From Escherichia phage slur07: a stretch of DNA of 64,000 nucleotides. Within the stretch, counting starts at the first letter, position 1; the number at the start of each line of letters is the position of its first letter. Both the position numbers and the translations under genes were made by a program. Below the pieces are notes generated by a model. The model searched no databases. It was not told the origin of the DNA and saw only the letters and a list, made by a program, of their open reading frames with translations. The stretch is taken from sequence record NC_028780.1. The stretch is one strand, 5' to 3'. This document shows, in pieces, positions 1 through 64,000 of the stretch.

Positions 1-1
1 A

Positions 2-256
2 ATAAAAGACCATGTTTTAGAAGTTAATGAATTCCTGAGTATGCCTCCGCGTCCTGACATTGACGAGGATTTTATTGATGGGGTTGAATATCGTCCTGGA
101 CGTTTAGAAATCACAGATGGAAATCTTTGGCTTGGATTTACAGTTTGTAAACCTAACGAGAAGTTCAAAGACCCGTCACTTCAATGTAGGATGGCAATTA
201 TCAACAGTCGTCGTTTACCAGGAAAGGCTTCTAAAGCAGTAATTAAAACTCAATGA
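2..256 (+). CDS. hypothetical protein, probably 5'-truncated by window edge
   Basis: Frame is open from position 2 to stop at 256 (track ORF 41..256); no recognisable motif. Confidence 0.3.
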   Translation: MKDHVLEVNEFLSMPPRPDIDEDFIDGVEYRPGRLEITDGNLWLGFTVCKPNEKFKDPSLQCRMAIINSRRLPGKASKAVIKTQ

Positions 257-263
257 GGTAAGC

Positions 264-809
264 ATGAGAAAAGCACTACTCGCTGGTCTATTGGCCATTT
301 CAATGATGGCACATAGCTCCGAGCATACTTTCAGTAATGTCCAACTCGATAACATGCGTTACGCGTATCAATTCGGGGAACAATTTTCTAAGGATGGAAA
401 ATATAAAACACATAAAAATATCCACAAGAGCGGATTAGGTCATATAATGGCAGCCATTTTATGGCAAGAAAGCTCTGGCGGAGTTAATTTAAAATCTAAA
501 CCAAAGCATCACGCTTATGGAATGTTCCAAAATTATTTGCCTACTATGCGAGCGAGAGTTAAGGAACTTGGTTATAATATGACCGATGCTGAAATAAAAA
601 GAATGTTGAATAAACGGTCCAATTCAGCTTCCTGGGCGTACATTGAACTTTCTTATTGGTTAAATATACATAAGGGCGATATAAGAAAAGCAATATCCTC
701 TTATAATTCGGGATGGAATGTTAAAGCAGGTTCTAGATATGCTTCTGAAGTCCTAGAAAAGGCTAATTACCTTAAAAATAATAAACTTTTGGAAATAGTA
801 AATGACTAA
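264..809 (+). CDS. putative secreted lytic transglycosylase-like protein
   Basis: 181 aa; N-terminal signal peptide MRKALLAGLLAISMMAHS; WQESSGG...YGMFQ segment resembles SLT-domain catalytic region (E-S ... G.FQ). Confidence 0.5.
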   Translation: MRKALLAGLLAISMMAHSSEHTFSNVQLDNMRYAYQFGEQFSKDGKYKTHKNIHKSGLGHIMAAILWQESSGGVNLKSKPKHHAYGMFQNYLPTMRARVKELGYNMTDAEIKRMLNKRSNSASWAYIELSYWLNIHKGDIRKAISSYNSGWNVKAGSRYASEVLEKANYLKNNKLLEIVND

Positions 810-1143
810 AATTTTGGTTTTATGTATAGGATTAATTTCATTTTCTGCGTTAGCAGATACATCATATACTGAAATTAGAGAGTATGTAAACCGTACTGCA
901 GCGGATTATTGCGGGAAAAATAAAGCATGTCAAGCTGAATTTGCACAGAAATTAATATATGCATATAAAGACGGAGAAAGAGATAAATCAAGTAGATACA
1001 AAAACGATACATTATTAAAACGATATGCTAAAAAGTGGAATACCTTAGAATGTTCAGTTGCGGAGGAGAAAGATAAAGCCGCTTGTCATTCAATGGTTGA
1101 CCGTTTGGTAGATTCTTATAATCGAGGATTGAGTACTAGATGA
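802..1143 (+). CDS. secreted hypothetical protein
   Basis: 113 aa; signal peptide (MTKILVLCIGLISFSALA); start overlaps upstream stop; 4 Cys. Confidence 0.45.
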   Translation: MTKILVLCIGLISFSALADTSYTEIREYVNRTAADYCGKNKACQAEFAQKLIYAYKDGERDKSSRYKNDTLLKRYAKKWNTLECSVAEEKDKAACHSMVDRLVDSYNRGLSTR

Positions 1144-1607
1144 TTGTAAAATATATCAAGGGCGATATTGTCGCCCTTTTCGCTGAAGGTAAAAATATTG
1201 CGCATGGATGCAATTGTTTTCATACTATGGGTTCAGGCGTAGCGGGTCAATTAACCAAAGCTTTCCCTAAAATTTTGGAAGCTGATAAATTACAGACTGA
1301 ATGGGGTGATGTAACTAAACTCGGTTCTTACTCAGTCTATGAAAAATACTTTAGGACTCATAAAGCGTATTGCTTTAATCTTTATACTCAATTTCAACCA
1401 GGGCCAAATTTTGAGTATTCCGCTTTAATGAATTGTATGTTAGAATTAAATGAGTTTGGTGAAAATAAACTGATTAAACCTACAATCTATATGCCTAGGA
1501 TTGGTGCAGGCATAGGTAAAGGGAACTGGGATATTATTGAGGGGATTTTAGATACATATTCCTCTAAATTAGAAATTGTGATTGTTGATTGGGAACCGTT
1601 ATTATGA
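1140..1607 (+). CDS. macro-domain protein (TARG1/OARD1-like ADP-ribose binding/hydrolase fold)
   Basis: 155 aa; KGDIVA...NIAHGCNCFHTMGSGVAGQL...MPRIGAGIGKGNW matches TARG1 blocks (KGDLFA / LAHCISEDCRMGAGIA / MPRIGCGLDRLQW); ATGA-coupled start. Confidence 0.7.
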   Translation: MIVKYIKGDIVALFAEGKNIAHGCNCFHTMGSGVAGQLTKAFPKILEADKLQTEWGDVTKLGSYSVYEKYFRTHKAYCFNLYTQFQPGPNFEYSALMNCMLELNEFGENKLIKPTIYMPRIGAGIGKGNWDIIEGILDTYSSKLEIVIVDWEPLL

Positions 1608-1816
1608 ATATACATTATCCACATCCGTATGACCCAAAGAATAAGGCAGTAATTATTCGTCAATGGGAACGCATTTGTCGTACTAAATGTCCAATTAATA
1701 GTCCACATGATGTAGATAAAGACTACATTGGAACATTCGTTGAATATACCTTTATTGATAAGAAAGGTCGTAAACAGCATGTAGAAGAATACTGCTTAAA
1801 GGTGACATGGTTATGA
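1604..1816 (+). CDS. hypothetical protein
   Basis: 70 aa; ATG 1604 overlaps upstream TGA (ATGA coupling); Cys/His-containing. Confidence 0.45.
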   Translation: MNIHYPHPYDPKNKAVIIRQWERICRTKCPINSPHDVDKDYIGTFVEYTFIDKKGRKQHVEEYCLKVTWL

Positions 1817-2019
1817 GCCAAACTAGTATTCTTAAAAATGCCCACTGTGAAAAGTGTAAATGGCCGGTTGTTTTTGCTTTATGCAACGATGAAATGGCTT
1901 GTGATTTCGATTATTGGTGCTATTGTTCTAATAAAGGATGCATCAATCATAAAGGTGAAGGATTTTATTCGGGATTTTATCCTTATCCAGATTTCGTTAA
2001 AGAAGGTAAACCGAAATGA
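1813..2019 (+). CDS. hypothetical Cys-rich protein
   Basis: 68 aa; 8 Cys (CEKCKW...CNDEMACDFDYWCYCSNKGC); ATGA coupling. Confidence 0.45.
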   Translation: MSQTSILKNAHCEKCKWPVVFALCNDEMACDFDYWCYCSNKGCINHKGEGFYSGFYPYPDFVKEGKPK

Positions 2020-2189
2020 ATAGTTCTGAGTTACAATATGAAGTGTTACGTGAACTTGATAATTTAATTGAACTCGCTGTTAATAAAGGTTTTGCCATTG
2101 GAATTGGTCAAAAAGATACTGATCATTTAACTGTGGAAATATTTAAGCAAAAGCGAATTATTTTAAAACTTTTGGAAATTAATATATGA
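2016..2189 (+). CDS. hypothetical small protein
   Basis: 57 aa ORF not in track (<60 aa); ATGA overlaps at both ends linking 1813..2019 and 2186..2371. Confidence 0.35.
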   Translation: MNSSELQYEVLRELDNLIELAVNKGFAIGIGQKDTDHLTVEIFKQKRIILKLLEINI

Positions 2190-2371
2190 GTTTAAGCAAA
2201 GAACAAAAAGACAAACTCTTTTCTCTTATCCACGAAGTTATGGATAAAAACAGTGAATTGGAAAAAGTTTGTGATGAATGCGGTCCTTTTAATGCAAATG
2301 AATACGAAGAACTTTCTAAAGAATTCGATAATAAAGAACAAGAACTTATTAATTATATAAATTCCTTATGA
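2186..2371 (+). CDS. hypothetical small acidic helical protein
   Basis: 61 aa; N-terminal (S/T)xEQK motif shared with 2368..2556 and 4367..4930 ORFs. Confidence 0.45.
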   Translation: MSLSKEQKDKLFSLIHEVMDKNSELEKVCDECGPFNANEYEELSKEFDNKEQELINYINSL

Positions 2372-2556
2372 TTACTCGCGAACAAAAGAACGAAATATTA
2401 TTTTTAGTTGGTGAAATTATTAGTTTAGAAAAGGATTTGTCTTTTGAAATATCTTCTGAATATGGAGATGCCGAAACATATTACGAATTAGTAAAATCTA
2501 TCGATAAAGTTGAAAATGATTTAGAAACATATTTAGAAAATTTAACTAAGGACTAA
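2368..2556 (+). CDS. hypothetical small acidic helical protein (paralog of previous)
   Basis: 62 aa; MITREQKNEILFL... similar to MSLSKEQKDKLFSL... Confidence 0.45.
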   Translation: MITREQKNEILFLVGEIISLEKDLSFEISSEYGDAETYYELVKSIDKVENDLETYLENLTKD

Positions 2557-2557
2557 G

Positions 2558-3139
2558 ATGGCGAGTTTAATTTTTACTTATGCAGCAATGAATGCTGGAA
2601 AATCTGCTTCTCTTTTGACTGCTGCACATAATTATAAAGAACGTGGAATGAGTGTATTAGTTCTTAAGCCTGCTATTGATACTCGCGATTCTGTCTGTGA
2701 AGTCGTTTCTCGCATTGGAATTAAGCAGGAAGCGAATATTATTACAGATGATATGGATATTTTCGAGTTCTATAAATGGGCTGAAGCACAAAAAGATATT
2801 CATTGCGTATTTGTAGATGAAGCTCAGTTTTTAAAAACTGAACAGGCGCATCAATTGAGCCGAATTGTTGATACATATAATGTTCCTGTTATGGCTTATG
2901 GGCTAAGGACTGATTTCGCTGGAAAATTATTTGAAGGTTCTAAAGAACTTTTAGCGATTGCAGATAAACTTATTGAACTAAAGGCAGTTTGTCATTGTGG
3001 TAAAAAAGCGATTATGACAGCTCGATTAATGGAAGATGGATCACCAGTTAAAGAAGGTAATCAAATCTGTATTGGTGATGAAATTTATGTTTCTTTGTGT
3101 AGAAAACATTGGAATGAATTAACTAAAAAGCTCGGTTAG
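2558..3139 (+). CDS. tk: thymidine kinase
   Basis: 193 aa; P-loop YAAMNAGKS, VDEAQF, C-terminal Cys/His zinc site (CHCG...C); matches T4 Tk length. Confidence 0.9.
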   Translation: MASLIFTYAAMNAGKSASLLTAAHNYKERGMSVLVLKPAIDTRDSVCEVVSRIGIKQEANIITDDMDIFEFYKWAEAQKDIHCVFVDEAQFLKTEQAHQLSRIVDTYNVPVMAYGLRTDFAGKLFEGSKELLAIADKLIELKAVCHCGKKAIMTARLMEDGSPVKEGNQICIGDEIYVSLCRKHWNELTKKLG

Positions 3140-3181
3140 TGCAAAAGTTATAAATAGGTTTATCTAACTAAAGGGGTATAT

Positions 3182-3394
3182 ATGCTACAATTAACTGAAA
3201 AGCAACTTCGCAATCTTACTGTTCTTCAATTAGATGAAATTCGTAGGGAAGTTGGAAATATCATTTCAGCTTTGCGTCGAGAAGTATCACTCAACCAATC
3301 TCCGGCAGACTATACTAGATTGCGAAATTTTGAAAAATACCTTGATAAAGTTAAGGCCGTGCATCGGCATAAAGTAAATACAGGACAAAAATGA
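3182..3394 (+). CDS. hypothetical protein (rI.1 position)
   Basis: 70 aa ORF between tk and rI with SD-like aaagggg upstream. Confidence 0.45.
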
Positions 3395-3406
3395 TAGGAG
3401 GCCTTT

Positions 3407-3700
3407 ATGGCCTTAAAAGCAACGGCACTTTTTGCCATGCTAGGATTGTCATTTGTTTTATCTCCATCGATTGAAGCGAATGTCGATCCTCATTTTGATA
3501 AATTTATGGAATCTGGTATTAGGCACGTTTATATGCTTTTTGAAAATAAAAGCGTAGAATCGTCTGAACAATTCTATAGTTTTATGAGAACGACCTATAA
3601 AAATGACCCGTGCTCTTCTGATTTTGAATGTATAGAACGAGGCGCGGAGATGGCACAATCATACGCTAGAATTATGAACATTAAATTGGAGACTGAATGA
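3407..3700 (+). CDS. rI: lysis inhibition regulator rI
   Basis: 97 aa; N-terminal signal-anchor (ALFAMLGLSFVLSP); size and position next to tk match T4 rI. Confidence 0.75.
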   Translation: MALKATALFAMLGLSFVLSPSIEANVDPHFDKFMESGIRHVYMLFENKSVESSEQFYSFMRTTYKNDPCSSDFECIERGAEMAQSYARIMNIKLETE

Positions 3701-4083
3701 AATTCAGCGACTTTTCACAAAGTGGAAAACCTTCAAAGGCAGATGAATACTTAGGTTTATTAATGGCTGCACAAGCTTATTTTCATTCTGCACATTTTGA
3801 AACTAAAAGTTATGCTAGACACAAAGCATACGATTTTATTTTCTCCGAGTTGCCAGATTTGATTGATAAATTTGGTGAGCAATATTTGGGGTATTCTGGT
3901 AGAAAATACACACCTTCAATTCCAGATGCCAGTAAACTTCCTACCGACACAATTAAAATGATTGATCACATACTAGACCAATCTAACAGCATTTATAAAG
4001 AAATGCCTCCAGCCATCCAAAGCACGATAGATGATATTACTGGAATGTTTTACCAGAGTAAGTATCTTCTTTCCCTCGAATAA
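3697..4083 (+). CDS. hypothetical protein (rI.-1 position)
   Basis: 128 aa; ATGA-coupled to rI; followed by terminator. Confidence 0.5.
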
Positions 4084-4087
4084 CATT

Positions 4088-4110
4088 AGTCTCCTTCGGG
4101 AGACTTTTTT
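4088..4110 (+). terminator. rho-independent terminator
   Basis: agtctcc-ttcg-ggagact hairpin followed by T6. Confidence 0.75.
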
Positions 4111-4120
4111 CATTTTACCG

Positions 4121-4181
4121 GTTTACTTTCCGTTTGAGCTGTGGTACTATACAACTATCGGATAAAGAGGAGAACATCATG
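4121..4181 (+). repeat. PeSL-like early promoter/leader cassette (copy 1)
   Basis: GTTTAC 4121-4126, 18-nt spacer, TGgTACTAT 4142-4150, conserved leader ...ctatacaactatc..., SD, ATG 4179. Confidence 0.7.
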
Positions 4182-4367
4182 AAAATTGAAGCACTTAATC
4201 AAGAAGGAAATATCTACGTCATCATTAATGGTGATTTTTTCGTCGACATGGATGAAGTTACTAGTGAAGAACTTGTAGAATTTCTTAAGAAACGTTATAA
4301 TATGTGTGATGAAGTTGCAACTCACATGGCGTGTGCAATATTCTCTCTTTCATATGTGGTGGAATAA
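4179..4367 (+). CDS. hypothetical protein
   Basis: 62 aa from ATG 4179 downstream of cassette; track ORF start 4134 rejected because it translates the promoter leader. Confidence 0.5.
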
Positions 4368-4570
4368 TGATTAGTATCGAACAAGCGGATAAAATTAAGG
4401 AATTGGTAGCTTTAATTCGTAAAGCAGATGAGGAACTTAGTGACTTTGCTTGGTTTTCGTCAGGCATTGCAAATAAAAGTATTGAAGAACTTGAAGATAA
4501 AGTTAATAATGCTGTAGAAGCGTTAGATATGTTTCTTGATGAAATTATCGATCATAATACGAGAGTTTAA
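4367..4570 (+). CDS. hypothetical small helical protein
   Basis: 67 aa; TAATG overlap with upstream gene; xEQ(A/K)xKI motif. Confidence 0.45.
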   Translation: MISIEQADKIKELVALIRKADEELSDFAWFSSGIANKSIEELEDKVNNAVEALDMFLDEIIDHNTRV

Positions 4571-4572
4571 GT

Positions 4573-4767
4573 ATGCTAACACGCGAACAGTTTGAAAAAA
4601 TCATTAAATTAGCACGTGATATTGAAATAGATTCATATCAATTAGCAGTTGAGCATTGTGAAGGATATTCATACGACGGTATAGAAGCAGCTAAAAAGGA
4701 TTTGGATAAATCCAAAGCTAAGTTAGTTCAATATCTTGAAATGATTAGGTGGAATAATGAAAACTGA
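4573..4767 (+). CDS. hypothetical small helical protein
   Basis: 64 aa; MLTREQFEKIIKL... family-like N-terminus. Confidence 0.45.
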   Translation: MLTREQFEKIIKLARDIEIDSYQLAVEHCEGYSYDGIEAAKKDLDKSKAKLVQYLEMIRWNNEN

Positions 4768-4930
4768 AAAGCAGATGTTTTTAATGAAGCTAATTGAAGA
4801 ATATGCTAATGCAGTTTCTGACTATGAATGTTCTTCTCGTGAAAGAGGTACAGCTTTCGCAAAGGAAGAAATGAAAATCATGGTTGATGCTCATACAAAG
4901 CTTCAGAATTTTATCGAAAACGTCATTTAA
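4757..4930 (+). CDS. hypothetical small protein
   Basis: 57 aa ORF not in track; MKTEKQMFLMKLIEEY...; overlaps upstream gene by 11 nt. Confidence 0.35.
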   Translation: MKTEKQMFLMKLIEEYANAVSDYECSSRERGTAFAKEEMKIMVDAHTKLQNFIENVI

Positions 4931-4932
4931 TG

Positions 4933-4962
4933 GTTTACAAGTTGGCAAGGTTATGGTATAGT
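4933..4962 (+). promoter_or_regulatory. T4-type early promoter
   Basis: GTTTAC 4933-4938, 18 nt, TGGTATAGT (-10 4957-4962). Confidence 0.6.
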
Positions 4963-5094
4963 AATCTTGTCAACTGCCAAGGAGAAGAGAATGAAAGTTT
5001 TGTTTGTTGTGTATGTGGTGATTCAATATAATTACCCAATGTTTACTTATAATCTGGTGAACAACATTATTGATATGATTCAGAGGAGTATGTA

Positions 5095-5640
5095 ATGACG
5101 GTAGCGGCGAAACGATTAGTATTAGAAGTTAGTTCACTTTTTGGTGAATTGGCTATAGAAAAAGTAAATAATATGTATCGTTTGACACAAGAAGACGATA
5201 TGCTATATTTTACGCCTAGTGAAATCATTCATTTAACCCAAATTGAAAATCCTTATACTGATAAAATTGTAAGCATTAATGATGAGCATAAAATTCATTT
5301 TTATTCTTCATGCCCAGGATTTAATATTGAAAGCGAGTCAATATGCTTATCAGTTATCCATTGGGATAGTTTTATAGATAAGATTAAATATTTTTATTAT
5401 TCTAATGAAAGAAAACACAGTTTAAAATGGTTTAAAAATTGCAATGCTATTATTACTAACGCTTGCAATCAGAATGATGAAACTGTTTTAAACGTATCAA
5501 AATGTTATGAAGATGGAGATGTCTTAACTATTCGTCAAATTGATGATTTTCGAGCACATATTGTCACATTTACCAAAGACGAAGCTATTGCACTAAAGAC
5601 TTATCTTGATTCTGTTATTCCAACTATGATTTCAAAGTGA
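5095..5640 (+). CDS. hypothetical protein (paralog pair member A)
   Basis: 181 aa; C-terminal ...DEAIALKTYLDSVIPTMISK similar to next ORF. Confidence 0.5.
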   Translation: MTVAAKRLVLEVSSLFGELAIEKVNNMYRLTQEDDMLYFTPSEIIHLTQIENPYTDKIVSINDEHKIHFYSSCPGFNIESESICLSVIHWDSFIDKIKYFYYSNERKHSLKWFKNCNAIITNACNQNDETVLNVSKCYEDGDVLTIRQIDDFRAHIVTFTKDEAIALKTYLDSVIPTMISK

Positions 5641-5646
5641 GGAAAT

Positions 5647-6168
5647 ATGTTTATTTCAAGTGAAAGTGGTTTAATTCGTGTTGAATTTAAAAATGACATC
5701 TTCCTTAGTCAAGGAGATGATATTATTAAAATGAGTTATGACGAAATCAAGAAAATTTGTCATACTCTTGAAAGCCGTGGAAAAGTAAATGCTGTTATTG
5801 ACATCGGTGATTTATGGGTAACGCTTTATGAAGTATCCGAAGGATTTAACATTGAAGATGAAAATAACATTTTAGCTATTGATAAAAGAACTGATTTGTT
5901 TGATGTATTAAAAGCCTATGAACAGTCAAATGGTGGAAGAAAAGCTGCATTGATTTATCAAAAACCACATTCATGTGGAACTGCTTCAATCATTTCAAAT
6001 ATTGAAGGTGAAGTTGATACTTATATGTGTGTTTTAAAAGCTGGTGGTGACCGTCATCCGGATTTTATTTCTATTCGTCAAAACAATGGAGAAATTTCAT
6101 TATCAAAATCAGAAGCTGAAGCTATGATTAAGTATTTAACAACCATTACGCCTTCAATGAAAGGATAA
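5647..6168 (+). CDS. hypothetical protein (paralog pair member B)
   Basis: 173 aa; C-terminal ...SEAEAMIKYLTTITPSMKG similar to previous ORF; shared GFNIE(S/D)E core. Confidence 0.5.
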   Translation: MFISSESGLIRVEFKNDIFLSQGDDIIKMSYDEIKKICHTLESRGKVNAVIDIGDLWVTLYEVSEGFNIEDENNILAIDKRTDLFDVLKAYEQSNGGRKAALIYQKPHSCGTASIISNIEGEVDTYMCVLKAGGDRHPDFISIRQNNGEISLSKSEAEAMIKYLTTITPSMKG

Positions 6169-6170
6169 TT

Positions 6171-6632
6171 ATGATTATTAATGAAAACTCTTGGCACTAT
6201 AAATTATTCAAATTGTTTAACGATGAATGGCAACGACCTAAGACATTATGCGCATATTTTTGGTCTATTGCCATTCCTACATTTTTCGTTTCTATTTTTG
6301 GGTGTGCTATACTCGTAGGGTTAACAATTATTTGTGCAGAAAGCCTACAACGTTGGCTTATTTTCGGTAGTTTATGGACTCTTCTTCCATCGGCATTTAT
6401 ACTTGCACTTTTGGTTGTTTTACTTATTATCGGTTCATTTGTTATTCCTGCACATTTGCGTGAAAAATATAAAGATTATAAATGGAAAAAGGATTATGCT
6501 TTACACGTAGAAAATATTGATAGAGCGTATAAAGGTTTACCTCCTATTCAACCCAAGAAATCGATTATCGTCGAATTTTTAAAAGCTCGTAAAGCTAAAG
6601 TATGTCCTGTTATTGAATATAAGGCTGAATGA
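6171..6632 (+). CDS. integral membrane protein
   Basis: 153 aa; three hydrophobic segments (CAYFWSIAIPTFFVSIFGCAILVGLTIIC; WLIFGSLWTLLP; ILALLVVLLIIGSFVIPA). Confidence 0.5.
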   Translation: MIINENSWHYKLFKLFNDEWQRPKTLCAYFWSIAIPTFFVSIFGCAILVGLTIICAESLQRWLIFGSLWTLLPSAFILALLVVLLIIGSFVIPAHLREKYKDYKWKKDYALHVENIDRAYKGLPPIQPKKSIIVEFLKARKAKVCPVIEYKAE

Positions 6633-7641
6633 TGAAAACAGTAATGAAAAGCTATTTTGGTAGTCATCTTTATGGAACTTCTACCCCAGAATCTGATGTA
6701 GATTTTAAAGAAATTTTTGTTCCTCCTGCTCGCGATATTCTTATCGGAAATGTCAAAGAGCACATGAGTAAAAACACTAACAACACATCATCTAAAACAC
6801 TAAAGATGATATTGACCATGAACTATACAGTCTTAAATATTTCTTTAAATTAGCAGCAGATGGTGAAACTGTAGCATTGGATATGCTTCACACTCCACCT
6901 GAACTAGTGGTTAAATCTGATTTGCCTGATGTGTGGAAGTTTATTCAAGACAACCGTTCTCGTTTTTATACGACTAACATGAAATCCTATTTAGGATATG
7001 TCCGCAAGCAAGCTTCTAAATACGGCGTCAAGGGTTCTCGTTTGGCTGCATTACGTGATGTATTGAAAGTAGTTAATCAAATCCCTGAGCAATGGGTTGA
7101 TTACCAAGAAGACGGTTCCATTAAGCAGCGTCGTACTAAAGTTGAAGATATTAAGCATCGTCTTCCAGAAAACGAATTCTGTGAATGGGTGTTCCATAAT
7201 CATGAGAAAACAGGTCCACAAACGTTCTATACAGTGCTGGGTCGTAAATATCAGACAACGCTTTCTCTTATTGAGCTTAAGCAGTCACTGAACAAATTAG
7301 ATGCTGAATATGGTGAACGTGCTCGTAAGGCCGAAGCTAATGAAGGTATTGATTGGAAAGCACTAAGTCATGCTTGTCGTGGTGGACTTCAACTATTGGA
7401 AATTTACAAAACTGGCGACTTGATTTATCCACTCCAAGATGCTCCATTTATTCTCGACGTGAAGTTGGGTAAACATCCATTTAAAACAGTTCAAGAGTTT
7501 TTGGAAGATGTGGTCGATCAAGTAGAAGCAGCATCTACTGAAGCTTCTAAGAATGGTATGCCTAAAACAGTAGACATGAGTTTCTGGGATGACTTCCTTG
7601 AGAAGGTCTATCTTGAAAACCACCGAAGTTATTATAAATGA
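6629..7641 (+). pseudogene. pol-beta-type nucleotidyltransferase, split by a frameshift
   Basis: ORF 6629..6853 has GSHLYGTSTPESDVDF NTase motif; frame-shifted continuation open 6796..7641 (..DDIDHELYSLKYFFKLAADGETVALDMLHTP.., ..HACRGGLQLLEIYKTGDL..); junction at A4 run 6794-6797. Confidence 0.55.
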
Positions 7642-7643
7642 TA

Positions 7644-7667
7644 GGGAGCCTTCGGGCTCCCTTTTTT
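7644..7667 (+). terminator. rho-independent terminator
   Basis: gggagcc-ttcg-ggctccc hairpin followed by T6. Confidence 0.75.
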
Positions 7668-7691
7668 ATTTCAAAAATTTTTCACAAAACT

Positions 7692-7758
7692 GTTTACAAG
7701 CATAAAGCTTTATGGTACTATACAACTATCAACTGATACGGATTTGGAGAATAAAATG
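7692..7758 (+). repeat. PeSL-like early promoter/leader cassette (copy 2)
   Basis: GTTTAC 7692-7697, TGgTACTAT -10 7716-7721, leader ctatacaactatcaactgatacggatttggagaataaaATG, near-identical to 34913-34979. Confidence 0.75.
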
Positions 7759-8724
7759 AAAACTGTAACTATCAATAAGGGTATCTACTTCGGTAAAGAA
7801 ATCTCTGGAACTTTTGAGCTCTTAGGTGAATGGTTCCCAGATAATGCTCCGGTAGATGCGCAAGGAGATGGTAAAGTTTTTGTTGAAATTGACGGTAAAC
7901 GTCGCGGTGTTTGGGTTTACAAATCAGACATTTCATATGATGGTGTAAAAGTTGAAGAAGTTAAAGAATCGTATGAAGATATGAAAACCCGCATTAATAA
8001 AAGATTTAATGTTATGGGAATGATGACGAATGGTATTATTAATGGAAATATTCGTTCATTAATTATCTCTGGTGCGGCGGGTATTGGTAAAACGTATTCT
8101 TTAGATAAAGCTTTAAATAAAGCAAATGATATTGGATACATTGAATATAAAAGCATTAACGGTAAAATCTCCGGTATCGGTCTTTATGAACAGCTTTGGA
8201 ATAATCGTGAAGAGAATTCTGTCCTTTTGATTGATGATGTGGATGTTTTCTCTGATATGGACATTCTTAATCTTCTGAAAGCTGCTCTGGACACTGGAGA
8301 GACCCGTAAAGTCTGCTGGAGCACCGCATCTTCTTACTTAGAAGAAAAAGGCATTGAGCGTGAGTTTGAATTTAAAGGAACGATTGTTTTTATCACAAAC
8401 GTTGACATTGACCGCGAATTAGACCGTGGTACTAAACTTGCTCCACATTTACAAGCATTAGTGTCCCGCTCAGTTTATTTGGATTTGGGTGTTCACACTA
8501 ATGAAGAAATTATGGTCAGGGTTGAAGATGTTATTCTTTCAACTGACATGATGCAAAAGCGCGGTCTTTCTGATGAAGAAACTTATAAAGCATTATCATG
8601 GATGAAAGTCAATGTTAATCGTTTACGCAATGTTTCACTGCGTACTGCTCTTTATCTTGCTGACTTTATTATGACCGACAAAAATGGTTGGGAAGAAATT
8701 GCTGAGGTTACTCTTCTGAAATAA
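7756..8724 (+). CDS. P-loop NTPase (AAA-like ATPase)
   Basis: 322 aa from ATG 7756; Walker A GAAGIGKT, Walker B VLLIDDVD, sensor-like FITN. Confidence 0.65.
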   Translation: MKTVTINKGIYFGKEISGTFELLGEWFPDNAPVDAQGDGKVFVEIDGKRRGVWVYKSDISYDGVKVEEVKESYEDMKTRINKRFNVMGMMTNGIINGNIRSLIISGAAGIGKTYSLDKALNKANDIGYIEYKSINGKISGIGLYEQLWNNREENSVLLIDDVDVFSDMDILNLLKAALDTGETRKVCWSTASSYLEEKGIEREFEFKGTIVFITNVDIDRELDRGTKLAPHLQALVSRSVYLDLGVHTNEEIMVRVEDVILSTDMMQKRGLSDEETYKALSWMKVNVNRLRNVSLRTALYLADFIMTDKNGWEEIAEVTLLK

Positions 8725-8822
8725 TTCATAAGAGGCCTTCTATGACAAAAAGGCAGTTCAGAAATAGATTATATGGACTGCCATCAAAAAGATGACTAGA
8801 ATTAAACTGGTAAATGGAGGTA

Positions 8823-9128
8823 ATGATGTTATACTCAAAGGCTCGTGAAATTTATGAAACTAAAATTAAAGAAGCAGTATTTCAGTTCGCAACAACGATG
8901 CGATGGACAAATGATTGGGAGTATTCAAAAAATCATAAGAAGTCCTTGGTGACAAGAAAGGCTCATATGTTAGTGTTAATAGACCGTGAGCAGATTAAAG
9001 CCCGAGAAGCCCTCCAGAATCATAAAAAGGCTGCCTTTGAATGGTTTATGGATAACACTGCTCCTGAGACTAAGAAAGCAGTGAGCGCGTGGTTCAGTGG
9101 AAAAAATTGTGAAAGAAGTTTCTTTTAG
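8823..9128 (+). CDS. hypothetical protein
   Basis: about 101 aa; SD ggagg 8816-8820; start ATG 8823 or 8826. Confidence 0.4.
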   Translation: MMLYSKAREIYETKIKEAVFQFATTMRWTNDWEYSKNHKKSLVTRKAHMLVLIDREQIKAREALQNHKKAAFEWFMDNTAPETKKAVSAWFSGKNCERSFF

Positions 9129-9130
9129 TT

Positions 9131-9191
9131 GTTTACAAGACCGTTCCTCTGTGGTACTATACAACTATCAACTACGGAGGAACAGAAAATG
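9131..9191 (+). repeat. PeSL-like early promoter/leader cassette (copy 3)
   Basis: GTTTAC 9131-9136, TACTAT 9155-9160; arms GTTCCTC 9143-9149 / GAGGAAC 9177-9183 can pair, enclosing -10 and SD; ATG 9189. Confidence 0.75.
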
Positions 9192-9716
9192 AATGCTAAA
9201 GATATTTTCAACTTGGTAAACTACAATGATGGTAAATTTAAATCTGAAGCTCAAAGCAAGTTCTTTAATGACATCTCAATTGGAGGTGAAATCACTGTTG
9301 ATGGAGGACAAATTTACAAATCACGTTGGAATTGGATCGTTATTATTGATGAGATTGGTATTGTAGAAATTTACAAAAATACGAATAAAAATCGTACATT
9401 ACACTGGTCTCGTGATACTAACGAACAGTACAAAAAGGATAAAGCATCTAAATTATCTCGTGTAACTCAAGAAGATATTGAGTTCATCAAGAAAGATATT
9501 TTGATGTATGATAACTTAATTGCTGAAGAGCAAGCTGTTATTGATAAATTTGATGAGATTAAAGCTTCTCGTGAAATTCCTGATTTTATGAAAGAATCAG
9601 TAAATGAACGATACACTCTCATTTCAGAGCGTATTGAAACTTACAAAAAGCAAAGAGCTGAACGCCAGAATACTCTTCGGAAGTTTGAAGAACGGTTAAA
9701 GACGGTACTCGCATAA
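9189..9716 (+). CDS. hypothetical protein with C-terminal amphipathic tail
   Basis: 175 aa; C-terminal charged helix ...RQNTLRKFEERLKTVLA similar in character to the next four large ORFs. Confidence 0.5.
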   Translation: MNAKDIFNLVNYNDGKFKSEAQSKFFNDISIGGEITVDGGQIYKSRWNWIVIIDEIGIVEIYKNTNKNRTLHWSRDTNEQYKKDKASKLSRVTQEDIEFIKKDILMYDNLIAEEQAVIDKFDEIKASREIPDFMKESVNERYTLISERIETYKKQRAERQNTLRKFEERLKTVLA

Positions 9717-9718
9717 CC

Positions 9719-9742
9719 GCTTTATACCAAGGATGGTATAAT
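9719..9742 (+). promoter_or_regulatory. putative MotA-dependent middle promoter
   Basis: cGCTTTA (MotA-box-like) 9719-9724, 12-nt spacer, TGGTATAAT with -10 9737-9742. Confidence 0.45.
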
Positions 9743-9771
9743 GGTTCTAAGCCCTTTTAATTGAGATTATT

Positions 9772-10179
9772 ATGAAACAGTTGATAATTAAAAGATTGAA
9801 TTTATTGATATGTTGTTTATGTATAGTAATTGCATATGGTTATTACGCAATTAATGATTATATGCATTATAAAGATTATGATGTTACTGTAGTTAATACC
9901 TTTACAGGAACTCAAGGAAAGGGGTCTAGTTTATCGTTTATTGCCGTATATGAACTAAATGACGGTTATAGATTTAGCGAATATATTTCACTGGAGATGT
10001 ATTCTTCAATAGAAAAAGGTGATAATATTACTGTAAGTTTACGTCCTTTCGACGTAAAACAGACATTGTTTGATAATATTGTTTGGTTCTTTGGAATGGT
10101 ATTAGTTCAATCTGTGTGTGGTGCTTATATAGTCTGTTCCATCTTATTCTGTATATTTAGTAAAATTGAAATTGAGTGA
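9772..10179 (+). CDS. membrane protein
   Basis: 135 aa; N-terminal TM (LNLLICCLCIVIAYGYYAI) and C-terminal TM (IVWFFGMVLVQSVCGAYIVCSILFCIF). Confidence 0.5.
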   Translation: MKQLIIKRLNLLICCLCIVIAYGYYAINDYMHYKDYDVTVVNTFTGTQGKGSSLSFIAVYELNDGYRFSEYISLEMYSSIEKGDNITVSLRPFDVKQTLFDNIVWFFGMVLVQSVCGAYIVCSILFCIFSKIEIE

Positions 10180-10186
10180 GGAAAAT

Positions 10187-11074
10187 ATGTCAGTAGTAAT
10201 TAATAATGTCAATGCAGTAATTAAATCTTTAGTTAATAAAAAATTGAATGAATGGACTGTACTTCGTCGTGGAGAGCCAGATAAATTTTTTCATAGATTT
10301 AACCCAACTTTGGATTTGAATGTTATTGACAGAGATGTTCATGCTGAAATATTAGATAAGTTTAAAGTTGATATTGGGTTTGGATTAGATAAACATTTAC
10401 AACGAACAAACGGGTCTGGAATGGGTTTATCTAATCGCATCATGAAAGCCCTTAATAAAATTGGAGCGTTGTCTCGTATTAATGCGAGTGAAATCCTTCG
10501 CAATTATAATAAAGGATATGACCTTTATGGTCGACTAATGCCGAAATTATCATTCGATCAAATGATTGCGGATTTGTGGGAAAATCAACGACGATTATTA
10601 GCATTAGGCGCTCGATTAGCTAAAGGTCTAGATAAACAAATGATTTTTAAGACCAATAATACAGAAGACCTTAAATGCTTTAAATTTAGTATTCGCGGCG
10701 ATGATTATTATATCAGAGCTCGCTCTACAGATTATGTTAATATGGGGCATCATCTCTGTTTAGCTTTTGAAGTTTTAAAAGAAGCTGGAACGTTAGAATA
10801 TTCATCTGGTGCTAAATGCCCGATTGGTTCAAATTGCATTTTAATTTATCGCCCGGATGAATCCAGTTTAACTAAATTTCCTACAAAACCTGTACCAGTT
10901 CGTAGTAATGAAAAACATTCTGAGCAAATTGATTATTTTAATAAGCAAATTGAAGAGCTGAATATTTCTATTCAACAATATGACGATGAAATTTTCAGAC
11001 TATCTGGACTGAGTAGTAAAGCTAAATCTGAACGTGAAAAATTAATTAAAATTGTTGATTTACTTAAATCTTAA
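10187..11074 (+). CDS. hypothetical protein, tandem array member 1
   Basis: 295 aa from ATG 10187 (TGAGGAAAATATG context); C-terminal tail ...KAKSEREKLIKIVDLLKS. Confidence 0.5.
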   Translation: MSVVINNVNAVIKSLVNKKLNEWTVLRRGEPDKFFHRFNPTLDLNVIDRDVHAEILDKFKVDIGFGLDKHLQRTNGSGMGLSNRIMKALNKIGALSRINASEILRNYNKGYDLYGRLMPKLSFDQMIADLWENQRRLLALGARLAKGLDKQMIFKTNNTEDLKCFKFSIRGDDYYIRARSTDYVNMGHHLCLAFEVLKEAGTLEYSSGAKCPIGSNCILIYRPDESSLTKFPTKPVPVRSNEKHSEQIDYFNKQIEELNISIQQYDDEIFRLSGLSSKAKSEREKLIKIVDLLKS

Positions 11075-11082
11075 GGAACACC

Positions 11083-12102
11083 ATGAAAACTCGTTCTCAA
11101 ATTGAAGATATGGTTCGTAATGCCAGCTATACTCGTGATGTTATGACATTTTTGTGCCAAAATAATTTAGACCCTGATAAAGTTAATCGTGATATTCACT
11201 TTAAATATATGAATAGCAGTGAATGGTTACGTCATTTTAGTAAAGCGGGGTATATTACACAAATGACTGCTCGTGAGCAGCTCACCGATTTCTGTAAAAC
11301 TATTGATTATAAAAATCCTCTATTTGTTCAAGGTGTTGGTCAGAGTAAGGTCGATTTATCATCTGGATTTTTCAATCCAAATCATTATCGTATTGAATGG
11401 AGATTTATTGCTCTATTCCGTAAACAATTAAAGCAAATTTTGTCGACGGCTAGTCGATTAAAAGGTTCTGATATTAACTTAAAGAATCTGAAATTTGATG
11501 GTTATACTCTTCAGATGGAAGTAAGACCATTAAAAGAAAATAATAGAACTGCACGAATTAGCTTTAAACCTAATACAAAAAATTCTCTTTCAATTTGTGA
11601 ATGCCTTAAATCACAGTTGACAGAAGCATTTAAGTATATGGATGTTGTTGCTGCTGTTCAATCTAAGATTTTACCTCGTTTTGAACGATTTAAGTTAGAT
11701 ACAACATCATATGAACTTGATATGATCGTTTCATTTAAATACGATTTTTTGAGAAAGGACGAAGTCCCGCAAGAGAAAAAGCAGGAAGTGCAAGATAACT
11801 TAAATTTATCCAATTACTTATCAAACGATCCTAAATTTTGGATGTATAGTTCAGGTAATAATGATGCATGGAAATTCAATAAAGTGAATTTTCTTCCTGT
11901 TGAAAATCCGAGTCTTAAACCTGTTGAAAAATGGCACGCGGATGCGATTGAGAAGTCTATCAAGGCAGTAGATGATGAACTCGTTAAAGCGACCAATGAA
12001 GTGCTAGAAGCTGAAAAGGCGTTAGAACAAGCTCAAGAAAAAGTAAAAAATCTCACGAAGCAACGTTCTAAACTGAACAATGCACTAAATGCACTGAACT
12101 AG
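11083..12102 (+). CDS. hypothetical protein, tandem array member 2
   Basis: 339 aa; N-terminus MKTRSQIEDM; C-terminal tail ...KQRSKLNNALNALN. Confidence 0.5.
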   Translation: MKTRSQIEDMVRNASYTRDVMTFLCQNNLDPDKVNRDIHFKYMNSSEWLRHFSKAGYITQMTAREQLTDFCKTIDYKNPLFVQGVGQSKVDLSSGFFNPNHYRIEWRFIALFRKQLKQILSTASRLKGSDINLKNLKFDGYTLQMEVRPLKENNRTARISFKPNTKNSLSICECLKSQLTEAFKYMDVVAAVQSKILPRFERFKLDTTSYELDMIVSFKYDFLRKDEVPQEKKQEVQDNLNLSNYLSNDPKFWMYSSGNNDAWKFNKVNFLPVENPSLKPVEKWHADAIEKSIKAVDDELVKATNEVLEAEKALEQAQEKVKNLTKQRSKLNNALNALN

Positions 12103-12131
12103 TTTACTTTGCCACAAGGATGTGGTATAAT
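12102..12131 (+). promoter_or_regulatory. T4-type early promoter
   Basis: GTTTAC 12102-12107, 18 nt, TGTGGTATAAT (-10 12126-12131); same promoter variant as 57128-57157. Confidence 0.7.
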
Positions 12132-12159
12132 GTTCTTACTTTCTACTGAGGAGATTATT

Positions 12160-13161
12160 ATGACTCGTAACGAATATATCAAATCATTCAATAGCGTTAT
12201 TGATGATAAAGCTATACCGATGTTTGGTCAAAATATCGTTCTTTCTATTATCAATCAATGGCTCAATAGTGTTGATGCAAGTATTGTTTCTTCTACTAAA
12301 TTTATTCATGAAATTCGTAAAATTTCTAGCCGTGTAGATAAAGATGTTATCAAGAAAACTTTTAAAGAGTCTCGTCTTCTTTCATATTTGGTTAATCGGG
12401 ATATTCTTGGTAATTTTGGGAAAGAAATTAAACGAACCAAAGATGTAGTAGGATATAATTGGTTCGGTGATGTTAATTCTTATCATCTTAATAATAAAGA
12501 AGACCCTGAGAATATTTTTACTCGTCGTTGGATTAGTAATTTCAGACTTTTCAAAGGACAAATTCTAAAATCAGCTTCTAAATTATGTTATGGCGATTAT
12601 CGTCAAATTCATCCTTTGGCTTCTGATATGATTATCGTAAAAGAATATGAGCTTGATGAAAATAAAGTAGCTATTTTTGTGAATTATGGATTTTTTACAC
12701 CAAACGCTAACCAAAAGAATATTAATAAATTTTTCTCAATTGCTAGCACTATAACTCGTCAGTTAGAGACTGCATTACTTTGTATGGAAACAGTAGAAAA
12801 TATTCATACATATCCTTTTAAGAATATATGCGGATGGGAAGGATATAAAATTGTAATTAGTCTTCGTGAAGTGAAATGTGCTTATTCACCGACTGATAAA
12901 GAAATTTACCAACAAAAATGTGAAGAAATTGTGAATACTCCTAAAGAAGAAACTACACTTGAGGAACTAATGGATAATCTTGATGATTCGCCTGAATCGG
13001 TAGAAATTCGTCCAGAAGTTATTGCATTAGAAAAAGCTTATAAAGAAGCTCTAGAAATTTCTAATAAAGCGCAGAAAGAATATGAGCAGGCTAAAAAGAT
13101 TTGGGAAGAATCCGTTAATCGTCTTGATCGTCTTGAACAAGCTTTACAGTTAATTAAGTAA
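12160..13161 (+). CDS. hypothetical protein, tandem array member 3
   Basis: 333 aa from ATG 12160; track start 12109 translates the promoter; C-terminal tail ...SVNRLDRLEQALQLIK. Confidence 0.5.
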   Translation: MTRNEYIKSFNSVIDDKAIPMFGQNIVLSIINQWLNSVDASIVSSTKFIHEIRKISSRVDKDVIKKTFKESRLLSYLVNRDILGNFGKEIKRTKDVVGYNWFGDVNSYHLNNKEDPENIFTRRWISNFRLFKGQILKSASKLCYGDYRQIHPLASDMIIVKEYELDENKVAIFVNYGFFTPNANQKNINKFFSIASTITRQLETALLCMETVENIHTYPFKNICGWEGYKIVISLREVKCAYSPTDKEIYQQKCEEIVNTPKEETTLEELMDNLDDSPESVEIRPEVIALEKAYKEALEISNKAQKEYEQAKKIWEESVNRLDRLEQALQLIK

Positions 13162-13213
13162 TTTAAAGCCAAGGATGGCTCGGAGTATAAACCATTAACC
13201 AAGTGAGAAGAAT

Positions 13214-14143
13214 ATGAAAACTCGTAAACATTATATTGATTATTTTGACAGTCTTATTACTAAACATCGTAATTATCAGATAGGACACAGAGCAGTAATC
13301 AATAATATTCTTCGTGATTTCCTTCAATATGTTGGTCAGGAAAATCATATCTGTAAAGATACTCAAACCGCTTATTCTCATTCGTTAGGCAATTTGCTTG
13401 AATGGTTTAAACGTTCTCGTATGTTATCTTCTACTGTAGCTCATGAGAACATTAAAAACTTTATGAAGCCGAGCTTCATTAAATCTGAGACATCTATAAC
13501 CGATTTGGTTGAATTTACTATTGTTAATGATGTTAAAAAGACTCATTTGGCTGATTGGTTTTCTACCATTCCTGAAACTAAATTTGCTGATAAATTTGCT
13601 TGTCAATTCAATGACCAAGTGAATATGCTTTTTAAGCATGCTCGCAAACTATTTACCGCGGGCGATGACCGTACAAATACAGTTCATGTTAAGGACTGGG
13701 TTATTGCTGATGAAGTAACACACAAGCCAGGTGGTTCATCAGTATTAATTAATATCCAGGTTCCTTATTATTACTCACGTAATCTTGGCACCATGACAGC
13801 TAAAGAAATTAATAAGCACAACAAAACTATTCGTTCGTTGTCTTATAAACTCCGCATGATGTTAAAAATTATGGACGTAGTGGAAATGTATGACGAAACC
13901 GAAGATAATGGTTCAATGTTATACAGTTCACGCATTCTAATTAAACTGAAGAACCCTAATACATATAAGACAGTTGTAAAAGAGCCTAAAGTAGAAAAGG
14001 TTGATAATCTGAGTGAAGAACGTGAATATCTCAATGCCCGTTTGATTGAAGTTGAAGCCCAAATTACAGAACACGCCAAATTGTTAAAAGCTCTTAATGC
14101 AAAAGCAAATGGTTTACGTAATGCTATTGAGGTATTGAAATGA
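13214..14143 (+). CDS. hypothetical protein, tandem array member 4
   Basis: 309 aa; N-terminus MKTRKHYIDYF; C-terminal tail ...[15 protein letters not shown]. Confidence 0.5.
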   Translation: MKTRKHYIDYFDSLITKHRNYQIGHRAVINNILRDFLQYVGQENHICKDTQTAYSHSLGNLLEWFKRSRMLSSTVAHENIKNFMKPSFIKSETSITDLVEFTIVNDVKKTHLADWFSTIPETKFADKFACQFNDQVNMLFKHARKLFTAGDDRTNTVHVKDWVIADEVTHKPGGSSVLINIQVPYYYSRNLGTMTAKEINKHNKTIRSLSYKLRMMLKIMDVVEMYDETEDNGSMLYSSRILIKLKNPNTYKTVVKEPKVEKVDNLSEEREYLNARLIEVEAQITEHAKLLKALNAKANGLRNAIEVLK

Positions 14144-14529
14144 AAAAGCGTTTATTAGAAGACATTGCAGCTTCAAGTAATTCCAGTTTAATTAAAATTA
14201 TTATGGCTGGTGAGGAAGATGATATGGAAATGCGTGGAAAGATTCATGGCTGCGACGATTTAGATTTTAAACCTCCAGCATGGGATGCTATTATGGCTAT
14301 GGTTGAACGACGTGAAAGAGCTTCTAAAAACGTTCCTAATTGCCCTGAATGCGGTACTGAACAAGTTCAATTGATTAACTGGCGTAAACCAGAGCTTGAA
14401 TATAAATGCCGTCAATGTAAACATAAATTCAGTAAGCATGCTCCGGAAATGGTTAAATTGCCTGACTCTACTGAGTTCTTTAAAGAACTTGTGAGTGTTC
14501 AACCAATGCCTAATAATATTTTGGATTAA
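14140..14529 (+). CDS. zinc-ribbon protein
   Basis: 129 aa; CPECG...(17)...CRQCKHKF four-Cys ribbon. Confidence 0.45.
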
Positions 14530-14531
14530 AA

Positions 14532-14774
14532 ATGACCAAGCGTAAAGAATATATGGAGGCTGCTGAAAAGGCAGTCCGTGAATTAGCAATAGCTTATTAT
14601 AATGAACATGGTAAATTTCCTGATAGATACAGCGTGCTTAAATCTGCTTTAACTCGTTCATATAAAAATATGCTATCAGAAGTAAGTGATATTATATACA
14701 AACATAAAGAACAAACGGGCCAAAGTCTTGATTACGACGAGACTTTTAAACAAGTACTAGGAATTAAGGAATAA
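14532..14774 (+). CDS. hypothetical protein
   Basis: 80 aa ORF immediately upstream of nrdC. Confidence 0.4.
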
Positions 14775-14776
14775 AT

Positions 14777-15040
14777 ATGTTTAAAGTATATGGTTATGAT
14801 AGCAACATTCATAAATGTGTGTATTGCGATAATGCAAAACGTCTTTTGACCGTGAAGAAACAGCCGTTTGAATTTATCAACATTATGCCGGAAAAAGGTG
14901 TTTTTGATGATGAGAAAATCGCTGAGCTTCTGACTAAACTAGGTCGTGATACTCAAATCGGCTTGACAATGCCCCAGGTATTTGCTCCCGATGGAAGTCA
15001 TATTGGTGGATTTGACCAACTGCGAGAATATTTTAAATGA
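14777..15040 (+). CDS. nrdC: thioredoxin/glutaredoxin (NrdC)
   Basis: 87 aa; CVYC active-site CxxC; size and position upstream of gene 49/nrdD as in T4. Confidence 0.8.
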   Translation: MFKVYGYDSNIHKCVYCDNAKRLLTVKKQPFEFINIMPEKGVFDDEKIAELLTKLGRDTQIGLTMPQVFAPDGSHIGGFDQLREYFK

Positions 15041-15252
15041 TGCTCGAAGGAACTGACTATATTCATGATTACCGCGGAAGCGCGGTATATGTAGGTGATG
15101 AAGTTGCAGTTTATTATGGGTATGGAACTTTGATGACAGCCAAGGTTATTCAAATTAAAAATAATCGTGCTAAACTCGAAGTTTATTATTCTAATGGTGA
15201 AAAGTCTATTTCTAAGTGGAAATACGGCGATTGTATGGTTAAATTGGGGTAA
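15037..15252 (+). CDS. hypothetical protein
   Basis: 71 aa; ATGA-coupled to nrdC. Confidence 0.4.
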   Translation: MMLEGTDYIHDYRGSAVYVGDEVAVYYGYGTLMTAKVIQIKNNRAKLEVYYSNGEKSISKWKYGDCMVKLG

Positions 15253-15254
15253 AT

Positions 15255-15425
15255 ATGATTTACGATATTAATGTATCACGAGCTCCGTCAATGGTTACTA
15301 TTCCAGCCGAAGAACTAGATCGTCTTCAGAAAATTGAAGAACTTCTTTGGGAAATTGAATGTGACCTGCCATCAGGACTAGAATCCTGGATTGATGATGA
15401 AGAACTTAATAAATTGCGAAATTAA
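15255..15425 (+). CDS. hypothetical small protein
   Basis: 56 aa ORF not in track; acidic. Confidence 0.3.
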   Translation: MIYDINVSRAPSMVTIPAEELDRLQKIEELLWEIECDLPSGLESWIDDEELNKLRN

Positions 15426-15435
15426 TTGGTGAAAA

Positions 15436-15756
15436 ATGACTATTGAAAATAAATTAGATGTTGATGCAGTTCTGAGCGAAATCATTGAAGACCATGATGC
15501 ATTTTCGGAAAACTATGATTTCGATTTTTCCGATTATCTTAAACCTGTCGAAATAGAAGACTGGGTGCAAGATGGTAAATGTCAATATCGTCAGTGTGTT
15601 TACTTTAGTCCAAAACATAATGTACATGTGGCTGTAAATGAATCTCGGTCAGGTTCTTATCATTCTGACTGGTATTATGCAGTTCCGACTGTTGAACTAG
15701 TCGAGCCCCATGAACGTGTAGTAACTCAGACAGTACGAGAATGGATTACGCTATAA
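15436..15756 (+). CDS. hypothetical acidic protein
   Basis: 106 aa ORF. Confidence 0.4.
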   Translation: MTIENKLDVDAVLSEIIEDHDAFSENYDFDFSDYLKPVEIEDWVQDGKCQYRQCVYFSPKHNVHVAVNESRSGSYHSDWYYAVPTVELVEPHERVVTQTVREWITL

Positions 15757-15879
15757 AACCTTGGTGGGCGGCTAGATGGGAAACTGTAGAGCCAGAGCCG
15801 GAAGAACCGGTTTACACTGATGAAGAAACGGTGTATAATGAACCTACAATAAATGACATAATTGATATGGAGATGGGAC

Positions 15880-16299
15880 ATGATTACAGTAGATAAGTGG
15901 TTTAGAATTAATCGTGCTGATACAGGGCTGTGTAATTACTGGCCGGAACTTAGTGCAGGTAATGTCTTTAAAGTTCGTGAACTTGCAAAAGAATGTGAAG
16001 ATGATATAGAGCCTGATACTGGAATTATTGAAATTGAACTTTCTGATGGAAAGATTATTAACATCTACGATAAGCCAATTACGTATTGGTGCTTGTGGAA
16101 TACTGAATCAGTAGAAAATGGCGAAATTGAAGAAGTTGTAGAGCGAACTAATCAAGTTGTTCAGAAGCCTAAAGCCGATTTTCAAGGTGAACGTATTTCA
16201 TATGCATTAGCTAAATTAGCTGCACAAGAAAATAACGATGGCTATGAAGGAAATTTGATGCAAGCTGCGGCAGAATATATTGAATGGCTTGAAACCTAA
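15880..16299 (+). CDS. hypothetical protein
   Basis: 139 aa from ATG 15880 (SD ggag 15869-15872); track start is a TTG at 15862. Confidence 0.4.
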   Translation: MITVDKWFRINRADTGLCNYWPELSAGNVFKVRELAKECEDDIEPDTGIIEIELSDGKIINIYDKPITYWCLWNTESVENGEIEEVVERTNQVVQKPKADFQGERISYALAKLAAQENNDGYEGNLMQAAAEYIEWLET

Positions 16300-16406
16300 A
16301 TTTCTTTTTCTGACCAAAAGATTCGGCAATATAAGCGATTGAATCAAATGTTTTACAATACTTGAAAATAATAAATACCCTTATCTATTTAAGGTAAGGG
16401 TTTATT

Positions 16407-16880
16407 ATGTTATTGACTGGCAAATTATACAAAGAAGAAAAACAGAAATTTTATGATGCACAAAACGGTAAATGCTTAATTTGCCAACGAGAACTAAATC
16501 CTGATGTTCAAGCTAATCATCTTGATCATGACCATGAATTAAATGGACCAAAAGCAGGAAAGGTACGTGGATTGCTTTGTAATCTCTGCAATGCCGCAGA
16601 AGGTCAAATGAAACATAAATTTAATCGCTCTGGTTTAAAGGGACAAGGCGTTGATTATCTTGAATGGTTAGAAAATTTACTTACTTATTTAAAATCCGAT
16701 TACACCCAAAATAATATTCACCCTAACTTTGTTGGAGATAAATCAAAGGAATTTTCTCGTTTAGGAAAAGAGGAAATGATGGCCGAGATGCTTCAAAGAG
16801 GATTTGAATATAATGAATCTGACACCAAAACACAGTTAATAGCTTCATTTAAGAAGCAGCTTAGAAAGAGTTTAAAATGA
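16407..16880 (+). CDS. 49: recombination endonuclease VII (Holliday junction resolvase)
   Basis: 157 aa (T4 gp49 length); Zn site CLICQ...C..C and HLDHDHE motif; ATGA-coupled to nrdD. Confidence 0.85.
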   Translation: MLLTGKLYKEEKQKFYDAQNGKCLICQRELNPDVQANHLDHDHELNGPKAGKVRGLLCNLCNAAEGQMKHKFNRSGLKGQGVDYLEWLENLLTYLKSDYTQNNIHPNFVGDKSKEFSRLGKEEMMAEMLQRGFEYNESDTKTQLIASFKKQLRKSLK

Positions 16881-18694
16881 CAATTGAAAAAGAAATTGAA
16901 GGATTGATTCATAAAACTAATAAAGACCTTTTAAACGAGAATGCTAATAAAGATTCTCGTGTTTTTCCAACTCAACGGGACCTTATGGCTGGTATTGTGT
17001 CTAAACACATTGCCAAAAATATGGTCCCGTCTTTTATTATGAAAGCGCATGAAAGCGGAATTATCCATTTCCACGATATTGATTATTCCCCTGCTCTTCC
17101 ATTTACTAATTGCTGTTTAGTAGATTTAAAAGGAATGCTTGAAAACGGATTTAAGCTAGGTAATGCACAGATTGAAACTCCTAAATCAATTGGCGTTGCT
17201 ACTGCAATTATGGCACAAATTACTGCACAGGTTGCTTCTCACCAATACGGCGGAACGACTTTTGCGAATGTAGATAAAGTACTTTCTCCTTATGTTAAAC
17301 GCACCTATGCAAAACATATTGAGGATGCAGAAAAATGGCAAATCGCCGATGCGTTGAATTATGCTCAATCTAAAACAGAAAAAGACGTATACGATGCATT
17401 CCAAGCTTATGAATATGAAGTAAATACTCTCTTTAGTTCAAACGGACAGACTCCTTTTGTAACAATTACATTTGGTACGGGAACTGACTGGACTGAACGA
17501 ATGATTCAGAAAGCAATTCTGAAAAATCGTATTAAAGGTCTTGGTCGTGATGGGATAACTCCTATTTTCCCTAAGCTTGTTATGTTCGTTGAAGAAGGTG
17601 TTAATCTTTATAAAGACGATCCGAACTATGATATTAAGCAGCTTGCTCTAGAGTGCGCAAGCAAAAGGATGTATCCTGATATTATTTCAGCTAAGAACAA
17701 TAAAGCTATCACTGGTTCATCTGTTCCTGTTTCTCCAATGGGTTGCCGTAGTTTCTTGAGCGTATGGAAAGATTCGACTGGTAATGAAATTCTTGATGGA
17801 CGTAATAATCTTGGTGTTGTAACATTGAATCTTCCTCGCATCGCGTTAGATTCTTATATTGGAACACAGTTCAATGAACAGAAATTTGTTGAATTGTTCA
17901 ATGAACGAATGGATTTGTGTTTTGAAGCTTTGATGTGTAGAATTAGTTCCTTAAAAGGAGTTAAAGCGACTGTTGCTCCTATTCTTTACCAAGAAGGTGC
18001 ATTCGGGGTTCGTCTTAAACCTGATGACGACATAATTGAGTTATTTAAAAACGGTAGAAGTTCAGTGTCTTTAGGATACATTGGTATTCACGAATTGAAT
18101 ATTCTTGTCGGTCGTGATATTGGACGAGAAATTTTAACTAAAATGAATGCTCATCTTAAACAGTGGACTGAAAGAACCGGATTTGCTTTTAGTTTATATT
18201 CGACTCCTGCTGAAAACCTTTGTTATCGCTTCTGTAAACTCGATACAGAAAAATATGGAAGCGTAAAAGATGTTACCGATAAAGGTTGGTACACTAACAG
18301 TTTCCATGTTTCAGTAGAAGAAAATATTACTCCGTTTGAAAAGATTTCCCGTGAAGCGCCATATCATTTCATTGCGACAGGTGGTCACATTTCTTATGTT
18401 GAACTTCCTGATATGAAAAATAACTTAAAAGGTCTTGAGGCCGTGTGGGATTATGCTGCACAACATTTAGATTATTTTGGTGTTAATATGCCAGTAGATA
18501 AATGTTTTACATGCGGAAGTACCCATGAAATGACTCCTACTGAAAACGGATTTGTTTGTTCTATTTGTGGAGAAACTGATCCTAAAAAGATGAATACCAT
18601 AAGAAGAACATGTGGTTATTTGGGAAATCCGAACGAACGCGGATTTAATCTCGGTAAAAATAAAGAAATCATGCATAGGGTTAAACACCAATGA
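16877..18694 (+). CDS. nrdD: anaerobic ribonucleoside-triphosphate reductase, intronless
   Basis: 605 aa; C-terminal Zn ribbon CFTCG...CSICGE and glycyl-radical motif RTCGYLGNP; uninterrupted ORF. Confidence 0.95.
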   Translation: MTIEKEIEGLIHKTNKDLLNENANKDSRVFPTQRDLMAGIVSKHIAKNMVPSFIMKAHESGIIHFHDIDYSPALPFTNCCLVDLKGMLENGFKLGNAQIETPKSIGVATAIMAQITAQVASHQYGGTTFANVDKVLSPYVKRTYAKHIEDAEKWQIADALNYAQSKTEKDVYDAFQAYEYEVNTLFSSNGQTPFVTITFGTGTDWTERMIQKAILKNRIKGLGRDGITPIFPKLVMFVEEGVNLYKDDPNYDIKQLALECASKRMYPDIISAKNNKAITGSSVPVSPMGCRSFLSVWKDSTGNEILDGRNNLGVVTLNLPRIALDSYIGTQFNEQKFVELFNERMDLCFEALMCRISSLKGVKATVAPILYQEGAFGVRLKPDDDIIELFKNGRSSVSLGYIGIHELNILVGRDIGREILTKMNAHLKQWTERTGFAFSLYSTPAENLCYRFCKLDTEKYGSVKDVTDKGWYTNSFHVSVEENITPFEKISREAPYHFIATGGHISYVELPDMKNNLKGLEAVWDYAAQHLDYFGVNMPVDKCFTCGSTHEMTPTENGFVCSICGETDPKKMNTIRRTCGYLGNPNERGFNLGKNKEIMHRVKHQ

Positions 18695-19161
18695 ATTATG
18701 ATAGATTTTATCCTTGCGATTTTGTTAATGGCCCTGGTTGCAGGGTTGTTCTTTTCGTTACAGGTTGTTTGCATAAATGCGAAGGGTGTTATAATAAATC
18801 AACATGGAATGCTAGAAATGGTATTCCATTTACTGGTGAAACACTAGAACAATTGATTGAATGTTTGAATAATGATTATATAGAAGGATTAACTATAACC
18901 GGAGGTGACCCTCTTTATCCTGATAACAGAGACGTGATTCACTCTGTGGTTCAAACAGTAAAAAATCTTTATCCCAATAAAAGCATTTGGTTGTGGACAG
19001 GATATAAGTTTGAAGATATTAAACAACTAGAAATGCTTAAATATGTTGATGTTATTATTGATGGGAAGTATGAGAAAAATCTTCCGACTAAAAAGCTGTG
19101 GCGAGGATCAGATAATCAGCGACTTTGGTCAAATACCGATGGGGTGTGGAAACATGATTAA
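18691..19161 (+). CDS. nrdG: anaerobic RNR activating enzyme (radical SAM)
   Basis: 156 aa; CLHKCEGC radical-SAM cluster motif; ATGA-coupled to nrdD. Confidence 0.9.
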   Translation: MNYDRFYPCDFVNGPGCRVVLFVTGCLHKCEGCYNKSTWNARNGIPFTGETLEQLIECLNNDYIEGLTITGGDPLYPDNRDVIHSVVQTVKNLYPNKSIWLWTGYKFEDIKQLEMLKYVDVIIDGKYEKNLPTKKLWRGSDNQRLWSNTDGVWKHD

Positions 19162-19276
19162 ATTGAATTATATTATGGACACTATAAATGATATGATTTT
19201 TCATTTTGGTCCAGAATTTTATTCGCAATATAGTTTAGTGCTTATCAATGCTTGGTTAATCAATTAAGGGTAAAAT

Positions 19277-19489
19277 ATGTATAAATTTCGTAAAGGTTTA
19301 GCTGATTTTCTTACAACTGTAACGTTCTTTCTGTTTATGGCAGTTGGAGCTATTTTTCTTATTCCTTTTATTGTTGTATTTTTCGTGATTAGTTTAATTT
19401 CTCCAGAAAAGGGCTTATCTTCTAGTGAGTTCAATGAGCGTCTGGATAAAATTACTAACAAGCTGAATGCTGCTCTTAGTAAGGAATAG
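19277..19489 (+). CDS. small membrane protein
   Basis: 70 aa; one long hydrophobic segment (TVTFFLFMAVGAIFLIPFIVVFFVISLI). Confidence 0.45.
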   Translation: MYKFRKGLADFLTTVTFFLFMAVGAIFLIPFIVVFFVISLISPEKGLSSSEFNERLDKITNKLNAALSKE

Positions 19490-19491
19490 TT

Positions 19492-19800
19492 GTGAAACAA
19501 AATAAGATTGAAGTCTATGGAATTCCAGATGAAGTAGGTCGTTGTCCTGGATGTCAATCAGTTACAAAACTTCTAAAGGAGCTCAATGCTCCTTTTACTT
19601 TCTATAAAGTTCTTACAAATAATGGTAAGATTGAGTATGATCGTCCACTGATTGTATCTCTTGCTAAACGCGCTGGATTCACATCTCTTAACATTCGTTA
19701 TCCAGTCATTTTCATTAATGATTCTAGACAAAAGAACATTAAACACTTCAAAGAAACTCTCATTTCACTTGGATATGATAGAGATATCATAGAAGATTAA
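19492..19800 (+). CDS. nrdH: glutaredoxin-like protein (NrdH-like)
   Basis: 102 aa; GTG start; CPGC CxxC motif; position after nrdG. Confidence 0.6.
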   Translation: MKQNKIEVYGIPDEVGRCPGCQSVTKLLKELNAPFTFYKVLTNNGKIEYDRPLIVSLAKRAGFTSLNIRYPVIFINDSRQKNIKHFKETLISLGYDRDIIED

Positions 19801-19804
19801 GACG

Positions 19805-19825
19805 GGCCCTCTGGGCCTTTCTTTC
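19805..19825 (+). terminator. putative rho-independent terminator
   Basis: ggccc-tct-gggcc hairpin followed by T-rich tract. Confidence 0.5.
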
Positions 19826-19898
19826 TCACATTCTGTATATTACCATTCTAAGCTATCGTTCCTTTCTTATCATTCCCTAAAATATTTTTCACAAAGTT

Positions 19899-19928
19899 GT
19901 TTACAACAAGTTCAAACCGTGGTATTAT
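19899..19928 (+). promoter_or_regulatory. T4-type early promoter
   Basis: GTTTAC 19899-19904, 18 nt, TGGTATTAT (-10 19923-19928). Confidence 0.65.
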
Positions 19929-19958
19929 TAACATATGAATTGCCTTTGAGGAATTGAT

Positions 19959-20141
19959 ATGGTTATGATTGATAAAGAAATTAAAAGGGGACAGTATTAT
20001 CTTATTAATGGTAATGCTGTTCGCGTTACTCATGTAAATAGTTTTGAAGTTTGCTATATTATACTCAAGTTACATAAACGCATGATTTGCGATCGTGCTG
20101 CATTTAGTTCAGTTGCTAAGGAAATTAAACTCCATGGGTAA
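19959..20141 (+). CDS. hypothetical protein
   Basis: 60 aa; SD gagg 8 nt upstream. Confidence 0.4.
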   Translation: MVMIDKEIKRGQYYLINGNAVRVTHVNSFEVCYIILKLHKRMICDRAAFSSVAKEIKLHG

Positions 20142-20427
20142 AACGTATCGTCGTAAAGACTTGAAAGTGCGTGATTATGACTATTTCGGAAAGCGTAAAG
20201 CTCCTGACGGTGTAAGTCATAAAGATATGGTTGAAAACATTTTTCGCTCAGATAAATGGCGTAGAATGAAAGGTATTGATTCAGAAGTTAAAGATGAGTT
20301 AAATCGTCAATTACGCGGTGAAGTAAGAAAGTTGAAAAAATCAGTTTACATTGACGATGATTTTGATTATAATACTTCTCAACGAGTTGCTAAACGTAAA
20401 TCAAACGAGTGTTATCGTTACAGCTGA
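20134..20427 (+). CDS. hypothetical basic protein
   Basis: 97 aa from ATG 20134; Lys/Arg-rich. Confidence 0.4.
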   Translation: MGKTYRRKDLKVRDYDYFGKRKAPDGVSHKDMVENIFRSDKWRRMKGIDSEVKDELNRQLRGEVRKLKKSVYIDDDFDYNTSQRVAKRKSNECYRYS

Positions 20428-20566
20428 GGAAAATATGAATATCAAACGCATGCTTTTTAAGCAAGGGCTATACACTTTAAATGTTACTCCAAAGGGTGAT
20501 ACAACTAAGTGGTCAGTAAATGACTGGATTAAATTTATTGATGAAAACGGTAATTGGGAAATTTAA

Positions 20567-20767
20567 ATGAATCCTGAATCTAAATTATCGCAGCGAATTG
20601 CCGAAGCTCGTCGTCAGTTCTTTGAAAATATGATAGCACAAGGTATTGATGACGAAGTTTTTCTAAACTGGTTTTGGAATCACAAATATTCAAGTTGCTC
20701 AGGAGCAATATTAATATCAGCCGCAATGATGTATGAAGGCTGGAAGGGTGCCAAAAAGTTTAGCTAA
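20567..20767 (+). CDS. hypothetical protein
   Basis: 66 aa; followed by terminator. Confidence 0.4.
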   Translation: MNPESKLSQRIAEARRQFFENMIAQGIDDEVFLNWFWNHKYSSCSGAILISAAMMYEGWKGAKKFS

Positions 20768-20784
20768 GGGCTTCGGCCCTTTTT
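20768..20784 (+). terminator. rho-independent terminator
   Basis: GGGCTTCGGCCC (UUCG tetraloop) followed by T5. Confidence 0.8.
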
Positions 20785-20819
20785 GGATAATAAAATTTTA
20801 ACGTAATTGAGGATAATGT

Positions 20820-21146
20820 ATGACTATTCAAATTAAAAACGTCATTAATTCTTACGCATATGATAAAGTAGTTTCTTTGCTAGAAAAAGGCGATATTGTA
20901 ACTCCTCAAATTTTGGATAAATGGGAAAAAGAGCTTCATCAGACGATGAAACAGAATGATCAGAAGATTGGACGCAATACTGTCCGTGAATTGTTGGTTC
21001 AATATATCTTGTCAGAATTTGATGTTAAAGCTTTTGGTGTAGAATCTAAAGCTTATCAAAAGCATGAAATTTCCGATAAAACTATTCGTCGCATGAAAAA
21101 TCAACGCAAGAAAAAATTTGCAGACCTGAAAATTACTAAGGTATAA
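20820..21146 (+). CDS. hypothetical protein
   Basis: 108 aa ORF. Confidence 0.45.
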   Translation: MTIQIKNVINSYAYDKVVSLLEKGDIVTPQILDKWEKELHQTMKQNDQKIGRNTVRELLVQYILSEFDVKAFGVESKAYQKHEISDKTIRRMKNQRKKKFADLKITKV

Positions 21147-21148
21147 TT

Positions 21149-21364
21149 ATGAACGAAGCTCTTATTAACGATTTGCGTCTTGCCGGATATGAAGTAAATA
21201 CAAACGGCAATGGTTTAACTCAAATTGAAGGAAATGGATTCATCCTTGAGTATGAATTTAGCCAATGGTGGTTATATGGCAATTATGGCGAATTGATTGA
21301 ATATGTTGACCAATTTGATTCACTAGATGCAGCTCTTGAAGCGGCTAAGTTGATGAATGTATGA
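21149..21364 (+). CDS. hypothetical protein
   Basis: 71 aa ORF. Confidence 0.4.
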   Translation: MNEALINDLRLAGYEVNTNGNGLTQIEGNGFILEYEFSQWWLYGNYGELIEYVDQFDSLDAALEAAKLMNV

Positions 21365-21630
21365 AATTTATTAATATTTCTATTACTATTGAAAATTATG
21401 GCATTTTCTATGTTGACCAATACATGAAAATTTCATTTTTCCCAAATAAAACTGGTGTTGGATATTGGGAAAGTCATGTTTCTGAATTAAATGAAAGTGA
21501 ATATGTTAGTACACATGAAAAGTTTTTAGACTTTTTATATCATGCTGATTTAACTAGTCATTATATAGATATTCATGAATTTAAAAAGATGATGGAAAAA
21601 GTATTCCAAGCATACTGTTTACTTAGATAA
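21361..21630 (+). CDS. hypothetical protein
   Basis: 89 aa; ATGA-coupled. Confidence 0.4.
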   Translation: MKFINISITIENYGIFYVDQYMKISFFPNKTGVGYWESHVSELNESEYVSTHEKFLDFLYHADLTSHYIDIHEFKKMMEKVFQAYCLLR

Positions 21631-21708
21631 CTGATATCCTCTATGCTTTAAGATAGATCTTCAAATATTATGATATAATAGATCTATGAATTGAGCTAAG
21701 AGGTGAAA

Positions 21709-22266
21709 ATGTCAGAAACTAAGCCTAAATATAATTACGTAAACAATAAAGAGCTTTTACAAGCTATTATTGATTGGAAAACAGAATTAGCAAATAATAA
21801 AGACCCAAATAAAGTAGTTCGTCAGAATGATACTATCGGATTAGCCATTATGCTTATTGCAGAAGGCTTATCTAAACGTTTCAACTTTTCAGGATACACC
21901 CAGTCTTGGAAACAAGAAATGATTGCAGATGGTATAGAAGCTTCTATTAAGGGGCTTCACAATTTTGATGAAACGAAATATAAAAACCCGCATGCGTATA
22001 TAACTCAAGCTTGTTTTAATGCATTCGTCCAACGTATTAAAAAAGAACGTAAGGAAGTTGCAAAGAAATATAGTTACTTCGTTCACAATGTCTATGACAG
22101 TCGTGACGACGATATGGTTGCGTTAGTAGATGAAACTTTTATTCAAGACATCTACGATAAAATGACGCATTACGAAGAATCAACCTATAGAACACCGGGG
22201 GCTGAAAAGAAAAGTGTTGTAGACGATTCTCCTAGTTTGGATTTTTTATATGAGGCTAACGATTAA
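21709..22266 (+). CDS. 55: late-transcription sigma factor gp55
   Basis: 185 aa from ATG 21709 ([23 protein letters not shown]...), matching T4 gp55 N-terminus and length; MotA-box TGCTTTA at 21644-21650 upstream. Confidence 0.9.
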
Positions 22267-22468
22267 CCTCTCCGGATTCTTGGAAGAAATACCTGAAGTT
22301 GAAGCTATTCCCTATTTACTTAAAATGTATCTCAGGGAAGTTTTAGCTCTTGACATTGATATTGATCCAGAAAATCCGTATGATACCGCTTTTAAATCTA
22401 ATGGTGTAGAATTAAATTACAGGTATCATTTAACAGATGATGATTTTTATTTTATATTAGAGAAATAA
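22250..22468 (+). CDS. hypothetical protein
   Basis: 72 aa; overlaps 3' end of gene 55. Confidence 0.4.
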
Positions 22469-22469
22469 T

Positions 22470-22787
22470 ATGACTGATAAACCCGAAATTAATGATGAAG
22501 TGGAAAAGCTTATTTCTTCTATTGAAGAAAAGAACCGTCTTGAAGCAGAAAGAAAAGCAAATAAGTTATTGTCTAAAAACAAACGCGAACTGAATCGTCT
22601 TTATAAGCACGCTCAGACTGCAGCTGAAAACAATAATTTTGCTCAATACGAATATGCTATCAAGAAAAGTCGGGATATTCTAAAACAGCCATATAACGAT
22701 GAACTCATCAGTATTCTTTGGAAGACTACTAGATCGCAAATTGAGGATATGATTGATGCTTACACACGTAAAATTCAAGCGTCTTAA
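22470..22787 (+). CDS. hypothetical protein
   Basis: 105 aa ORF. Confidence 0.4.
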   Translation: MTDKPEINDEVEKLISSIEEKNRLEAERKANKLLSKNKRELNRLYKHAQTAAENNNFAQYEYAIKKSRDILKQPYNDELISILWKTTRSQIEDMIDAYTRKIQAS

Positions 22788-22959
22788 AATTAATGCAGGA
22801 TTTACTGAATCTTTGAATGGTCATCTTTGTGTGAAAATTTCTGAAAAAGAATACCATGATAGTTCAATTAAAGAAGTTAATCCTCCTATTGTAAGAGCAG
22901 ACCCTAATATGAAAGTGTGGGTTGATTCTTATCAAGTCAAAAAATGGTGGCAGTTATGA
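22753..22959 (+). CDS. hypothetical protein
   Basis: 68 aa ORF; start uncertain. Confidence 0.3.
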   Translation: MMLTHVKFKRLKINAGFTESLNGHLCVKISEKEYHDSSIKEVNPPIVRADPNMKVWVDSYQVKKWWQL

Positions 22960-23154
22960 AAGATGAACACCCAGACTTCTGAAATAGATTATAATAAAAT
23001 TCGTTCCTCTAAAGAGGAAATGATGAGACTCTTTAAAGCGTCTCATGATAAAGCTAAAGCAGAAGGAACTATAAAATATAAGCGCATAAAATTTAAAAGT
23101 TCTAACGAGCCTCTGTATGGCGTATTATGTGGATAGGAGCTTCGGCTCCTATAT

Positions 23155-23179
23155 TGCTTTATAAATTTTTGGTAAAATA
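23155..23179 (+). promoter_or_regulatory. putative MotA-dependent middle promoter for agt
   Basis: TGCTTTA MotA box 23155-23161, about 11-12 nt spacer, TAAAAT -10-like. Confidence 0.5.
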
Positions 23180-23202
23180 AACCAAAACAAAGAGGATATT
23201 AA

Positions 23203-24405
23203 ATGAAAGTATGTATTTTTATGGCTCGAGGTCTTGAAGGTTGTGGTGTAACTAAATTTTCTCTTGAGCAACGTGATTGGTTTATTAAGAATGGTCATGA
23301 AGTAACTTTGGTTTATGCTAAAGATAAATCATTTACTCGTAATTGCGCGCATGATTATAAATCATTTTCAATTCCGGTTTTATTGGCAAAAGAATATGAT
23401 AAAACACTTAAGCTGGTAAATGATTGTGATATTCTAATTATCAATTCAGTTCCTGCTACTTCGGTTGAAGAAGACACTATTAATAACTATAAAAAAATTA
23501 TTGATAACATTAAACCTTCTGTTCGTGTTGTAGTTTATCAACATGACCATTCTTCTCTTTCTTTGCGCCGAAATTTGGGATTAGAAGAAACTGTTCGTCG
23601 AGCTGATGTTATTTTTAGCCATTCTGATAATGGTGATTTTAATAAAGTTCTGATGAAAGAATGGTATCCTGAAACAGTTTCTCTGTTTGATGATATTGAA
23701 GAAGCACCGACAGTATATAACTTTCAGCCTCCTATGGATATTGCGAAGGTTCGGTCAACCTACTGGAAAGATGTTTCTGAAATTAACATGAATATCAACC
23801 GTTGGATTGGTCGTACGACTACATGGAAAGGTTTTTATCAGATGTTTGATTTTCATGAAAAACATCTTAAACCTGCAGGACTAAGTACTATTATGGAAGG
23901 TCTGGAACGTTCTCCAGCGTTCATTCCTATTAAAGAAAAAGGAATTCCATACGAGTATTATCGTCTTCATCAAGTAGACCAAATTAAAATTGCTCCTAAT
24001 TTGCCAACGCAAATTCTTGACCGTTATGTAAATAGCGAAATGCTTGAACGTATGAGTAAATCCGGTTTTGGTTATCAGTTGAGTAAGTTGGATAAAAAAT
24101 ATCTACAACGTTCTTTAGAATATACTCATCTCGAGCTTGGTGCATGTGGAACAATTCCGGTATTTTGGAAATCTACTGGCGAAAATTTAAAATTCCGTGT
24201 TGATAATACTCCTTTGACCTCGCATGATAGCGGTATCATTTGGTTTGATGAAAATGACATGGAATCAACATTTGAACGTATTAAAGAACTGTCATCTGAC
24301 CGAACTCTTTATGACCGCGAACGCGAAAAAGCTTATGAATTTTTGTATCAGCATCAAGATTCAAGCTTCTGCTTTAAAGAACAGTTTGACATTATTACAA
24401 AATAA
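23203..24405 (+). CDS. agt: DNA alpha-glucosyltransferase
   Basis: 400 aa, same length as T4 alpha-gt; N-terminus MKVCIFMARGLEGCGVTKF...; position between 55 and 47. Confidence 0.85.
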   Translation: MKVCIFMARGLEGCGVTKFSLEQRDWFIKNGHEVTLVYAKDKSFTRNCAHDYKSFSIPVLLAKEYDKTLKLVNDCDILIINSVPATSVEEDTINNYKKIIDNIKPSVRVVVYQHDHSSLSLRRNLGLEETVRRADVIFSHSDNGDFNKVLMKEWYPETVSLFDDIEEAPTVYNFQPPMDIAKVRSTYWKDVSEINMNINRWIGRTTTWKGFYQMFDFHEKHLKPAGLSTIMEGLERSPAFIPIKEKGIPYEYYRLHQVDQIKIAPNLPTQILDRYVNSEMLERMSKSGFGYQLSKLDKKYLQRSLEYTHLELGACGTIPVFWKSTGENLKFRVDNTPLTSHDSGIIWFDENDMESTFERIKELSSDRTLYDREREKAYEFLYQHQDSSFCFKEQFDIITK

Positions 24406-24406
24406 A

Positions 24407-24420
24407 GGGCTTCGGCCCTT
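24407..24420 (+). terminator. rho-independent terminator
   Basis: GGGCTTCGGCCC hairpin followed by TTTAGCTTT. Confidence 0.6.
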
Positions 24421-24421
24421 T

Positions 24422-24446
24422 AGCTTTATACGGAGTTTGATATAAT
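24422..24446 (+). promoter_or_regulatory. putative MotA-dependent middle promoter for gene 47
   Basis: aGCTTTA 24422-24428, 12 nt, TATAAT 24441-24446. Confidence 0.55.
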
Positions 24447-24585
24447 GATATTTCTTGGATATGTGATACTTTTTCTTGCATTTTATCTATTCACTAGAGC
24501 ATGTTGGATTGGGTTCTTTAGCACGCCAGATGGGTTTATTTCAATAATTTTATTTTGCATTTCAATGACGGTTCTTGATATATGA
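24445..24585 (+). CDS. hypothetical small membrane protein
   Basis: 46 aa hydrophobic ORF not in track; ATGA-coupled to gene 47; its start overlaps the -10 of the middle promoter. Confidence 0.3.
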   Translation: MIFLGYVILFLAFYLFTRACWIGFFSTPDGFISIILFCISMTVLDI

Positions 24586-25601
24586 AAATTTTAAATTTAG
24601 GTGATTGGCATTTAGGCGTTAAAGCCGATGATGAGTGGGTTCAATCCATTCAGTTGGATGGAATTAAACAAGCAATAGAATATTCTAAGAAAAATGGAAT
24701 TACTACATGGATTCAATACGGCGATATTTTTGATGTGCGAAAAGCAATCACGCATAAAACTATGGAGTTCGCTCGTGAAATAGTTCAAATGCTTGATGAT
24801 GCTGGTATTACCCTACATACTGTTGTAGGAAACCATGATATGCACTTTAAAAATACTTTAACTCCAAATGCCTCTACTGAGCTTTTGGCTAAATATCCTA
24901 ATGTTAAAGTATATGATAAGCCTACTACAGTAGATTTTGACGGATGTTTAATTGATTTAATTCCTTGGATGTGTGAAGAAAATACTGGTGAAATTCTTGA
25001 GCACATCAAAACTTCATCTGCTTCTTTTTGTGTTGGTCACTGGGAACTGAATGGATTTTATTTTTATAAAGGAATGAAATCTCACGGTCTTGAACCTGAT
25101 TTCCTTAAGACTTATAAAGAAGTGTGGTCTGGTCACTTCCATACTATCTCTGAGGCTGCTAACGTCAGATATATTGGGACACCATGGACACTAACTGCAG
25201 GTGACGAGAATGACCCTCGCGGGTTCTGGATGTTTGATACAGAAACAGAACGAATGGAATTTATTCCAAACAATACTACCTGGCATCGTAGAATTCATTA
25301 TCCATTTAAAGGAAAAATTGACTATAAAGATTTTACAAATCTATCAGTACGTGTTATAGTAACTGAAGTAGACAAAAATCTAACGAAGTTCGAATCTGAA
25401 CTAGAAAAAGTTGTGCATTCATTACGAGTTGTGTCAAAAATTGATAACTCTGTCGAGTCAGATGAAAGTGAAGAAGTTGAAGTTCAATCTCTTCAGACGT
25501 TGATGGAAGAATACATTAATGCAATTCCAGACATCACTGATTCTGACCGTGAAGCACTTATTCAATATGCGAATCAGCTATATGTAGAGGCAACACAATG
25601 A
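24582..25601 (+). CDS. 47: recombination nuclease subunit gp47 (Mre11-like)
   Basis: 339 aa; calcineurin-like phosphoesterase motifs (LGDWHLG, GNHD, GHWE..GH.H). Confidence 0.9.
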   Translation: MKILNLGDWHLGVKADDEWVQSIQLDGIKQAIEYSKKNGITTWIQYGDIFDVRKAITHKTMEFAREIVQMLDDAGITLHTVVGNHDMHFKNTLTPNASTELLAKYPNVKVYDKPTTVDFDGCLIDLIPWMCEENTGEILEHIKTSSASFCVGHWELNGFYFYKGMKSHGLEPDFLKTYKEVWSGHFHTISEAANVRYIGTPWTLTAGDENDPRGFWMFDTETERMEFIPNNTTWHRRIHYPFKGKIDYKDFTNLSVRVIVTEVDKNLTKFESELEKVVHSLRVVSKIDNSVESDESEEVEVQSLQTLMEEYINAIPDITDSDREALIQYANQLYVEATQ

Positions 25602-25861
25602 CTTTTGATGAATTTAAAAATGTTATGATGAGTCAGCATTTTGAATGCGAAGTAAAAGATGATATTGGGCATAAAGAAATTATTGAATATTGGTTTGAAC
25701 CGTTAGAGGTTGAAGATAATTGTATTAAAAAGGTTACAGTCTGCACTGACTGGGCTGTATCTTTTAACTTCAACATTTTAGATAATGACACACCTAAATC
25801 ATTACAAGATATGGCTGTATCTTGTATTAAGGATGCATACTGTGAAGTTTTCGACATTTGA
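25598..25861 (+). CDS. hypothetical protein (46.x position)
   Basis: 87 aa; ATGA-coupled to gene 47. Confidence 0.45.
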   Translation: MTFDEFKNVMMSQHFECEVKDDIGHKEIIEYWFEPLEVEDNCIKKVTVCTDWAVSFNFNILDNDTPKSLQDMAVSCIKDAYCEVFDI

Positions 25862-26048
25862 CATTAATGATGAATTCATAGCAAACATTGATTATACCGA
25901 AGAAGATTCTAGATATGTTGGAATAATTTACATTACATCAAAAACAGCACAAGGCGTTGTTTGCATGGCTGAATTTGACGAATACTTTTTAGATTATGAT
26001 GATATGATAGAATGGTCTAAAAGATACATTAAAAGGAATCTTTTGTGA
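25833..26048 (+). CDS. hypothetical protein (46.x position)
   Basis: about 71 aa; start uncertain (track ORF 25785..26048). Confidence 0.35.
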   Translation: MHTVKFSTFDINDEFIANIDYTEEDSRYVGIIYITSKTAQGVVCMAEFDEYFLDYDDMIEWSKRYIKRNLL

Positions 26049-27733
26049 AGAATTTTAAACTAAATCGAGTTAGGTATCAAAATATAATGTCAGTAGGTGG
26101 AAATCCTATTGACATTCAATTAGATAAGGTTCAAAAAACTCTTATTACTGGACGAAATGGCGGTGGTAAGTCTACTATGCTAGAAGCCATCACATTTGGG
26201 CTTTTTGGCAAGCCATTTCGTGATGTAAAGAAAGGTCAATTAATAAACAGCACAAATAAGAAAGAACTTTTAGTTGAACTGTGGATGGAATATGATGAGA
26301 AAAAGTACTATATCAAAAGAGGACAAAAACCGAACGTTTTCGAAATCACCGTTAACGGTACACGTCTTAATGAATCTGCCAGCAGTAAAGATTTCCAAGC
26401 AGAATTTGAACAGCTTATCGGAATGTCATATGCCAGTTTCAAGCAGATTGTTGTCCTTGGTACAGCAGGGTATACCCCTTTCATGGGTTTGTCGACCCCT
26501 GCACGAAGAAAGCTTGTGGAAGACCTGCTTGAGGTAGGAACATTAGCTGAAATGGATAAGCTTAATAAAGCACTAATACGTGAATTAAATTCACAAAACC
26601 AAGTGCTTGATGTTAAAAAAGATAGTATTATCCAACAAATTAAAATATATAATGATAACGTTGAACGCCAGAAAAAATTAACGGGTGACAACCTTACTCG
26701 TCTGCAAAATATGTACGATGATTTGGCAAAAGAAGCTAGAACGCTAAAATCGGAAATAGAAGAAGCTAATGAAAGATTAGTTAATATTGTTTTGGATGAA
26801 GACCCGACTGATGCATTTAATAAAATCGGTCAAGAAGCAGTTTTAATTAAATCAAAAATTGACTCATATAATAAAGTCATTAATATGTATCACGAAGGTG
26901 GATTATGTCCAACCTGTTTGTCGCAATTAAGTTCCGGTGATAAAGTTGTTTCTAAAATTAAAGATAAAGTTTCTGAATGCACGCATTCGTTTGAACAGCT
27001 TTCAACACATCGTGATAATTTAAAAGTTCTTGTTGATGAATACCGAGATAATATTAAAACCCAACAGTCGTTGGCAAATGATATTCGCAATAAAAAGCAA
27101 TCTCTAATCACGACGGTAGATAAAGCTAAAAAAGTTAAAGCGGCTATAGAAAAAGCATCTTCTGAGTTTATTGACCATGCTGATGAAATAGCACTGCTTC
27201 AAGAAGAACTTGATAAAATTGTTAAGACAAAAACTAATTTAGTAATGGAAAAATACCACCGAGGAATTTTGACTGATATGCTCAAAGATTCTGGTATTAA
27301 AGGTGCTATTATTAAAAAGTACATTCCATTATTTAATAAGCAGATTAACCATTATCTTAAAATAATGGAAGCGGATTATGTGTTTACATTAGATGAAGAA
27401 TTTAATGAGACAATTAAATCCCGTGGTCGTGAAGATTTTAGTTATGCTTCATTCAGTCAAGGTGAAAAAGCACGAATTGATATTGCTCTTTTATTTACTT
27501 GGCGTGATATTGCTGAAAAAGTTTCAGGTGTTAAAATAAGTTGTTTATTTCTTGATGAAGTGTATGACGGTGCATTTGATGCTGAAGGTATTAAAAATGT
27601 AGCTAAAATTTTAGATGGTTTGAAGGATACCAACTTCTTCATAATTTCGCATAAAGACCATGACCCACAAGAATATGGTCAGCATATTCAGATGGAAAAA
27701 GTTGGTAGATTTAGTTTAGCTAAGATTAGCTAA
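26045..27733 (+). CDS. 46: recombination ATPase subunit gp46 (Rad50/SbcC-like)
   Basis: 562 aa; Walker A GRNGGGKST, central coiled coil with CPTC zinc hook, C-terminal LFLDEVYDG. Confidence 0.9.
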   Translation: MKNFKLNRVRYQNIMSVGGNPIDIQLDKVQKTLITGRNGGGKSTMLEAITFGLFGKPFRDVKKGQLINSTNKKELLVELWMEYDEKKYYIKRGQKPNVFEITVNGTRLNESASSKDFQAEFEQLIGMSYASFKQIVVLGTAGYTPFMGLSTPARRKLVEDLLEVGTLAEMDKLNKALIRELNSQNQVLDVKKDSIIQQIKIYNDNVERQKKLTGDNLTRLQNMYDDLAKEARTLKSEIEEANERLVNIVLDEDPTDAFNKIGQEAVLIKSKIDSYNKVINMYHEGGLCPTCLSQLSSGDKVVSKIKDKVSECTHSFEQLSTHRDNLKVLVDEYRDNIKTQQSLANDIRNKKQSLITTVDKAKKVKAAIEKASSEFIDHADEIALLQEELDKIVKTKTNLVMEKYHRGILTDMLKDSGIKGAIIKKYIPLFNKQINHYLKIMEADYVFTLDEEFNETIKSRGREDFSYASFSQGEKARIDIALLFTWRDIAEKVSGVKISCLFLDEVYDGAFDAEGIKNVAKILDGLKDTNFFIISHKDHDPQEYGQHIQMEKVGRFSLAKIS

Positions 27734-28442
27734 GTTTATATTTACAGTTATCATTATGCCACCTTGATAAATTTCCGAAAGTGGTAACTTTACCGCAATG
27801 GACGCAAGTACCAGTCTTTTCAGTTTTCTTGCGTCCATTTGGATTTTTCTTGCAGAAATTTCTATGCGCTGCGATAACGCATTTCTTGCCTATCATTCCG
27901 CAGAATTCGCAGGATGTTTCTTCAAGAACGATTGCTTTAAGCCCGTTTGAGATATTATTTCTGTGTTCTTTAGACATTGGTGGTCTAACTTTAGGATTGG
28001 GGTGATTTGGGCAGTTATCAAAATGCCAACGATTCATATTCCCGCTTAATCCAGACTTACCGCAATGAGGACAAGTTAGTCTTGCTTTATTAGCTACTGC
28101 ATCAGACATTTTCTTTCGTGTCTCCTGGGAGAATTCTTTATTCTTTTCTATTTCCCAGAGTTTACGACGAATCCAACCGAAAGTTTTATTGTTGCGTTTA
28201 GCGTATTTTGTGGAAACTGTCATCATGTTAGCAGCATAGACTAATTTTGGTTCAGAAGGATAAATTTTTACTAAAAGTTGATGAGCTACATAGTGCTCTT
28301 CTGGTGTTAAATCTACTAAGTTTGAGGCATCATCGCTGCCATTTAAACAGCGTGGTATAATGTGATGAGATTCAGTATAGCAATCAAGTTTTCGAGATTT
28401 AGCATTAGAGATTAACTTTTCATAAATTAGTTTATAATTCAT
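27726..28442 (-). mobile_element. free-standing HNH homing endonuclease-like gene (Mob-type), antisense
   Basis: 238 aa minus-strand ORF with SD; HNH motif ESHHIIPR...N...H; three repeated Cys zinc-finger units (CPHCGK...WHFDNC, CEFCG...C, CVHCGK...WHNDNC); convergent with 46. Confidence 0.75.
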
Positions 28443-28493
28443 AACATATCCTTTTGATACAGCGAGTGATAAACATATTTATACGGAGGAACT

Positions 28494-28685
28494 GTGGCAG
28501 AATATTCAACTGGACAGCATCTATTAACTATTCCTGAAATAAAACGATATATTCTGAGAAATAATTTTTCTAATGAAGAGCATATAGTTACTGAATCTAT
28601 GCTTAGGAATGCATTTAAATCAGAATATACAAAAATAATGTCCAATAGAAATGAAGCTTGGACTGTTACTGATTATTATGACTAA
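28494..28685 (+). CDS. hypothetical protein (45.2 position)
   Basis: 63 aa; GTG start with SD ggagga. Confidence 0.4.
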   Translation: MAEYSTGQHLLTIPEIKRYILRNNFSNEEHIVTESMLRNAFKSEYTKIMSNRNEAWTVTDYYD

Positions 28686-28694
28686 AGGTGTATT

Positions 28695-29084
28695 ATGACT
28701 AAAATTACTGTGAATTATACTGTTGACGTAAAAGATATTCAGCCAAAACACGTGCGTTCTGAATCAAATCCACAAAACCAAAATAAAATTCGTCGAGCAT
28801 GGGTTTTGTCTCTTTCTGATAACGCAATGGAAGTTATTCAGAACAAAATTAAATCTGCACCTGCTCGTCATGCGTATTATGAAGCTATCGATCGTGAAGT
28901 AAGTAATAAATGGATTGAACTAATGCGCAAACATACTACAGAATCCCTAAACGCCGGTGCTAAATTTATTATGACTTCATGTGGTGAACGCCTTGAAGAT
29001 GATTATTGTGGTAATGCAGATGAACGTCTAATTGTTGCTGCTCAAATTGTTGCGGAAACAATTGCGGCTGATTTTAATCGTTAA
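28695..29084 (+). CDS. rpbA: RNA polymerase-binding protein RpbA
   Basis: 129 aa (T4 RpbA length); position immediately upstream of gene 45. Confidence 0.7.
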
Positions 29085-29139
29085 TTGCTTTATTAAATTA
29101 GTTATAAAATTAAATCTCATTTGAATTGAAGGAAATTAC

Positions 29140-29826
29140 ATGAAACTGTCTAAAGATACTACTGCTCTGCTTAAAAATTTCGCTACTATTAACTCCGGTA
29201 TTATGCTTAAATCCGGTCAATTTATTATGACTCGCGCAGTTAATGGTACAACTTATGCGGAAGCAAATATTTCTGACGTTATTGATTTTGATGTAGCAAT
29301 TTACGATTTGAACGGTTTTCTCGGTATTCTGTCTCTAGTTAATGATGATGCAGAAATTTCCCAGTCAGAAGATGGAAATATTAAAATTGCTGATGCTCGT
29401 TCAACAATTTTTTGGCCAGCAGCCGATCCGAGTACAGTAGTTGCTCCTAATAAACCAATTCCATTCCCGGTAGCATCTGTTGTTACTGAAATTAAAGCTG
29501 AAGACCTTCAACAACTGTTGCGTGTATCTCGTGGTCTGCAAATTGATACAATTGCTATCACGGTAAAAGAAGGTAAAATCGTAATTAACGGTTTTAATAA
29601 AGTAGAAGATTCTGCTCTGACCCGTGTTAAATATTCTTTGACTCTTGGTGATTATGATGGTGAAAATACATTTAATTTCATTATCAATATGGCAAATATG
29701 AAAATGCAACCAGGAAATTATAAACTTCTGCTCTGGGCAAAAGGTAAACAAGGTGCTGCTAAATTTGAAGGTGAACATGCGAATTATGTAGTAGCTCTTG
29801 AAGCTGATTCCACCCACGATTTTTAA
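29140..29826 (+). CDS. 45: sliding clamp gp45
   Basis: 228 aa; sequence recognised as T4 gp45 (MKLSKDTTALLKNFATINSGIMLKSGQFIMTRAVNG...). Confidence 0.95.
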   Translation: MKLSKDTTALLKNFATINSGIMLKSGQFIMTRAVNGTTYAEANISDVIDFDVAIYDLNGFLGILSLVNDDAEISQSEDGNIKIADARSTIFWPAADPSTVVAPNKPIPFPVASVVTEIKAEDLQQLLRVSRGLQIDTIAITVKEGKIVINGFNKVEDSALTRVKYSLTLGDYDGENTFNFIINMANMKMQPGNYKLLLWAKGKQGAAKFEGEHANYVVALEADSTHDF

Positions 29827-29830
29827 TAGA

Positions 29831-29845
29831 GGGCTTCGGCCCTTT
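29831..29845 (+). terminator. rho-independent terminator
   Basis: GGGCTTCGGCCC followed by TTTATAATTT. Confidence 0.6.
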
Positions 29846-29877
29846 ATAATTTACACTAAAACTTGAATGAGGAAATT

Positions 29878-30837
29878 ATGATTACCGTAAATGAAAAAGA
29901 ACACATTCTTGAACAGAAATATCGTCCATCTACTATCGATGAATGTATTCTTCCCGCCTTTGATAAAGAAACCTTTAAATCTATTACAAGTAAAGGTAAG
30001 ATTCCACATATTATTCTTCATTCTCCTTCTCCAGGAACAGGTAAAACAACTGTAGCAAAAGCATTGTGTCATGATGTAAATGCTGATATGATGTTTGTGA
30101 ATGGGTCAGATTGTAAAATTGATTTCGTTCGTGGTCCTTTAACTAATTTTGCCAGCGCCGCTTCATTTGATGGTCGTCAAAAAGTAATCGTTATTGATGA
30201 ATTTGACCGCTCAGGTTTAGCAGAATCTCAGCGACATCTTCGTTCCTTTATGGAAGCTTACAGCTCAAACTGTAGTATTATTATTACTGCTAACAATATT
30301 GATGGTATTATTAAACCGCTTCAGTCACGCTGCCGAGTTATCACATTCGGTCAACCGACCGATGAAGATAAAATTGAAATGATGAAGCAGATGATTCGTC
30401 GGTTGACCGAAATCTGTAAACATGAAGGTATTGCTATAGCTGATATGAAAGTTGTAGCAGCTTTGGTTAAAAAGAATTTTCCTGATTTTCGTAAAACTAT
30501 TGGCGAGCTCGATAGTTATTCATCTAAAGGTGTTTTGGATGCTGGTATTTTATCACTGGTTACTAACGATCGTGGTGCTATTGATGATGTTCTTGAGTCT
30601 CTCAAAAATAAAAATGTTAAACAACTCAGAGCTTTAGCACCAAAATATGCAGCCGATTATTCGTGGTTCGTGGGTAAACTTGCCGAAGAAATCTATTCAC
30701 GTGTAACTCCACAAAGTATTATTCGTATGTACGAAATTGTCGGCGAAAATAATCAGTATCATGGTATTGCAGCTAATACTGAATTGCATTTAGCTTATCT
30801 TTTCATTCAATTAGCATGCGAAATGCAGTGGAAGTGA
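29878..30837 (+). CDS. 44: clamp loader large subunit gp44
   Basis: 319 aa from ATG 29878 ([17 protein letters not shown]...); AAA+ Walker [11 protein letters not shown], Walker B VIVIDEFD. Confidence 0.9.
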
Positions 30838-30838
30838 T

Positions 30839-31402
30839 ATGAGCTTATTTGAAGATGATATTCAATTAAACGAGCATCAAATTGCTTGGTATTCAAAAGA
30901 TTGGACAGCTGTCCAATCCGCTGCTGATTCTTTTAAAGAAAAAGCTGAAAATGAATTTTTTGAAATAATTGGAGCTATCAATAATAAAACTAAATGCTCA
31001 ATTGCTCAAAAAGATTATTCAAAATTCATGGTCGAAAATGCATTATCACAATTTCCAGAGTGCATGCCAGCTGTATATGCTATGAATTTAATTGGATCAG
31101 GCTTAAGTGATGAAGCTCATTTTAATTATCTAATGGCTGCAGTTCCTCGTGGTAAAAGATATGGTAAATGGGCAAAACTGGTTGAAGATTCCACCGAAGT
31201 ATTGATTATTAAGTTACTTGCTAAGCGGTATCAAGTTAATACAAATGATGCAATTAACTATAAATCAATTCTTACTAAAAATGGAAAACTACCTTTAGTA
31301 TTAAAAGAACTTAAAGGATTAGTCACGGATGATTTTTTGAAAGAAGTGACTAAGAACGTAAAAGAACAGAAACAACTCAAAAAACTAGCATTGGAATGGT
31401 AA
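30839..31402 (+). CDS. 62: clamp loader small subunit gp62
   Basis: 187 aa (T4 gp62 length); position between 44 and regA. Confidence 0.85.
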
Positions 31403-31403
31403 A

Positions 31404-31772
31404 ATGATTGAAATTACTCTTAAAAAACCTGAAGATTTTCTGAAAGTAAAAGAAACTTTGACTCGTATGGGAATTGCTAATAATAAAGATAAAGTTCTGT
31501 ATCAGTCCTGTCATATTCTTCAGAAAAAAGGACTATACTATATCGTTCATTTTAAAGAAATGCTTCGTATGGATGGCCGTCAAGTTGAAATGACAGAAGA
31601 AGATGAAGTTCGTCGTGATTCGATTGCATGGCTATTAGAAGATTGGGGACTGATTGAAATCGTTCCTGGTCAAAGAACTTTTATGAAAGATTTAACTAAT
31701 AACTTCCGAGTTATTTCTTTTAAACAAAAACATGAATGGAAACTCGTTCCTAAATATACGATTGGTAATTAA
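31404..31772 (+). CDS. regA: translational repressor RegA
   Basis: 122 aa (T4 RegA length); position between 62 and 43. Confidence 0.85.
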   Translation: MIEITLKKPEDFLKVKETLTRMGIANNKDKVLYQSCHILQKKGLYYIVHFKEMLRMDGRQVEMTEEDEVRRDSIAWLLEDWGLIEIVPGQRTFMKDLTNNFRVISFKQKHEWKLVPKYTIGN

Positions 31773-31782
31773 GGTAAATTAT

Positions 31783-32019
31783 ATGACACAATCAGAGATT
31801 CAGTTTACCGAAGCTTTTCTAATATTCGAAAATCTAAAACAAACATATGGTCTGTCTTCTACCCAACTGGTTTTTGACCTCCCGGAAGATAAACAAATAG
31901 AATTCCAAAAAGAATTCCAACGATTAGTTTACCCACGCCAACGCGCATTTCATGCGATTATCAAAACCACAAATACAGATGGCAAGTCCGTTATATCGCG
32001 TCGTACAATAGAAATTTAA
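31783..32019 (+). CDS. hypothetical protein
   Basis: 78 aa from ATG 31783. Confidence 0.4.
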   Translation: MTQSEIQFTEAFLIFENLKQTYGLSSTQLVFDLPEDKQIEFQKEFQRLVYPRQRAFHAIIKTTNTDGKSVISRRTIEI

Positions 32020-32025
32020 AGCAAA

Positions 32026-32042
32026 GGGGCTTCGGCCCCTTA
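32026..32042 (+). terminator. rho-independent terminator
   Basis: GGGGCTTCGGCCCC hairpin followed by TTATTT; a TATAAT at 32050-32055 follows. Confidence 0.55.
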
Positions 32043-32099
32043 TTTGGAGTATAATATATCAAGAGCCTAATAACTCGGGCTATAAACTAAGGAATATCT

Positions 32100-34796
32100 A
32101 TGAAAGAATTTTATATCTCTATTGAAACAGTCGGAAATAATATTGTTGAACGTTATATTGATGAAAATGGAAAGGAACGTACTCGTGAAGTAGAATATCT
32201 TCCAACTATGTTTAGGCATTGTAAGGAAGAGTCAAAGTACAAAGACATCTATGGTAAAAACTGCGCTCCTCAAAAATTTCCATCAATGAAAGATGCTCGA
32301 GATTGGATGAAACGAATGGAAGACATCGGTCTCGAAGCTCTCGGTATGAACGATTTTAAACTCGCTTATATCAGTGATACATACGGTTCAGAAATTGTTT
32401 ATGACCGAAAATTTGTTCGTGTAGCTAACTGTGACATTGAGGTTACTGGTGATAAATTTCCTGACCCAATGAAAGCTGAATATGAAATTGATGCTATCAC
32501 TCATTACGATTCAATTGATGATCGTTTTTATGTTTTCGACCTTTTGAATTCAATGTATGGTTCAGTATCAAAATGGGATGCAAAGTTAGCTGCTAAGCTT
32601 GACTGTGAAGGTGGTGATGAAGTTCCTCAAGAAATTCTTGACCGAGTAATTTATATGCCATTCGATAATGAGCGTGATATGCTCATGGAATATATCAATC
32701 TCTGGGAACAGAAACGACCTGCTATTTTTACTGGTTGGAATATTGAGGGATTTGACGTTCCGTATATCATGAATCGCGTTAAAATGGTTCTCGGTGAACG
32801 TAGTATGAAACGCTTCTCTCCAATCGGTCGAGTAAAATCTAAACTTATCCAAAATATGTACGGTAGCAAAGAAATTTATTCTATTGATGGCGTATCTATT
32901 CTTGATTATTTAGATTTGTATAAGAAATTCGCATTTACTAATTTGCCGTCATTCTCTTTGGAATCAGTTGCTCAGCATGAAACCAAAAAAGGTAAATTAC
33001 CATACGACGGTCCTATTAATAAACTTCGTGAGACTAATCATCAACGATACATTAGTTATAACATCATTGACGTAGAATCAGTTCAAGCAATTGATAAAAT
33101 TCGCGGGTTTATCGATCTAGTTTTAAGTATGTCTTATTACGCTAAAATGCCTTTTTCCGGTGTAATGAGTCCTATTAAAACTTGGGATGCTATTATTTTT
33201 AACTCATTGAAAGGTGAACATAAGGTTATTCCTCAACAAGGTTCGCACGTTAAACAAAGTTTTCCGGGTGCATTTGTATTTGAACCTAAACCAATTGCTC
33301 GTCGATATATTATGAGTTTTGACTTGACGTCTCTGTATCCGAGCATTATTCGTCAGGTTAACATTAGTCCTGAGACTATTCGCGGACAGTTTAAAGTTCA
33401 TCCAATTCATGAATATATCGCAGGAACAGCTCCTAAACCGAGCGATGAATATTCTTGTTCTCCGAATGGATGGATGTATGATAAGCATCAAGAAGGTATC
33501 ATTCCAAAGGAAATCGCTAAAGTATTTTTCCAGCGTAAAGATTGGAAAAAGAAAATGTTCGCTGAAGAAATGAATGCCGAAGCTATTAAAAAGATTATTA
33601 TGAAAGGCGCAGGGTCCTGTTCAACTAAACCAGAAGTTGAACGATATGTTAAGTTCAGTGATGATTTCTTAAATGAACTATCGAATTATACTGAATCTGT
33701 TCTCAATAGTTTGATTGAGGAATGTGAAAAAGCAGCTACACTTGCTAATACAAATCAGCTGAACCGTAAAATTCTTATTAACAGTCTTTATGGTGCTCTT
33801 GGTAATATTCATTTCCGTTACTATGATTTGCGAAATGCTACTGCTATCACAATTTTCGGCCAAGTTGGTATTCAGTGGATTGCTCGTAAAATTAATGAAT
33901 ATCTGAATAAAGTATGCGGAACTAATGGTGAAGATTTCATTGCAGCAGGTGATACTGATTCGGTATATGTTTGTGTAGATAAAGTTATTGAAAAAGTTGG
34001 TCTTGACCGATTCAAAGAGCAGAACGATTTGGTTGAATTCATGAATCAGTTCGGTAAGAAAAAGATGGAACCTATGATTGATGTTGCATATCGTGAGTTA
34101 TGTGATTATATGAATAACCGCGAGCATCTGATGCATATGGACCGTGAAGCTATTTCTTGCCCTCCACTTGGTTCAAAGGGCATTGGCGGATTTTGGAAAG
34201 CGAAAAAGCGTTATGCTCTGAACGTTTATGATATGGAAGATAAGCGATTTGCTGAACCACATCTAAAAATCATGGGTATGGAAACTCAGCAGAGTTCAAC
34301 ACCAAAGGCAGTGCAAGAAGCTCTCGAAGAAAGTATTCGTCGTATTCTTCAGGAAGGTGAAGAGTCTGTCCAAGAATATTACAAAAACTTCGAGAAAGAA
34401 TATCGTCAACTTGACTATAAAGTTATTGCTGAAGTAAAAACTGCGAACGATATAGCGAAATATGATGATAAAGGTTGGCCAGGATTTAAATGTCCGTTCC
34501 ATATTCGTGGTGTGCTAACTTATCGTCGAGCTGTTAGTGGTCTGGGTGTAGCTCCAATTTTGGATGGAAATAAAGTAATGGTTCTTCCATTGCGTGAAGG
34601 AAATCCATTTGGTGACAAGTGCATTGCTTGGCCGTCGGGCACAGAACTTCCAAAAGAAATTCGTTCTGATGTACTATCTTGGATTGACTACTCAACTTTG
34701 TTCCAAAAATCGTTTGTTAAACCGCTTGCGGGTATGTGTGAATCGGCAGGTATGGACTATGAGGAAAAAGCTTCGTTAGACTTCCTGTTTGGCTGA
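32100..34796 (+). CDS. 43: DNA polymerase gp43 (family B)
   Basis: 898 aa (T4 gp43 length); exonuclease motifs, polymerase motifs LYPSII, KILINSLYGALG, AAGDTDSVYV. Confidence 0.95.
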   Translation: MKEFYISIETVGNNIVERYIDENGKERTREVEYLPTMFRHCKEESKYKDIYGKNCAPQKFPSMKDARDWMKRMEDIGLEALGMNDFKLAYISDTYGSEIVYDRKFVRVANCDIEVTGDKFPDPMKAEYEIDAITHYDSIDDRFYVFDLLNSMYGSVSKWDAKLAAKLDCEGGDEVPQEILDRVIYMPFDNERDMLMEYINLWEQKRPAIFTGWNIEGFDVPYIMNRVKMVLGERSMKRFSPIGRVKSKLIQNMYGSKEIYSIDGVSILDYLDLYKKFAFTNLPSFSLESVAQHETKKGKLPYDGPINKLRETNHQRYISYNIIDVESVQAIDKIRGFIDLVLSMSYYAKMPFSGVMSPIKTWDAIIFNSLKGEHKVIPQQGSHVKQSFPGAFVFEPKPIARRYIMSFDLTSLYPSIIRQVNISPETIRGQFKVHPIHEYIAGTAPKPSDEYSCSPNGWMYDKHQEGIIPKEIAKVFFQRKDWKKKMFAEEMNAEAIKKIIMKGAGSCSTKPEVERYVKFSDDFLNELSNYTESVLNSLIEECEKAATLANTNQLNRKILINSLYGALGNIHFRYYDLRNATAITIFGQVGIQWIARKINEYLNKVCGTNGEDFIAAGDTDSVYVCVDKVIEKVGLDRFKEQNDLVEFMNQFGKKKMEPMIDVAYRELCDYMNNREHLMHMDREAISCPPLGSKGIGGFWKAKKRYALNVYDMEDKRFAEPHLKIMGMETQQSSTPKAVQEALEESIRRILQEGEESVQEYYKNFEKEYRQLDYKVIAEVKTANDIAKYDDKGWPGFKCPFHIRGVLTYRRAVSGLGVAPILDGNKVMVLPLREGNPFGDKCIAWPSGTELPKEIRSDVLSWIDYSTLFQKSFVKPLAGMCESAGMDYEEKASLDFLFG

Positions 34797-34809
34797 TAGA
34801 ATAAATCTA

Positions 34810-34830
34810 GGGACCTCCGGGTCCCTTTTT
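34810..34830 (+). terminator. rho-independent terminator
   Basis: gggacc-tccg-ggtccc hairpin followed by T5. Confidence 0.8.
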
Positions 34831-34912
34831 CATACAAGTAATATAAATCTATACTTATGAAAAACAGATGATTCTGGACCTTTAGAATTCCCTAAAAAAT
34901 TTTCACAAAACT

Positions 34913-34979
34913 GTTTACAAGACTGTTCCTCTGTGGTACTATACAACTATCAACTAATACGGATTTGGAGAATAAAATG
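34913..34979 (+). repeat. PeSL-like early promoter/leader cassette (copy 4)
   Basis: GTTTAC 34913-34918, TACTAT 34937-34942, leader ...ctatacaactatcaactaatacggatttggagaataaaATG (ATG 34977). Confidence 0.75.
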
Positions 34980-35213
34980 AAAATTGTTTATGGTTGCTTA
35001 GCAGTGTGTTTAGTTGCATTAGCCGCTGTTCCATTTATTGATATTGAAAATGATACTCAGAATGTGATTGAATCTAATACTGTTATTCACATGAATGGTA
35101 AAGTATCAACAAAAATTGATGATAATCTTCATATGAATACTAATGGAACGCTGGGTGTTCAATTAGGTAATACCTGTGTAAGCACTACTGGAGTAATTAC
35201 TACTTGTATTTGA
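34977..35213 (+). CDS. secreted/membrane hypothetical protein
   Basis: 78 aa; N-terminal hydrophobic segment (IVYGCLAVCLVALAAVPFI). Confidence 0.45.
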   Translation: MKIVYGCLAVCLVALAAVPFIDIENDTQNVIESNTVIHMNGKVSTKIDDNLHMNTNGTLGVQLGNTCVSTTGVITTCI

Positions 35214-35223
35214 GGAAATTATT

Positions 35224-35604
35224 ATGAAAATCGCTATTTTGATTATTGCATTAGGTCTTACTGGCTGTGTAGCTCAAGGACCAGTAGTAAATCAGTCTGA
35301 TGCAGGAAAAATTGTAAACTGTTCAAGCAAGTTTTATAATCCTAATGTCAAGTGTTATAAAGAAGCTCCAAAACAGACAGTAGAACAAATGCAGGCGAAT
35401 TTTGACGAAGCTATTCGTCCAGATGAATCTGCTCAAGCATATCGTAATTCGGATGTAATTACACGCGAAGAAAAAATTGAAAACTACTGCGCCGAAATTT
35501 GGGCTAATTGGGCTAATAATTACCAATGGCGTACTGGTAAAAATGCTCCGATGGAGTATGTAGTGAATTCTTATAATTCATGCGTAAAAAATTTGACTAA
35601 GTGA
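35224..35604 (+). CDS. putative lipoprotein
   Basis: 126 aa; lipobox LTGC in MKIAILIIALGLTGCVAQ. Confidence 0.5.
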   Translation: MKIAILIIALGLTGCVAQGPVVNQSDAGKIVNCSSKFYNPNVKCYKEAPKQTVEQMQANFDEAIRPDESAQAYRNSDVITREEKIENYCAEIWANWANNYQWRTGKNAPMEYVVNSYNSCVKNLTK

Positions 35605-35611
35605 GGAAAAG

Positions 35612-35863
35612 ATGGAAACTTTAGTAGCAGGTTCAATTTTTATGGTTTTAGTTTCAGGCGTGTTGGCTATTATTATATACATGCTTCCATGGTTCATTGC
35701 CTTGATGCGTGGGTCAAAATCAACAGTAGGAATCTTTTTCACGTCTTTACTGTTTAACTGGTCAATTATTGGTTGGTTTATTACATTTATTTGGTCAATT
35801 GCGGGTGAAACCAAAAAGTCTGCACAGCCAAATCAGGTAATTATCATCAGAGAGAAGGAATGA
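35612..35863 (+). CDS. imm: superinfection immunity protein (Imm-like)
   Basis: 83 aa (T4 Imm length), two TM helices; position between 43 and 42. Confidence 0.6.
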   Translation: METLVAGSIFMVLVSGVLAIIIYMLPWFIALMRGSKSTVGIFFTSLLFNWSIIGWFITFIWSIAGETKKSAQPNQVIIIREKE

Positions 35864-36009
35864 AAAGCAAAATTATAGCAGCATTGCTTTTAATCTTGAT
35901 GGTTATAATAAGTATATACTATAGTGTAACGGTTCCTCTTATGATTCCAACTATTATTTTAGGTTGGGGTTTATTACTGTTACAAGTTAAATATGAATGT
36001 ATCAATTGA
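35860..36009 (+). CDS. hypothetical small membrane protein
   Basis: 49 aa hydrophobic ORF not in track; ATGA-coupled to imm. Confidence 0.3.
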   Translation: MKSKIIAALLLILMVIISIYYSVTVPLMIPTIILGWGLLLLQVKYECIN

Positions 36010-36016
36010 GGTTTAA

Positions 36017-36757
36017 ATGATTAGTGACTCTATGACAGTTGAAGAAATCCGTCTTCATTTGGGGCTTGCATTAAAGGAAAAAGATTTCGTAGTTGATAAA
36101 ACTGGCGTTAAAACTATTGAAATTATTGGCGCATCATTTGTAGCAGATGAACCGTTTATTTTTGGCGCTCTTAATGATGAATACATTCAGCGTGAACTTG
36201 AATGGTATAAATCTAAGAGCTTGTTCGTTAAAGATATTCCGGGTGAAACACCGAAGATTTGGCAACAAGTAGCATCTTCTAAAGGTGAAATTAACTCGAA
36301 TTATGGTTGGGCTATCTGGTCAGAAGATAACTATGCCCAGTATGATATGTGTTTAGCTGAACTTGGTCAAAATCCTGATTCTCGGCGCGGTATCATGATT
36401 TATACTCGTCCATCTATGCAGTTTGACTACAATAAAGATGGTATGTCAGATTTCATGTGTACGAATACAGTACAATACCTGATTCGTGATAAGAAAGTCA
36501 ATGCAGTAGTAAGCATGCGCTCAAATGACGTGGTCTTCGGATTCCGTAATGATTATGCATGGCAAAAATACGTATTAGATAAATTAGTATCTGATTTGAA
36601 TGCAGGCGATTCAACTCGTCAATATAAAGCAGGTTTTATTATATGGAATGTTGGAAGTCTTCATGTATATTCTCGTCATTTTTATTTGGTTGATCATTGG
36701 TGGAATACTGGCGAAACTCATATTGTGAAAAAAGACTATAAAGGTGAGTGGAAATGA
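36017..36757 (+). CDS. 42: dCMP hydroxymethylase gp42
   Basis: 246 aa (T4 gp42 length); thymidylate-synthase-like fold motifs. Confidence 0.9.
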   Translation: MISDSMTVEEIRLHLGLALKEKDFVVDKTGVKTIEIIGASFVADEPFIFGALNDEYIQRELEWYKSKSLFVKDIPGETPKIWQQVASSKGEINSNYGWAIWSEDNYAQYDMCLAELGQNPDSRRGIMIYTRPSMQFDYNKDGMSDFMCTNTVQYLIRDKKVNAVVSMRSNDVVFGFRNDYAWQKYVLDKLVSDLNAGDSTRQYKAGFIIWNVGSLHVYSRHFYLVDHWWNTGETHIVKKDYKGEWK

Positions 36758-37596
36758 TTCAATTCGTAATTCCAAGTTATCAGCGTGTAGGGGCAGTTTC
36801 TGCCCTTGATATGTTTCCGACTGATTATGAACCGCATATTGTAGTGCGTGAACACGAAGAAAAAGCTTATTATGATGCCTATGGGTCTAGAGCTAAAATT
36901 ATAACTATTCCTGATGATGTAAACGGAATTGCCGGTACTCGTAAAGCAATTACTGATATGTATGCAGGTCAACGAATCTGGATGATTGACGATGATACTA
37001 CTATTCGTATGAGTTCAATGCGAAAAAGAGATGACCGTCGTTGTGTAGATAAAGTCAATCAATTAACCCGTGAACAGTTCTATGAATTGATTCAATACGT
37101 CGAAGATGCCATGGATTGTGGGTATTATCATGGTCATGCTCGTCTACCTATTTTTAAAATTACTTCATCTTGGGGTAATTATCGTGAAAATTCATATGGA
37201 TTCACGAATACATGGTATGACCTTGGAAAACTTACAACAGAACAAATTGGGTATGGAAAAATTGATTTATGCGAAGATATGTATGCATTTCTCAATTTAA
37301 TTAATCAAGGTTATCCGCATTTGGCCTTGTTCAAATATCTGGTTGTATCTGGAAAAGCACAAGCTCCTGGCGGATGTAGTTCAATTCGTAGTAATTCTAA
37401 ACATAATAGAGCGCTTGAACAAATCAATAGAGAGTTTCCAGAGCAAGCTCGTTGGAAAACTTCTAATATTGAAAAACGAAAATCGTTGGGTGAAGAAGAC
37501 GAGCCATTAAAGGTTCTTCGCATGTGTGTTTCTCGTAAAGAAAAATCAGAAGCATTTCATAAGTTTAATGCTATTCATCCAATAGCAGTTGATTAA
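36754..37596 (+). CDS. putative DNA glycosyltransferase (DxD motif), at the T4 beta-gt locus
   Basis: 280 aa from ATG 36754 (ATGA-coupled to 42); DxD motif in IWMIDDDTTIR; not the T4 beta-gt (351 aa) as far as I can recall its sequence. Confidence 0.5.
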   Translation: MIQFVIPSYQRVGAVSALDMFPTDYEPHIVVREHEEKAYYDAYGSRAKIITIPDDVNGIAGTRKAITDMYAGQRIWMIDDDTTIRMSSMRKRDDRRCVDKVNQLTREQFYELIQYVEDAMDCGYYHGHARLPIFKITSSWGNYRENSYGFTNTWYDLGKLTTEQIGYGKIDLCEDMYAFLNLINQGYPHLALFKYLVVSGKAQAPGGCSSIRSNSKHNRALEQINREFPEQARWKTSNIEKRKSLGEEDEPLKVLRMCVSRKEKSEAFHKFNAIHPIAVD

Positions 37597-37673
37597 TGCC
37601 TAAATTTATTGTGTTATAATTACTCTATCTTTAACCAGTGAGGAAAATATAATGATGCCTATGGAAAAAATGA

Positions 37674-38855
37674 ATGTCTATTGCAGATTTAAAATCCCGT
37701 TTGATTAAAGCTTCCACTTCTAAAATGACTGCTGAACTGACTACATCTAAATTCTTTAATGAAAAGGATGTAATCCGTACAAAAATCCCAATGCTTAATA
37801 TTGCTATTTCTGGTGCGATTGATGGCGGTATGCAGTCTGGTTTAACTATTTTCGCAGGGCCTTCTAAACACTTTAAATCAAATATGTCTTTGACTATGGT
37901 TGCGGCATATTTGAACAAATATCCTGACGCGGTTTGTCTATTCTATGATAGCGAATTTGGTATTACTCCAGCTTATTTGCGATCCATGGGAGTTGACCCG
38001 GAACGAGTAATTCATACGCCAATTCAGTCAGTTGAACAGCTGAAAATTGATATGGTGAACCAGCTTGAAGCTATTGAGCGTGGTGAAAAGGTTATTGTAT
38101 TCATCGACTCAATCGGTAATATGGCTTCTAAGAAAGAAACTGAAGATGCCTTGAATGAAAAATCTGTGGCAGATATGACTCGTGCTAAATCACTGAAGTC
38201 ATTATTCCGTATTGTTACTCCTTATTTTAGCATTAAAAATATTCCGTGCGTTGCGGTTAACCATACAATTGAAACCATTGAAATGTTTAGTAAAACCGTG
38301 ATGACAGGTGGTACAGGCGTAATGTATTCGGCTGATACTGTATTCATTATCGGTAAGCGTCAGATTAAAGATGGTTCTGATCTTCAGGGGTATCAATTTG
38401 TTCTAAATGTAGAAAAATCTCGTACCGTTAAAGAAAAAAGTAAATTCTTTATTGATGTTAAATTTGACGGTGGTATCGATCCTTATTCTGGATTGTTAGA
38501 TATGGCTCTAGAATTAGGATTTGTAGTAAAACCTAAAAATGGCTGGTATGCTCGTGAATTTCTTGACGAAGAAACCGGCGAGATGATTCGCGAAGAAAAA
38601 TCTTGGCGTGCAAAAGATACCAACTGCACTACATTCTGGGGTCCTTTATTTAAGCATCAACCATTCCGAGATGCTATTAAACGTGCTTATCAGTTAGGTG
38701 CTATTGATAGTAATGAAATTGTTGAAGCTGAAGTTGATGAATTGATTAACTCAAAGGTTGAAAAATTTAAATCTCCAGAAAGTAAAAGTAAATCAGCAGC
38801 TGATTTAGAAACTGACCTCGAACAGTTAAGTGATATGGAAGAATTTAATGAATAA
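37674..38855 (+). CDS. uvsX: RecA-like recombinase UvsX
   Basis: 393 aa; Walker A GPSKHFKS; N-terminus close to T4 UvsX (..DLKSRLIKASTSK..). Confidence 0.9.
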   Translation: MSIADLKSRLIKASTSKMTAELTTSKFFNEKDVIRTKIPMLNIAISGAIDGGMQSGLTIFAGPSKHFKSNMSLTMVAAYLNKYPDAVCLFYDSEFGITPAYLRSMGVDPERVIHTPIQSVEQLKIDMVNQLEAIERGEKVIVFIDSIGNMASKKETEDALNEKSVADMTRAKSLKSLFRIVTPYFSIKNIPCVAVNHTIETIEMFSKTVMTGGTGVMYSADTVFIIGKRQIKDGSDLQGYQFVLNVEKSRTVKEKSKFFIDVKFDGGIDPYSGLLDMALELGFVVKPKNGWYAREFLDEETGEMIREEKSWRAKDTNCTTFWGPLFKHQPFRDAIKRAYQLGAIDSNEIVEAEVDELINSKVEKFKSPESKSKSAADLETDLEQLSDMEEFNE

Positions 38856-39192
38856 AGATGATTTAGATTTAGATCTAGAAATTATCGATGAATCCCCCTC
38901 TTCGGAGGGGGAAGAAGAAAGAAAAGAACGTCTTTTTAATGAATCTCTTAAGATAATTAAATCTGCCATGGAAAATGTTATCCAGGAGATTGTCATTAAA
39001 CTAGAAGATGGTTCTACACATATAGTGTATGTAACTAAACTGGATTGGGTTGATGGAAAGGTTGTAATGGACTTTGCTGTTCTTGACCAAGAAAGAAAAG
39101 CTGAGTTAGCTCCTCATGTAGAAAAATGTATTACAATGCAACTGCAAGATGCATTTAATAAAAGGTCAAAGAAAAAATTTAAATTCTTTTAA
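38848..39192 (+). CDS. 40: gp40-like protein (head vertex assembly chaperone position)
   Basis: about 114 aa between uvsX and 41; start uncertain (GTG 38830 or ATG 38848). Confidence 0.5.
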   Translation: MNKDDLDLDLEIIDESPSSEGEEERKERLFNESLKIIKSAMENVIQEIVIKLEDGSTHIVYVTKLDWVDGKVVMDFAVLDQERKAELAPHVEKCITMQLQDAFNKRSKKKFKFF

Positions 39193-39201
39193 GGAGTAAG
39201 T

Positions 39202-40629
39202 GTGGTAGAAATTATTCTTTCTCATCTCATATTTGATCAAGCTTATTTTTCAAAAGTTTGGCCATATATGGATTCAGAATATTTTGAAAGTGGTCCAGCT
39301 AAAAATACATTCAAATTAATTAAATCTCATGTTAATGAGTACCATAGCGTTCCATCTATTAATGCGTTAAATGTTGCATTAGAAAATAGTTCATTTACTG
39401 AAACAGAATATTCTGGTGTAAAAACACTTATTTCAAAACTGGCTGATTCTCCGGAAGACCACAGCTGGTTAGTAAAAGAAACAGAAAAATATGTTCAGCA
39501 AAGGGCGATGTTTAATGCTACGTCTAAAATAATCGAAATTCAAACTAATGCTGAGCTTCCTCCGGAAAAACGAAATAAGAAAATGCCGGACGTTGGTGCT
39601 ATTCCTGACATTATGCGACAAGCATTATCAATTTCATTTGATAGTTACGTTGGTCATGATTGGATGGATGACTACGAAGCACGTTGGCTATCTTATATGA
39701 ATAAAGCTCGTAAGGTTCCATTTAAACTCAGAATTCTAAACAAAATTACTAAAGGCGGAGCTGAGACTGGAACACTGAACGTTTTAATGGCTGGAGTTAA
39801 CGTTGGTAAGTCATTAGGATTGTGTTCATTGGCAGCAGATTATTTGCAGCTCGGACATAATGTTCTTTACATTTCCATGGAAATGGCAGAAGAAGTCTGT
39901 GCTAAGCGTATTGATGCTAATATGCTTGATGTTTCTCTTGATGATATTGATGATGGGCATATTTCTTACGCTGAATATAAAGGAAAAATGGAAAAATGGC
40001 GTGAGAAATCTACCCTTGGTCGTTTAATCGTTAAGCAATATCCTACTGGTGGAGCAGACGCTAATACATTTCGATCACTTTTAAATGAATTAAAGCTCAA
40101 GAAGAATTTTGTTCCAACAATCATTATTGTCGACTATCTAGGTATTTGTAAATCTTGCCGCATCAGAGTTTACTCAGAAAATAGTTACACAACTGTTAAA
40201 GCTATCGCAGAGGAATTGCGTGCTCTGGCTGTTGAAACCGAAACTGTTCTTTGGACTGCAGCACAGGTCGGTAAACAAGCTTGGGACTCTTCCGATGTTA
40301 ACATGAGCGATATTGCAGAATCTGCTGGTCTTCCAGCAACAGCTGATTTTATGCTTGCGGTCATTGAAACCGAGGAGCTAGCAGCTGCTGAACAACAACT
40401 CATTAAGCAAATCAAATCACGATATGGCGATAAGAATAAGTGGAATAAGTTTTTAATGGGTGTTCAAAAGGGAAATCAGAAATGGGTAGAAATTGAACAA
40501 GATTCTACTCCAACTGAAGTGAGTGAAGTAGCAGGTTCACAACAGATTCAGGCTGAACAGAATCGCTATCAAAGAAACGAATCAGCTCGAGCTCAGTTAG
40601 ATGCTTTGGCAAATGAATTAAAATTTTAG
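39202..40629 (+). CDS. 41: replicative DNA helicase gp41 (DnaB-like)
   Basis: 475 aa (T4 gp41 length); GTG start with SD aaggag; Walker A GVNVGKS. Confidence 0.9.
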   Translation: MVEIILSHLIFDQAYFSKVWPYMDSEYFESGPAKNTFKLIKSHVNEYHSVPSINALNVALENSSFTETEYSGVKTLISKLADSPEDHSWLVKETEKYVQQRAMFNATSKIIEIQTNAELPPEKRNKKMPDVGAIPDIMRQALSISFDSYVGHDWMDDYEARWLSYMNKARKVPFKLRILNKITKGGAETGTLNVLMAGVNVGKSLGLCSLAADYLQLGHNVLYISMEMAEEVCAKRIDANMLDVSLDDIDDGHISYAEYKGKMEKWREKSTLGRLIVKQYPTGGADANTFRSLLNELKLKKNFVPTIIIVDYLGICKSCRIRVYSENSYTTVKAIAEELRALAVETETVLWTAAQVGKQAWDSSDVNMSDIAESAGLPATADFMLAVIETEELAAAEQQLIKQIKSRYGDKNKWNKFLMGVQKGNQKWVEIEQDSTPTEVSEVAGSQQIQAEQNRYQRNESARAQLDALANELKF

Positions 40630-40666
40630 TTTACAAGCTGACAAGACTATGGTATAGTAGTCTTGT
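40629..40666 (+). promoter_or_regulatory. T4-type early promoter with stem-loop around the -10
   Basis: GTTTAC 40629-40634, TATAGT 40653-40658; inverted repeat ACAAGAC 40641-40647 / GTCTTGT 40660-40666. Confidence 0.65.
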
Positions 40667-40687
40667 TGGTTAAATGAGGAGATTGTT

Positions 40688-40870
40688 ATGGAATTGGTAA
40701 AGGTAGTTTTTATGGGGTGGTTTAAGAATGAAAGCATGTTTACTAAAGAAATCACAATGATGAAAGATGACGTTCAATGGGCTACTACTCAATATGCTGA
40801 AGTTAATAAAGCATTAGTTGAAGCTTTCATTGATGACAAGAAAGTATGTGAAGTGGATTGCCGAGGATAA
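40688..40870 (+). CDS. dmd: Dmd-like antitoxin (61.5 position)
   Basis: 60 aa (T4 Dmd length) immediately downstream of gene 41, own early promoter. Confidence 0.5.
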   Translation: MELVKVVFMGWFKNESMFTKEITMMKDDVQWATTQYAEVNKALVEAFIDDKKVCEVDCRG

Positions 40871-40871
40871 T

Positions 40872-41129
40872 ATGCATATTGTTTTATTTAAACCTACTCC
40901 GTATAACGTCAGGAAAAATACACAATTTAAAGCACTTATTGCAGATACGTGGGAATTGGTGTTAGATATTCCAGCAGAAGAAAGTCCTCCATTTGGTCGA
41001 GTGGAATTTATTAAGTTTGCTGTACGTCCTACGAAGCGACAGATTCGTCAGTGTAAAAGGTATTTTCGTAAGATCGTTAAGCTAGAGAAACAGTTTGTAA
41101 CATGTGATTACGCAGAAGTTTTAAAATAA
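40872..41129 (+). CDS. hypothetical protein (61.4 position)
   Basis: 85 aa from ATG 40872 (SD gagg). Confidence 0.4.
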   Translation: MHIVLFKPTPYNVRKNTQFKALIADTWELVLDIPAEESPPFGRVEFIKFAVRPTKRQIRQCKRYFRKIVKLEKQFVTCDYAEVLK

Positions 41130-41131
41130 CT

Positions 41132-41161
41132 GTTTACTTTTGTTGGAAATTGAGATACTAT
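41132..41161 (+). promoter_or_regulatory. T4-type early promoter
   Basis: GTTTAC 41132-41137, 18 nt, TACTAT 41156-41161. Confidence 0.6.
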
Positions 41162-41189
41162 ATAAACATAAACTACTGAGGAGATTATC

Positions 41190-41483
41190 ATGAAAAAATT
41201 TATCTTTGCCACAATTTTTGCTTTAGCTTCTTGTGCTGCTCAGCCTGCTATGGCAGGTTATGATAAAGATTTGTGCGAATGGTCTATGACTGCTGATCAG
41301 ACTGAGGTTGAAACTCAAATTGAAGCAGATATTATGAATATCGTTGAGCGCGATCGCCCTGAAATGAAAGCTGAAGTGCAAAAACAGCTTAAGTCTGGTG
41401 GTGTAATGCAGTATAATTATGTTCTGTATTGCGATAAAAACTTTAATAATAAAAATATCATCGCTGAAGTGGTAGGTGAGTAA
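41190..41483 (+). CDS. sp: secreted periplasmic protein, spackle (Sp)-like
   Basis: 97 aa (T4 Sp length) with cleavable signal peptide MKKFIFATIFALASCAAQPAMA; position upstream of 61. Confidence 0.45.
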   Translation: MKKFIFATIFALASCAAQPAMAGYDKDLCEWSMTADQTEVETQIEADIMNIVERDRPEMKAEVQKQLKSGGVMQYNYVLYCDKNFNNKNIIAEVVGE

Positions 41484-41495
41484 TTAGAGGTTAAT

Positions 41496-41852
41496 ATGTA
41501 TAGTTCTGAATTTTCATATTTAAAAATGGAAAAAATTTCATACGATTTTATAGATGAAAAGGTTTATTACAGTTTCCATGAACCACGTTTTAATAGTGAG
41601 GTTGGGTTTATTGTAGTAAAAGATAATTTTATTTTAAAAATATATTCAGCATTAAAGGATTTTCATTACGAAAATATTAACCTAAAATTTAATAAAGAAA
41701 ACGTTCGTAATTGCGCAGTAACAATTACAGGAAATAAAGGTACATGTGTTATGCTATCTGATGAAATTAATGATTTGCTAAATGATGCAGAAAATATTAC
41801 TGCACCATCTATTGATGACCAAATTTTTAATGCTTTTATGAATAGAGGTTAA
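41496..41852 (+). CDS. hypothetical protein (61.2 position)
   Basis: 118 aa ORF. Confidence 0.4.
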   Translation: MYSSEFSYLKMEKISYDFIDEKVYYSFHEPRFNSEVGFIVVKDNFILKIYSALKDFHYENINLKFNKENVRNCAVTITGNKGTCVMLSDEINDLLNDAENITAPSIDDQIFNAFMNRG

Positions 41853-41853
41853 T

Positions 41854-42018
41854 ATGAAAACATATAAAGAATTTATCAAAGAAGATATGGTAGCTGGAGA
41901 TTCAGGTGGTAATCCTGAAAATATCTCTACTGGAACAACGTCAGGCGCTGTAGTAAATAAAGGTCCTGAACAGATTCCTAAAAAGAAAAAAGAGGAATCT
42001 AAAGAAAAAGAAGAGTAA
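41854..42018 (+). CDS. small protein with internal-protein-like capsid targeting sequence
   Basis: 54 aa ORF not in track; N-terminus MKTYKEFIKE resembles T4 IPIII CTS MKTYQEFIAE; remainder low-complexity Lys/Glu-rich. Confidence 0.4.
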   Translation: MKTYKEFIKEDMVAGDSGGNPENISTGTTSGAVVNKGPEQIPKKKKEESKEKEE

Positions 42019-42020
42019 AA

Positions 42021-43049
42021 ATGTCATCAATACCTTGGATTGATAATGAGTTTGCATACCGTGCATTAGCTCATTTACCTAAATTCACACAAGTAAATAA
42101 TAGTTCAACTTTTAAATTACGGTTTAGATGTCCTGTTTGTGGAGATTCAAAAACCGACCAGAATAAAGCTCGTGGATGGTATTATGGTGATAATAATGAA
42201 GGAAATATTCATTGTTATAACTGTAACTATCATGCACCAATCGGAATATATTTAAAGGAGTTTGAACCTGATTTATATCGTGAGTATATCTTTGAAATAA
42301 GAAAAGAAAAAGGTAAAAGTCGTCCAGTAGAAAAACCTAAAGAACTTCCTAAACAACCTGAGAAGAAAATAATTAAATCTCTTCCGTCATGTGTTAGATT
42401 AGATAAACTGGCGGAAGACCATCCAATTATAAAATATGTAAAAGCTCGTTGTATTCCAAAGGATAAATGGAAATATCTTTGGTTTACAACCGAATGGCCT
42501 AAATTAGTTAATAGTATAGCACCCGGAACATATAAAAAGGAAATACCTGAGCCTCGTCTTGTTATTCCAATTTATAATGCTAATGGAAAAGCTGAGTCTT
42601 TTCAAGGACGTGCATTAAAGAAAGATGCTCCTCAAAAATATATAACCATCAAAGCTTATCCTGAGGCAACAAAAATCTATGGAGTCGAACGAGTTAAAGA
42701 TGGTGATGTATATGTTCTAGAAGGACCTATAGATTCACTTTTTATTGAAAATGGTATAGCTATTACGGGTGGTCAATTAGACCTAGAAGTTGTTCCATTT
42801 AAAGATAGACGTGTGTGGGTTTTAGATAATGAACCTCGTCATCCTGACACTATTAAGCGAATGACTAAATTAGTTGATGCAGGAGAAAGGGTTATGTTTT
42901 GGGATAAATCTCCCTGGAAATCAAAAGATGTTAATGATATGATTAGAAAGGAAGGTGCAACCCCTGAACAAATTATGGAATATATGAAAAATAATATTGC
43001 CCAGGGGTTGATGGCTAAAATGCGGTTATCTAAATATGCTAAGATTTAA
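42021..43049 (+). CDS. 61: DNA primase gp61
   Basis: 342 aa (T4 gp61 length); N-terminal zinc ribbon CPVCG...CYNC; TOPRIM EGPIDSLF. Confidence 0.9.
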   Translation: MSSIPWIDNEFAYRALAHLPKFTQVNNSSTFKLRFRCPVCGDSKTDQNKARGWYYGDNNEGNIHCYNCNYHAPIGIYLKEFEPDLYREYIFEIRKEKGKSRPVEKPKELPKQPEKKIIKSLPSCVRLDKLAEDHPIIKYVKARCIPKDKWKYLWFTTEWPKLVNSIAPGTYKKEIPEPRLVIPIYNANGKAESFQGRALKKDAPQKYITIKAYPEATKIYGVERVKDGDVYVLEGPIDSLFIENGIAITGGQLDLEVVPFKDRRVWVLDNEPRHPDTIKRMTKLVDAGERVMFWDKSPWKSKDVNDMIRKEGATPEQIMEYMKNNIAQGLMAKMRLSKYAKI

Positions 43050-43246
43050 ATTAACCCAACTAAAGCAAATGCTAAATCTACGAATGTATCAAGAGTAACT
43101 ACTGGAATATTAATACCATGTGCAATTGCAACAGGTGATAAAATAAAGTTCCAGAGTAAAATTCCTACCATAGCAGAAATAGTAAAAGCTATACGTTTCT
43201 TATTACCTTTTATGGCATTAACAAGTGCCATTAATTTTTGTACCAT
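43046..43246 (-). CDS. antisense small membrane protein
   Basis: 66 aa minus-strand ORF, strong SD (ggagg 5 nt before ATG), two hydrophobic helices; occupies the 61-56 gap. Confidence 0.45.
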   Translation of the reverse strand: MVQKLMALVNAIKGNKKRIAFTISAMVGILLWNFILSPVAIAHGINIPVVTLDTFVDLAFALVGLI

Positions 43247-43259
43247 ATGTCCTCCTTAT

Positions 43260-43283
43260 TGCTTTATATATTTATTGTATAAT
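43260..43283 (+). promoter_or_regulatory. putative MotA-dependent middle promoter for gene 56
   Basis: TGCTTTA 43260-43266, 11 nt, TATAAT 43278-43283. Confidence 0.55.
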
Positions 43284-43317
43284 TAATCTACTAACCCATG
43301 AATTGAAAGGAAAAATA

Positions 43318-43836
43318 ATGGCTCACTTTAATGAATGTGCTCATTTGATCGAAGGTGTTGATAAAGCAAATCGTGCATATGCTGAGTATATTATGCACAG
43401 TATTGACCCATTGCAGGTTATGCTTGACATGCAGCGGCATTTACAGATTCGTTTGGCTAATGATAAACCAGAAACAAATCGTCATCCTGATTCACTTGAA
43501 ACTGCAGGAGAAGTTCTTGCTTGGCTGCGAAACCAAGACGATTATATCGCAGATGAAACTCGCGAGCTATATACTTCTCTTGGTGGTATGAGTAATGGTG
43601 AAAAAGAAGCTTCTGCCGTATGGAAACCTTGGAAGAAACGTTATTCTGAAATGCAATCCAAGAAAATTCAAGACTTATCTCCTGAAGATCAACTTGAAAT
43701 TAAATTTGAACTGATTGATCAATTTCACTTTTTCATGAATAAATTCATTGCTCTTGGAATGTCAGCTGAAGAAATATTTAAACTTTATTATCTGAAAAAT
43801 GCTGAAAACTTCGCTCGTCAAGACAGAGGCTATTAA
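43318..43836 (+). CDS. 56: dCTP pyrophosphatase gp56 (MazG-like)
   Basis: 172 aa from ATG 43318 (MAHFNECAHLIEG...); track start 43225 rejected because it runs through the promoter. Confidence 0.75.
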   Translation: MAHFNECAHLIEGVDKANRAYAEYIMHSIDPLQVMLDMQRHLQIRLANDKPETNRHPDSLETAGEVLAWLRNQDDYIADETRELYTSLGGMSNGEKEASAVWKPWKKRYSEMQSKKIQDLSPEDQLEIKFELIDQFHFFMNKFIALGMSAEEIFKLYYLKNAENFARQDRGY

Positions 43837-44039
43837 TGGCTCGTTTAAATAAACGTCAGCTTAAGAAAGCCCGCAAGAAACGTATTGACCAGCTATTTAA
43901 AGATTATGACAAGGAGCTCGTATGTGAGTTCTTATCTAATCAGCTTCGCAAAGCTTACACAATTAAAACTGGGCATATACCATTAGGCAAGTGGGTACAT
44001 GAAGAAGCCTTAAAATTAATTATAGAGCATTCAAAATGA
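43836..44039 (+). CDS. hypothetical basic protein
   Basis: 67 aa; ATGA-coupled. Confidence 0.4.
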   Translation: MARLNKRQLKKARKKRIDQLFKDYDKELVCEFLSNQLRKAYTIKTGHIPLGKWVHEEALKLIIEHSK

Positions 44040-44245
44040 AATTTAATTTTTATGCATGGCAAAAAGCCGGGAGACCGGCTAGTCGAGCATTTGGTTCTGA
44101 TGGATATAATATTAGAGCCCATTGGAAATTTAATGCTCCAGACGATTATTCTCCGGTAATTATTAACGGCGATGTTGTTATATTAACTAAAATTGGATAT
44201 TTTACCGTTCCGCGAGAATTTATTATAAATAATCATGTAATTTAA
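44036..44245 (+). CDS. hypothetical protein
   Basis: 69 aa; ATGA-coupled. Confidence 0.4.
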   Translation: MKFNFYAWQKAGRPASRAFGSDGYNIRAHWKFNAPDDYSPVIINGDVVILTKIGYFTVPREFIINNHVI

Positions 44246-44261
44246 ATAAAAGGAGAATTAC

Positions 44262-44507
44262 ATGGCTAGTACTCGCGGTTATGTTAATATCAAAACATTT
44301 GAGCAGAAATTAGATGGAAATAAGAAAATTGAAGGAAAGGAAATTTCCGTAGCTTTCCCTCTTTATTCTGACGTTCACAAAATTTCTGGCGCTCATTACC
44401 AGACATTCCCTTCAGAAAAAGCAGCATATTCTACAGTATATGAAGAAAATCAACGTACTGAATGGATTGCTGCAAATGAAGATTTGTGGAAAGTAACTGG
44501 TGAATAA
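44262..44507 (+). CDS. soc: small outer capsid protein Soc
   Basis: 81 aa; sequence recognised as T4 Soc (MASTRGYVNIKTFEQKLDGNKKIEGKEISVAFPLYSDVHKISGAHYQTF...). Confidence 0.8.
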   Translation: MASTRGYVNIKTFEQKLDGNKKIEGKEISVAFPLYSDVHKISGAHYQTFPSEKAAYSTVYEENQRTEWIAANEDLWKVTGE

Positions 44508-44513
44508 ATTCAA

Positions 44514-44537
44514 GGACTCCTTCGGGAGTCCTTTTTT
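44514..44537 (+). terminator. rho-independent terminator
   Basis: ggactcc-ttcg-ggagtcc hairpin followed by T6. Confidence 0.8.
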
Positions 44538-44547
44538 CATTTAAACG

Positions 44548-44577
44548 GTTTACTTTCCAAAATGAGTATGGTATAAT
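44548..44577 (+). promoter_or_regulatory. T4-type early promoter
   Basis: GTTTAC 44548-44553, 18 nt, TGGTATAAT (-10 44572-44577). Confidence 0.7.
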
Positions 44578-44603
44578 AGAATTATCTTATAGAGGAGAGC
44601 ACT

Positions 44604-44810
44604 ATGTTAAATCGTTGGATTAAACCAAATGAAGATTTAGATATTATCATTTCACGGCATGTAATGAAGAAATATGAACTGCAACCATGGTCTACAGAAG
44701 TTGTTGTTCATTCATTTATGATGTACGCAGATGGTTCTGTCGAATTTAATGCAGAAATTCGATATGATTATGGCGAAAAGCAAGTCGAATTCAAGAGAGG
44801 CTTTTTGTAA
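44604..44810 (+). CDS. hypothetical protein
   Basis: 68 aa ORF downstream of early promoter. Confidence 0.4.
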   Translation: MLNRWIKPNEDLDIIISRHVMKKYELQPWSTEVVVHSFMMYADGSVEFNAEIRYDYGEKQVEFKRGFL

Positions 44811-45151
44811 TGTTTATCTTTAATTGGTTTAAAAGTTTCTTTACAGATTTTTTCTCTACAACTCCGGGAGAAGGTGTAGTTCCTATTTCAAATGACTATC
44901 TTCCTTTAACTGTAGTTGAATATGTTTATATGGGAGATGGAACAGTAGAAGCAGTTACTATGACTTATGAAGAAGCCCAAGAATATTATAAAAATCCTTG
45001 GCGCTGGTCAGTACCTACTACATCATCTAATGCACAGAATACACAGTCTAGTTCTGATTCATATGACACCAATGTTCCTGTTCATGTATGGGCAGGTGAT
45101 TCATGTGGAAGTTCTTGTGATTCTAGTTGTTCATCTACATCTTGTGATTGA
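44810..45151 (+). CDS. hypothetical protein with Cys/Ser-rich C-terminal tail
   Basis: 113 aa; C-terminus [18 protein letters not shown]. Confidence 0.4.
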
Positions 45152-45159
45152 GGAAAATT

Positions 45160-45645
45160 ATGGAAGCGATTTTGTTTGAAATGTATATTAGCAGTAATAG
45201 CATGTCGTTTGCTAAAGATGTTCCAATTACTGTAGCCGTAGTGATTGATAAGGGTTATTGTAACCCTATGTATCTCGTAGAAAATTTCGTTTCAATGCCA
45301 GTTCCAGAAGATGTTGAAATAAAACTTAAAAAGATCGGAATTATTGAAACTGTGCCAAATAGTCCGTTTAGAGCAATTGAAGCATTTACTAAATCCGAAT
45401 ACATTAATGTTAGCGCAGAACAATATAATGGTAATCCTTTATCTTTTTATTCGTACGATTCAGTATATGACTGGAAAATAAATGAAGGAAATAAATTTAT
45501 AATTGCGAGTGAAGATGCTTTATCATACTTTATTTATTATGTATGGAATAATTTAAATCCAAAATTGCTAAAAATTCATGAATTTGACGATGCTCCTACT
45601 ATTGTTTTAGGTAAAACAAATGAAAGTTCTGAAGAAAATGCTTGA
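45160..45645 (+). CDS. hypothetical protein
   Basis: 161 aa from ATG 45160 (TGAGGAAAATTATG context). Confidence 0.45.
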
Positions 45646-45823
45646 ATGGTTCAATAGACCAAACTCAATGTATATTGACGATGGTTGGGTTGAACAGGCA
45701 AATAAAGAAATGCAGAACGAATCGGAAGAATGGATGAAATCTATGATTAAAGCTGAGCAAGAAAAGAAATTAGAACGCTCAGCGCTTAAATTGATGAGAG
45801 ATATCTATGGGGATAAATCATGA
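45620..45823 (+). CDS. hypothetical protein
   Basis: 67 aa; start uncertain (45620 or 45638). Confidence 0.35.
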
Positions 45824-45972
45824 ACAGAGATATGACGCTAGAAGAGGCCAAGGCTAAAGCAAATGAAGCACTGGATTTGCTTCTTAAAATGATGGAAGAA
45901 AATGAGAAATATATCCAGGAAAACAAAATTCCTGACGGCCCATTAGTAGGCAAGAGGAAATCACATGATTGA
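45820..45972 (+). CDS. hypothetical small protein
   Basis: 50 aa ORF not in track; ATGA-coupled. Confidence 0.3.
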
Positions 45973-46435
45973 AGTAGCAAAACATTATTCAATAGAATTT
46001 ATGTCTAAAGAAGGTAAATCAGTAAATACACTTGATAAAAAGTGCTCATTAATTATTCCTTTAGCAGAAAATCCGGATATTTTAATTAAAGATATAAAAG
46101 AAAGAAAATATCCAGAAAATGTTATTCTAATTATAAAGCATACTGAAGATATTTTGCAGAATACTGATTCACCTTTTTCTTCTTCTGAAGCTTTAACTAT
46201 TAAAGGCTATAAAAGAGCCCATGAATATGGTCTTTTTGACCTGTTTGAAGACGATAAAGTTAAATTAGCGAGTCAACCTTCTAAAAGTAAATCATTCATT
46301 ATTGAAGATATTAAAGATATAAATGCATTTGTTAAGATGGTCTGGGCTCATTTTGATGTTGGACTACGCTGGAGAATGTCCGAAGAAGAAAGAAAGATTA
46401 TTGAAGCTAATCGTCAATTTGGTTTTTATCGCTAG
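45965..46435 (+). CDS. hypothetical protein
   Basis: 156 aa ORF. Confidence 0.45.
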
Positions 46436-46443
46436 GAATTAAT

Positions 46444-46626
46444 ATGGATTTATTTGAGATGTTAGAAGATAATCATTTTACGAATAACCAGAATGATTCC
46501 AGTGATTATAAGAAAGAGTACCGTATAGTATTACAGAATTATGGAATTGAAGCCCCAGATGCTCTTCTAGAAGAACTAGCTTCATACCATCTTGACCCTC
46601 CGCCCTGGGCTCCCTGGGCAAAATAA
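46444..46626 (+). CDS. hypothetical acidic protein
   Basis: 60 aa ORF. Confidence 0.35.
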   Translation: MDLFEMLEDNHFTNNQNDSSDYKKEYRIVLQNYGIEAPDALLEELASYHLDPPPWAPWAK

Positions 46627-46637
46627 TTCAAAAAGTT

Positions 46638-46667
46638 GTTTACTTTCCTTTCTAACGATGATATGAT
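46638..46667 (+). promoter_or_regulatory. T4-type early promoter
   Basis: GTTTAC 46638-46643, 18 nt, TATGAT -10 46662-46667. Confidence 0.55.
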
Positions 46668-46693
46668 AGCTTCTGAAGTATACGGAGGCTATC

Positions 46694-47317
46694 ATGATTA
46701 TTAATCTTGCAGATGTTGAACAGTTATCTATAAAAGCTGAAAGCGTTGATTTTCAATATGATATGTATAAAAAGGTCTGTGAAAAATTTACTGACTTTGA
46801 ACAATCCGTTCTTTGGCAATGTATGGAAGCCAAAAAGAATGAAGCTCTTCATAGGCAGTTGAATAAAATCATTAAAAAGCATTTAACTAAATCACCTTAT
46901 CAGTTATATCGTGGTATATCAAAATCAACAGAAGAACTCATTAAAGATTTACAAGTTGGAGAAGTGTTTTCAACGAACAGAGTAGATTCATTTACTACTA
47001 GTTTGCACACAGCATGTGGTTTTTCTTATGTTGAGTATTTCACTGAAATAATATTTCGCTTAAAAACTGATAAAGCTTTTAATTATTCTGACCATATCAG
47101 CGATATTATACTTTCTTCTCCTAATACTGAGTTTAAGTACACGTATGAAGATACTGATGGGCTAGATTCAGAGCGTACTGATAACTTAATGATGATTGTG
47201 CGTGAACAAGAATGGATGATTCCAATTGGAAAGTATAGAATAACTTCTATTTCAAAAGAAAAATTACACAATTCATTTGGAACATTTAAAGTTTATGATA
47301 TTGAGGTAGTTGAATGA
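46694..47317 (+). CDS. modB: ADP-ribosyltransferase ModB
   Basis: 207 aa (T4 ModB length); ART R-S-E signature (LYRGIS ... STxxxxS ... EQEWMIP). Confidence 0.75.
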   Translation: MIINLADVEQLSIKAESVDFQYDMYKKVCEKFTDFEQSVLWQCMEAKKNEALHRQLNKIIKKHLTKSPYQLYRGISKSTEELIKDLQVGEVFSTNRVDSFTTSLHTACGFSYVEYFTEIIFRLKTDKAFNYSDHISDIILSSPNTEFKYTYEDTDGLDSERTDNLMMIVREQEWMIPIGKYRITSISKEKLHNSFGTFKVYDIEVVE

Positions 47318-47916
47318 AATACTCAGTAATGCAACTAAAAGATTTTAAAATAAAATCAATGGATGCATCGGTGCGTGCTTCTATTCGTGAAGAATTACTT
47401 TCTGAAGGGTTTAATTTATCTGAAATTGAACTTTTAATTCATTGTATTACTAATAAACCAGATGACCATACTTGGTTAAATGAAATAATCAAATCTCGTT
47501 TGGTTCCAAACGATAAACCTCTTTGGAGAGGTGTTCCAGCTGAGACTAAACAAGTATTAAATCAAGGAATTGATATTATTACATTTGATAAAGTCGTATC
47601 AGCTTCATATGATAAAAATGTAGCTCTACATTTTGCTTCCGGTTTAGAGTATAACACACAAGTTATTTTTGAATTCAAAGCTCCTATGGTATTCAATTTC
47701 CAGGAGTATGCTATAAAAGCTCTACGCTGTAAAGAATACAATCCAAACTTTAAGTTTCCGGATAGTCATCGTTATCGTAATATGGAATTAGTTTCAGATG
47801 AACAAGAAGTAATGATACCAGCTGGAAGTGTATTTAGAATTGCAGATAGATATGAGTATAAAAAGTATTCAACATACACTATCTATACTCTTGATTTTGA
47901 AGGATTTAATCTATAA
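47314..47916 (+). CDS. modA: ADP-ribosyltransferase ModA
   Basis: 200 aa (T4 ModA length); paralog of ModB with LWRGV ... EQEVMIP. Confidence 0.75.
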   Translation: MKYSVMQLKDFKIKSMDASVRASIREELLSEGFNLSEIELLIHCITNKPDDHTWLNEIIKSRLVPNDKPLWRGVPAETKQVLNQGIDIITFDKVVSASYDKNVALHFASGLEYNTQVIFEFKAPMVFNFQEYAIKALRCKEYNPNFKFPDSHRYRNMELVSDEQEVMIPAGSVFRIADRYEYKKYSTYTIYTLDFEGFNL

Positions 47917-47972
47917 TGGAAGGACTTAGATTCATTATACCATGAAAGTTTTAAAGCATTTTTCATAAAATT

Positions 47973-48002
47973 GTTTACAAGCCAAGGTAAAAATGTTATA
48001 GT
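47973..48002 (+). promoter_or_regulatory. T4-type early promoter
   Basis: GTTTAC 47973-47978, 18 nt, TATAGT 47997-48002. Confidence 0.6.
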
Positions 48003-48037
48003 ATAGTAGTCAACCGTCCGTAAGATGTGAGAAAAAT

Positions 48038-48784
48038 ATGAAACTGTCTAATAATCAAATTCGTAAAATTAAACGTCGTCTAGAGCATACCCAGGCATCT
48101 GCAAAAAGACGTTCTAAAGATTTTAACTTAGACTTCAATTACATTAAGAACATTTTAGATCAGAAAGTTTGTGCTTACTCAGGAGAACCTTTTGATAATC
48201 GTGTTGAAGGAGAGAAATTATCATTAGAACGTTTTGATAATAACGTTGGATACATTAAAGGGAATGTTATTGCAGTAAAGAAAAAGTATAATACATTTCG
48301 TTCTGATTATACTTTAGAAGAGTTGATTGAAAAGCGTGATTTATTTGCTTTGCGAATTGGTCGTTCATCTGCGAAAAAAGTTCATAAACTAAATTTAGAT
48401 GAAAAGAAATGGGCTAAAATCAAAAAGACTTATAATCAAATTAAAGCTATACAGAAAAAACGTGAAAACCGAATTGAACACATTTCTCAGCTTTCTAAAT
48501 CAAAACAGACCTCTGACATTAAGCTAAGGATTATAGCACTTAAAGCACGTATTGATGGTTCTCGCATAGCAGAAGGCGCTGAAGTTGTTAAATTGAACGT
48601 TCTTCTTAAAGGCTCGGATTGGAAAATTGTGAAAAAGCTGTCAGAAGCAGAAATGCAATATGATATGTGTGATAAAATTATTCAAGGTGTAGAGCGGTAT
48701 CAAAATTTGTCTTTTATTGATAAACTTAAACTGAAAAGAGGATACCCGCTAAATTGTTCAATTTTTAAACTTATCCGAGGATAA
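48038..48784 (+). CDS. srd: Srd-like protein
   Basis: 248 aa at the srd position between modA and dda; basic N-terminus. Confidence 0.45.
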   Translation: MKLSNNQIRKIKRRLEHTQASAKRRSKDFNLDFNYIKNILDQKVCAYSGEPFDNRVEGEKLSLERFDNNVGYIKGNVIAVKKKYNTFRSDYTLEELIEKRDLFALRIGRSSAKKVHKLNLDEKKWAKIKKTYNQIKAIQKKRENRIEHISQLSKSKQTSDIKLRIIALKARIDGSRIAEGAEVVKLNVLLKGSDWKIVKKLSEAEMQYDMCDKIIQGVERYQNLSFIDKLKLKRGYPLNCSIFKLIRG

Positions 48785-48785
48785 T

Positions 48786-49097
48786 ATGGTTTATGTATAT
48801 GCGATAGTTTACCGAGACAAAGACGGATTTACAGCGCCAGTTCCACTTGATGAACATCGTCCTGCTGTATTTTTTGAATGGAATATTGCTGATAAAGTAT
48901 TTACTACTCTTAAAGAGCAGTATCGACTAGCTTTAGGTAAGGGAATTCCAAGATTAGTTGAGACTCCACGTAAATTTTGGTTTAATAAAATAGAAGTTAA
49001 ACATGTTAAGCCTGATGTAGACACACAAAGATTATATCAGCGAATTTTAGATACTGGGCGTATTGTTAGTATACCAATTGCAGGGAATTTACGATGA
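48786..49097 (+). CDS. hypothetical protein
   Basis: 103 aa; ATGA-coupled to dda. Confidence 0.45.
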   Translation: MVYVYAIVYRDKDGFTAPVPLDEHRPAVFFEWNIADKVFTTLKEQYRLALGKGIPRLVETPRKFWFNKIEVKHVKPDVDTQRLYQRILDTGRIVSIPIAGNLR

Positions 49098-50413
49098 CAT
49101 TTGATGATTTGACCGAAGGCCAGAAAAATGCCTTTAACACTGTTATGAAGGCTATTAAAGAAAAGAAACACCATGTAACTATTAATGGACCTGCCGGTAC
49201 CGGTAAGACTACTCTTACTAAGTTCATCATTGAAGCTTTAATATCTACGGGTGAAACTGGTATTATTTTAGCAGCTCCTACTCATGCAGCTAAAAAGATT
49301 CTTTCAAAACTATCAGGGAAAGAAGCAAGTACTATTCATAGTATTCTTAAAATTAACCCAGTTACGTATGAAGAAAACGTTCTTTTTGAACAAAAAGAAG
49401 TACCAGATTTAGCTAAATGCAGGGTATTAATCTGCGACGAAGTGTCAATGTATGATAGAAAGCTCTTCAAAATTTTGCTTTCAACTATCCCACCATGGTG
49501 TACTATAATTGGAATAGGCGATAATAAGCAAATTAGACCTGTTGACCCAGGAGAAAATACTGCTTATATCAGTCCATTCTTTACACACAAAGATTTTTAT
49601 CAGTGTGAACTTACTGAAGTTAAACGCAGTAATGCTCCTATTATTGATGTAGCTACTGACGTTCGTAACGGTAAGTGGATTTATGATAAAGTTGTTGACG
49701 GTCATGGAGTACGTGGATTTACCGGTGATACCGCTTTACGCGATTTTATGGTAAATTATTTTTCAATCGTCAAATCACTAGATGATTTGTTTGAAAATCG
49801 CGTAATGGCATTTACGAATAAATCTGTTGATAAGTTAAATAGCATCATTCGTAAAAAGATTTTTGAAACTGATAAAGATTTTATTGTCGGTGAAATTATT
49901 GTAATGCAGGAACCATTAATTAAAACATATAAAATTGATGGAAAGCCTGTGTCAGAAATTATTTTTAATAACGGACAATTAGTTCGTATTATAGAAGCAG
50001 AGTATACATCGACGTTTGTTAAAGCTCGTGGTGTTCCTGGAGAATATCTAATTCGTCATTGGGATTTAACAGTAGAAACTTACGGCGATGATGAATATTA
50101 TCGTGAAAAGATTAAAATAATTTCATCCGATGAAGAATTGTATAAGTTTAACCTATTTTTAGGTAAAACGGCAGAAACTTATAAAAATTGGAACAAAGGC
50201 GGAAAAGCTCCGTGGAGTGATTTTTGGGATGCTAAATCACAGTTCAGTAAAGTGAAAGCACTTCCTGCATCAACATTCCATAAAGCGCAGGGTATGTCTG
50301 TAGACCGTGCTTTCATTTATACGCCTTGTATTCATTATGCAGATGCTGAATTAGCTCAGCAGCTTCTTTATGTTGGTGTCACTCGTGGTCGTTATGATGT
50401 GTTTTATGTGTGA
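49094..50413 (+). CDS. dda: SF1 DNA helicase Dda
   Basis: 439 aa (T4 Dda length); Walker A GPAGTGKTT; helicase motifs ICDEVSM, GDNKQ. Confidence 0.9.
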   Translation: MTFDDLTEGQKNAFNTVMKAIKEKKHHVTINGPAGTGKTTLTKFIIEALISTGETGIILAAPTHAAKKILSKLSGKEASTIHSILKINPVTYEENVLFEQKEVPDLAKCRVLICDEVSMYDRKLFKILLSTIPPWCTIIGIGDNKQIRPVDPGENTAYISPFFTHKDFYQCELTEVKRSNAPIIDVATDVRNGKWIYDKVVDGHGVRGFTGDTALRDFMVNYFSIVKSLDDLFENRVMAFTNKSVDKLNSIIRKKIFETDKDFIVGEIIVMQEPLIKTYKIDGKPVSEIIFNNGQLVRIIEAEYTSTFVKARGVPGEYLIRHWDLTVETYGDDEYYREKIKIISSDEELYKFNLFLGKTAETYKNWNKGGKAPWSDFWDAKSQFSKVKALPASTFHKAQGMSVDRAFIYTPCIHYADAELAQQLLYVGVTRGRYDVFYV

Positions 50414-50419
50414 GGATAT

Positions 50420-50680
50420 ATGATTAACATCAATTCAAAATATTTAAATCGTCTAATAGATGGTATAAGGAAGCATACTAATAAGCAAGATAATCTTAAT
50501 GTTATGGTAACAGGAGCTGAGCTCCTTCATAAGCTTTATCTTATAAGTGATACTATATTAGCAATTAAACGAATTGAAAAACAATCATATCACAGTAATA
50601 CAGATACGGTAATTACACTAGATGAAAGTGTCTGTAAATTACTAATTAAATTTGAGGAAGCTATTCGTGGAAATAACTAA
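50420..50680 (+). CDS. hypothetical protein, tandem paralog 1 of 3
   Basis: 86 aa; similar length and register to next two ORFs. Confidence 0.45.
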   Translation: MININSKYLNRLIDGIRKHTNKQDNLNVMVTGAELLHKLYLISDTILAIKRIEKQSYHSNTDTVITLDESVCKLLIKFEEAIRGNN

Positions 50681-50912
50681 AGATCAGTTTTATCTTCTTC
50701 AGGATAAAGTTAGCGAAATTTATGAAATTGCTCATGGTAAAAATCGTGAAACTGTAAAAATTGAATCTAGTAAGTTGATGCTTCAATTAGAAGAAATTGA
50801 ACGAGATTTAATTGCGTTAGAATTCTTTTGCGGTGAAGTGAAAACTGTTACAATTAATGATTATGTTTTAGGCGAAATTAGCTATCTTTATGAGGCGATT
50901 ATTAATGATTGA
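50667..50912 (+). CDS. hypothetical protein, tandem paralog 2 of 3
   Basis: about 81 aa from GTG 50667 (SD gagg); ..QF..L...V......G.E...I....L..LEEI..D... Confidence 0.45.
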   Translation: MEITKDQFYLLQDKVSEIYEIAHGKNRETVKIESSKLMLQLEEIERDLIALEFFCGEVKTVTINDYVLGEISYLYEAIIND

Positions 50913-51147
50913 ATTAAGTTGGTACCAATTTAAATCTCTTATGACAAATGTTAAAGCTGTCATTAAAGAAAATCAGGGTCCTGAAAATATTACTATTCGC
51001 GAAAAAGCTTTAAAGATAGTATACAGTCTTGAAGAAATACAAAAAGACATTGAATCTATGGCAAAATTTATTGATGAGCCTATCAATAAAGTTTATATTC
51101 AAGACTATACTGTAGGTCAAATTCGTGATTTAGCGAGGAAAATTTAA
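50905..51147 (+). CDS. hypothetical protein, tandem paralog 3 of 3
   Basis: about 80 aa from ATG 50905; aligns with paralog 2 (WYQFKSL..., LEEIQKDI..., IQDYTVGQI). Confidence 0.45.
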   Translation: MIELSWYQFKSLMTNVKAVIKENQGPENITIREKALKIVYSLEEIQKDIESMAKFIDEPINKVYIQDYTVGQIRDLARKI

Positions 51148-51830
51148 TGTTTGATTTTATTATAGATTTTGAAACAATGGGAAGTGGTGAAAAAGCAGCG
51201 GTTATTGATTTAGCTGTAATTGCTTTTGACCCTAATCCAGAAGTGGTTGAAACATTTGATGAATTAGTTTCACGTGGCATTAAAATCAAATTTGATTTAA
51301 AAAGCCAAAAAGGACATCGTCTTTTTACTAAAAGTACTATCGAATGGTGGAAGAATCAATCTCCTGAAGCTCGAAAAAATATTGCACCATCCGATGAAGA
51401 TGTAAGCACTATCGATGGTATTGCAAAATTTAATGATTACATCAATGCACATAACATCGATCCTTGGAAATCTCAAGGTTGGTGCCGTGGAATGTCGTTT
51501 GATTTTCCAATTTTAGTCGATCTCATTCGCGATATTCAACGTCTTAACGGCGTTTCCGAGAATGAGCTTGATACATTTAAGTTAGAACCTTGTAAATTCT
51601 GGAATCAGCGTGATATTCGTACCAGAATTGAAGCACTTCTGCTTGTTCGTGATATGACCACGTGTCCTCTTCCAAAAGGAACTTTAGATGGATTCGTTGC
51701 ACATGATTCTATTCATGACTGTGCGAAAGACATTCTGATGATGAAGTATGCTTTGCGATACGCTATGGGTCTTGAAGATGCTCCGTCAGAGGAAGAATGC
51801 GATCCTCTATCTCTTCCAACTAAACGATAA
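51147..51830 (+). CDS. dexA: exonuclease A (DEDD family)
   Basis: 227 aa (T4 DexA length); N-terminal DFETMG exonuclease motif. Confidence 0.85.
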   Translation: MFDFIIDFETMGSGEKAAVIDLAVIAFDPNPEVVETFDELVSRGIKIKFDLKSQKGHRLFTKSTIEWWKNQSPEARKNIAPSDEDVSTIDGIAKFNDYINAHNIDPWKSQGWCRGMSFDFPILVDLIRDIQRLNGVSENELDTFKLEPCKFWNQRDIRTRIEALLLVRDMTTCPLPKGTLDGFVAHDSIHDCAKDILMMKYALRYAMGLEDAPSEEECDPLSLPTKR

Positions 51831-51836
51831 AAAGTT

Positions 51837-51866
51837 GTTTACTTCCTCGGTTAGTTATGGTATTAT
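51837..51866 (+). promoter_or_regulatory. T4-type early promoter
   Basis: GTTTAC 51837-51842, 18 nt, TGGTATTAT (-10 51861-51866). Confidence 0.65.
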
Positions 51867-51893
51867 AACACCATAGCTACTGAGGATAATAAA

Positions 51894-52397
51894 ATGAAAA
51901 TTTATCGTGTTGAATCATCATTTAGTATTCTTAATTATGAAGATGCTATAACAATACGTCGAGATCTTTGTGTTCAAATAACTCCGTACAGGAGTATAAT
52001 AGATTCATGGAGTGAAGAGTGGTTATTACGCGTAGGTTATGACAGACCCAATTTTATGCATCATAGTAATGATAATAAAAGAATTCCTGTGCCGCATGAA
52101 GACAAATTATTAGTTAAAAATGCTAATATAGCAATTAATACTAATTTTGAGAAAGAAGAATATGTAGGCGTAGATCACTATATTCCAGGATGGTTTATAG
52201 CTCTTTATCATTTTGCTTTCGCTAGCGAATATGATATGATGAGATGGTTCACACGAGAAGAGCGTGAAGAATTAGCTTCTAAAGGATTTTATCTTGCTGT
52301 ATACGAAGTTCCTGAAGATGAAGTTATCATTGGTGGGCACCAAGTAATGTTCCGCAAATCCCATGCCGAATTAAAAGGCTTTATTACCTTAGATTAA
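51894..52397 (+). CDS. hypothetical protein
   Basis: 167 aa ORF downstream of early promoter. Confidence 0.45.
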   Translation: MKIYRVESSFSILNYEDAITIRRDLCVQITPYRSIIDSWSEEWLLRVGYDRPNFMHHSNDNKRIPVPHEDKLLVKNANIAINTNFEKEEYVGVDHYIPGWFIALYHFAFASEYDMMRWFTREEREELASKGFYLAVYEVPEDEVIIGGHQVMFRKSHAELKGFITLD

Positions 52398-52407
52398 AGA
52401 GAAAATT

Positions 52408-52845
52408 ATGATTAAAAATAATGCTGTTTATCAATTGAAAAAATTTGATGAAATTAAGAATTTTTCGGTACTGTCTAATACAGCTCATAATAAGTTTTGT
52501 GAACTTCTTGGTTTAACTGGCGGATATCCTTTTACTGTTATTAGTGTTAATAGCGGAATTCTTATCGGTATGATGTATATTGAAATTAGAAACTATTATG
52601 GAATGGTATCACCGCTTATTATTTATGAAAAAGATTTTAGTCTATTGACAGAAATTGAAAAACCTGAAGACCCGACTGATTTGTTGTGTAAGGCAGTTTA
52701 TATTCGTCGTCCATTCGCGAATCCGATTGGCGGTTGGGTAACTGACCAGTGGATTGAAGATGGCGTTGAACTTCTTAATGTAGTTCATGCTGGAGAGTAC
52801 TCCGTAGTTCCTCGCAGCGCAGTGATTAATGTTCGTGTAAGCTAG
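52408..52845 (+). CDS. hypothetical protein (paralog pair, shared C-terminal domain)
   Basis: 145 aa; C-terminal ..GGWVTDQWIEDGVELLNVVHAGEYSVVP.. shared with 52919..53407. Confidence 0.5.
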   Translation: MIKNNAVYQLKKFDEIKNFSVLSNTAHNKFCELLGLTGGYPFTVISVNSGILIGMMYIEIRNYYGMVSPLIIYEKDFSLLTEIEKPEDPTDLLCKAVYIRRPFANPIGGWVTDQWIEDGVELLNVVHAGEYSVVPRSAVINVRVS

Positions 52846-52880
52846 TTTACAAACTCTTGGGACCAGAGTATAATGGTCCC
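52845..52880 (+). promoter_or_regulatory. T4-type early promoter with stem-loop around the -10
   Basis: GTTTAC 52845-52850, TATAAT 52869-52874 flanked by GGGACC 52859-52864 / GGTCCC 52875-52880. Confidence 0.7.
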
Positions 52881-52918
52881 GCGGAGTATAAAATCTTTTT
52901 AACAAGTGAGAAATAACT

Positions 52919-53407
52919 ATGATTATTAATATTGGTGAATTAGCTCGTGTATCTGATAAATCCCGCTCTAAAGCAGCAGGAAAATTGGTCGAAATTGTAA
53001 GCATTCAGCTTAAACATGGCGTTAAAGATGAAGATTCTGAAGTAAAAGTGCGTATCATTCCTAAAGATGGAAAGTCTAAACCCCAGTTTGGCTATGTTCG
53101 TGCGAAATTTCTTGAATCTGCGTTTTTGAAAGCTGTTCCTGCTAAAGTAATTGAAACGATTGATACTTCACATGTAGGCGTAGACTTTAAGTGGAAACTC
53201 GGTCAAGCTATTAAGTTCATTGCTCCTTGCGAATTTAAATTTATCAAAGATGATGGAAAGGCTGCTTATACTCGTGCTATGTGTGGATATATTACCGATC
53301 AATGGGTAGAAGATGGCGTTAAGTTATACAATGTGGTATTTTTAGGAACATACAAAGTCATTCCTGAAAGTTGGATTAAACACTATAGCAATGCTCTCTA
53401 TGCATAA
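52919..53407 (+). CDS. hypothetical protein (paralog pair, shared C-terminal domain)
   Basis: 162 aa; C-terminal ..CGYITDQWVEDGVKLYNVVFLGTYKVIP.. Confidence 0.5.
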   Translation: MIINIGELARVSDKSRSKAAGKLVEIVSIQLKHGVKDEDSEVKVRIIPKDGKSKPQFGYVRAKFLESAFLKAVPAKVIETIDTSHVGVDFKWKLGQAIKFIAPCEFKFIKDDGKAAYTRAMCGYITDQWVEDGVKLYNVVFLGTYKVIPESWIKHYSNALYA

Positions 53408-53420
53408 AGTTTAAAATTTT

Positions 53421-53507
53421 TTCATAAAACTATATACATCAGTAGTTGATTATGGTACTATATCAATATCAACTACTGATACAGAAAACAACTTGGAGAA
53501 TAAAATG
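53421..53507 (+). repeat. PeSL-like promoter/leader cassette with 11-bp perfect stem (copy 5)
   Basis: CAGTAGTTGAT 53440-53450 / ATCAACTACTG 53468-53478 enclose TGGTACTAT (-10 53456-53461); -35 degenerate; leader ends ..cttggagaataaaATG 53505. Confidence 0.7.
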
Positions 53508-53774
53508 GAAAACTTAATTATCATCGAGCAATCTTTCAACGATTATGGTATGGCTTACGGTTATCGTGCGATAATGGAAGATTCTCGTGGATGTGTTATC
53601 GATATTGCTGAATGTAAAGATTTACTGCAGCTTTTGAAGATTGTTCGCAAAAATTGGGATTGTGAAAACATTAAAGCTCGTGTTGTAACGGAAGAAGAAA
53701 CTGTTTTTCATGATGTAAAATTTGCCAAAGGTGCTGCTACTCTTCTGAAACGCATCGCTCCACTGTTCAATTAA
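53505..53774 (+). CDS. hypothetical protein
   Basis: 89 aa from ATG 53505 downstream of cassette. Confidence 0.45.
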   Translation: MENLIIIEQSFNDYGMAYGYRAIMEDSRGCVIDIAECKDLLQLLKIVRKNWDCENIKARVVTEEETVFHDVKFAKGAATLLKRIAPLFN

Positions 53775-53787
53775 TGAGGAAATTGTA

Positions 53788-54003
53788 ATGAAACGTAAAA
53801 TTGTTCAGAATTGCACTAATGACGAATTTGAAGATGTATTATTTGATCCAGATTTGGTAGTAGTTCAAAAGGAACACACCATCAAGTTTACTCACTTGAC
53901 TTCGGTTTATGTGTATGAAAAGGTTGGTGATAAACAACCGATTTATGGTGTATTCCGTGAAATCACTGAAGACGGTACAACTTACTGGAAGGAAATTTAT
54001 TAA
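53788..54003 (+). CDS. hypothetical protein
   Basis: 71 aa ORF. Confidence 0.4.
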
Positions 54004-54422
54004 TGGCTATTAGATTTGAAGTTAATAAATGGTATCAATTTAAAAATAAACAAGCTCAAGAAGCTTTTATTAAAGACCATACTGATAACGGAATCTACGC
54101 ACGACGTTTAGGTATGGAACCTTTTAAAATTTTAGATGTTGACCATCTCAGTCGTCCTACTAAAATTGTGACATCTACTGGCACGGTTGGATACGCAACA
54201 GGCGGTGATATCCTTGATGAAAACTTTATCTGGCTCTCCACGAATGAAGCAGAGTTCTTTGACGAAGTTGGAAATCCATATCAAGCGTCCGAAGAGCAAA
54301 AGCAGGAAGAGCAAGAACAAATAGAAGATTTCACAGAATTCCCGGTCATGAAAGTTACTATTGAAAATAATGAACAGGCATGGTCCTTGTATCAGATGTT
54401 GAAAGCACACTTTAAGGAATAA
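54003..54422 (+). CDS. hypothetical protein
   Basis: 139 aa ORF; acidic C-terminal region. Confidence 0.4.
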
Positions 54423-54424
54423 TT

Positions 54425-54601
54425 ATGCCAATGTATGATTATAAATGCCAATCCGAAGATTGCGGGCATGAATATGAAAAAATTAAAAAGATTTCTGAAC
54501 GAGAAAATGATGTTTGTCCTAAATGTCATCGTCTGTCTACTCGTCGGCCTTCTGCTCCTAAGCATGTGAATGGCGGTTTTTACGACTTACTTAAAGGGTA
54601 A
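54425..54601 (+). CDS. zinc-ribbon small protein
   Basis: 58 aa ORF not in track; YKCQSEDCGH...CPKCH four-ligand ribbon. Confidence 0.4.
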   Translation: MPMYDYKCQSEDCGHEYEKIKKISERENDVCPKCHRLSTRRPSAPKHVNGGFYDLLKG

Positions 54602-54603
54602 TT

Positions 54604-54975
54604 ATGTTTAAAATCGGTAAGAAGTATCGCATTCGTGAAGGTGAAGAACAGAAATATCTATTTTCTGCTAGTAATAGGAATAGTTCTATTAATGCTGTAA
54701 TATTGACTAGTGAATTTATCGTTGAAGATATGAAAGGTCATAATGTTACAATGATTAGTACAGCATCTGGAAATGATGGAAAAATTCTTCATAGTTGTCA
54801 GAGTAATGTTCTAATTTATGATGAAGAATTTGACTTCTTCAAAGAAGTTTCCGAAGATTTTGATTTTGAATGTACTATTACTATGAAATCTGGTGACCCT
54901 CTTTCTTTTACAGTTAAAGATGAAAGAAGTCGCTTGAGAATTATTAGTCTTCTTCAAGCCATTAAATTTGAGTGA
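54604..54975 (+). CDS. hypothetical protein
   Basis: 123 aa ORF. Confidence 0.4.
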   Translation: MFKIGKKYRIREGEEQKYLFSASNRNSSINAVILTSEFIVEDMKGHNVTMISTASGNDGKILHSCQSNVLIYDEEFDFFKEVSEDFDFECTITMKSGDPLSFTVKDERSRLRIISLLQAIKFE

Positions 54976-55241
54976 AAATTATGAAATATATTAATCGTTC
55001 TATCGCTGCATTAGTATTAGCAGTGTCTTTAGCAGGATGTACTGATGCTGATAATGCAACCAAAGTTTTATCTTCAAGTGGTTTTACTAATATTGAAATC
55101 ACTGGATATAATTGGTTTGGTTGTTCTGAAAATGATTTCCAACATACTGGATTTCGTGCTATTGGACCTACTGGGCAGAAAGTAGAAGGAACAGTATGTT
55201 CTGGTCTATTCTTCAAAGATTCGACTATCCGTTTTAAATAA
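54972..55241 (+). CDS. putative lipoprotein
   Basis: 89 aa; signal peptide with lipobox LAGC (MKYINRSIAALVLAVSLAGCTD). Confidence 0.5.
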   Translation: MKIMKYINRSIAALVLAVSLAGCTDADNATKVLSSSGFTNIEITGYNWFGCSENDFQHTGFRAIGPTGQKVEGTVCSGLFFKDSTIRFK

Positions 55242-55243
55242 AA

Positions 55244-55258
55244 GGCCTTCGGGCCTTT
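55244..55258 (+). terminator. rho-independent terminator
   Basis: GGCCTTCGGGCC hairpin followed by TTTAGCTTT. Confidence 0.6.
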
Positions 55259-55283
55259 AGCTTTATGATTACCGGAGTATAAT
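55259..55283 (+). promoter_or_regulatory. putative MotA-dependent middle promoter for gene 39
   Basis: aGCTTTA 55259-55265, 12 nt, TATAAT 55278-55283. Confidence 0.55.
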
Positions 55284-55310
55284 ATTCCCGAAACCAAACG
55301 AGGATAAGTG

Positions 55311-57128
55311 ATGATTAAGAATGAAATTAAAATTCTGAGCGATATTGAACACATCAAAAAGCGTAGTGGCATGTACATTGGTTCTTCAGCTAATGAAATG
55401 CATGAGCGCTTTCTGTTTGGTAAATGGGAAAGTGTTCAGTATGTACCTGGTCTTGTTAAGCTTATTGATGAAATTATCGATAACTCAGTAGATGAAGGTA
55501 TTCGTACTAAGTTTAAATTCGCAAATAAAATTAATGTTACTATTAAAAATAATCAGGTAACAGTTGAAGATAACGGTCGTGGTATTCCACAGGCTATGGT
55601 TAAAACACCTACTGGTGAAGAAATTCCTGGTCCTGTTGCTGCATGGACTATTCCAAAAGCAGGTGGTAACTTTGGTGATGATAAAGAACGCGTCACTGGC
55701 GGTATGAATGGTGTTGGTTCTAGTTTGACAAACATTTTTTCTGTGATGTTTGTCGGTGAAACTGGTGATGGTCAAAATAATATTGTAGTTCGTTGTTCAA
55801 ACGGCATGGAAAATAAATCATGGGAAGATATTCCTGGAAAATGGAAAGGAACTCGTGTTACTTTCATTCCTGATTTTATGTCATTTGAAACTAATGAGCT
55901 GTCCCAAGTTTATCTTGACATTACACTAGATCGTCTCCAGACACTTGCAGTAGTTTATCCTGATATTCAATTTACCTTTAATGGTAAAAAGGTTCAGGGC
56001 AATTTTAAGAAATATGCACGACAGTATGATGAACATGCTATTGTTCAAGAACAAGAAAATTGTTCTATTGCGGTTGGTCGTTCACCGGATGGTTTTCGTC
56101 AATTAACATACGTCAATAACATTCATACTAAGAATGGTGGCCATCACATTGACTGTGTTATGGATGATATTTGTGAAGACCTTATTCCACAAATCAAACG
56201 TAAGTTCAAAATTGATGTAACTAAAGCACGCGTTAAAGAATGTTTGACTATCGTTATGTTTGTTCGTGATATGAAAAACATGCGATTTGATTCTCAAACT
56301 AAAGAGCGTTTGACTTCTCCATTTGGTGAAATCCGTAGTCATATTCAGCTTGATGCTAAAAAGATTTCACGTGCTATTCTAAATAATGAAGCAATTCTAA
56401 TGCCGATTATTGAAGCTGCCTTGGCTCGTAAATTGGCAGCAGAAAAAGCAGCTGAAACTAAAGCAGCTAAAAAGGCCTCTAAGGCAAAGGTTCATAAACA
56501 TATTAAAGCGAATCTTTGCGGTAAAGATGCTGACACTACTCTTTTCTTGACTGAGGGTGATTCTGCTATCGGATATCTTATTGATGTTCGTGATAAAGAA
56601 CTTCACGGTGGTTATCCATTGCGTGGTAAAGTTCTTAATAGCTGGGGTATGTCATATGCCGATATGCTTAAAAACAAAGAACTATTTGATATTTGCGCAA
56701 TCACTGGTCTAGTTCTTGGTGAAAAAGCTGAAAACTTGAATTATCATAATATTGCTATTATGACTGATGCTGACCATGATGGTCTAGGAAGCATTTATCC
56801 TTCTCTGCTCGGGTTTTTTAGTAATTGGCCAGAATTGTTTGAGCAAGGAAGAATTCGCTTTGTCAAAACTCCTGTAATCATCGCTCAGGTCGGTAAAAAA
56901 CAAGAATGGTTTTATACAGTCGCTGAATATGAGAGTGCCAAAGATGCTCTACCTAAACATAGCATCCGTTATATTAAAGGACTTGGCTCTTTGGAAAAAT
57001 CTGAATATCGTGAGATGATTCAAAATCCAGTATATGATGTTGTTAAACTTCCTGAGAACTGGAAAGAGCTTTTTGAAATGCTCATGGGAGATAATGCTGA
57101 CCTTCGTAAAGAATGGATGAGCCAGTAG
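55311..57128 (+). CDS. 39: DNA topoisomerase II large subunit, unsplit (ATPase + TOPRIM in one ORF)
   Basis: 605 aa from ATG 55311; GHKL ATPase motifs plus C-terminal TOPRIM (LTEGDSA, IMTDADHDG), which in T4 lies in separate gene 60. Confidence 0.9.
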   Translation: MIKNEIKILSDIEHIKKRSGMYIGSSANEMHERFLFGKWESVQYVPGLVKLIDEIIDNSVDEGIRTKFKFANKINVTIKNNQVTVEDNGRGIPQAMVKTPTGEEIPGPVAAWTIPKAGGNFGDDKERVTGGMNGVGSSLTNIFSVMFVGETGDGQNNIVVRCSNGMENKSWEDIPGKWKGTRVTFIPDFMSFETNELSQVYLDITLDRLQTLAVVYPDIQFTFNGKKVQGNFKKYARQYDEHAIVQEQENCSIAVGRSPDGFRQLTYVNNIHTKNGGHHIDCVMDDICEDLIPQIKRKFKIDVTKARVKECLTIVMFVRDMKNMRFDSQTKERLTSPFGEIRSHIQLDAKKISRAILNNEAILMPIIEAALARKLAAEKAAETKAAKKASKAKVHKHIKANLCGKDADTTLFLTEGDSAIGYLIDVRDKELHGGYPLRGKVLNSWGMSYADMLKNKELFDICAITGLVLGEKAENLNYHNIAIMTDADHDGLGSIYPSLLGFFSNWPELFEQGRIRFVKTPVIIAQVGKKQEWFYTVAEYESAKDALPKHSIRYIKGLGSLEKSEYREMIQNPVYDVVKLPENWKELFEMLMGDNADLRKEWMSQ

Positions 57129-57157
57129 TTTACTTTACCACAAGGATGTGGTATAAT
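57128..57157 (+). promoter_or_regulatory. T4-type early promoter
   Basis: GTTTAC 57128-57133, 18 nt, TGTGGTATAAT (-10 57152-57157); near-identical to 12102-12131. Confidence 0.7.
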
Positions 57158-57182
57158 TAATTGGGCAAATGAGGATATTGAA

Positions 57183-57386
57183 ATGAAATCATATAAAGTA
57201 AATTTAGAACTTTTTGATAAAGCAGTTCATCGAGAATATAGAATCATTCAACGCTTTTTCGATATGGGAGAAGCCGAAGAATTTAAAAACCGCTTTAAAG
57301 ATATTAGAGATAAAATTCAATCCGACACTGCAACTAAAGATGAACTACTAGAAGTTGCTGAAGTTATTAAGCGTAATATGAATTAA
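57183..57386 (+). CDS. hypothetical protein (rIIA.1 position)
   Basis: 67 aa ORF between 39 and rIIA. Confidence 0.45.
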
Positions 57387-57396
57387 TGAGGAAATT

Positions 57397-59574
57397 ATGA
57401 TTATCACCACTGAAAAAGAAACAATTCTTGGTAATGGTTCTAAATCAAAAGCATTTAGCATCGCAGCAAATCCTAAAGTATTTAAAATTCTGTCATCTGA
57501 TTTGTATACAAACAAGATTCGCGCAGTAGTCCGTGAATTGATTACTAACATGATTGATGCTCATGCTCTCAATGGAAATCCTGAAAAATTTATCATTCAA
57601 GTTCCTGGACGTTTAGATCCACGATTTGTTTGCCGAGATTTTGGTCCCGGTATGAGTGATTTTGATATTCAGGGTGATGATAATTCTCCTGGTTTGTATA
57701 ATTCATACTTCAGTTCATCTAAAGCTGAATCTAACGATTTCATTGGCGGATTTGGTTTAGGTTCTAAATCTCCGTTTAGTTATACTGATACGTTTAGTAT
57801 TACTTCGTATCATAAAGGTGAAATTCGTGGTTATGTAGCTTACATGGATGGCGATGGTCCACAAATTAAACCTACATTCGTAAAAGAAATGGGTCCAAAT
57901 GATAAAACTGGTATTGAAATCGTAGTTCCAGTTGAAGAAAAAGACTTTAGAAACTTTGCTTATGAAGTTTCTTATATCATGCGACCATTCAAAGATTTGG
58001 CTATCATTAATGGTCTTGACCGCGAAATTGATTATTTTCCGGATTTTGATGATTATTACGGTGTAAATCCAGAAAGATACTGGCCAGATCGTGGTGGATT
58101 ATATGCTATCTACGGCGGTATTGTTTATCCTATCGATGGTGTTATTAGAGACCGTAACTGGCTAAGCATTCGCAATGAAGTGAATTACATTAAATTTCCA
58201 ATGGGTTCACTTGATATTGCTCCATCTCGCGAGGCTCTTTCACTAGATGATCGCACTCGTAAAAATATCATTGAACGAGTTAAAGAACTCAGTGAGAAAG
58301 CATTTAATGAAGATGTAAAACGATTTAAAGAATCTACATCTCCTCGTCACACATATCGTGAATTGATGAAGATGGGGTATTCTGCTCGAGATTATATGAT
58401 TAGTAATTCAGTCAAATTCACGACTAAAAATCTGTCATATAAAAAGATGCAGAGCATGTTTGAACCTGACAGTAAGTTATGCAATGCAGGAGTTGTGTAT
58501 GAAGTAAATCTTGACCCTCGACTGAAACGCATTAAGCAAAGCCATGAAACTTCAGCCGTTGCATCAAGTTATCGTCTGTTTGGTATTAATACAACAAAAA
58601 TTAATATCGTTATTGATAATATTAAAAATCGTGTTAATATTGTCCGTGGATTAGCGCATGCGTTAGATGATAGTGAATTTAATAACACTTTAAATATTCA
58701 TCACAATGAGCGTCTTCTGTTTATTAATCCGGAAGTAGAATCGCAGATTGATTTACTACCTGATATTATGGCAATGTTTGAAAGTGATGAAGTTAACATT
58801 CATTATTTGTCAGAAATTGAAGCTTTAGTTAAAAGCTATATTCCAAAGGTAGTTAAAAGTAAAGCTCCTCGTCCTAAAGCTGCTACAGCATTTAAGTTTG
58901 AAATTAAAGACGGGCGCTGGGAAAAAGAGGAACTATTTACACTTACGTCAGAAGCAGATGAAATTACTGGTTATGTAGCGTATATGCATCGTTCTGATAT
59001 TTTCTCTATGGATGGTACTACATCGCTTTGTCATCCATCTATGAATATTTTGATTCGTATGGCTAATCTTATTGGCATTAATGAATTTTATGTTATTCGT
59101 CCGCTTTTGCAGAAAAAGGTAAAAGAGCTCGGTCAGTGCCAATGTATTTTTGAAGCTTTGCGTGATTTATATGTAGATGCTTTTGATGATGTAGATTATG
59201 ATAAGTATGTAGGTTATTCAAGTTCAGCTCAACGATATATTGATAAAATTATCAAGCATCCTGAACTAGATTTTATGATGAAGTACTTCAGTACAGATGA
59301 AGTTTCTGAAGAATATACACGACTCGCTAATATAGTTAGTTCATTGCGCGGTGTATATTTTAATGGTGGAAAAGATACCATCGGTCATGACATCTGGACG
59401 GTAACTAATCTTTTTGATGAATTATCACGTAATGCTTCAAAAAATAGTGATAAAATGGTTGCTGAGTTTACCAAGAAATTCCGTATTGTTTCCGACTTCA
59501 TCGGTTATCGCAACTCTTTAAGTGATGATGAAGTTTCTCAAATCGCTAAAACTATGAAGGCCCTTGCGGCCTAA
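57397..59574 (+). CDS. rIIA: rIIA protein (GHKL-ATPase-like membrane-associated protein)
   Basis: 725 aa (T4 rIIA length); N-terminal GHKL-like motif [10 protein letters not shown]; position upstream of rIIB. Confidence 0.85.
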
Positions 59575-59585
59575 TAAGGAAAATT

Positions 59586-60524
59586 ATGTACAATATTAAA
59601 TGCCTGACCAAAAACGAACAAGCTGAAATTGTTAAACTGTATTCAAGTGGTAATTACACCCAACAGGAATTGGCTGATTGGCAAGGTGTATCGGTTGACA
59701 CAATCCGTCGTGTTTTGAAAAATGCTGAAGAAGCTAAACGCTCTAAAGTTACTATTAGCGGTGATATTACAATTAAAGTTAATAGCGATGCAGTTATTGC
59801 TCCAGTTGCTAAATCTGACATTATTTGGAATGCATCTAAAAAATTCATTTCAATTACTGTCGACGGTGTAACTTATAACGCAACTCCTAATACTCATTCA
59901 AACTTCCAGGAAATTCTTAATCTGCTCGTAGCAGATAAGTTAGAAGAAGCAGCACAAAAAATTAATGTTCGTCGCGCTGTTGAAAAATATATTTCCGGCG
60001 ATGTTCGAATTGAAGGTGGAAGCTTGTTCTATCAAAATATCGAATTGCGGTCTGGTTTGGTTGATCGTATTCTTGACTCGATGGAAAAAGGCGAAAACTT
60101 TGAATTTTATTTTCCGTTCTTGGAAAATCTGTTGGAAAACCCAAGCCAAAAAGCTGTATCTCGACTCTTTGATTTCTTGGTAGCAAACGATATTGAAATT
60201 ACAGAAGATGGTTACTTCTATGCTTGGAAAGTAGTTCGTGACAACTACTTTGACTGTCACTCAAACACCTTTGATAACAGTCCTGGTAAAGTAGTTAAAA
60301 TGCCGCGTACTCGTGTGAATGACGATGATACACAAACTTGTTCTCGTGGTCTGCATGTGTGTTCTAAATCTTATATTCGTCACTTTGGCAGTTCAACCAG
60401 CCGAGTTGTAAAAGTTAAAGTACATCCACGTGATGTAGTATCAATTCCGATTGATTACAACGATGCTAAAATGCGTACCTGCCAATACGAAGTAGTTGAA
60501 GACGTTACTGAACAATTTAAATAA
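59586..60524 (+). CDS. rIIB: rIIB protein
   Basis: 312 aa (T4 rIIB length); N-terminal HTH-like segment (QQELADWQGVSVDTIRRVLK). Confidence 0.8.
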   Translation: MYNIKCLTKNEQAEIVKLYSSGNYTQQELADWQGVSVDTIRRVLKNAEEAKRSKVTISGDITIKVNSDAVIAPVAKSDIIWNASKKFISITVDGVTYNATPNTHSNFQEILNLLVADKLEEAAQKINVRRAVEKYISGDVRIEGGSLFYQNIELRSGLVDRILDSMEKGENFEFYFPFLENLLENPSQKAVSRLFDFLVANDIEITEDGYFYAWKVVRDNYFDCHSNTFDNSPGKVVKMPRTRVNDDDTQTCSRGLHVCSKSYIRHFGSSTSRVVKVKVHPRDVVSIPIDYNDAKMRTCQYEVVEDVTEQFK

Positions 60525-60525
60525 G

Positions 60526-60540
60526 GGCTTCGGCCCTTAT
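60526..60540 (+). terminator. rho-independent terminator
   Basis: GGGCTTCGGCCC hairpin followed by TTAT. Confidence 0.55.
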
Positions 60541-60556
60541 CATATTAAGGAAAATT

Positions 60557-60751
60557 ATGTTAGGTTATCAAGCACGAGTAAAAGAAGAATACGATCAATT
60601 AATGCTCAAAATTAATGCACTGAGCAAATTTTTAGAAAGCACAAAGTTTCTAACGGTTAGTGCAGTTGAGCAAGAACTGCTGCTTTCACAGTTCATCTCA
60701 ATGAAATCTTATGCTGAGTGTCTAGAGAAAAGAATCGCACAATTCAAATAA
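60557..60751 (+). CDS. hypothetical protein
   Basis: 64 aa ORF flanked by two terminator hairpins. Confidence 0.4.
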   Translation: MLGYQARVKEEYDQLMLKINALSKFLESTKFLTVSAVEQELLLSQFISMKSYAECLEKRIAQFK

Positions 60752-60756
60752 AATAA

Positions 60757-60777
60757 GGGCTTCGGCCCTTTTGTTTT
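60757..60777 (+). terminator. rho-independent terminator
   Basis: GGGCTTCGGCCC hairpin followed by TTTTGTTTT. Confidence 0.75.
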
Positions 60778-60814
60778 AAGAGAAATTATGATTCCGACAT
60801 AAAGGAAAGTTTAA

Positions 60815-61372
60815 ATGCAGAAAACGAATCCGGGTTTACAGAGACTATTTCAGATTCCGACATTTACCCTATCGAACAGTGACTTGACTAGTGAAATGAA
60901 GGTCAAAATTGCTGATACAGCAAGATACTCTTTAAAACAAAACCCGAACCAGGATAAAGCAGAAGTTATCGAAAGATGCCGTATCGCTGTGTACGCAGAG
61001 TTTTTTGTGGCAGATTGGCTAAGCGGATATGTCAATAAAGGCCAAGAAGATGTCGATGATCCGTACACATATGCATGGGATGTTTTAGCACATCCAAAAT
61101 ACTGTGGGCTCCGTGTAGAAGTTAAGACACATCAAACTGACTCGCGTTGGATTTCGGTAACAACGGGATGCAGCGGAGAGTATCCATATGGTTCTGGAAT
61201 AAATCTAGGGCCCATTCTAAATCATCAAGTCGCGGACTGTATAATTATATTCAACACTAAAGAAATTCATCCAGGTGTCATCCAGTACACTCCGAAGTTC
61301 ATCGGTGACAGAGAAGACCTTCGTAAGGTTGTAAGAAAAAGCAACTACAACGGATGGTATCTTTCTATTTAA
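60815..61372 (+). CDS. denB: DenB-like endonuclease (endonuclease IV position)
   Basis: 185 aa (T4 DenB length) directly after rIIB. Confidence 0.5.
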   Translation: MQKTNPGLQRLFQIPTFTLSNSDLTSEMKVKIADTARYSLKQNPNQDKAEVIERCRIAVYAEFFVADWLSGYVNKGQEDVDDPYTYAWDVLAHPKYCGLRVEVKTHQTDSRWISVTTGCSGEYPYGSGINLGPILNHQVADCIIIFNTKEIHPGVIQYTPKFIGDREDLRKVVRKSNYNGWYLSI

Positions 61373-61389
61373 AAAAATTTCATAAAACA

Positions 61390-61449
61390 GTTTACATACC
61401 ACAAGGACCGTGGTACTATACAACTATCAGCTACGGAGGAGTAAAAATG
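61390..61449 (+). repeat. PeSL-like early promoter/leader cassette (copy 6)
   Basis: GTTTAC 61390-61395, TACTAT 61414-61419, leader ..ctatacaactatcagctacggaggagtaaaaATG (ATG 61447). Confidence 0.75.
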
Positions 61450-61710
61450 AAATTTAAATTTTATTACGCTAAACATAAAATTACCGGTGAATTTATTGCA
61501 TTTACGACTTCAACTACAGGTGAAGGAGATATTTTTACTGCAGTATTTTTATCAAAATGGGAATCAGATCAACCTTACTTATCATCACGTGAAGATCTCC
61601 AACGATTAGTTAATGGAGAATATAATGATTCATGGTCATATTTAGTCCATGATTGTGTTAAAAAGGCAATAAAACAAAAACACCTGGAAATCGTTGAGAT
61701 TGAACTATGA
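61447..61710 (+). CDS. hypothetical protein
   Basis: 87 aa from ATG 61447; track start 61354 translates the promoter. Confidence 0.45.
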   Translation: MKFKFYYAKHKITGEFIAFTTSTTGEGDIFTAVFLSKWESDQPYLSSREDLQRLVNGEYNDSWSYLVHDCVKKAIKQKHLEIVEIEL

Positions 61711-61895
61711 GTTCATTATGGTGGTGTTTTGTTTGGTTAATTAGTATTCCAGTAATTTGTTTAACATTTACTTTTGTGATGAGGTTATTATGAAAATTTT
61801 GAATTCTGTACTTATTGCGTGTGCATGGTTGGTTGCACAAGTTTCGGCAGTAGTGATTGGTATTCACATTTATTACGAATATTTTTAAAAAAGTT

Positions 61896-61956
61896 GTTTA
61901 CAAGACTGTTCTTCCGTGGTACTATTACCCTATCAACTACGGAGGAACAGAAAATG
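61896..61956 (+). repeat. PeSL-like early promoter/leader cassette (copy 7)
   Basis: GTTTAC 61896-61901, TACTAT 61920-61925; CTGTTCTTCC 61906-61915 pairs (9/10) with GGAGGAACAG 61941-61950 sequestering the SD; ATG 61954. Confidence 0.75.
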
Positions 61957-62067
61957 AAAAAGATTGTTAAAGCTATATGGAATGTAGTTATAATACTAAT
62001 AGTTTTGAGTATATTCCCAATCGTTTTAATGATTGATGTATTAAACGTTTACTTTGGATTTATGTGA
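61954..62067 (+). CDS. small membrane peptide
   Basis: 37 aa hydrophobic ORF (MKKIVKAIWNVVIILIVLSIFPIVLMI...) from cassette ATG. Confidence 0.4.
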   Translation: MKKIVKAIWNVVIILIVLSIFPIVLMIDVLNVYFGFM

Positions 62068-62074
62068 GGAAAAT

Positions 62075-62272
62075 ATGAAGCGTAAACGCAGTGCTTTTAC
62101 ATTTATTGAATGGTTTTTCGATAATATTTTTCCGGCTTTATTCATTTTCATGCTGATTTTTGCCTTGGGTTCAGTTGTAGTTGGAATCTATTTGATGACA
62201 GTAGTCGGAATTGATATTCATCAAAATGGTTTAAAATCTGTTGTTGAAACAATTTGGAATGGTGTAAAATGA
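62075..62272 (+). CDS. small membrane protein
   Basis: 65 aa from ATG 62075 (TGAGGAAAATATG); hydrophobic helices. Confidence 0.4.
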   Translation: MKRKRSAFTFIEWFFDNIFPALFIFMLIFALGSVVVGIYLMTVVGIDIHQNGLKSVVETIWNGVK

Positions 62273-62387
62273 TGAATTTGCTGAGCGGTTGGTTTTATAT
62301 TCTTATGTTTTACATTGGTGCAAATTTCCCATATTGGATGGGATGGTCAACAACTGCATTTGGATTTTATACTCCTTGAGGTGAATT

Positions 62388-62603
62388 ATGAAAAGCTTTA
62401 AAGATGTAAAAGTTAGTGAAATTTTTTGTTTAGATAATGGTGATCAGTTAATTCGTATTTCACCTCTTAAGAGCACTAGCGAGAAAATGACAGTTAATGC
62501 TACTTTAGCAAACAATAGTAATGAACGTTTCTGTATTGAAAATGATACTGAAACTTATACCGTAGAAGAGTTTTGGGAGTTGAGCGTCGACTGCGACGAT
62601 TAA
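62388..62603 (+). CDS. hypothetical protein
   Basis: 71 aa ORF. Confidence 0.4.
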   Translation: MKSFKDVKVSEIFCLDNGDQLIRISPLKSTSEKMTVNATLANNSNERFCIENDTETYTVEEFWELSVDCDD

Positions 62604-62662
62604 TTTAATGGCTGTGTGTATTCATGCGGCCTTGGAGTAGAAAATAATTAGAGGAAATTAAT

Positions 62663-63121
62663 ATGAAATATATGACTGTTACTGATCTGAACAACGCAGG
62701 CGCTACTGTTATTGGTACAATCAAGGGTGGTGAATGGTTTTTGGGAACTCCGCATAAAGATATTTTATCTAAACCTGGATTTTACTTTTTAGTGTGTAAA
62801 TTAGATGGTCGTCCATTTAGTAATCCGTGCGTGTCTGCGCGATTTTATGTAGGTAATCAGCGTTCTAAGCAAGGATTCAGTGCGGTTCTAAGTCATATTC
62901 GTCAGCGTCGGTCTCAGCTTGCGCGTACTATTGCAAATAACAATGTTCCATACACAGTATTTTATCTGCCTGCTTCTAAGATGAAACCTCTGACGACGGG
63001 ATTTGGTAAAGGTCAGTTAGCTTTGGCGTTTACTCGTAATCATCATTCTGAGTATCAAACACTTGAAGAAATGAACCGTATGTTGGCTGATAACTTTAAA
63101 TTTGTTTTGCAGGCATATTAA
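62663..63121 (+). CDS. ndd: nucleoid disruption protein Ndd
   Basis: 152 aa; sequence recognised as T4 Ndd-like ([33 protein letters not shown]...). Confidence 0.75.
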
Positions 63122-63201
63122 TGAGTAATTTCCATAACGAACATGTGATGCAGTTCTATCGTAACAATCTTAAAACTAAAGGCGTCTTCGGACGCCAGTG
63201 A
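63121..63201 (+). CDS. stp: Stp peptide (activator of host anticodon nuclease PrrC)
   Basis: 26 aa [29 protein letters not shown], recognised as the T4 Stp peptide; TAATG-coupled to ndd; not in track. Confidence 0.65.
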
Positions 63202-63208
63202 GGAAAAT

Positions 63209-63364
63209 ATGAAACTTGTTCACGGTATAGCCTTTTTCTGTTGGTTCTTTTTATGCATCGGAACAGTAATAACTGGAGAAACTTCAGTATTTTTGCAAGC
63301 ATCAGCTCAGGGCGTATTAGCGATTTTATCATTATTCGCGTACATTGGTTCTAAAAATAGTTGA
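63209..63364 (+). CDS. ac: small membrane protein (ac-like, acridine sensitivity position)
   Basis: 51 aa hydrophobic ORF (T4 Ac length) after stp; not in track. Confidence 0.5.
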   Translation: MKLVHGIAFFCWFFLCIGTVITGETSVFLQASAQGVLAILSLFAYIGSKNS

Positions 63365-63374
63365 GGAGAATATT

Positions 63375-63533
63375 ATGAATATTGCAAAATTATTAGGAGT
63401 TATTTCATTTATTTGTTGGATAGTAGCATGTGTTTTAACTATCTGTATTGATGCCAGCAGTGTGTTTTCGCAAGCTTTAGCTCAGGGTATGTGTGCATAT
63501 TTAACATTTGTATTGTTATCTACTAATGATTAA
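63375..63533 (+). CDS. small membrane protein, paralog of ac-like ORF
   Basis: 52 aa from ATG 63375; shares ..SVF.QA.AQG.. core with 63209..63364. Confidence 0.4.
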   Translation: MNIAKLLGVISFICWIVACVLTICIDASSVFSQALAQGMCAYLTFVLLSTND

Positions 63534-63666
63534 GAAAATCTTGGGCTATTCATTAGCCCTTGCTATTTTATTGATAGCGTTATATTACGGAATAATGTTC
63601 GGATTAATTCAAGTCGTGCTTTTCATTTCTGATGTTATTATGGCACTACATTCACTAGTATGGTAA
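63526..63666 (+). CDS. small membrane protein
   Basis: 46 aa hydrophobic ORF not in track. Confidence 0.3.
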   Translation: MIKKILGYSLALAILLIALYYGIMFGLIQVVLFISDVIMALHSLVW

Positions 63667-63670
63667 ATTT

Positions 63671-64000
63671 ATGCAACTGAATAATCGCGATTTAAAAAGT
63701 ATCATTGATAATGAAGCATTGGCTTATGCTATGTACACGGTTGAAAATCGTGCTATCCCAAATATGATTGATGGATTTAAGCCAGTTCAACGATTTGTTA
63801 TTGCTCGAGCTCTTGATTTGGCACGAGGAAATAAAGATAAGTTTCACAAACTCGCTTCTATTGCAGGTGGTGTAGCGGACCTTGGATATCATCATGGCGA
63901 AAACTCTGCACAAGACGCAGGCGCTTTGATGGCTAATACTTGGAATAATAACTTTCCTTTGTTAGATGGTCAAGGAAACTTCGGTTCTCGTACTGTCCAA
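63671..64000 (+). CDS. 52: DNA topoisomerase II medium subunit gp52 (GyrA-like), 5' part only
   Basis: N-terminal 110 codons; GyrA-like motifs (AYAMYTVENRAIPNMIDGFKPVQR, GQGNFGS); runs off window end. Confidence 0.85.
   Translation, partial: MQLNNRDLKSIIDNEALAYAMYTVENRAIPNMIDGFKPVQRFVIARALDLARGNKDKFHKLASIAGGVADLGYHHGENSAQDAGALMANTWNNNFPLLDGQGNFGSRTVQ

Follow-up and report, generated by a model that had tools for sequence, protein, structure and literature searches.

A stem-loop enclosing the -10 element of a predicted early promoter downstream of motB in a T4-type phage

The interval between motB and the 89-aa ORF

The DNA analysed here, referred to as the window, is a stretch of 64,000 nucleotides from Escherichia phage slur07 (NC_028780.1), a Tequatrovirus (T4-type phage). 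Its plus strand corresponds to the minus strand of T4, and the genes around the site run in the order dexA (51147-51830), motB.2, motB.1, motB (52919-53407), an 89-aa ORF (53505-53774), cef (53788-54003), goF and gene 39. The product of motB is a MotB-like regulator (phrog_1671, E 3e-77), and the gene is so annotated in T4 and its relatives; its stop codon, TAA, lies at 53405-53407 on the plus strand. The 89-aa ORF, on the same strand, has no known function (phrog_3720, E 3e-46) and has cef (phrog_1354) downstream of it. The inverted repeat considered here sits in the 97 nt that separate motB from the 89-aa ORF. From 53250 to 53650 the sequence is 100% identical to that of slur02, slur04 and UFV-AREG1, and 505 phage records match it.

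The T4 records NC_000866 and AF158101 carry no promoter or stem-loop annotation over this stretch. Transcript 5' or 3' ends, start or termination maps and a named promoter for the site were likewise not found in the literature searched, the reach of which was limited. The 'ori type 2 repeat' near motB in phage Kha5h was considered as a candidate and set aside as unrelated, being a 10-bp motif within motB.

The PeSL (promoter-early stem-loop) is a regulatory cassette that was defined in phages RB49 and phi1 and comprises an A/T-rich region, an early promoter and a stem-loop together with a Shine-Dalgarno sequence and its ATG (Arbiol et al. 2010, PMC2839356). PeSLs were later extended to the T4/PST and KVP40/nt-1 phages (Comeau et al. 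2014, PMC4122927), the T4/PST consensus being TTTACW-N17-TAYWAT (PMC4122927). The gap downstream of motB holds an element of this general layout, all of it on the plus strand. An UP-like, A/T-rich region, aaaattttttcataaaact (53413-53431), recurs almost verbatim at the promoter-like sites at 7693, 34914, 47974 and 61391. It is followed by the -35 hexamer TATACA (53433-53438) and, at a spacing of 17 nt, by an extended -10 element (53453-53461) made up of TGg and TACTAT (hexamer 53456-53461), which fits TAYWAT at 6/6 positions. Further downstream come the Shine-Dalgarno sequence GGAG (53495-53498) and the start codon ATG (53505-53507), which together span 53495-53507 and both lie outside the hairpin described below.

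A scan of the window for TTTACA or TTGACA, a spacer of 16-18 nt, an optional TG and TAnnnT places the site beside siblings at 7693, 9132, 34914, 61391 and 61897, all of which have the TG. Common to the siblings are the upstream aaaattttttcataaaact, the -10 sequence tggTACTAT (TGGTACTAT here) and a leader of the form ...ATCAACTAc/tG.... In the siblings the sequence ATCAACTACgG, at 9167 and 61932, occupies the same place as the 3' arm of the repeat. In architecture the site belongs with the early promoters of the phage, and a stable hairpin encloses its -10, as the initial annotation had proposed.

The same annotation held that the -35 hexamer had been lost, the usual GTTTAC being replaced by TATACA. 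The T4 consensus GTTTAC spans -36 to -31 (PMC1524935), so that the matching sigma-70 hexamer is TTTACA, with which TATACA agrees at five of six positions. It scores equally (5/6) against TTTACW and 4/6 against TTGACA, and in the T4 register (-36 to -31) the sequence ATATAC matches GTTTAC at 4/6 positions. The original comparison was off by one position, and in the correct register the -35 is weakened rather than lost. Transcription usually starts 7 nt past the -10. The start predicted at this distance is A53468, where the 3' arm of the repeat also begins.

The inverted repeat and its conservation in the T4 group

The 11-bp repeat first reported is exact, CAGTAGTTGAT (53440-53450) being the reverse complement of ATCAACTACTG (53468-53478), and the 17 nt between the arms include TGGTACTAT, so that the -10 is enclosed as described. 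The perfect arms are longer than first noted, extending to 13 bp (53438-53450 and 53468-53480). On the plus strand, the 5' arm ATCAGTAGTTGAT (53438-53450) falls within the -35/-10 spacer and is found at this promoter copy only, and the 3' arm ATCAACTACTGAT (53468-53480) matches the leader conserved across the promoter family. Since the siblings carry this leader, the 3' arm is family sequence and it is the 5' arm, in the spacer, that is special to this copy. Part of the extended -10 forms an inner helix of 5 bp (53453-53457 with 53461-53465), which brings the loop down to 3 nt; with the inner helix included, the arms measure 20 nt and are 85% complementary.

Free-energy calculation gave a stable structure for both nucleic acids. 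The RNA fold reaches -20.2 kcal/mol (z -5.2), with 0 of 200 shuffles as stable, and the single-strand DNA fold reaches -11.5 kcal/mol (z -5.1). The stem is A/T-rich, not G+C-rich, and no U-tract lies 3' of the hairpin, where the tail reads ATACAGAAAAC. A hairpin without a U-tract is not a canonical intrinsic terminator, and classical intrinsic termination is therefore unlikely. An intrinsic terminator was considered on either strand and rejected, the plus strand lacking a U-tract and the T-run of the minus strand not adjoining the stem, and the hairpin is not among the calls of the terminator scan. Rfam covariance models gave no match at gathering score over the whole window, and at 53300-53600 nothing better than chance (E above 2).

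T4 has the identical element (NC_000866, 6624-6582, minus strand), and identity is at least 99% in 291 of the 534 phage records that match an 81-nt query. In an alignment of nine diverse T4-group sequences, a block of about 52 nt shows no variation; it takes in the -35, the -10 and both arms. Its flanks vary, the upstream A/T tract by indels (in the length of the T-run) and the downstream leader by several substitutions. Variation sets in at the two outermost stem pairs, with an A to G change in Lv5cm that gives a U·G pair. The element is constant within the T4 group, so that the covariation reported below comes from other lineages, whose stems, though non-homologous, occupy the homologous position.

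Nested hairpins at sibling promoters and upstream of cef in other lineages

The initial annotation had listed other sites of similar design at 40641-40666, 52859-52880, 9143-9183 and 61906-61950, and all of these are real. A spacer permutation test over 18 intergenic early-promoter-like sites set the duplex energy that each spacer gives with its own downstream sequence against the energies it gives with those of the other promoters. The means were -11.75 kcal/mol for own and -7.96 kcal/mol for others' downstream sequence, and with 0 of 20,000 permutations reaching the observed value the design is common to the sibling promoters. Energies of -19 kcal/mol or lower were obtained at seven sites (4934, 9132, 40630, 51838, 52846, 53433 and 61897), and folding revealed an eighth nested hairpin at 46639.

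These siblings all lie on the plus strand. The one before motB (52853-52887) encloses its -10 with the core GGGACCA/TGGTCCC at 52859-52880. Another nested around its -10, at 40636-40671, has a perfect 9-bp repeat (40641-40649/40658-40666); counting G·U, 15 pairs form at 40641-40666, and the ribosome-binding site is not reached. A hairpin around the -10 at 4940-4975, with 15 pairs of which 3 are G·U, was absent from the earlier list. Elsewhere it is the ribosome-binding site that is engaged. At 9143-9183 (13 pairs) and 61906-61950 (15 pairs) the spacer pairs with the Shine-Dalgarno sequence, which confirms the initial reading of the 3' arm at these two sites. Also new to the list are 51844-51886, before motB.2, where the spacer pairs with the leader and Shine-Dalgarno (17 pairs), and 46658-46701, where the -10 and discriminator pair with the Shine-Dalgarno and AUG (18 pairs). 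The nested hairpins thus form two classes, those with the 3' arm over the Shine-Dalgarno or AUG (9132, 46639, 51838 and 61897) and those that leave predicted accessibility unchanged (4934, 40630, 52846 and 53433).

An upstream intrinsic terminator is present at five of the same 18 promoters (4122, 7693, 19900, 34914 and 44549). A nested hairpin occurs at none of these five and at 8 of the 13 promoters without a terminator (Fisher one-sided p = 0.029), the nested class having been assigned by eye from the folds and the terminator class by a scripted scan. Although the sample is small, this complementary distribution suggests that the nested hairpin stands in for a terminator.

Canonical, G+C-rich terminators lie at about 4089-4106, 7643-7662, 44512-44533 and 34800-34826; three of these four have TTCG tetraloops, and the one near 34800 has a CTCC loop. 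Their T-runs reach the next early promoter and pass into its A/T-rich region, in a classical terminator-then-promoter cassette.

Loci from other lineages were gathered through homologues of MotB and Cef and from annotated phage records. The same architecture upstream of cef was found in Dhakavirus-type phages (L016-L022 and KIT01), in Klebsiella phage Biddle together with L050-L052, and in L045, L048 and L049. In these lineages a -35 of GTATACA, GTGTACA or GTTTACA is followed, after exactly 17 nt, by TGnTACTAT or TATAGT, and in each hairpin the 5' arm is in the spacer and the 3' arm lies directly past the -10. Their stems (GGTAGGGTA.., GGTAGGAGC.., GGGCTAT.., GGTCTAT.. and GGTGTAGGAG..) are unrelated to that of T4. 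Several lineages have stems of merely 8-13 pairs, G·U included, with 4-nt loops, and the Shine-Dalgarno lies outside the stem here too.

In an alignment of 11 sequences from these lineages, the invariant promoter columns are the T and TAC of the -35, the TG, and the TA and final T of the -10. Further invariant columns comprise one G-C pair of the stem, a single leading T and the greater part of the 3' arm (CCTA). Across the 11 sequences 89.4% of the cells of the named helix are paired, and in four pairs (14 cells) both partners have changed. The helix has a covariation score of 0.389, compared with 0.170 in shuffles, of which 0 of 500 reach the observed value, and with at most 0.155 when the partners are slid. 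The -35 TATACA is itself found in Dhakavirus-type loci (L016-L019, L022 and L027). The suggestion that this copy may be a decaying promoter is contradicted by this shared hexamer and by key promoter bases that are invariant while the stem changes. One lineage (L015, L021 and L023) has a hairpin, GATAGGGTA-ATTTTG-CCCTATC, and neither promoter hexamer; a hairpin kept without a promoter points to a value of its own.

To compare the two strands, we took the eight nested hairpins of the window and 12 from upstream of cef in other lineages. The sense fold is more stable than the antisense fold in 19 of these 20 hairpins. Across the set there are 40 G·U pairs in the sense and 9 in the antisense orientation, a bias that is partly built into the promoter's own TGG/TA composition. 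Taken together, sense-biased G·U pairs and lineage-specific stem sequences favour an RNA structure in the sense transcript.

Interpretation of the nested hairpin

Judged by its sequence, the site is of a known kind, the subclass of PeSL in which the stem-loop overlaps the -10. In published PeSLs the stem-loop can be placed between the two promoter boxes, -35 and -10, or can overlap one of them (PMC2839356), the most common positions being between the boxes or over the -10, and the stems contain G-T pairs (PMC2839356). One such stem-loop reduced lacZ expression as strongly as rrnB T1 (PMC2839356). The roles proposed for them are termination or attenuation of upstream transcription and service as recombination linkers (PMC2839356). 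Like a PeSL, the site is intergenic, with small early ORFs on either side, and belongs to a variable (hyperplastic) region where relatives differ in gene content, and it has the A/T-rich region, the -35 and -10 boxes 17 nt apart, a stable stem-loop, and a Shine-Dalgarno and start codon on the 3' side. The published role of ending or attenuating upstream transcription would also suit it. It differs in that the stem-loops of T4/PST lie just upstream of the promoter (PMC4122927), whereas here the promoter is inside the stem-loop. Its stem is A/T-rich, unlike the GGGG...CCCC stems of RB49, and lacks a U-tract. There is also no recombination junction at this copy, although such junctions are a proposed and not a defining property of PeSLs.

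We consider that the site is probably, if by no means certainly, a PeSL-type early regulatory cassette whose RNA hairpin punctuates transcripts reading through from motB. The UP region, the slightly weakened TATACA, the 17-nt spacer and TGgTACTAT would drive the small ORF and cef. The 5' arm would then be promoter spacer, and the promoter's own transcript would open with the 13 nt of the 3' arm. RNA begun at the predicted +1, 53468, would be unstructured, because that start leaves out the 5' arm. With the 5' arm upstream of the predicted start, the hairpin could form only in motB read-through RNA, which contains both arms and would fold into a hairpin of -20 kcal/mol. There it may serve as intercistronic punctuation, by attenuating or terminating transcription or by blocking 3'-to-5' decay. 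The result would be a delimited motB message and an insulated downstream unit, a role that falls to a separate upstream terminator at other promoters of the genome.

Two known systems help to place this model. Intrinsic terminators, such as the UUCG-tetraloop hairpins before 4122, 7693 and 44549, resemble it in being stable RNA hairpins at the end of an upstream gene with the next promoter adjoining, and their distribution is mutually exclusive with that of the nested hairpins. They differ in that the present hairpin has no G+C-rich stem and no U-tract and overlaps the promoter instead of preceding it. In the T4 genes e, soc, 49 and I-TevI, read-through RNA is silenced by a hairpin and an internal promoter gives translatable RNA (PMC3014915). 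The likeness lies in a promoter inside the hairpin region, such that the structure forms only in transcripts begun upstream. Those promoters, however, are late and their hairpins hide the Shine-Dalgarno or AUG, whereas the promoter here is of early type and its ribosome-binding site lies outside the helix.

What the comparison adds is comparative support, from covariation and strand bias, for selection of promoter-nested stem-loops as RNA structures; in the original PeSL papers the idea of an RNA structure was inferred mainly from sequence and one reporter test. The early promoters of the window sort into three designs, one with an upstream terminator, one whose nested hairpin covers the ribosome-binding site, and one whose nested hairpin is free-standing. 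This sorting gives concrete mutants for T4, which carries the identical element. The finding is well supported but ordinary, and it reveals no new kind of system.

A recombination role was also raised at the outset, in the form of a hotspot at the repeat. On this account the cassette is a homology patch for PeSL-mediated exchange of small ORFs, and the hairpin is a by-product or a signal. RB49 and phi1 have been shown to undergo PeSL-mediated recombination and to yield mini-circles (PMC2839356). The ORF at 53505-53774 is present or deleted among the relatives, being intact in the window, RB18, Kha5h and L005 and reduced to a short frameshifted remnant in T4 (L001, about 2500-2560, minus strand), L003, L004 and L006/L007, and RB51-type phages have a motB paralog before an identical element. 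Identity rises abruptly from about 65-85% to 97% at the sibling cassette 52846, which fits the idea of a PeSL linker. At the present copy, however, no local rearrangement is seen other than the deletion of this ORF in T4, and the junction of the remnant in T4 and its relatives, ATGGAAAA joined to TT..., lies within the ORF and outside the cassette. It is essentially one and the same junction in all remnants (ATGGAAA(A) joined to TT..), with a difference of about one base in L003. The search for recombination junctions at the hairpin in related phages found no breakpoint there in four comparisons, identity being about 93-100% on both sides of the hairpin. Homology alone would also leave the compensatory changes in the stem unexplained. 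We regard linker function as possible but rather unlikely as the explanation of the hairpin; it is compatible with the PeSL-type reading, and this copy may or may not be a hotspot.

Two observations on neighbouring genes belong here. Identity to L003-L005 is about 65-85% over motB.1 (52408-52845) and 97% from about 52841 (motB), apparently the trace of a motB.1 allele exchange with boundaries at the promoter/stem-loop cassette of 52841-52887 and near 52361-52400 (motB.2/motB.1). A motB paralog, RB51ncORF010c, lies between motB and the cef-upstream cassette in RB51 (L025), pSe_SNUABM_01 (L028) and APCEc01 (L026). In RB51 and pSe_SNUABM_01 the cassette after the paralog is of T4 type and identical up to the spacer, where the fetched sequence stops before the -10.

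The hairpin might instead mark a distinct kind of self-insulating promoter that is selectively maintained in the Straboviridae, with the spacer as 5' arm and a hairpin that forms in read-through RNA only and has a function other than termination. The hairpin may then be a processing or decay-barrier signal, or the site of an RNA-binding factor of phage or host. The fates of the upstream and downstream messages would be uncoupled, and the arrangement would be conserved by compensatory evolution over several genera. If true, this would add an uncharacterised post-transcriptional layer to the control of T4 early genes. We put it forward tentatively, as a reading of low probability.

Control at the level of DNA is very unlikely. 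Here the palindrome would be extruded as a cruciform or bind a dimeric protein and so occlude the -10, making the promoter sensitive to structure or supercoiling; occlusion by a DNA cruciform had been part of the initial annotation. The 13-bp arms are indeed perfect repeats that flank the -10 exactly, and the stable single-strand DNA fold given above also speaks for this reading. In the relatives, however, the helix needs G·T pairs available on the sense strand only, the antisense being weaker in 19 of 20 cases, and wobble pairs confined to the sense strand would not be compatible with a cruciform or with a palindromic site for a protein. Because the stems differ completely between lineages, no protein recognition sequence is conserved. 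Stems of 8-13 pairs with G·U included and 4-nt loops would be poor cruciform substrates, and one lineage has the hairpin but no promoter. To judge from these comparisons, it is most likely as an RNA hairpin on transcripts coming from motB, and not as a DNA cruciform, that the stem acts.

Translational gating by the mechanism documented for T4 e, soc, 49 and I-TevI (PMC3014915) is an improbable explanation of this copy, even though it is predicted at some of its siblings. The initial annotation had coupled structure to translation in general, a view that predicted accessibility supports at two of the siblings it named and not at this copy. Predicted accessibility of the ribosome-binding site is lower in read-through RNA than in the promoter's own RNA at 9132 (0.22 against 0.37) and 61897 (0.32 against 0.72), and also at 51838 (0.31 against 0.66) and 46639 (0.21 against 0.64), and read-through RNA at these four sites is predicted to be poorly translatable. 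For the copy at 53433 the predicted values are 0.50 in read-through and 0.42 in its own RNA. The 3' arm ends 14 nt short of GGAG, and the minimum-free-energy fold of 53400-53540 leaves both GGAG and AUG largely unpaired. Occlusion of the Shine-Dalgarno at this copy was rejected on these grounds, and in the other lineages the Shine-Dalgarno is outside the stem as well. By these predictions the logic of e, soc and 49 would extend to the early promoters at 46658-46701, 51844-51886, 9143-9183 and 61906-61950.

That the repeat is an accident without function, such as a templated (quasi-palindrome) mutation might leave in a dying promoter copy, is barely credible. First-order Markov simulations predict 0.67 perfect repeats per window with arms of at least 11 bp and a loop of at most 20 nt, which makes the repeat as first described unremarkable, and the -35 is one or two positions off consensus depending on the register. 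A repeat of at least 13 bp, however, is expected only 0.05 times, the identical element is found in T4 and hundreds of relatives, other genera have the same architecture with covarying stems, and a distant lineage has the same TATACA as its -35. The window has other long perfect repeats, at none of the listed promoter-like sites, namely 14 bp, TTCGGTCAACCGAC/GTCGGTTGACCGAA, with a 38-nt loop at 30346-30411, 12 bp with a 19-nt loop at 27797-27839, and 12 bp with a 30-nt loop at 10383-10436.

Follow-up and report, generated by a model that had tools for sequence, protein, structure and literature searches.

The topoisomerase locus of this phage raises the question of whether the large subunit of the enzyme is encoded in two pieces, as in T4, where it is divided between genes 39 and 60, or in one, and, if in one, what state of the gene this represents. 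The 64,000-nucleotide stretch of DNA analyzed here (the window) contains a single open reading frame at 55308..57128 on the + strand, which specifies 606 amino acids when read from a GTG codon and 605 amino acids plus a stop codon when read from the ATG at 55311 (ORF listing of the 64-kb window). This ATG is the start codon that is also annotated for the T4, T2, and T6 genes, and a putative Shine–Dalgarno sequence, GAGG (55300..55303, + strand), can be read 7 nt upstream of it. The chance of an open frame of 606 codons in DNA of 35% G+C is ∼3e-20 (a hand estimate from a stop codon frequency of ∼0.071 given by the base composition). The ORF and blastp comparison with T4 gp39 and gp60 identify 55311..57128 (+ strand) as an unsplit gene 39 (“60plus39”) encoding the GyrB-like large subunit of the T-even type IIA topoisomerase, and the protein matches PHROG family phrog_543, “DNA topoisomerase II large subunit” (E 2.4e-295). 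A consensus scan around the gene gave seven promoter-like sites, compared with 10.1 expected, and no terminators.

The protein has four recognizable parts, all in this one frame. A GHKL ATPase domain occupies amino acids 47–149 (55449..55757, + strand; Pfam HATPase_c, E 2e-9, 38.3 bits vs. a cut-off of 26.4), a transducer domain amino acids 250–384 (56058..56462, + strand; Pfam DNA_gyraseB PF00204, E 1.4e-13, 51.1 bits vs. a cut-off of 27), an unbroken Toprim core amino acids 410–492 (56538..56786, + strand), and a TOPRIM_C domain, which corresponds to the body of T4 gp60, amino acids 519–604 (56865..57122, + strand; above the Pfam cut-off, E 4.2e-7, and matched to gp60 by blastp). The Toprim core scores below threshold in Pfam (17.5 bits vs. 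a cut-off of 23.1); it is nevertheless accepted as contiguous because the protein aligns over its full length with T6 gp39, whose structure shows the metal site. The motif LTEGDSA (amino acids 413–419, 56547–56567, + strand) includes E415, and MTDADHDG (amino acids 484–491, 56760–56783, + strand) includes D486 and D488, so the three residues of the Toprim E...DxD metal site are all in one chain here. The sequence-only reading of this locus had reported a single 605-amino-acid ORF at 55311–57128 carrying these two motifs, and both are indeed present in one frame; the ATPase motifs and the catalytic E...DxD are intact.

Comparison with the T4 reference (NC_000866) by blastp, by blastn, and codon by codon shows where the T4 gene is divided. 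Amino acids 1–473 of the protein are 99% identical to T4 gp39 residues 1–473 (466/473), and amino acids 472–605 are 96% identical to gp60 residues 27–160 (128/134); without the T4-specific N-terminus of gp60, the shared part is amino acids ∼477–605, or gp60 residues 32–160. The ORF therefore corresponds to T4 gp39 plus gp60, as had been proposed, and its C-terminal TOPRIM region is a genuine homolog of gp60. The aligned ORFs differ at 73 nucleotides, overwhelmingly at synonymous positions, and only seven of the 473 amino acids that align with gp39 are changed. The two DNAs are collinear up to window position 56728 (T4 3911) and again from 56793 (T4 2793). The final codon common to T4 gene 39 is that of A473 (GCT, 56727..56729, + strand), and the codon comparison, the end of the blastn match at 56728, and an alignment with HY01, which has an intact 272-amino-acid MobA, all show that the MobA element of T4 and HY01 has its 5′ boundary directly after it; the HY01 alignment has the same two breaks as that of T4, at 56729/56730 and 56792/56793. 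Between the two matching segments lie 63 bp (56730..56792, + strand; ORF nt 1420–1482, amino acids 474–494) that are replaced in T4. This “parental” segment corresponds to homR of the element, and it presumably contains the site that MobA recognizes and nicks.

These alignments place the T4 split inside the Toprim domain, between E415 (in gp39) and D486/D488 (in gp60), and not between the ATPase and Toprim domains. The earlier statement that T4 divides the two domains between genes 39 and 60 is thus right in that the split is real, and inexact if it was meant to equate gp39 with the ATPase and gp60 with the Toprim domain. In T4, 1116 nt (3909..2794) stand in place of the 63 nt at 56730–56792. 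After A473, T4 has a 43-amino-acid tail specific to gp39 and its stop codon, the mobA pseudogene, ORF 60.1, and a unique 31-amino-acid N-terminus of gp60; these are followed by a diverged copy of codons 477–491 (homR), GGA-TAG, the 50-nt gap, and TTA GGT TCT.

In the present phage the junction is in frame throughout and reads GAA AAC TTG AAT TAT CAT AAT ATT GCT ATT ATG ACT GAT GCT GAC CAT GAT GGT CTA GGA AGC. Where T4 has GGA, the 50-nt coding gap, and TTA, this phage has GGT CTA (G491–L492, 56781..56786, + strand), and at the bypass position GAT GGT/CTA GGA continues without a gap, a stop codon, or a GGA take-off codon. The 63-nt segment differs from T4 homR at 17 of 54 aligned nucleotides (31%), whereas mismatches elsewhere in the gene amount to 3.2%; this shows that it is parental and not derived from the element. 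In blastn and tblastn searches of the whole 64-kb window, the T4-specific 1012 bp, the 50-nt gap, the gp39 tail, the gp60 N-terminus, and the ORF 60.1 peptides gave only chance-level matches (E at least 1 in tblastn for the gp39 tail and the gp60 N-terminus), and the sole above-chance match to the cassette is between a piece of MobA and an unrelated HNH gene (27726–28442, discussed below). The locus is without any part or scar of the MobA element, and the claim that neither a gene 60/mobA cassette nor a translational bypass element is present holds for the locus and for the window as a whole. The phage is also not T4 itself, as had been stated: the regions flanking gene 39 are 87–97% identical to T4 (87–91% upstream), and two stretches have no T4 counterpart.

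The arrangement is that of T2 and T6. Each of these phages (AP018813 and AP018814, respectively) has an 1818-nt ORF at 2447–4264, directly upstream of rIIA.1 and rIIA, and their gp39 proteins have the same 605-amino-acid length and the same genomic position as the protein described here. It differs from T2 gp39 at one residue (F70L) and is ∼99.5% identical to the T6 protein; the DNA is identical to that of T2 at 1764 of 1818 positions, the 54 substitutions being scattered and mostly synonymous. Only three columns vary in a protein alignment of this phage, T2, T6, and vB_Eco_QOTSP. A 120-nt stretch across the junction (56691–56810) is identical to T2 at all 120 positions and is also identical to QOTSP, and T6 differs from it at five third-codon positions. 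The T6 Topo II structure PDB 8YLU (8ylu_C) aligns over residues 1–605 (1385 bits); further T6 Topo II entries are 8YO1, 8YO5, and 8YOD, and 8YO3 is an artificial fusion of T4 gp39 and gp60. The Topo II of T2 and T6 has two subunits and that of T4 three; an insertion of ∼70 amino acids breaks the T4 Toprim domain, and the T6 enzyme is active as a two-subunit enzyme with a metal site formed by E415, D486, and D488 (PMC11461880). The overall architecture of the T6-type enzyme is nearer to that of the eukaryotic enzymes (PMC11461880). The order ATPase–transducer–Toprim is shared by the protein described here, by GyrB/ParE, and by eukaryotic Topo II in its N-terminal half; the phage protein aligns over its full length with human TOP2A/B and yeast Top2 (E ∼1e-56 to 1e-59). 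Compared with these cellular enzymes it is phage-sized and lacks the GyrB-type insertion.

An unsplit gene 39 is common among the relatives of this phage. Of the 561 phage records that match this region of DNA, nearly all are Tequatrovirus, the best match being vB_Eco_QOTSP (∼99.3% identity). At a coverage of at least 80%, 445 phage records have the uninterrupted 131-nt junction (56700–56830) and 42 have the T4-type junction with the gap; the unsplit state is therefore found in ∼91% of the sequenced close relatives and is ∼10 times commoner than the T4 type (∼9%). The 1012-bp cassette is present in 41 records at 80% coverage or more, several of which are T4 laboratory strains or duplicate RefSeq/GenBank entries. 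The cassette in the T4 reference (NC_000866 2898–3909) is 11 nt longer than that of T4T, RB55, RB59, and several resequenced T4 stocks, in which the match spans 2898–3898 at 98.4% identity. In these other records mobA is annotated as a plain homing endonuclease, whereas the T4 reference has a 38-amino-acid fragment and ORF 60.1.

Taken together, these observations indicate that this is almost certainly a Tequatrovirus gene 39 in its uninterrupted “parental” state, free of the element and translated conventionally into one 605-amino-acid chain; none of the data argue against this. The single polypeptide carries the GHKL ATPase, the transducer, a complete Toprim domain (E415...D486xD488), and TOPRIM_C, and its mRNA is decoded in ordinary triplets, without ribosomal bypass. 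By homology, the protein is expected to dimerize and to pair with gp52 to form an A2B2 two-subunit, ATP-dependent type IIA topoisomerase like that of T2 and T6; its likely function as an ATP-dependent topoisomerase follows by analogy from the active T6 enzyme, to which it is ∼99.5% identical. In T4 and ∼9% of its sequenced relatives, the MobA homing endonuclease element replaces the 63 nt inside the Toprim domain with ∼1.1 kb and so adds the C-terminal tail of gp39, the mobA gene, a new gp60 N-terminus, homR, and the 50-nt coding gap. The gene for the partner subunit, 52, was not found within the 64-kb window; upstream, the large ORFs correspond to uvsX, 41, 61, dda, and dexA, only small ORFs lie downstream of rIIB, and the window ends ∼3.5 kb past rIIB.

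Could the uninterrupted gene have arisen from an interrupted one? An artificial origin, in which T4 or a derivative of it lost the cassette through misassembly or laboratory deletion, has a vanishingly small probability, and no observation speaks for it. A deletion of that kind in T4 would leave homR-type sequence, but the parental type is present. The DNA differs from that of T4 throughout, in the gene (3.2% mismatches) as well as upstream of it (87–91% identity), and window positions 53513–53712 and 54607–54978 lack a T4 counterpart; this divergence, the identity of the junction with that of T2, and its spread, at 80% identity or more, over 445 independent records effectively refute an artifact. 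T4 phage topoisomerase is not absolutely essential, and topoisomerase mutants have a DNA-delay phenotype, so one might also imagine that the unsplit gene is a decaying, nonfunctional copy in a phage whose topoisomerase is supplied otherwise. This idea deserves equally little credence, since the 605-codon frame is intact, the protein is ∼99.5–99.8% identical to those of T2 and T6, its differences from T4 are overwhelmingly synonymous, and the ATPase motifs and catalytic E...DxD are preserved.

Clean loss of the MobA element from an ancestor that had it, through gene conversion by an uninserted phage infecting the same cell, is somewhat more credible but still quite improbable. T-even phages recombine freely and homing endonuclease elements cycle between gain and loss, and both facts speak for such an event. 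Loss of the endonuclease and “hit and run” cases are reported in other clades (Manning and Atkins, bioRxiv 10.1101/2022.08.31.505936), but the extension tails survive in those reported cases, and the 64-kb window holds no remnant of the C-terminal or N-terminal extension and the locus no scar. The 63-nt segment is moreover of the parental type and the same as that of T2, with 17 differences from homR in 54 positions, and the unsplit state is about tenfold more frequent than the split one. If the element was nonetheless gained and lost, the allele would bear witness to a single round of the cycle in which homing elements are acquired and lost again. The description of this allele as the “naive” state, given in the sequence-only reading, is consequently best kept in a qualified form: an allele that was never invaded is the most economical reading of the uninterrupted gene, and the sequence expected after a clean restoration by recombination would be identical to it.

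The unsplit allele and the insertion coordinates have been published previously, and there is nothing new in them here. Other T4-related phages have one gene without a gap (Uzan and Miller 2010), and RB14 and RB32 already annotate the gene as “60plus39.” Manning and Atkins (bioRxiv 10.1101/2022.08.31.505936) described “parental” genomes, in which, by RB14 numbering, the element starts at nt 1399–1419 (amino acids 466–473) on its 5′ side; they put its 3′ end past G491, with 9 nt more in the T4 clade, and count 64 nt as deleted. The boundaries mapped here (nt 1419; G491 plus 9 nt; 63 nt replaced) match theirs within their stated ambiguity, and the “gp60plus39” of RB14 and RB32 and the “parental” Topo2L genomes of Manning and Atkins (2022) belong to the same allele class as the gene described here, with no substantive difference. 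The unsplit gene 39 has in fact been described biochemically (T6 gp39 corresponds to T4 gp39 plus gp60), genomically, evolutionarily (as the MobA parental genomes), and structurally (by cryo-EM of the T6 enzyme). It is the usual and long-known state among T4 relatives, and the T4 split with its ribosome-hopping insert is the exception. As the default in T4-like phages it carries little weight as a discovery, and its use is practical: it tells this DNA apart from T4, and annotators need seek no gene 60 or bypass at this locus.

It also flags 56730–56792, which is identical in T2, as a likely MobA homing site. The identity between homR and parental sequences has been reported as 67–81% (Manning and Atkins, bioRxiv 10.1101/2022.08.31.505936), and the 31% mismatch to T4 homR found here agrees with that range. 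According to the work of Bonocora et al. (2011) as cited by Manning and Atkins (bioRxiv 10.1101/2022.08.31.505936), the MobA nick site in T2 lies within the counterpart of homR, nicking by MobA and transfer of the element have been shown experimentally in T2, and the 50-nt gap protects genomes that carry the insertion. Since the junction here is identical to the target used experimentally in T2, the segment is likely to be an open homing site, susceptible to MobA.

Elsewhere in the window, a free-standing gene for a 238-amino-acid HNH homing endonuclease lies at 27726–28442 (− strand), antisense between gene 46 (26045–27733) and rpbA (28695–29084)/gene 45. A PHROG comparison assigns it to phrog_655, “homing endonuclease” (E 7.5e-69); no Pfam family matches. 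It was considered as a possible displaced MobA and rejected: its identity to the intact HY01 MobA is 39% and is limited to the N-terminal 119 amino acids (E 3e-20), and this restricted similarity indicates a Mob-family paralog and not MobA itself. Just 58 of 576 related records contain the gene; in T4 and most of the rest, the match is confined to its flanks. This phage, which has no MobA within the window, thus appears by sequence to carry another variable Mob-type element.

Several small genes near gene 39 also deserve mention. About 200 nt between motB and cef (53513–53712) have no T4 counterpart; they lie within an ORF at 53493–53774 (+ strand, 93 amino acids) that is also annotated as hypothetical in QOTSP and T2. 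The homolog of 39.2, an FmdB-like zinc-ribbon protein, is at 54425–54601 (+ strand) and has 58 amino acids, compared with 45 annotated in T4. Between this ORF and 39.1 lies an ORF of 123 amino acids (54604–54975, + strand) for which T4 DNA has no counterpart (54607–54978 is unmatched). It matches PHROG phrog_622 (unknown function) and, weakly, a goF-like family; an equally long ORF is found in T6 at 4600–4971, and T2 has a shorter one.

The 39.1 homolog that follows (54972–55241, + strand) encodes 86–89 amino acids with an N-terminal lipoprotein-like signal (...LAVSLAGC). It is annotated as 65 amino acids in T4 and 86 in T2 and T6, and the DNA of T4 is ∼96% conserved here; the start annotated in T4 may be too far downstream, or the reading frame may differ in T4. 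The 39.1/39 junction is overlapped on the opposite strand by a 138-amino-acid ORF (54962–55378, − strand), which is listed as hypothetical in QOTSP; this is probably not a real gene, since the sense strand here carries conserved genes. Finally, the sequence TAGCTTTA, followed by 12 nt and TATAAT (55258–55283, + strand), precedes the start of gene 39 by ∼30 nt. It is not among the sites listed by the sigma-70 scan, and it resembles the T4 consensus for MotA-dependent middle promoters, from which its MotA box departs by one mismatch.

Follow-up and report, generated by a model that had tools for sequence, protein, structure and literature searches.

We examined the short open reading frames that follow ndd near the 3' end of the window (the 64,000-nt stretch of Escherichia phage slur07, NC_028780.1, analysed here) in order to understand which genes they represent and what role, if any, the hairpin in the 3' end of the first of them plays. 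Over its last 1.4 kb, the window shares 95-99% identity with several hundred genomes of Tequatrovirus (T4-like) phages, the best match being vB_EcoM_R5505 (98.0%); the region has matches in 592 phage records, and in 418 of these the identity is 95-99%. The 3' end of the window is a Tequatrovirus early operon, ndd > stp > ac2 > ac > 52.1 > gene 52, and the + strand here is the counterpart of the T4 strand that carries the early genes. Specifically, the T4 gene order is ndd-stp-ac-52.1-52 (NC_000866 165209-166040), and the stp of the window sits likewise, 3' of ndd and 5' of ac, 52.1 and gene 52. All of stp, ac and 52.1 are well-known T4 genes, already annotated in T4 and its relatives; the exception is an extra ac paralogue, here called ac2. 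The locus is very probably explained as a T4-type ndd-stp-ac2-ac-52.1-52 unit in the two-copy ac form, with a C(UUCG)G hairpin that acts on the sense RNA.

Within such a unit, the locus would form the distal part of an early or delayed-early polycistronic transcript, with its cistrons chained via the tight junctions usual in T4 (TAATG, TGA inside GAGGA, and ATGATTAA). The TAA stop of ndd and the ATG of stp have one base in common at 63121, which bears out the TAATG coupling described in the initial annotation. At both the stp/ac2 and the ac2/ac boundary, the TGA stop is embedded in GAGGA, 5 nt upstream of the ATG. The ac and 52.1 frames overlap by 8 nt (ATGATTAA), and a 4-nt gap separates 52.1 from gene 52.

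Features of the ndd-52 interval at the 3' end of the window, with the basis of each assignment.
Feature	Position	Strand	Basis or remark
ndd, nucleoid disruption protein, 152 aa	62663..63121	+	Pfam PF06591 316 bits; ORF list; T4 synteny
stp, 26 aa	63121..63201	+	26/26 vs T4 Stp; PF08133 75.3 bits; phrog_6763
C(UUCG)G hairpin GGCGUC-UUCG-GACGCC, stp codons 21-26	63181..63196	+	dG -10.0 kcal/mol
Stop-in-SD junction TGAGGAAAATATGAA: stp stop, GAGGA Shine-Dalgarno, ac2 start	63199..63213	+	Sequence; left repeat bounding the ac2 indel
ac2, 51-aa two-helix membrane protein	63209..63364	+	phrog_2501 E=6e-26; Ac paralogue, missing from T4
Second stop-in-SD junction TGAGGAGAATATTATGAA: ac2 stop, GAGGAG Shine-Dalgarno, ac start	63362..63379	+	Right repeat of the indel
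ac, 52-aa T4 Ac orthologue (acridine sensitivity, membrane protein)	63375..63533	+	phrog_2501; T4 Ac plus one Thr
52.1, 46-aa membrane protein	63526..63666	+	Pfam DUF7396 78.3 bits, full length; 43/46 vs T4 gp52.1
gene 52, 5' part (topoisomerase II medium subunit), truncated by the window end	63671..64000	+	Synteny; annotation in T4 and relatives

Judged by its sequence, the 26-residue peptide encoded directly after ndd is Stp. It aligns with T4 Stp (NP_049878) without a mismatch, including all 18 N-proximal residues, and its residues 1-26 match profile positions 1-26 of PF08133 ('anticodon nuclease activator', Nuclease_act) well above the cut-off of 25 bits; it also matches phrog_6763 (E=4e-21). 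Together with the T4 synteny, these matches uphold the earlier recognition of this ORF as stp. The gene shares with T4 stp the encoded peptide, the TAATG overlap with ndd, the 3' hairpin and the TGAGGAAAATATG junction, and differs from it in two synonymous DNA changes only and in its downstream neighbour, which is ac in T4 vs ac2 in the window. Since the peptide is identical to that of T4, the window adds nothing new on Stp itself.

Stp is both necessary and sufficient for activation of ACNase, and it alleviates restriction by the type IC enzymes EcoprrI and EcoR124I (PMC3014915). Inhibition of EcoprrI/EcoR124I by Stp activates PrrC, which cuts tRNA-Lys, and the cut tRNA is repaired by T4 Pnk and Rnl1 (PMC3014915). 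The N-proximal 18 residues of Stp are conserved and critical, with loss-of-function mutations clustering there, while the C-terminal part is polymorphic and loss of the 8 C-terminal codons costs little activity (PMC3014915). Taking its activity from the identical T4 peptide, the Stp of the window would bind and inhibit type IC enzymes (EcoprrI, EcoR124I), and in prr+ hosts this inhibition would unmask the PrrC tRNA-Lys anticodon nuclease. Stp is a classical anti-restriction factor that serves the abortive-infection nuclease of the host (PrrC) as an alarm signal, and recognising stp matters for the annotation of defence and counter-defence; in most public T4-like genomes, the 81-nt gene goes unannotated. 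Specifically, ndd was the sole feature under the match in most of the rows sampled from public records, and the records of R5505 and Aplg8 both carry stp without annotation.

Using tblastn, we found Stp in 612 phage records. Homologues outside the T-even phages include those of Kagunavirus (Guernseyvirinae) and of Drexlerviridae (T1-like). The peptides scanned from Kagunavirus and Nouzillyvirus (P817) exceed the Pfam gathering score, while Tunavirus-type peptides are recognised by the conserved core and tblastn only. The siphophage peptides share the core MS[NS][FW]HNEH[VI]MQ[FL]YR and have differing tails; their genes are unannotated, and each is coupled to the following cistron through ATGA. 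In the two Kagunavirus records read upstream of stp, a terminator and a promoter-like TTGACT-17-TATTAT precede the gene. A locus search based on Ndd returned 5 loci, and degenerate DNA patterns found more. The stp core pattern had 0 matches in 185,579 bacterial and archaeal genomes, which gives no evidence for prophage or host copies. Our literature search found no mention of siphophage Stp-family peptides, and their presence in T1-like and Kagunavirus phages is a modestly new by-product of this analysis. Virulent siphophages with Stp-family peptides presumably have unmodified DNA. Their Stp peptides agree with the old proposal that anti-restriction is the primary job of Stp.

Three hydrophobic mini-proteins of 51, 52 and 46 residues follow stp, all of them present as previously described (GRAVY 1.17, 1.42 and 1.80, respectively). 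Two of the three had been called paralogues, and the 51-aa and 52-aa proteins do align with 18 of 40 residues identical (45%, E=2e-10), each matching phrog_2501 over its full length with E<1e-24 (E=3.7e-25 for ac). Given its 45% identity to Ac and their shared PHROG, we named the 51-aa ORF ac2; on these sequence comparisons, the two proteins are paralogues of the Ac (acridine sensitivity) family. Alignment with T4 Ac (NP_049877, 51 aa) shows that the 52-aa ORF is identical to it save for one inserted Thr. The 46-aa ORF is identical to T4 gp52.1 (NP_049876) at 43 of 46 positions, counted from the sequences, and it matches PF24129 (DUF7396) with residues 1-46 of 46 at 78.3 bits vs a cut-off of 27; it adjoins gene 52. 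The initial annotation had missed the identity of the 52-aa ORF with T4 ac and of the 46-aa ORF with T4 gene 52.1, as well as the C(UUCG)G class of the hairpin. Both T4 genes have orthologues in the window, with the same ATGATTAA overlap, and the difference from T4 lies in the added upstream paralogue ac2.

In RB51, RB32 and wV7, ac2 is the sole ac-type gene. Copies of ac2 with at least 90% identity occur in 47 phage records and copies with 60-90% identity in 46, and in several GenBank records the gene is already labelled 'acridine resistance'. Ac and Ac2 contain two hydrophobic segments each (hydropathy windows >1.6 at both ends) and are predicted to be small two-helix inner-membrane proteins; Ac would make infected cells accumulate acridines, as known for T4 ac, and gp52.1 would be the third small membrane protein of the locus. 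The T4 ac gene has been shown to render infected cells acridine-sensitive (bioRxiv 10.1101/2025.06.30.662393; PMC13250531). The 2025 preprint proposes that Ac blocks AcrAB-TolC, and the ac paralogue goes unmentioned in it (bioRxiv 10.1101/2025.06.30.662393). We also considered whether the ORFs after stp are chance open frames in AT-rich DNA and not genes. In favour of this, their length is 46-52 aa, which is short, and some records lack an annotation for one or more of them. However, every one of them has a correctly spaced Shine-Dalgarno sequence and a full-length match to a family profile (phrog_2501 or, at 78 bits, DUF7396), the ORFs are conserved across genera, and T4 ac is genetically defined, which leaves the chance-frame reading with a negligible probability.

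The GGCGTC-TTCG-GACGCC hairpin noticed earlier is real, although it does not form the last 16 nt of stp as had been stated but ends 5 nt before the end of the gene. The stem covers stp codons 21-25 and the first base of codon 26, and is followed by AG and TGA (5 nt), so that the stop codon lies 2 nt on. Its reported position directly before the next Shine-Dalgarno sequence holds: the GAGGA of ac2 (63200-63204) overlaps the TGA stop of stp. The hairpin alone has a folding energy of -10.0 kcal/mol, and the fold in its 81-nt context has z=-2.3. A count of UUCG-loop hairpins with stems of 6 bp or more across the window gave 13 for the + strand and 0 for the - strand, vs a chance expectation of 0.76 on average and 4 at maximum in 300 runs of first-order Markov simulations; UUCG is the commonest tetraloop among all 256. 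These hairpins are mostly intergenic, and several precede promoter-like sequences. The one at 60521-60540 resembles the stp hairpin in preceding a Shine-Dalgarno sequence and an ATG. Just two of the 13 lie within coding sequence, namely the stp hairpin and the one at 38893-38912 (in the ORF after uvsX).

C(UUCG)G hairpins of T4 mRNA were reportedly described by Tuerk et al. in 1988. The UUCG tetraloop was first found in T4 mRNA (PMC4371310). The stp hairpin belongs to this classical T4 C(UUCG)G class, with which it shares a UUCG loop closed by C-G, a G+C-rich stem of 6 bp, the sense orientation, and a site at a cistron boundary immediately 5' of a Shine-Dalgarno sequence; it differs in being formally coding and not intercistronic, though functionally it is at a cistron boundary. 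In 9 distinct Tevenvirinae stp 3' ends (Tequatro-, Dhaka- and Gapriverviruses), the stem is 100% paired. Its three changes are one-sided (G-C to G.U, C-G to U.G, and U-A to U.G), and the loop changes once, to UUUG. No compensatory double changes occur in the stem among these 9 sequences, and shuffles were uninformative; structural selection is thus compatible with the data but unproven. In the siphophage Stp homologues, the GVFG residues are present but are specified by other codons, and the hairpin is missing (dG >= -3.7 kcal/mol), indicating that the peptide does not force the structure. T6- and FN-type phages are without the hairpin, which is therefore dispensable. These comparisons together show that the hairpin is a real, T-even-specific feature, and it is probably selected at the RNA level.

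The stp hairpin would act at the RNA level on the sense transcript. Its role might be that of a barrier to exonucleolytic or 5'-end-dependent decay, or of a folding insulator at the stp/ac2 boundary, a tentative assignment to which we give somewhat less than an even chance; a decay or processing barrier or a folding insulator nevertheless appears the most likely role when set against termination. A rho-independent terminator that ends the ndd-stp transcript is suggested by the R5505 record, in which the corresponding position is annotated 'putative transcriptional terminator, ARNOLD, -10.30', and 5 of the 12 other UUCG hairpins of the window precede T-runs and look like terminators. At stp, however, the stem is followed by AGUGAGGAAAAUAUG, with no U-tract, and the terminator scan gave no + strand call, indicating that the hairpin is not a sense-strand terminator. 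Four co-oriented, tightly coupled cistrons lie directly downstream with no promoter-like site ahead of ac2, and a sense terminator is accordingly very unlikely. The most plausible source of the R5505 annotation is the T-rich sequence on the other strand. There, the stem is followed by TTTAGTTTTA, and a consensus scan calls a terminator-like structure, which could end antisense (late, clockwise) read-through. However, the antisense loop is CGAA and so is without the stabilising UUCG, no - strand genes are nearby, and the + strand orientation of all 13 strong UUCG hairpins points to a function on the sense strand; we regard an antisense terminator as even less probable than a sense one.

The hairpin could also be a functionless by-product of the G-V-F-G-R codons, kept through the close kinship of the phages compared. 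This fits the lack of compensatory changes, the loss of the hairpin without obvious harm in T6- and FN-type phages, and the 95-99% identity of the whole region in most records. Against it, ~0.006 hairpins of this kind would be expected by chance in these 546 nt (scaled from the Markov simulations), all 4 substitutions in the 16 nt among Tequatro-, Dhaka- and Gapriverviruses keep the pairing or fall in the loop, siphophage homologues use other codons for the same residues, and the strand-biased 17-fold excess argues for selection on the class as a whole. On balance, we consider a mere by-product unlikely, though it deserves more weight than termination on either strand.

Other candidate roles were rejected. 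Using partition-function folding of 63061-63300, in which the native sequence was compared with three synonymous recodings of the hairpin, we found no support for a role in insulating the Shine-Dalgarno sequence: the hairpin gives no gain in predicted accessibility of the SD or AUG (mean unpaired probability 0.40 for native vs 0.41-0.51 for recoded). A bypass or frameshift signal like that of gene 60 does not fit either, as the stem contains UUC-GGA by coincidence, its GGA has no stop after it, a slippery heptamer is absent, and no spacer precedes the stem. The stp/ac2 junction, with GAGGAA and without GGAG, is not a RegB site; GGAG is present in the ac2/ac junction (TGAGGAGAATATTATGAA). A scan of 60000-64000 with the covariance models of Rfam 15 returned as its sole match a chance-level TarB (22.8 bits vs a gathering score of 80, E=0.41).

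We also examined the structural variation of the locus by aligning the stp-to-52.1 interval plus further loci, for which 18 records were fetched out of ~600 Tequatrovirus. The result is a clear catalogue of four variants of the stp-ac locus. T4 and the majority have stp-ac-52.1 (form A); this window, Aplg8 and R5505 have stp-ac2-ac-52.1 (form B); RB51, wV7, RPN226 and Shfl2 have stp-ac2-52.1 (form C); and T6 and FN have a chimeric 28-aa Stp with a different tail, followed by ac (form D). For form B, 49 of 795 records, including PST, cover at least 80% of 63060-63680. In Dhaka- and Gapriverviruses, the same slot is occupied either by an ac2-like gene or by the gene of an unrelated membrane protein of 53-55 aa (phrog_9347), and the start of the slot gene is always at +88 from the stp ATG. 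Alignment with T4 shows that the difference between forms A and B is an indel that ends exactly at the junction repeats TGAGGAAAATATGAA and TGAGGAGAATATTATGAA. Every Tevenvirinae stp locus with the hairpin has the TGAGGAAAATATGAA junction unchanged. The window contains 25 instances of TGAGG[A/G]-N(3-9)-ATG and 4 of the exact 13-mer; the motif is thus generic, and the invariance of the junction is not special to the stp locus. The window would represent the two-copy (ac2 and ac) form of a Tequatrovirus locus that may vary via indels between repeated stop-SD-ATG junctions.

Form D is collinear with form B. Nucleotides 1-55 of T6 stp are identical to window 63121-63175 (55/55), and nucleotides 70-130 match window 63347-63407, which spans the ac2 tail, the junction and the ac start, at 58 of 61 positions (60 of 61 in FN). 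The 14-nt linker of T6 in between matches 63281-63293, inside ac2, at 11 of 13 positions. These matches suggest that a deletion joined stp codons 1-18 to what was left of ac2 and so gave rise to the T6-type Stp. Such an origin agrees with the published finding that the N-proximal 18 residues are conserved and critical and the tail polymorphic and largely dispensable (PMC3014915). Proof of where the T6 tail came from would be an ac2 allele with ...FGILG[FS]KNS at its end; the alleles fetched included none, and the case for the fusion therefore depends on the collinear matches in the DNA. That the tail of T6-type Stp probably arose by deletion is a modestly new point.

It is conceivable, though we hold it as a tentative reading short of even odds, that the two-copy form is ancestral, that the other Tequatrovirus forms arose by deletions between stop-in-SD junctions, and that Stp is a mobile module with a variable tail. 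If so, the T4 form would stem from a loss of ac2 exactly between TGAGGAAAATATGAA and TGAGGAGAATATTATGAA, and the T6/FN fusion would both have made the 'polymorphic' C-terminus of Stp and have deleted the hairpin. Taken with the siphophage homologues, an ancestral two-copy form would make Stp a mobile anti-type-I-restriction module of 14-18 residues whose tail is free to vary, and the hairpin a T-even-specific mRNA feature outside Stp function.

The arrangement resembles the promoter/stem-loop (PeSL) cassettes of T4-type phages (PMC2839356, PMC4122927), in that a short conserved non-protein motif edges small-gene indels in a hyperplastic region, and the ndd.x genes, neighbours of this locus, are a published PeSL example (PMC2839356, PMC4122927). 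It differs from them in that the stp hairpin comes without an early promoter, with nothing promoter-like between 63196 and 63209 or just after, and in that the end-points of the indel are repeated stop-SD-ATG junctions and not a promoter-terminator unit.

Virulent E. coli siphophages, namely Kagunavirus and T1-like Drexlerviridae, encode unannotated Stp-family peptides of 25-30 aa. These peptides keep the core MS[NS][FW]HNEH[VI]MQ[FL]YR, while their tails vary. The scanned Kagunavirus and P817 Stp-like peptides pass the Pfam PF08133 cut-off; for those of the Tunavirus type, the assignment comes from the core pattern plus tblastn alone. The UUCG hairpin is present in none of these siphophage stp-like loci, and a search of 185k bacterial genomes with a core pattern of the Stp family found no copy. 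The siphophage peptides fit a view of Stp as primarily an anti-type-I-restriction peptide. One metagenomic contig that resembles Kagunavirus has its stp-like ORF joined in frame with the gene after it. The resulting product is 74 aa long and may reflect either a frameshift variant or an error in sequencing.

The stp-like ORF of P817 has two genes directly upstream. One codes for a stand-alone phosphatase of the HAD family, polynucleotide kinase-phosphatase type (PF25109, 66 bits); the other codes for a P-loop dNMP-kinase-like protein (phrog_139). Their position beside the stp-like ORF is reminiscent of the T4 Stp/Pnk counter-defence pairing.

Coordinates of the features discussed (L numbers are comparison loci from other phages or metagenomic contigs, with positions counted within each locus)
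Feature	Locus	Position	Source or remark
stp-like ORF	L010	2501-2578	Kagunavirus OZ035783
stp-like ORF	L032	1501-1578	MH051334
stp-like ORF	L033	~1483-1575	P817, Drexlerviridae
stp-like ORF	L034		BEK6
stp-like ORF	L038	701-781	LHE71, Tunavirus
stp-like ORFs	L022-L028, L042-L058		IMG/VR
stp-like fusion ORF	L022	226-450	metagenomic contig
Two upstream genes	L033	125-742, 792-1409	P817
T6-type stp	L035	701-787	T6; compared with window 63121-63407
T6-type stp	L036	701-787	FN; compared with window 63121-63407
GGAG in ac Shine-Dalgarno	window	63365-63368	
Hairpin in coding sequence	window	38893-38912	8 bp
Intergenic UUCG hairpins, sense strand	window	4088-4105, 7643-7662, 20766-20781, 23133-23152, 24403-24422, 29826-29847, 32024-32041, 44512-44533, 55241-55258, 60521-60540, 60755-60770	
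Extra ndd/stp ORF	L012	661-~830	UPEC07
Extra ndd/stp ORF	L040	197-370	Shfl2
Extra ndd/stp ORF	L016, L030		
Very small hydrophobic ORFs	window	61800-62400	upstream of ndd.1

Stp of T6 and FN is 28 aa long and ends in NFGILG[FS]KNS. Its gene is collinear with the window as stp nt 1-55, an ac2 fragment, and the ac2 3' end/ac junction, an arrangement that looks like an stp::ac2 deletion fusion in which the hairpin was removed.

The Shine-Dalgarno of ac in the window is GAGGAG and hence includes GGAG, the motif targeted by the T4 RegB endoribonuclease, whereas T4, which lacks ac2, has GAGGAA and no GGAG. Because of this sequence difference, ac regulation may differ among locus forms.

Besides the stp hairpin, a second C(UUCG)G hairpin embedded in coding sequence, UCCCCCUC-UUCG-GAGGGGGA, lies close to the 5' end of a 120-aa ORF after uvsX, probably gene 40. 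Eleven more UUCG hairpins are intergenic on the sense strand. Some of these precede T-runs and look like terminators, and some precede a promoter-like GCTTTAT...TATAAT and look like PeSLs; a Shine-Dalgarno and ATG directly 3' are found at one of the 11, the hairpin starting at 60521.

Upstream of ndd.1, the window carries a series of very small hydrophobic ORFs, the counterparts of T4 ndd.2-ndd.6, a region published as hyperplastic, with genes swapped via PeSL (PMC4122927). Some T-even phages have an extra hydrophobic ORF of ~57 aa between ndd and stp, whose product starts MKALFVMGYL... or MRHFFAMGYL... and whose stop overlaps the stp ATG (ATGA).
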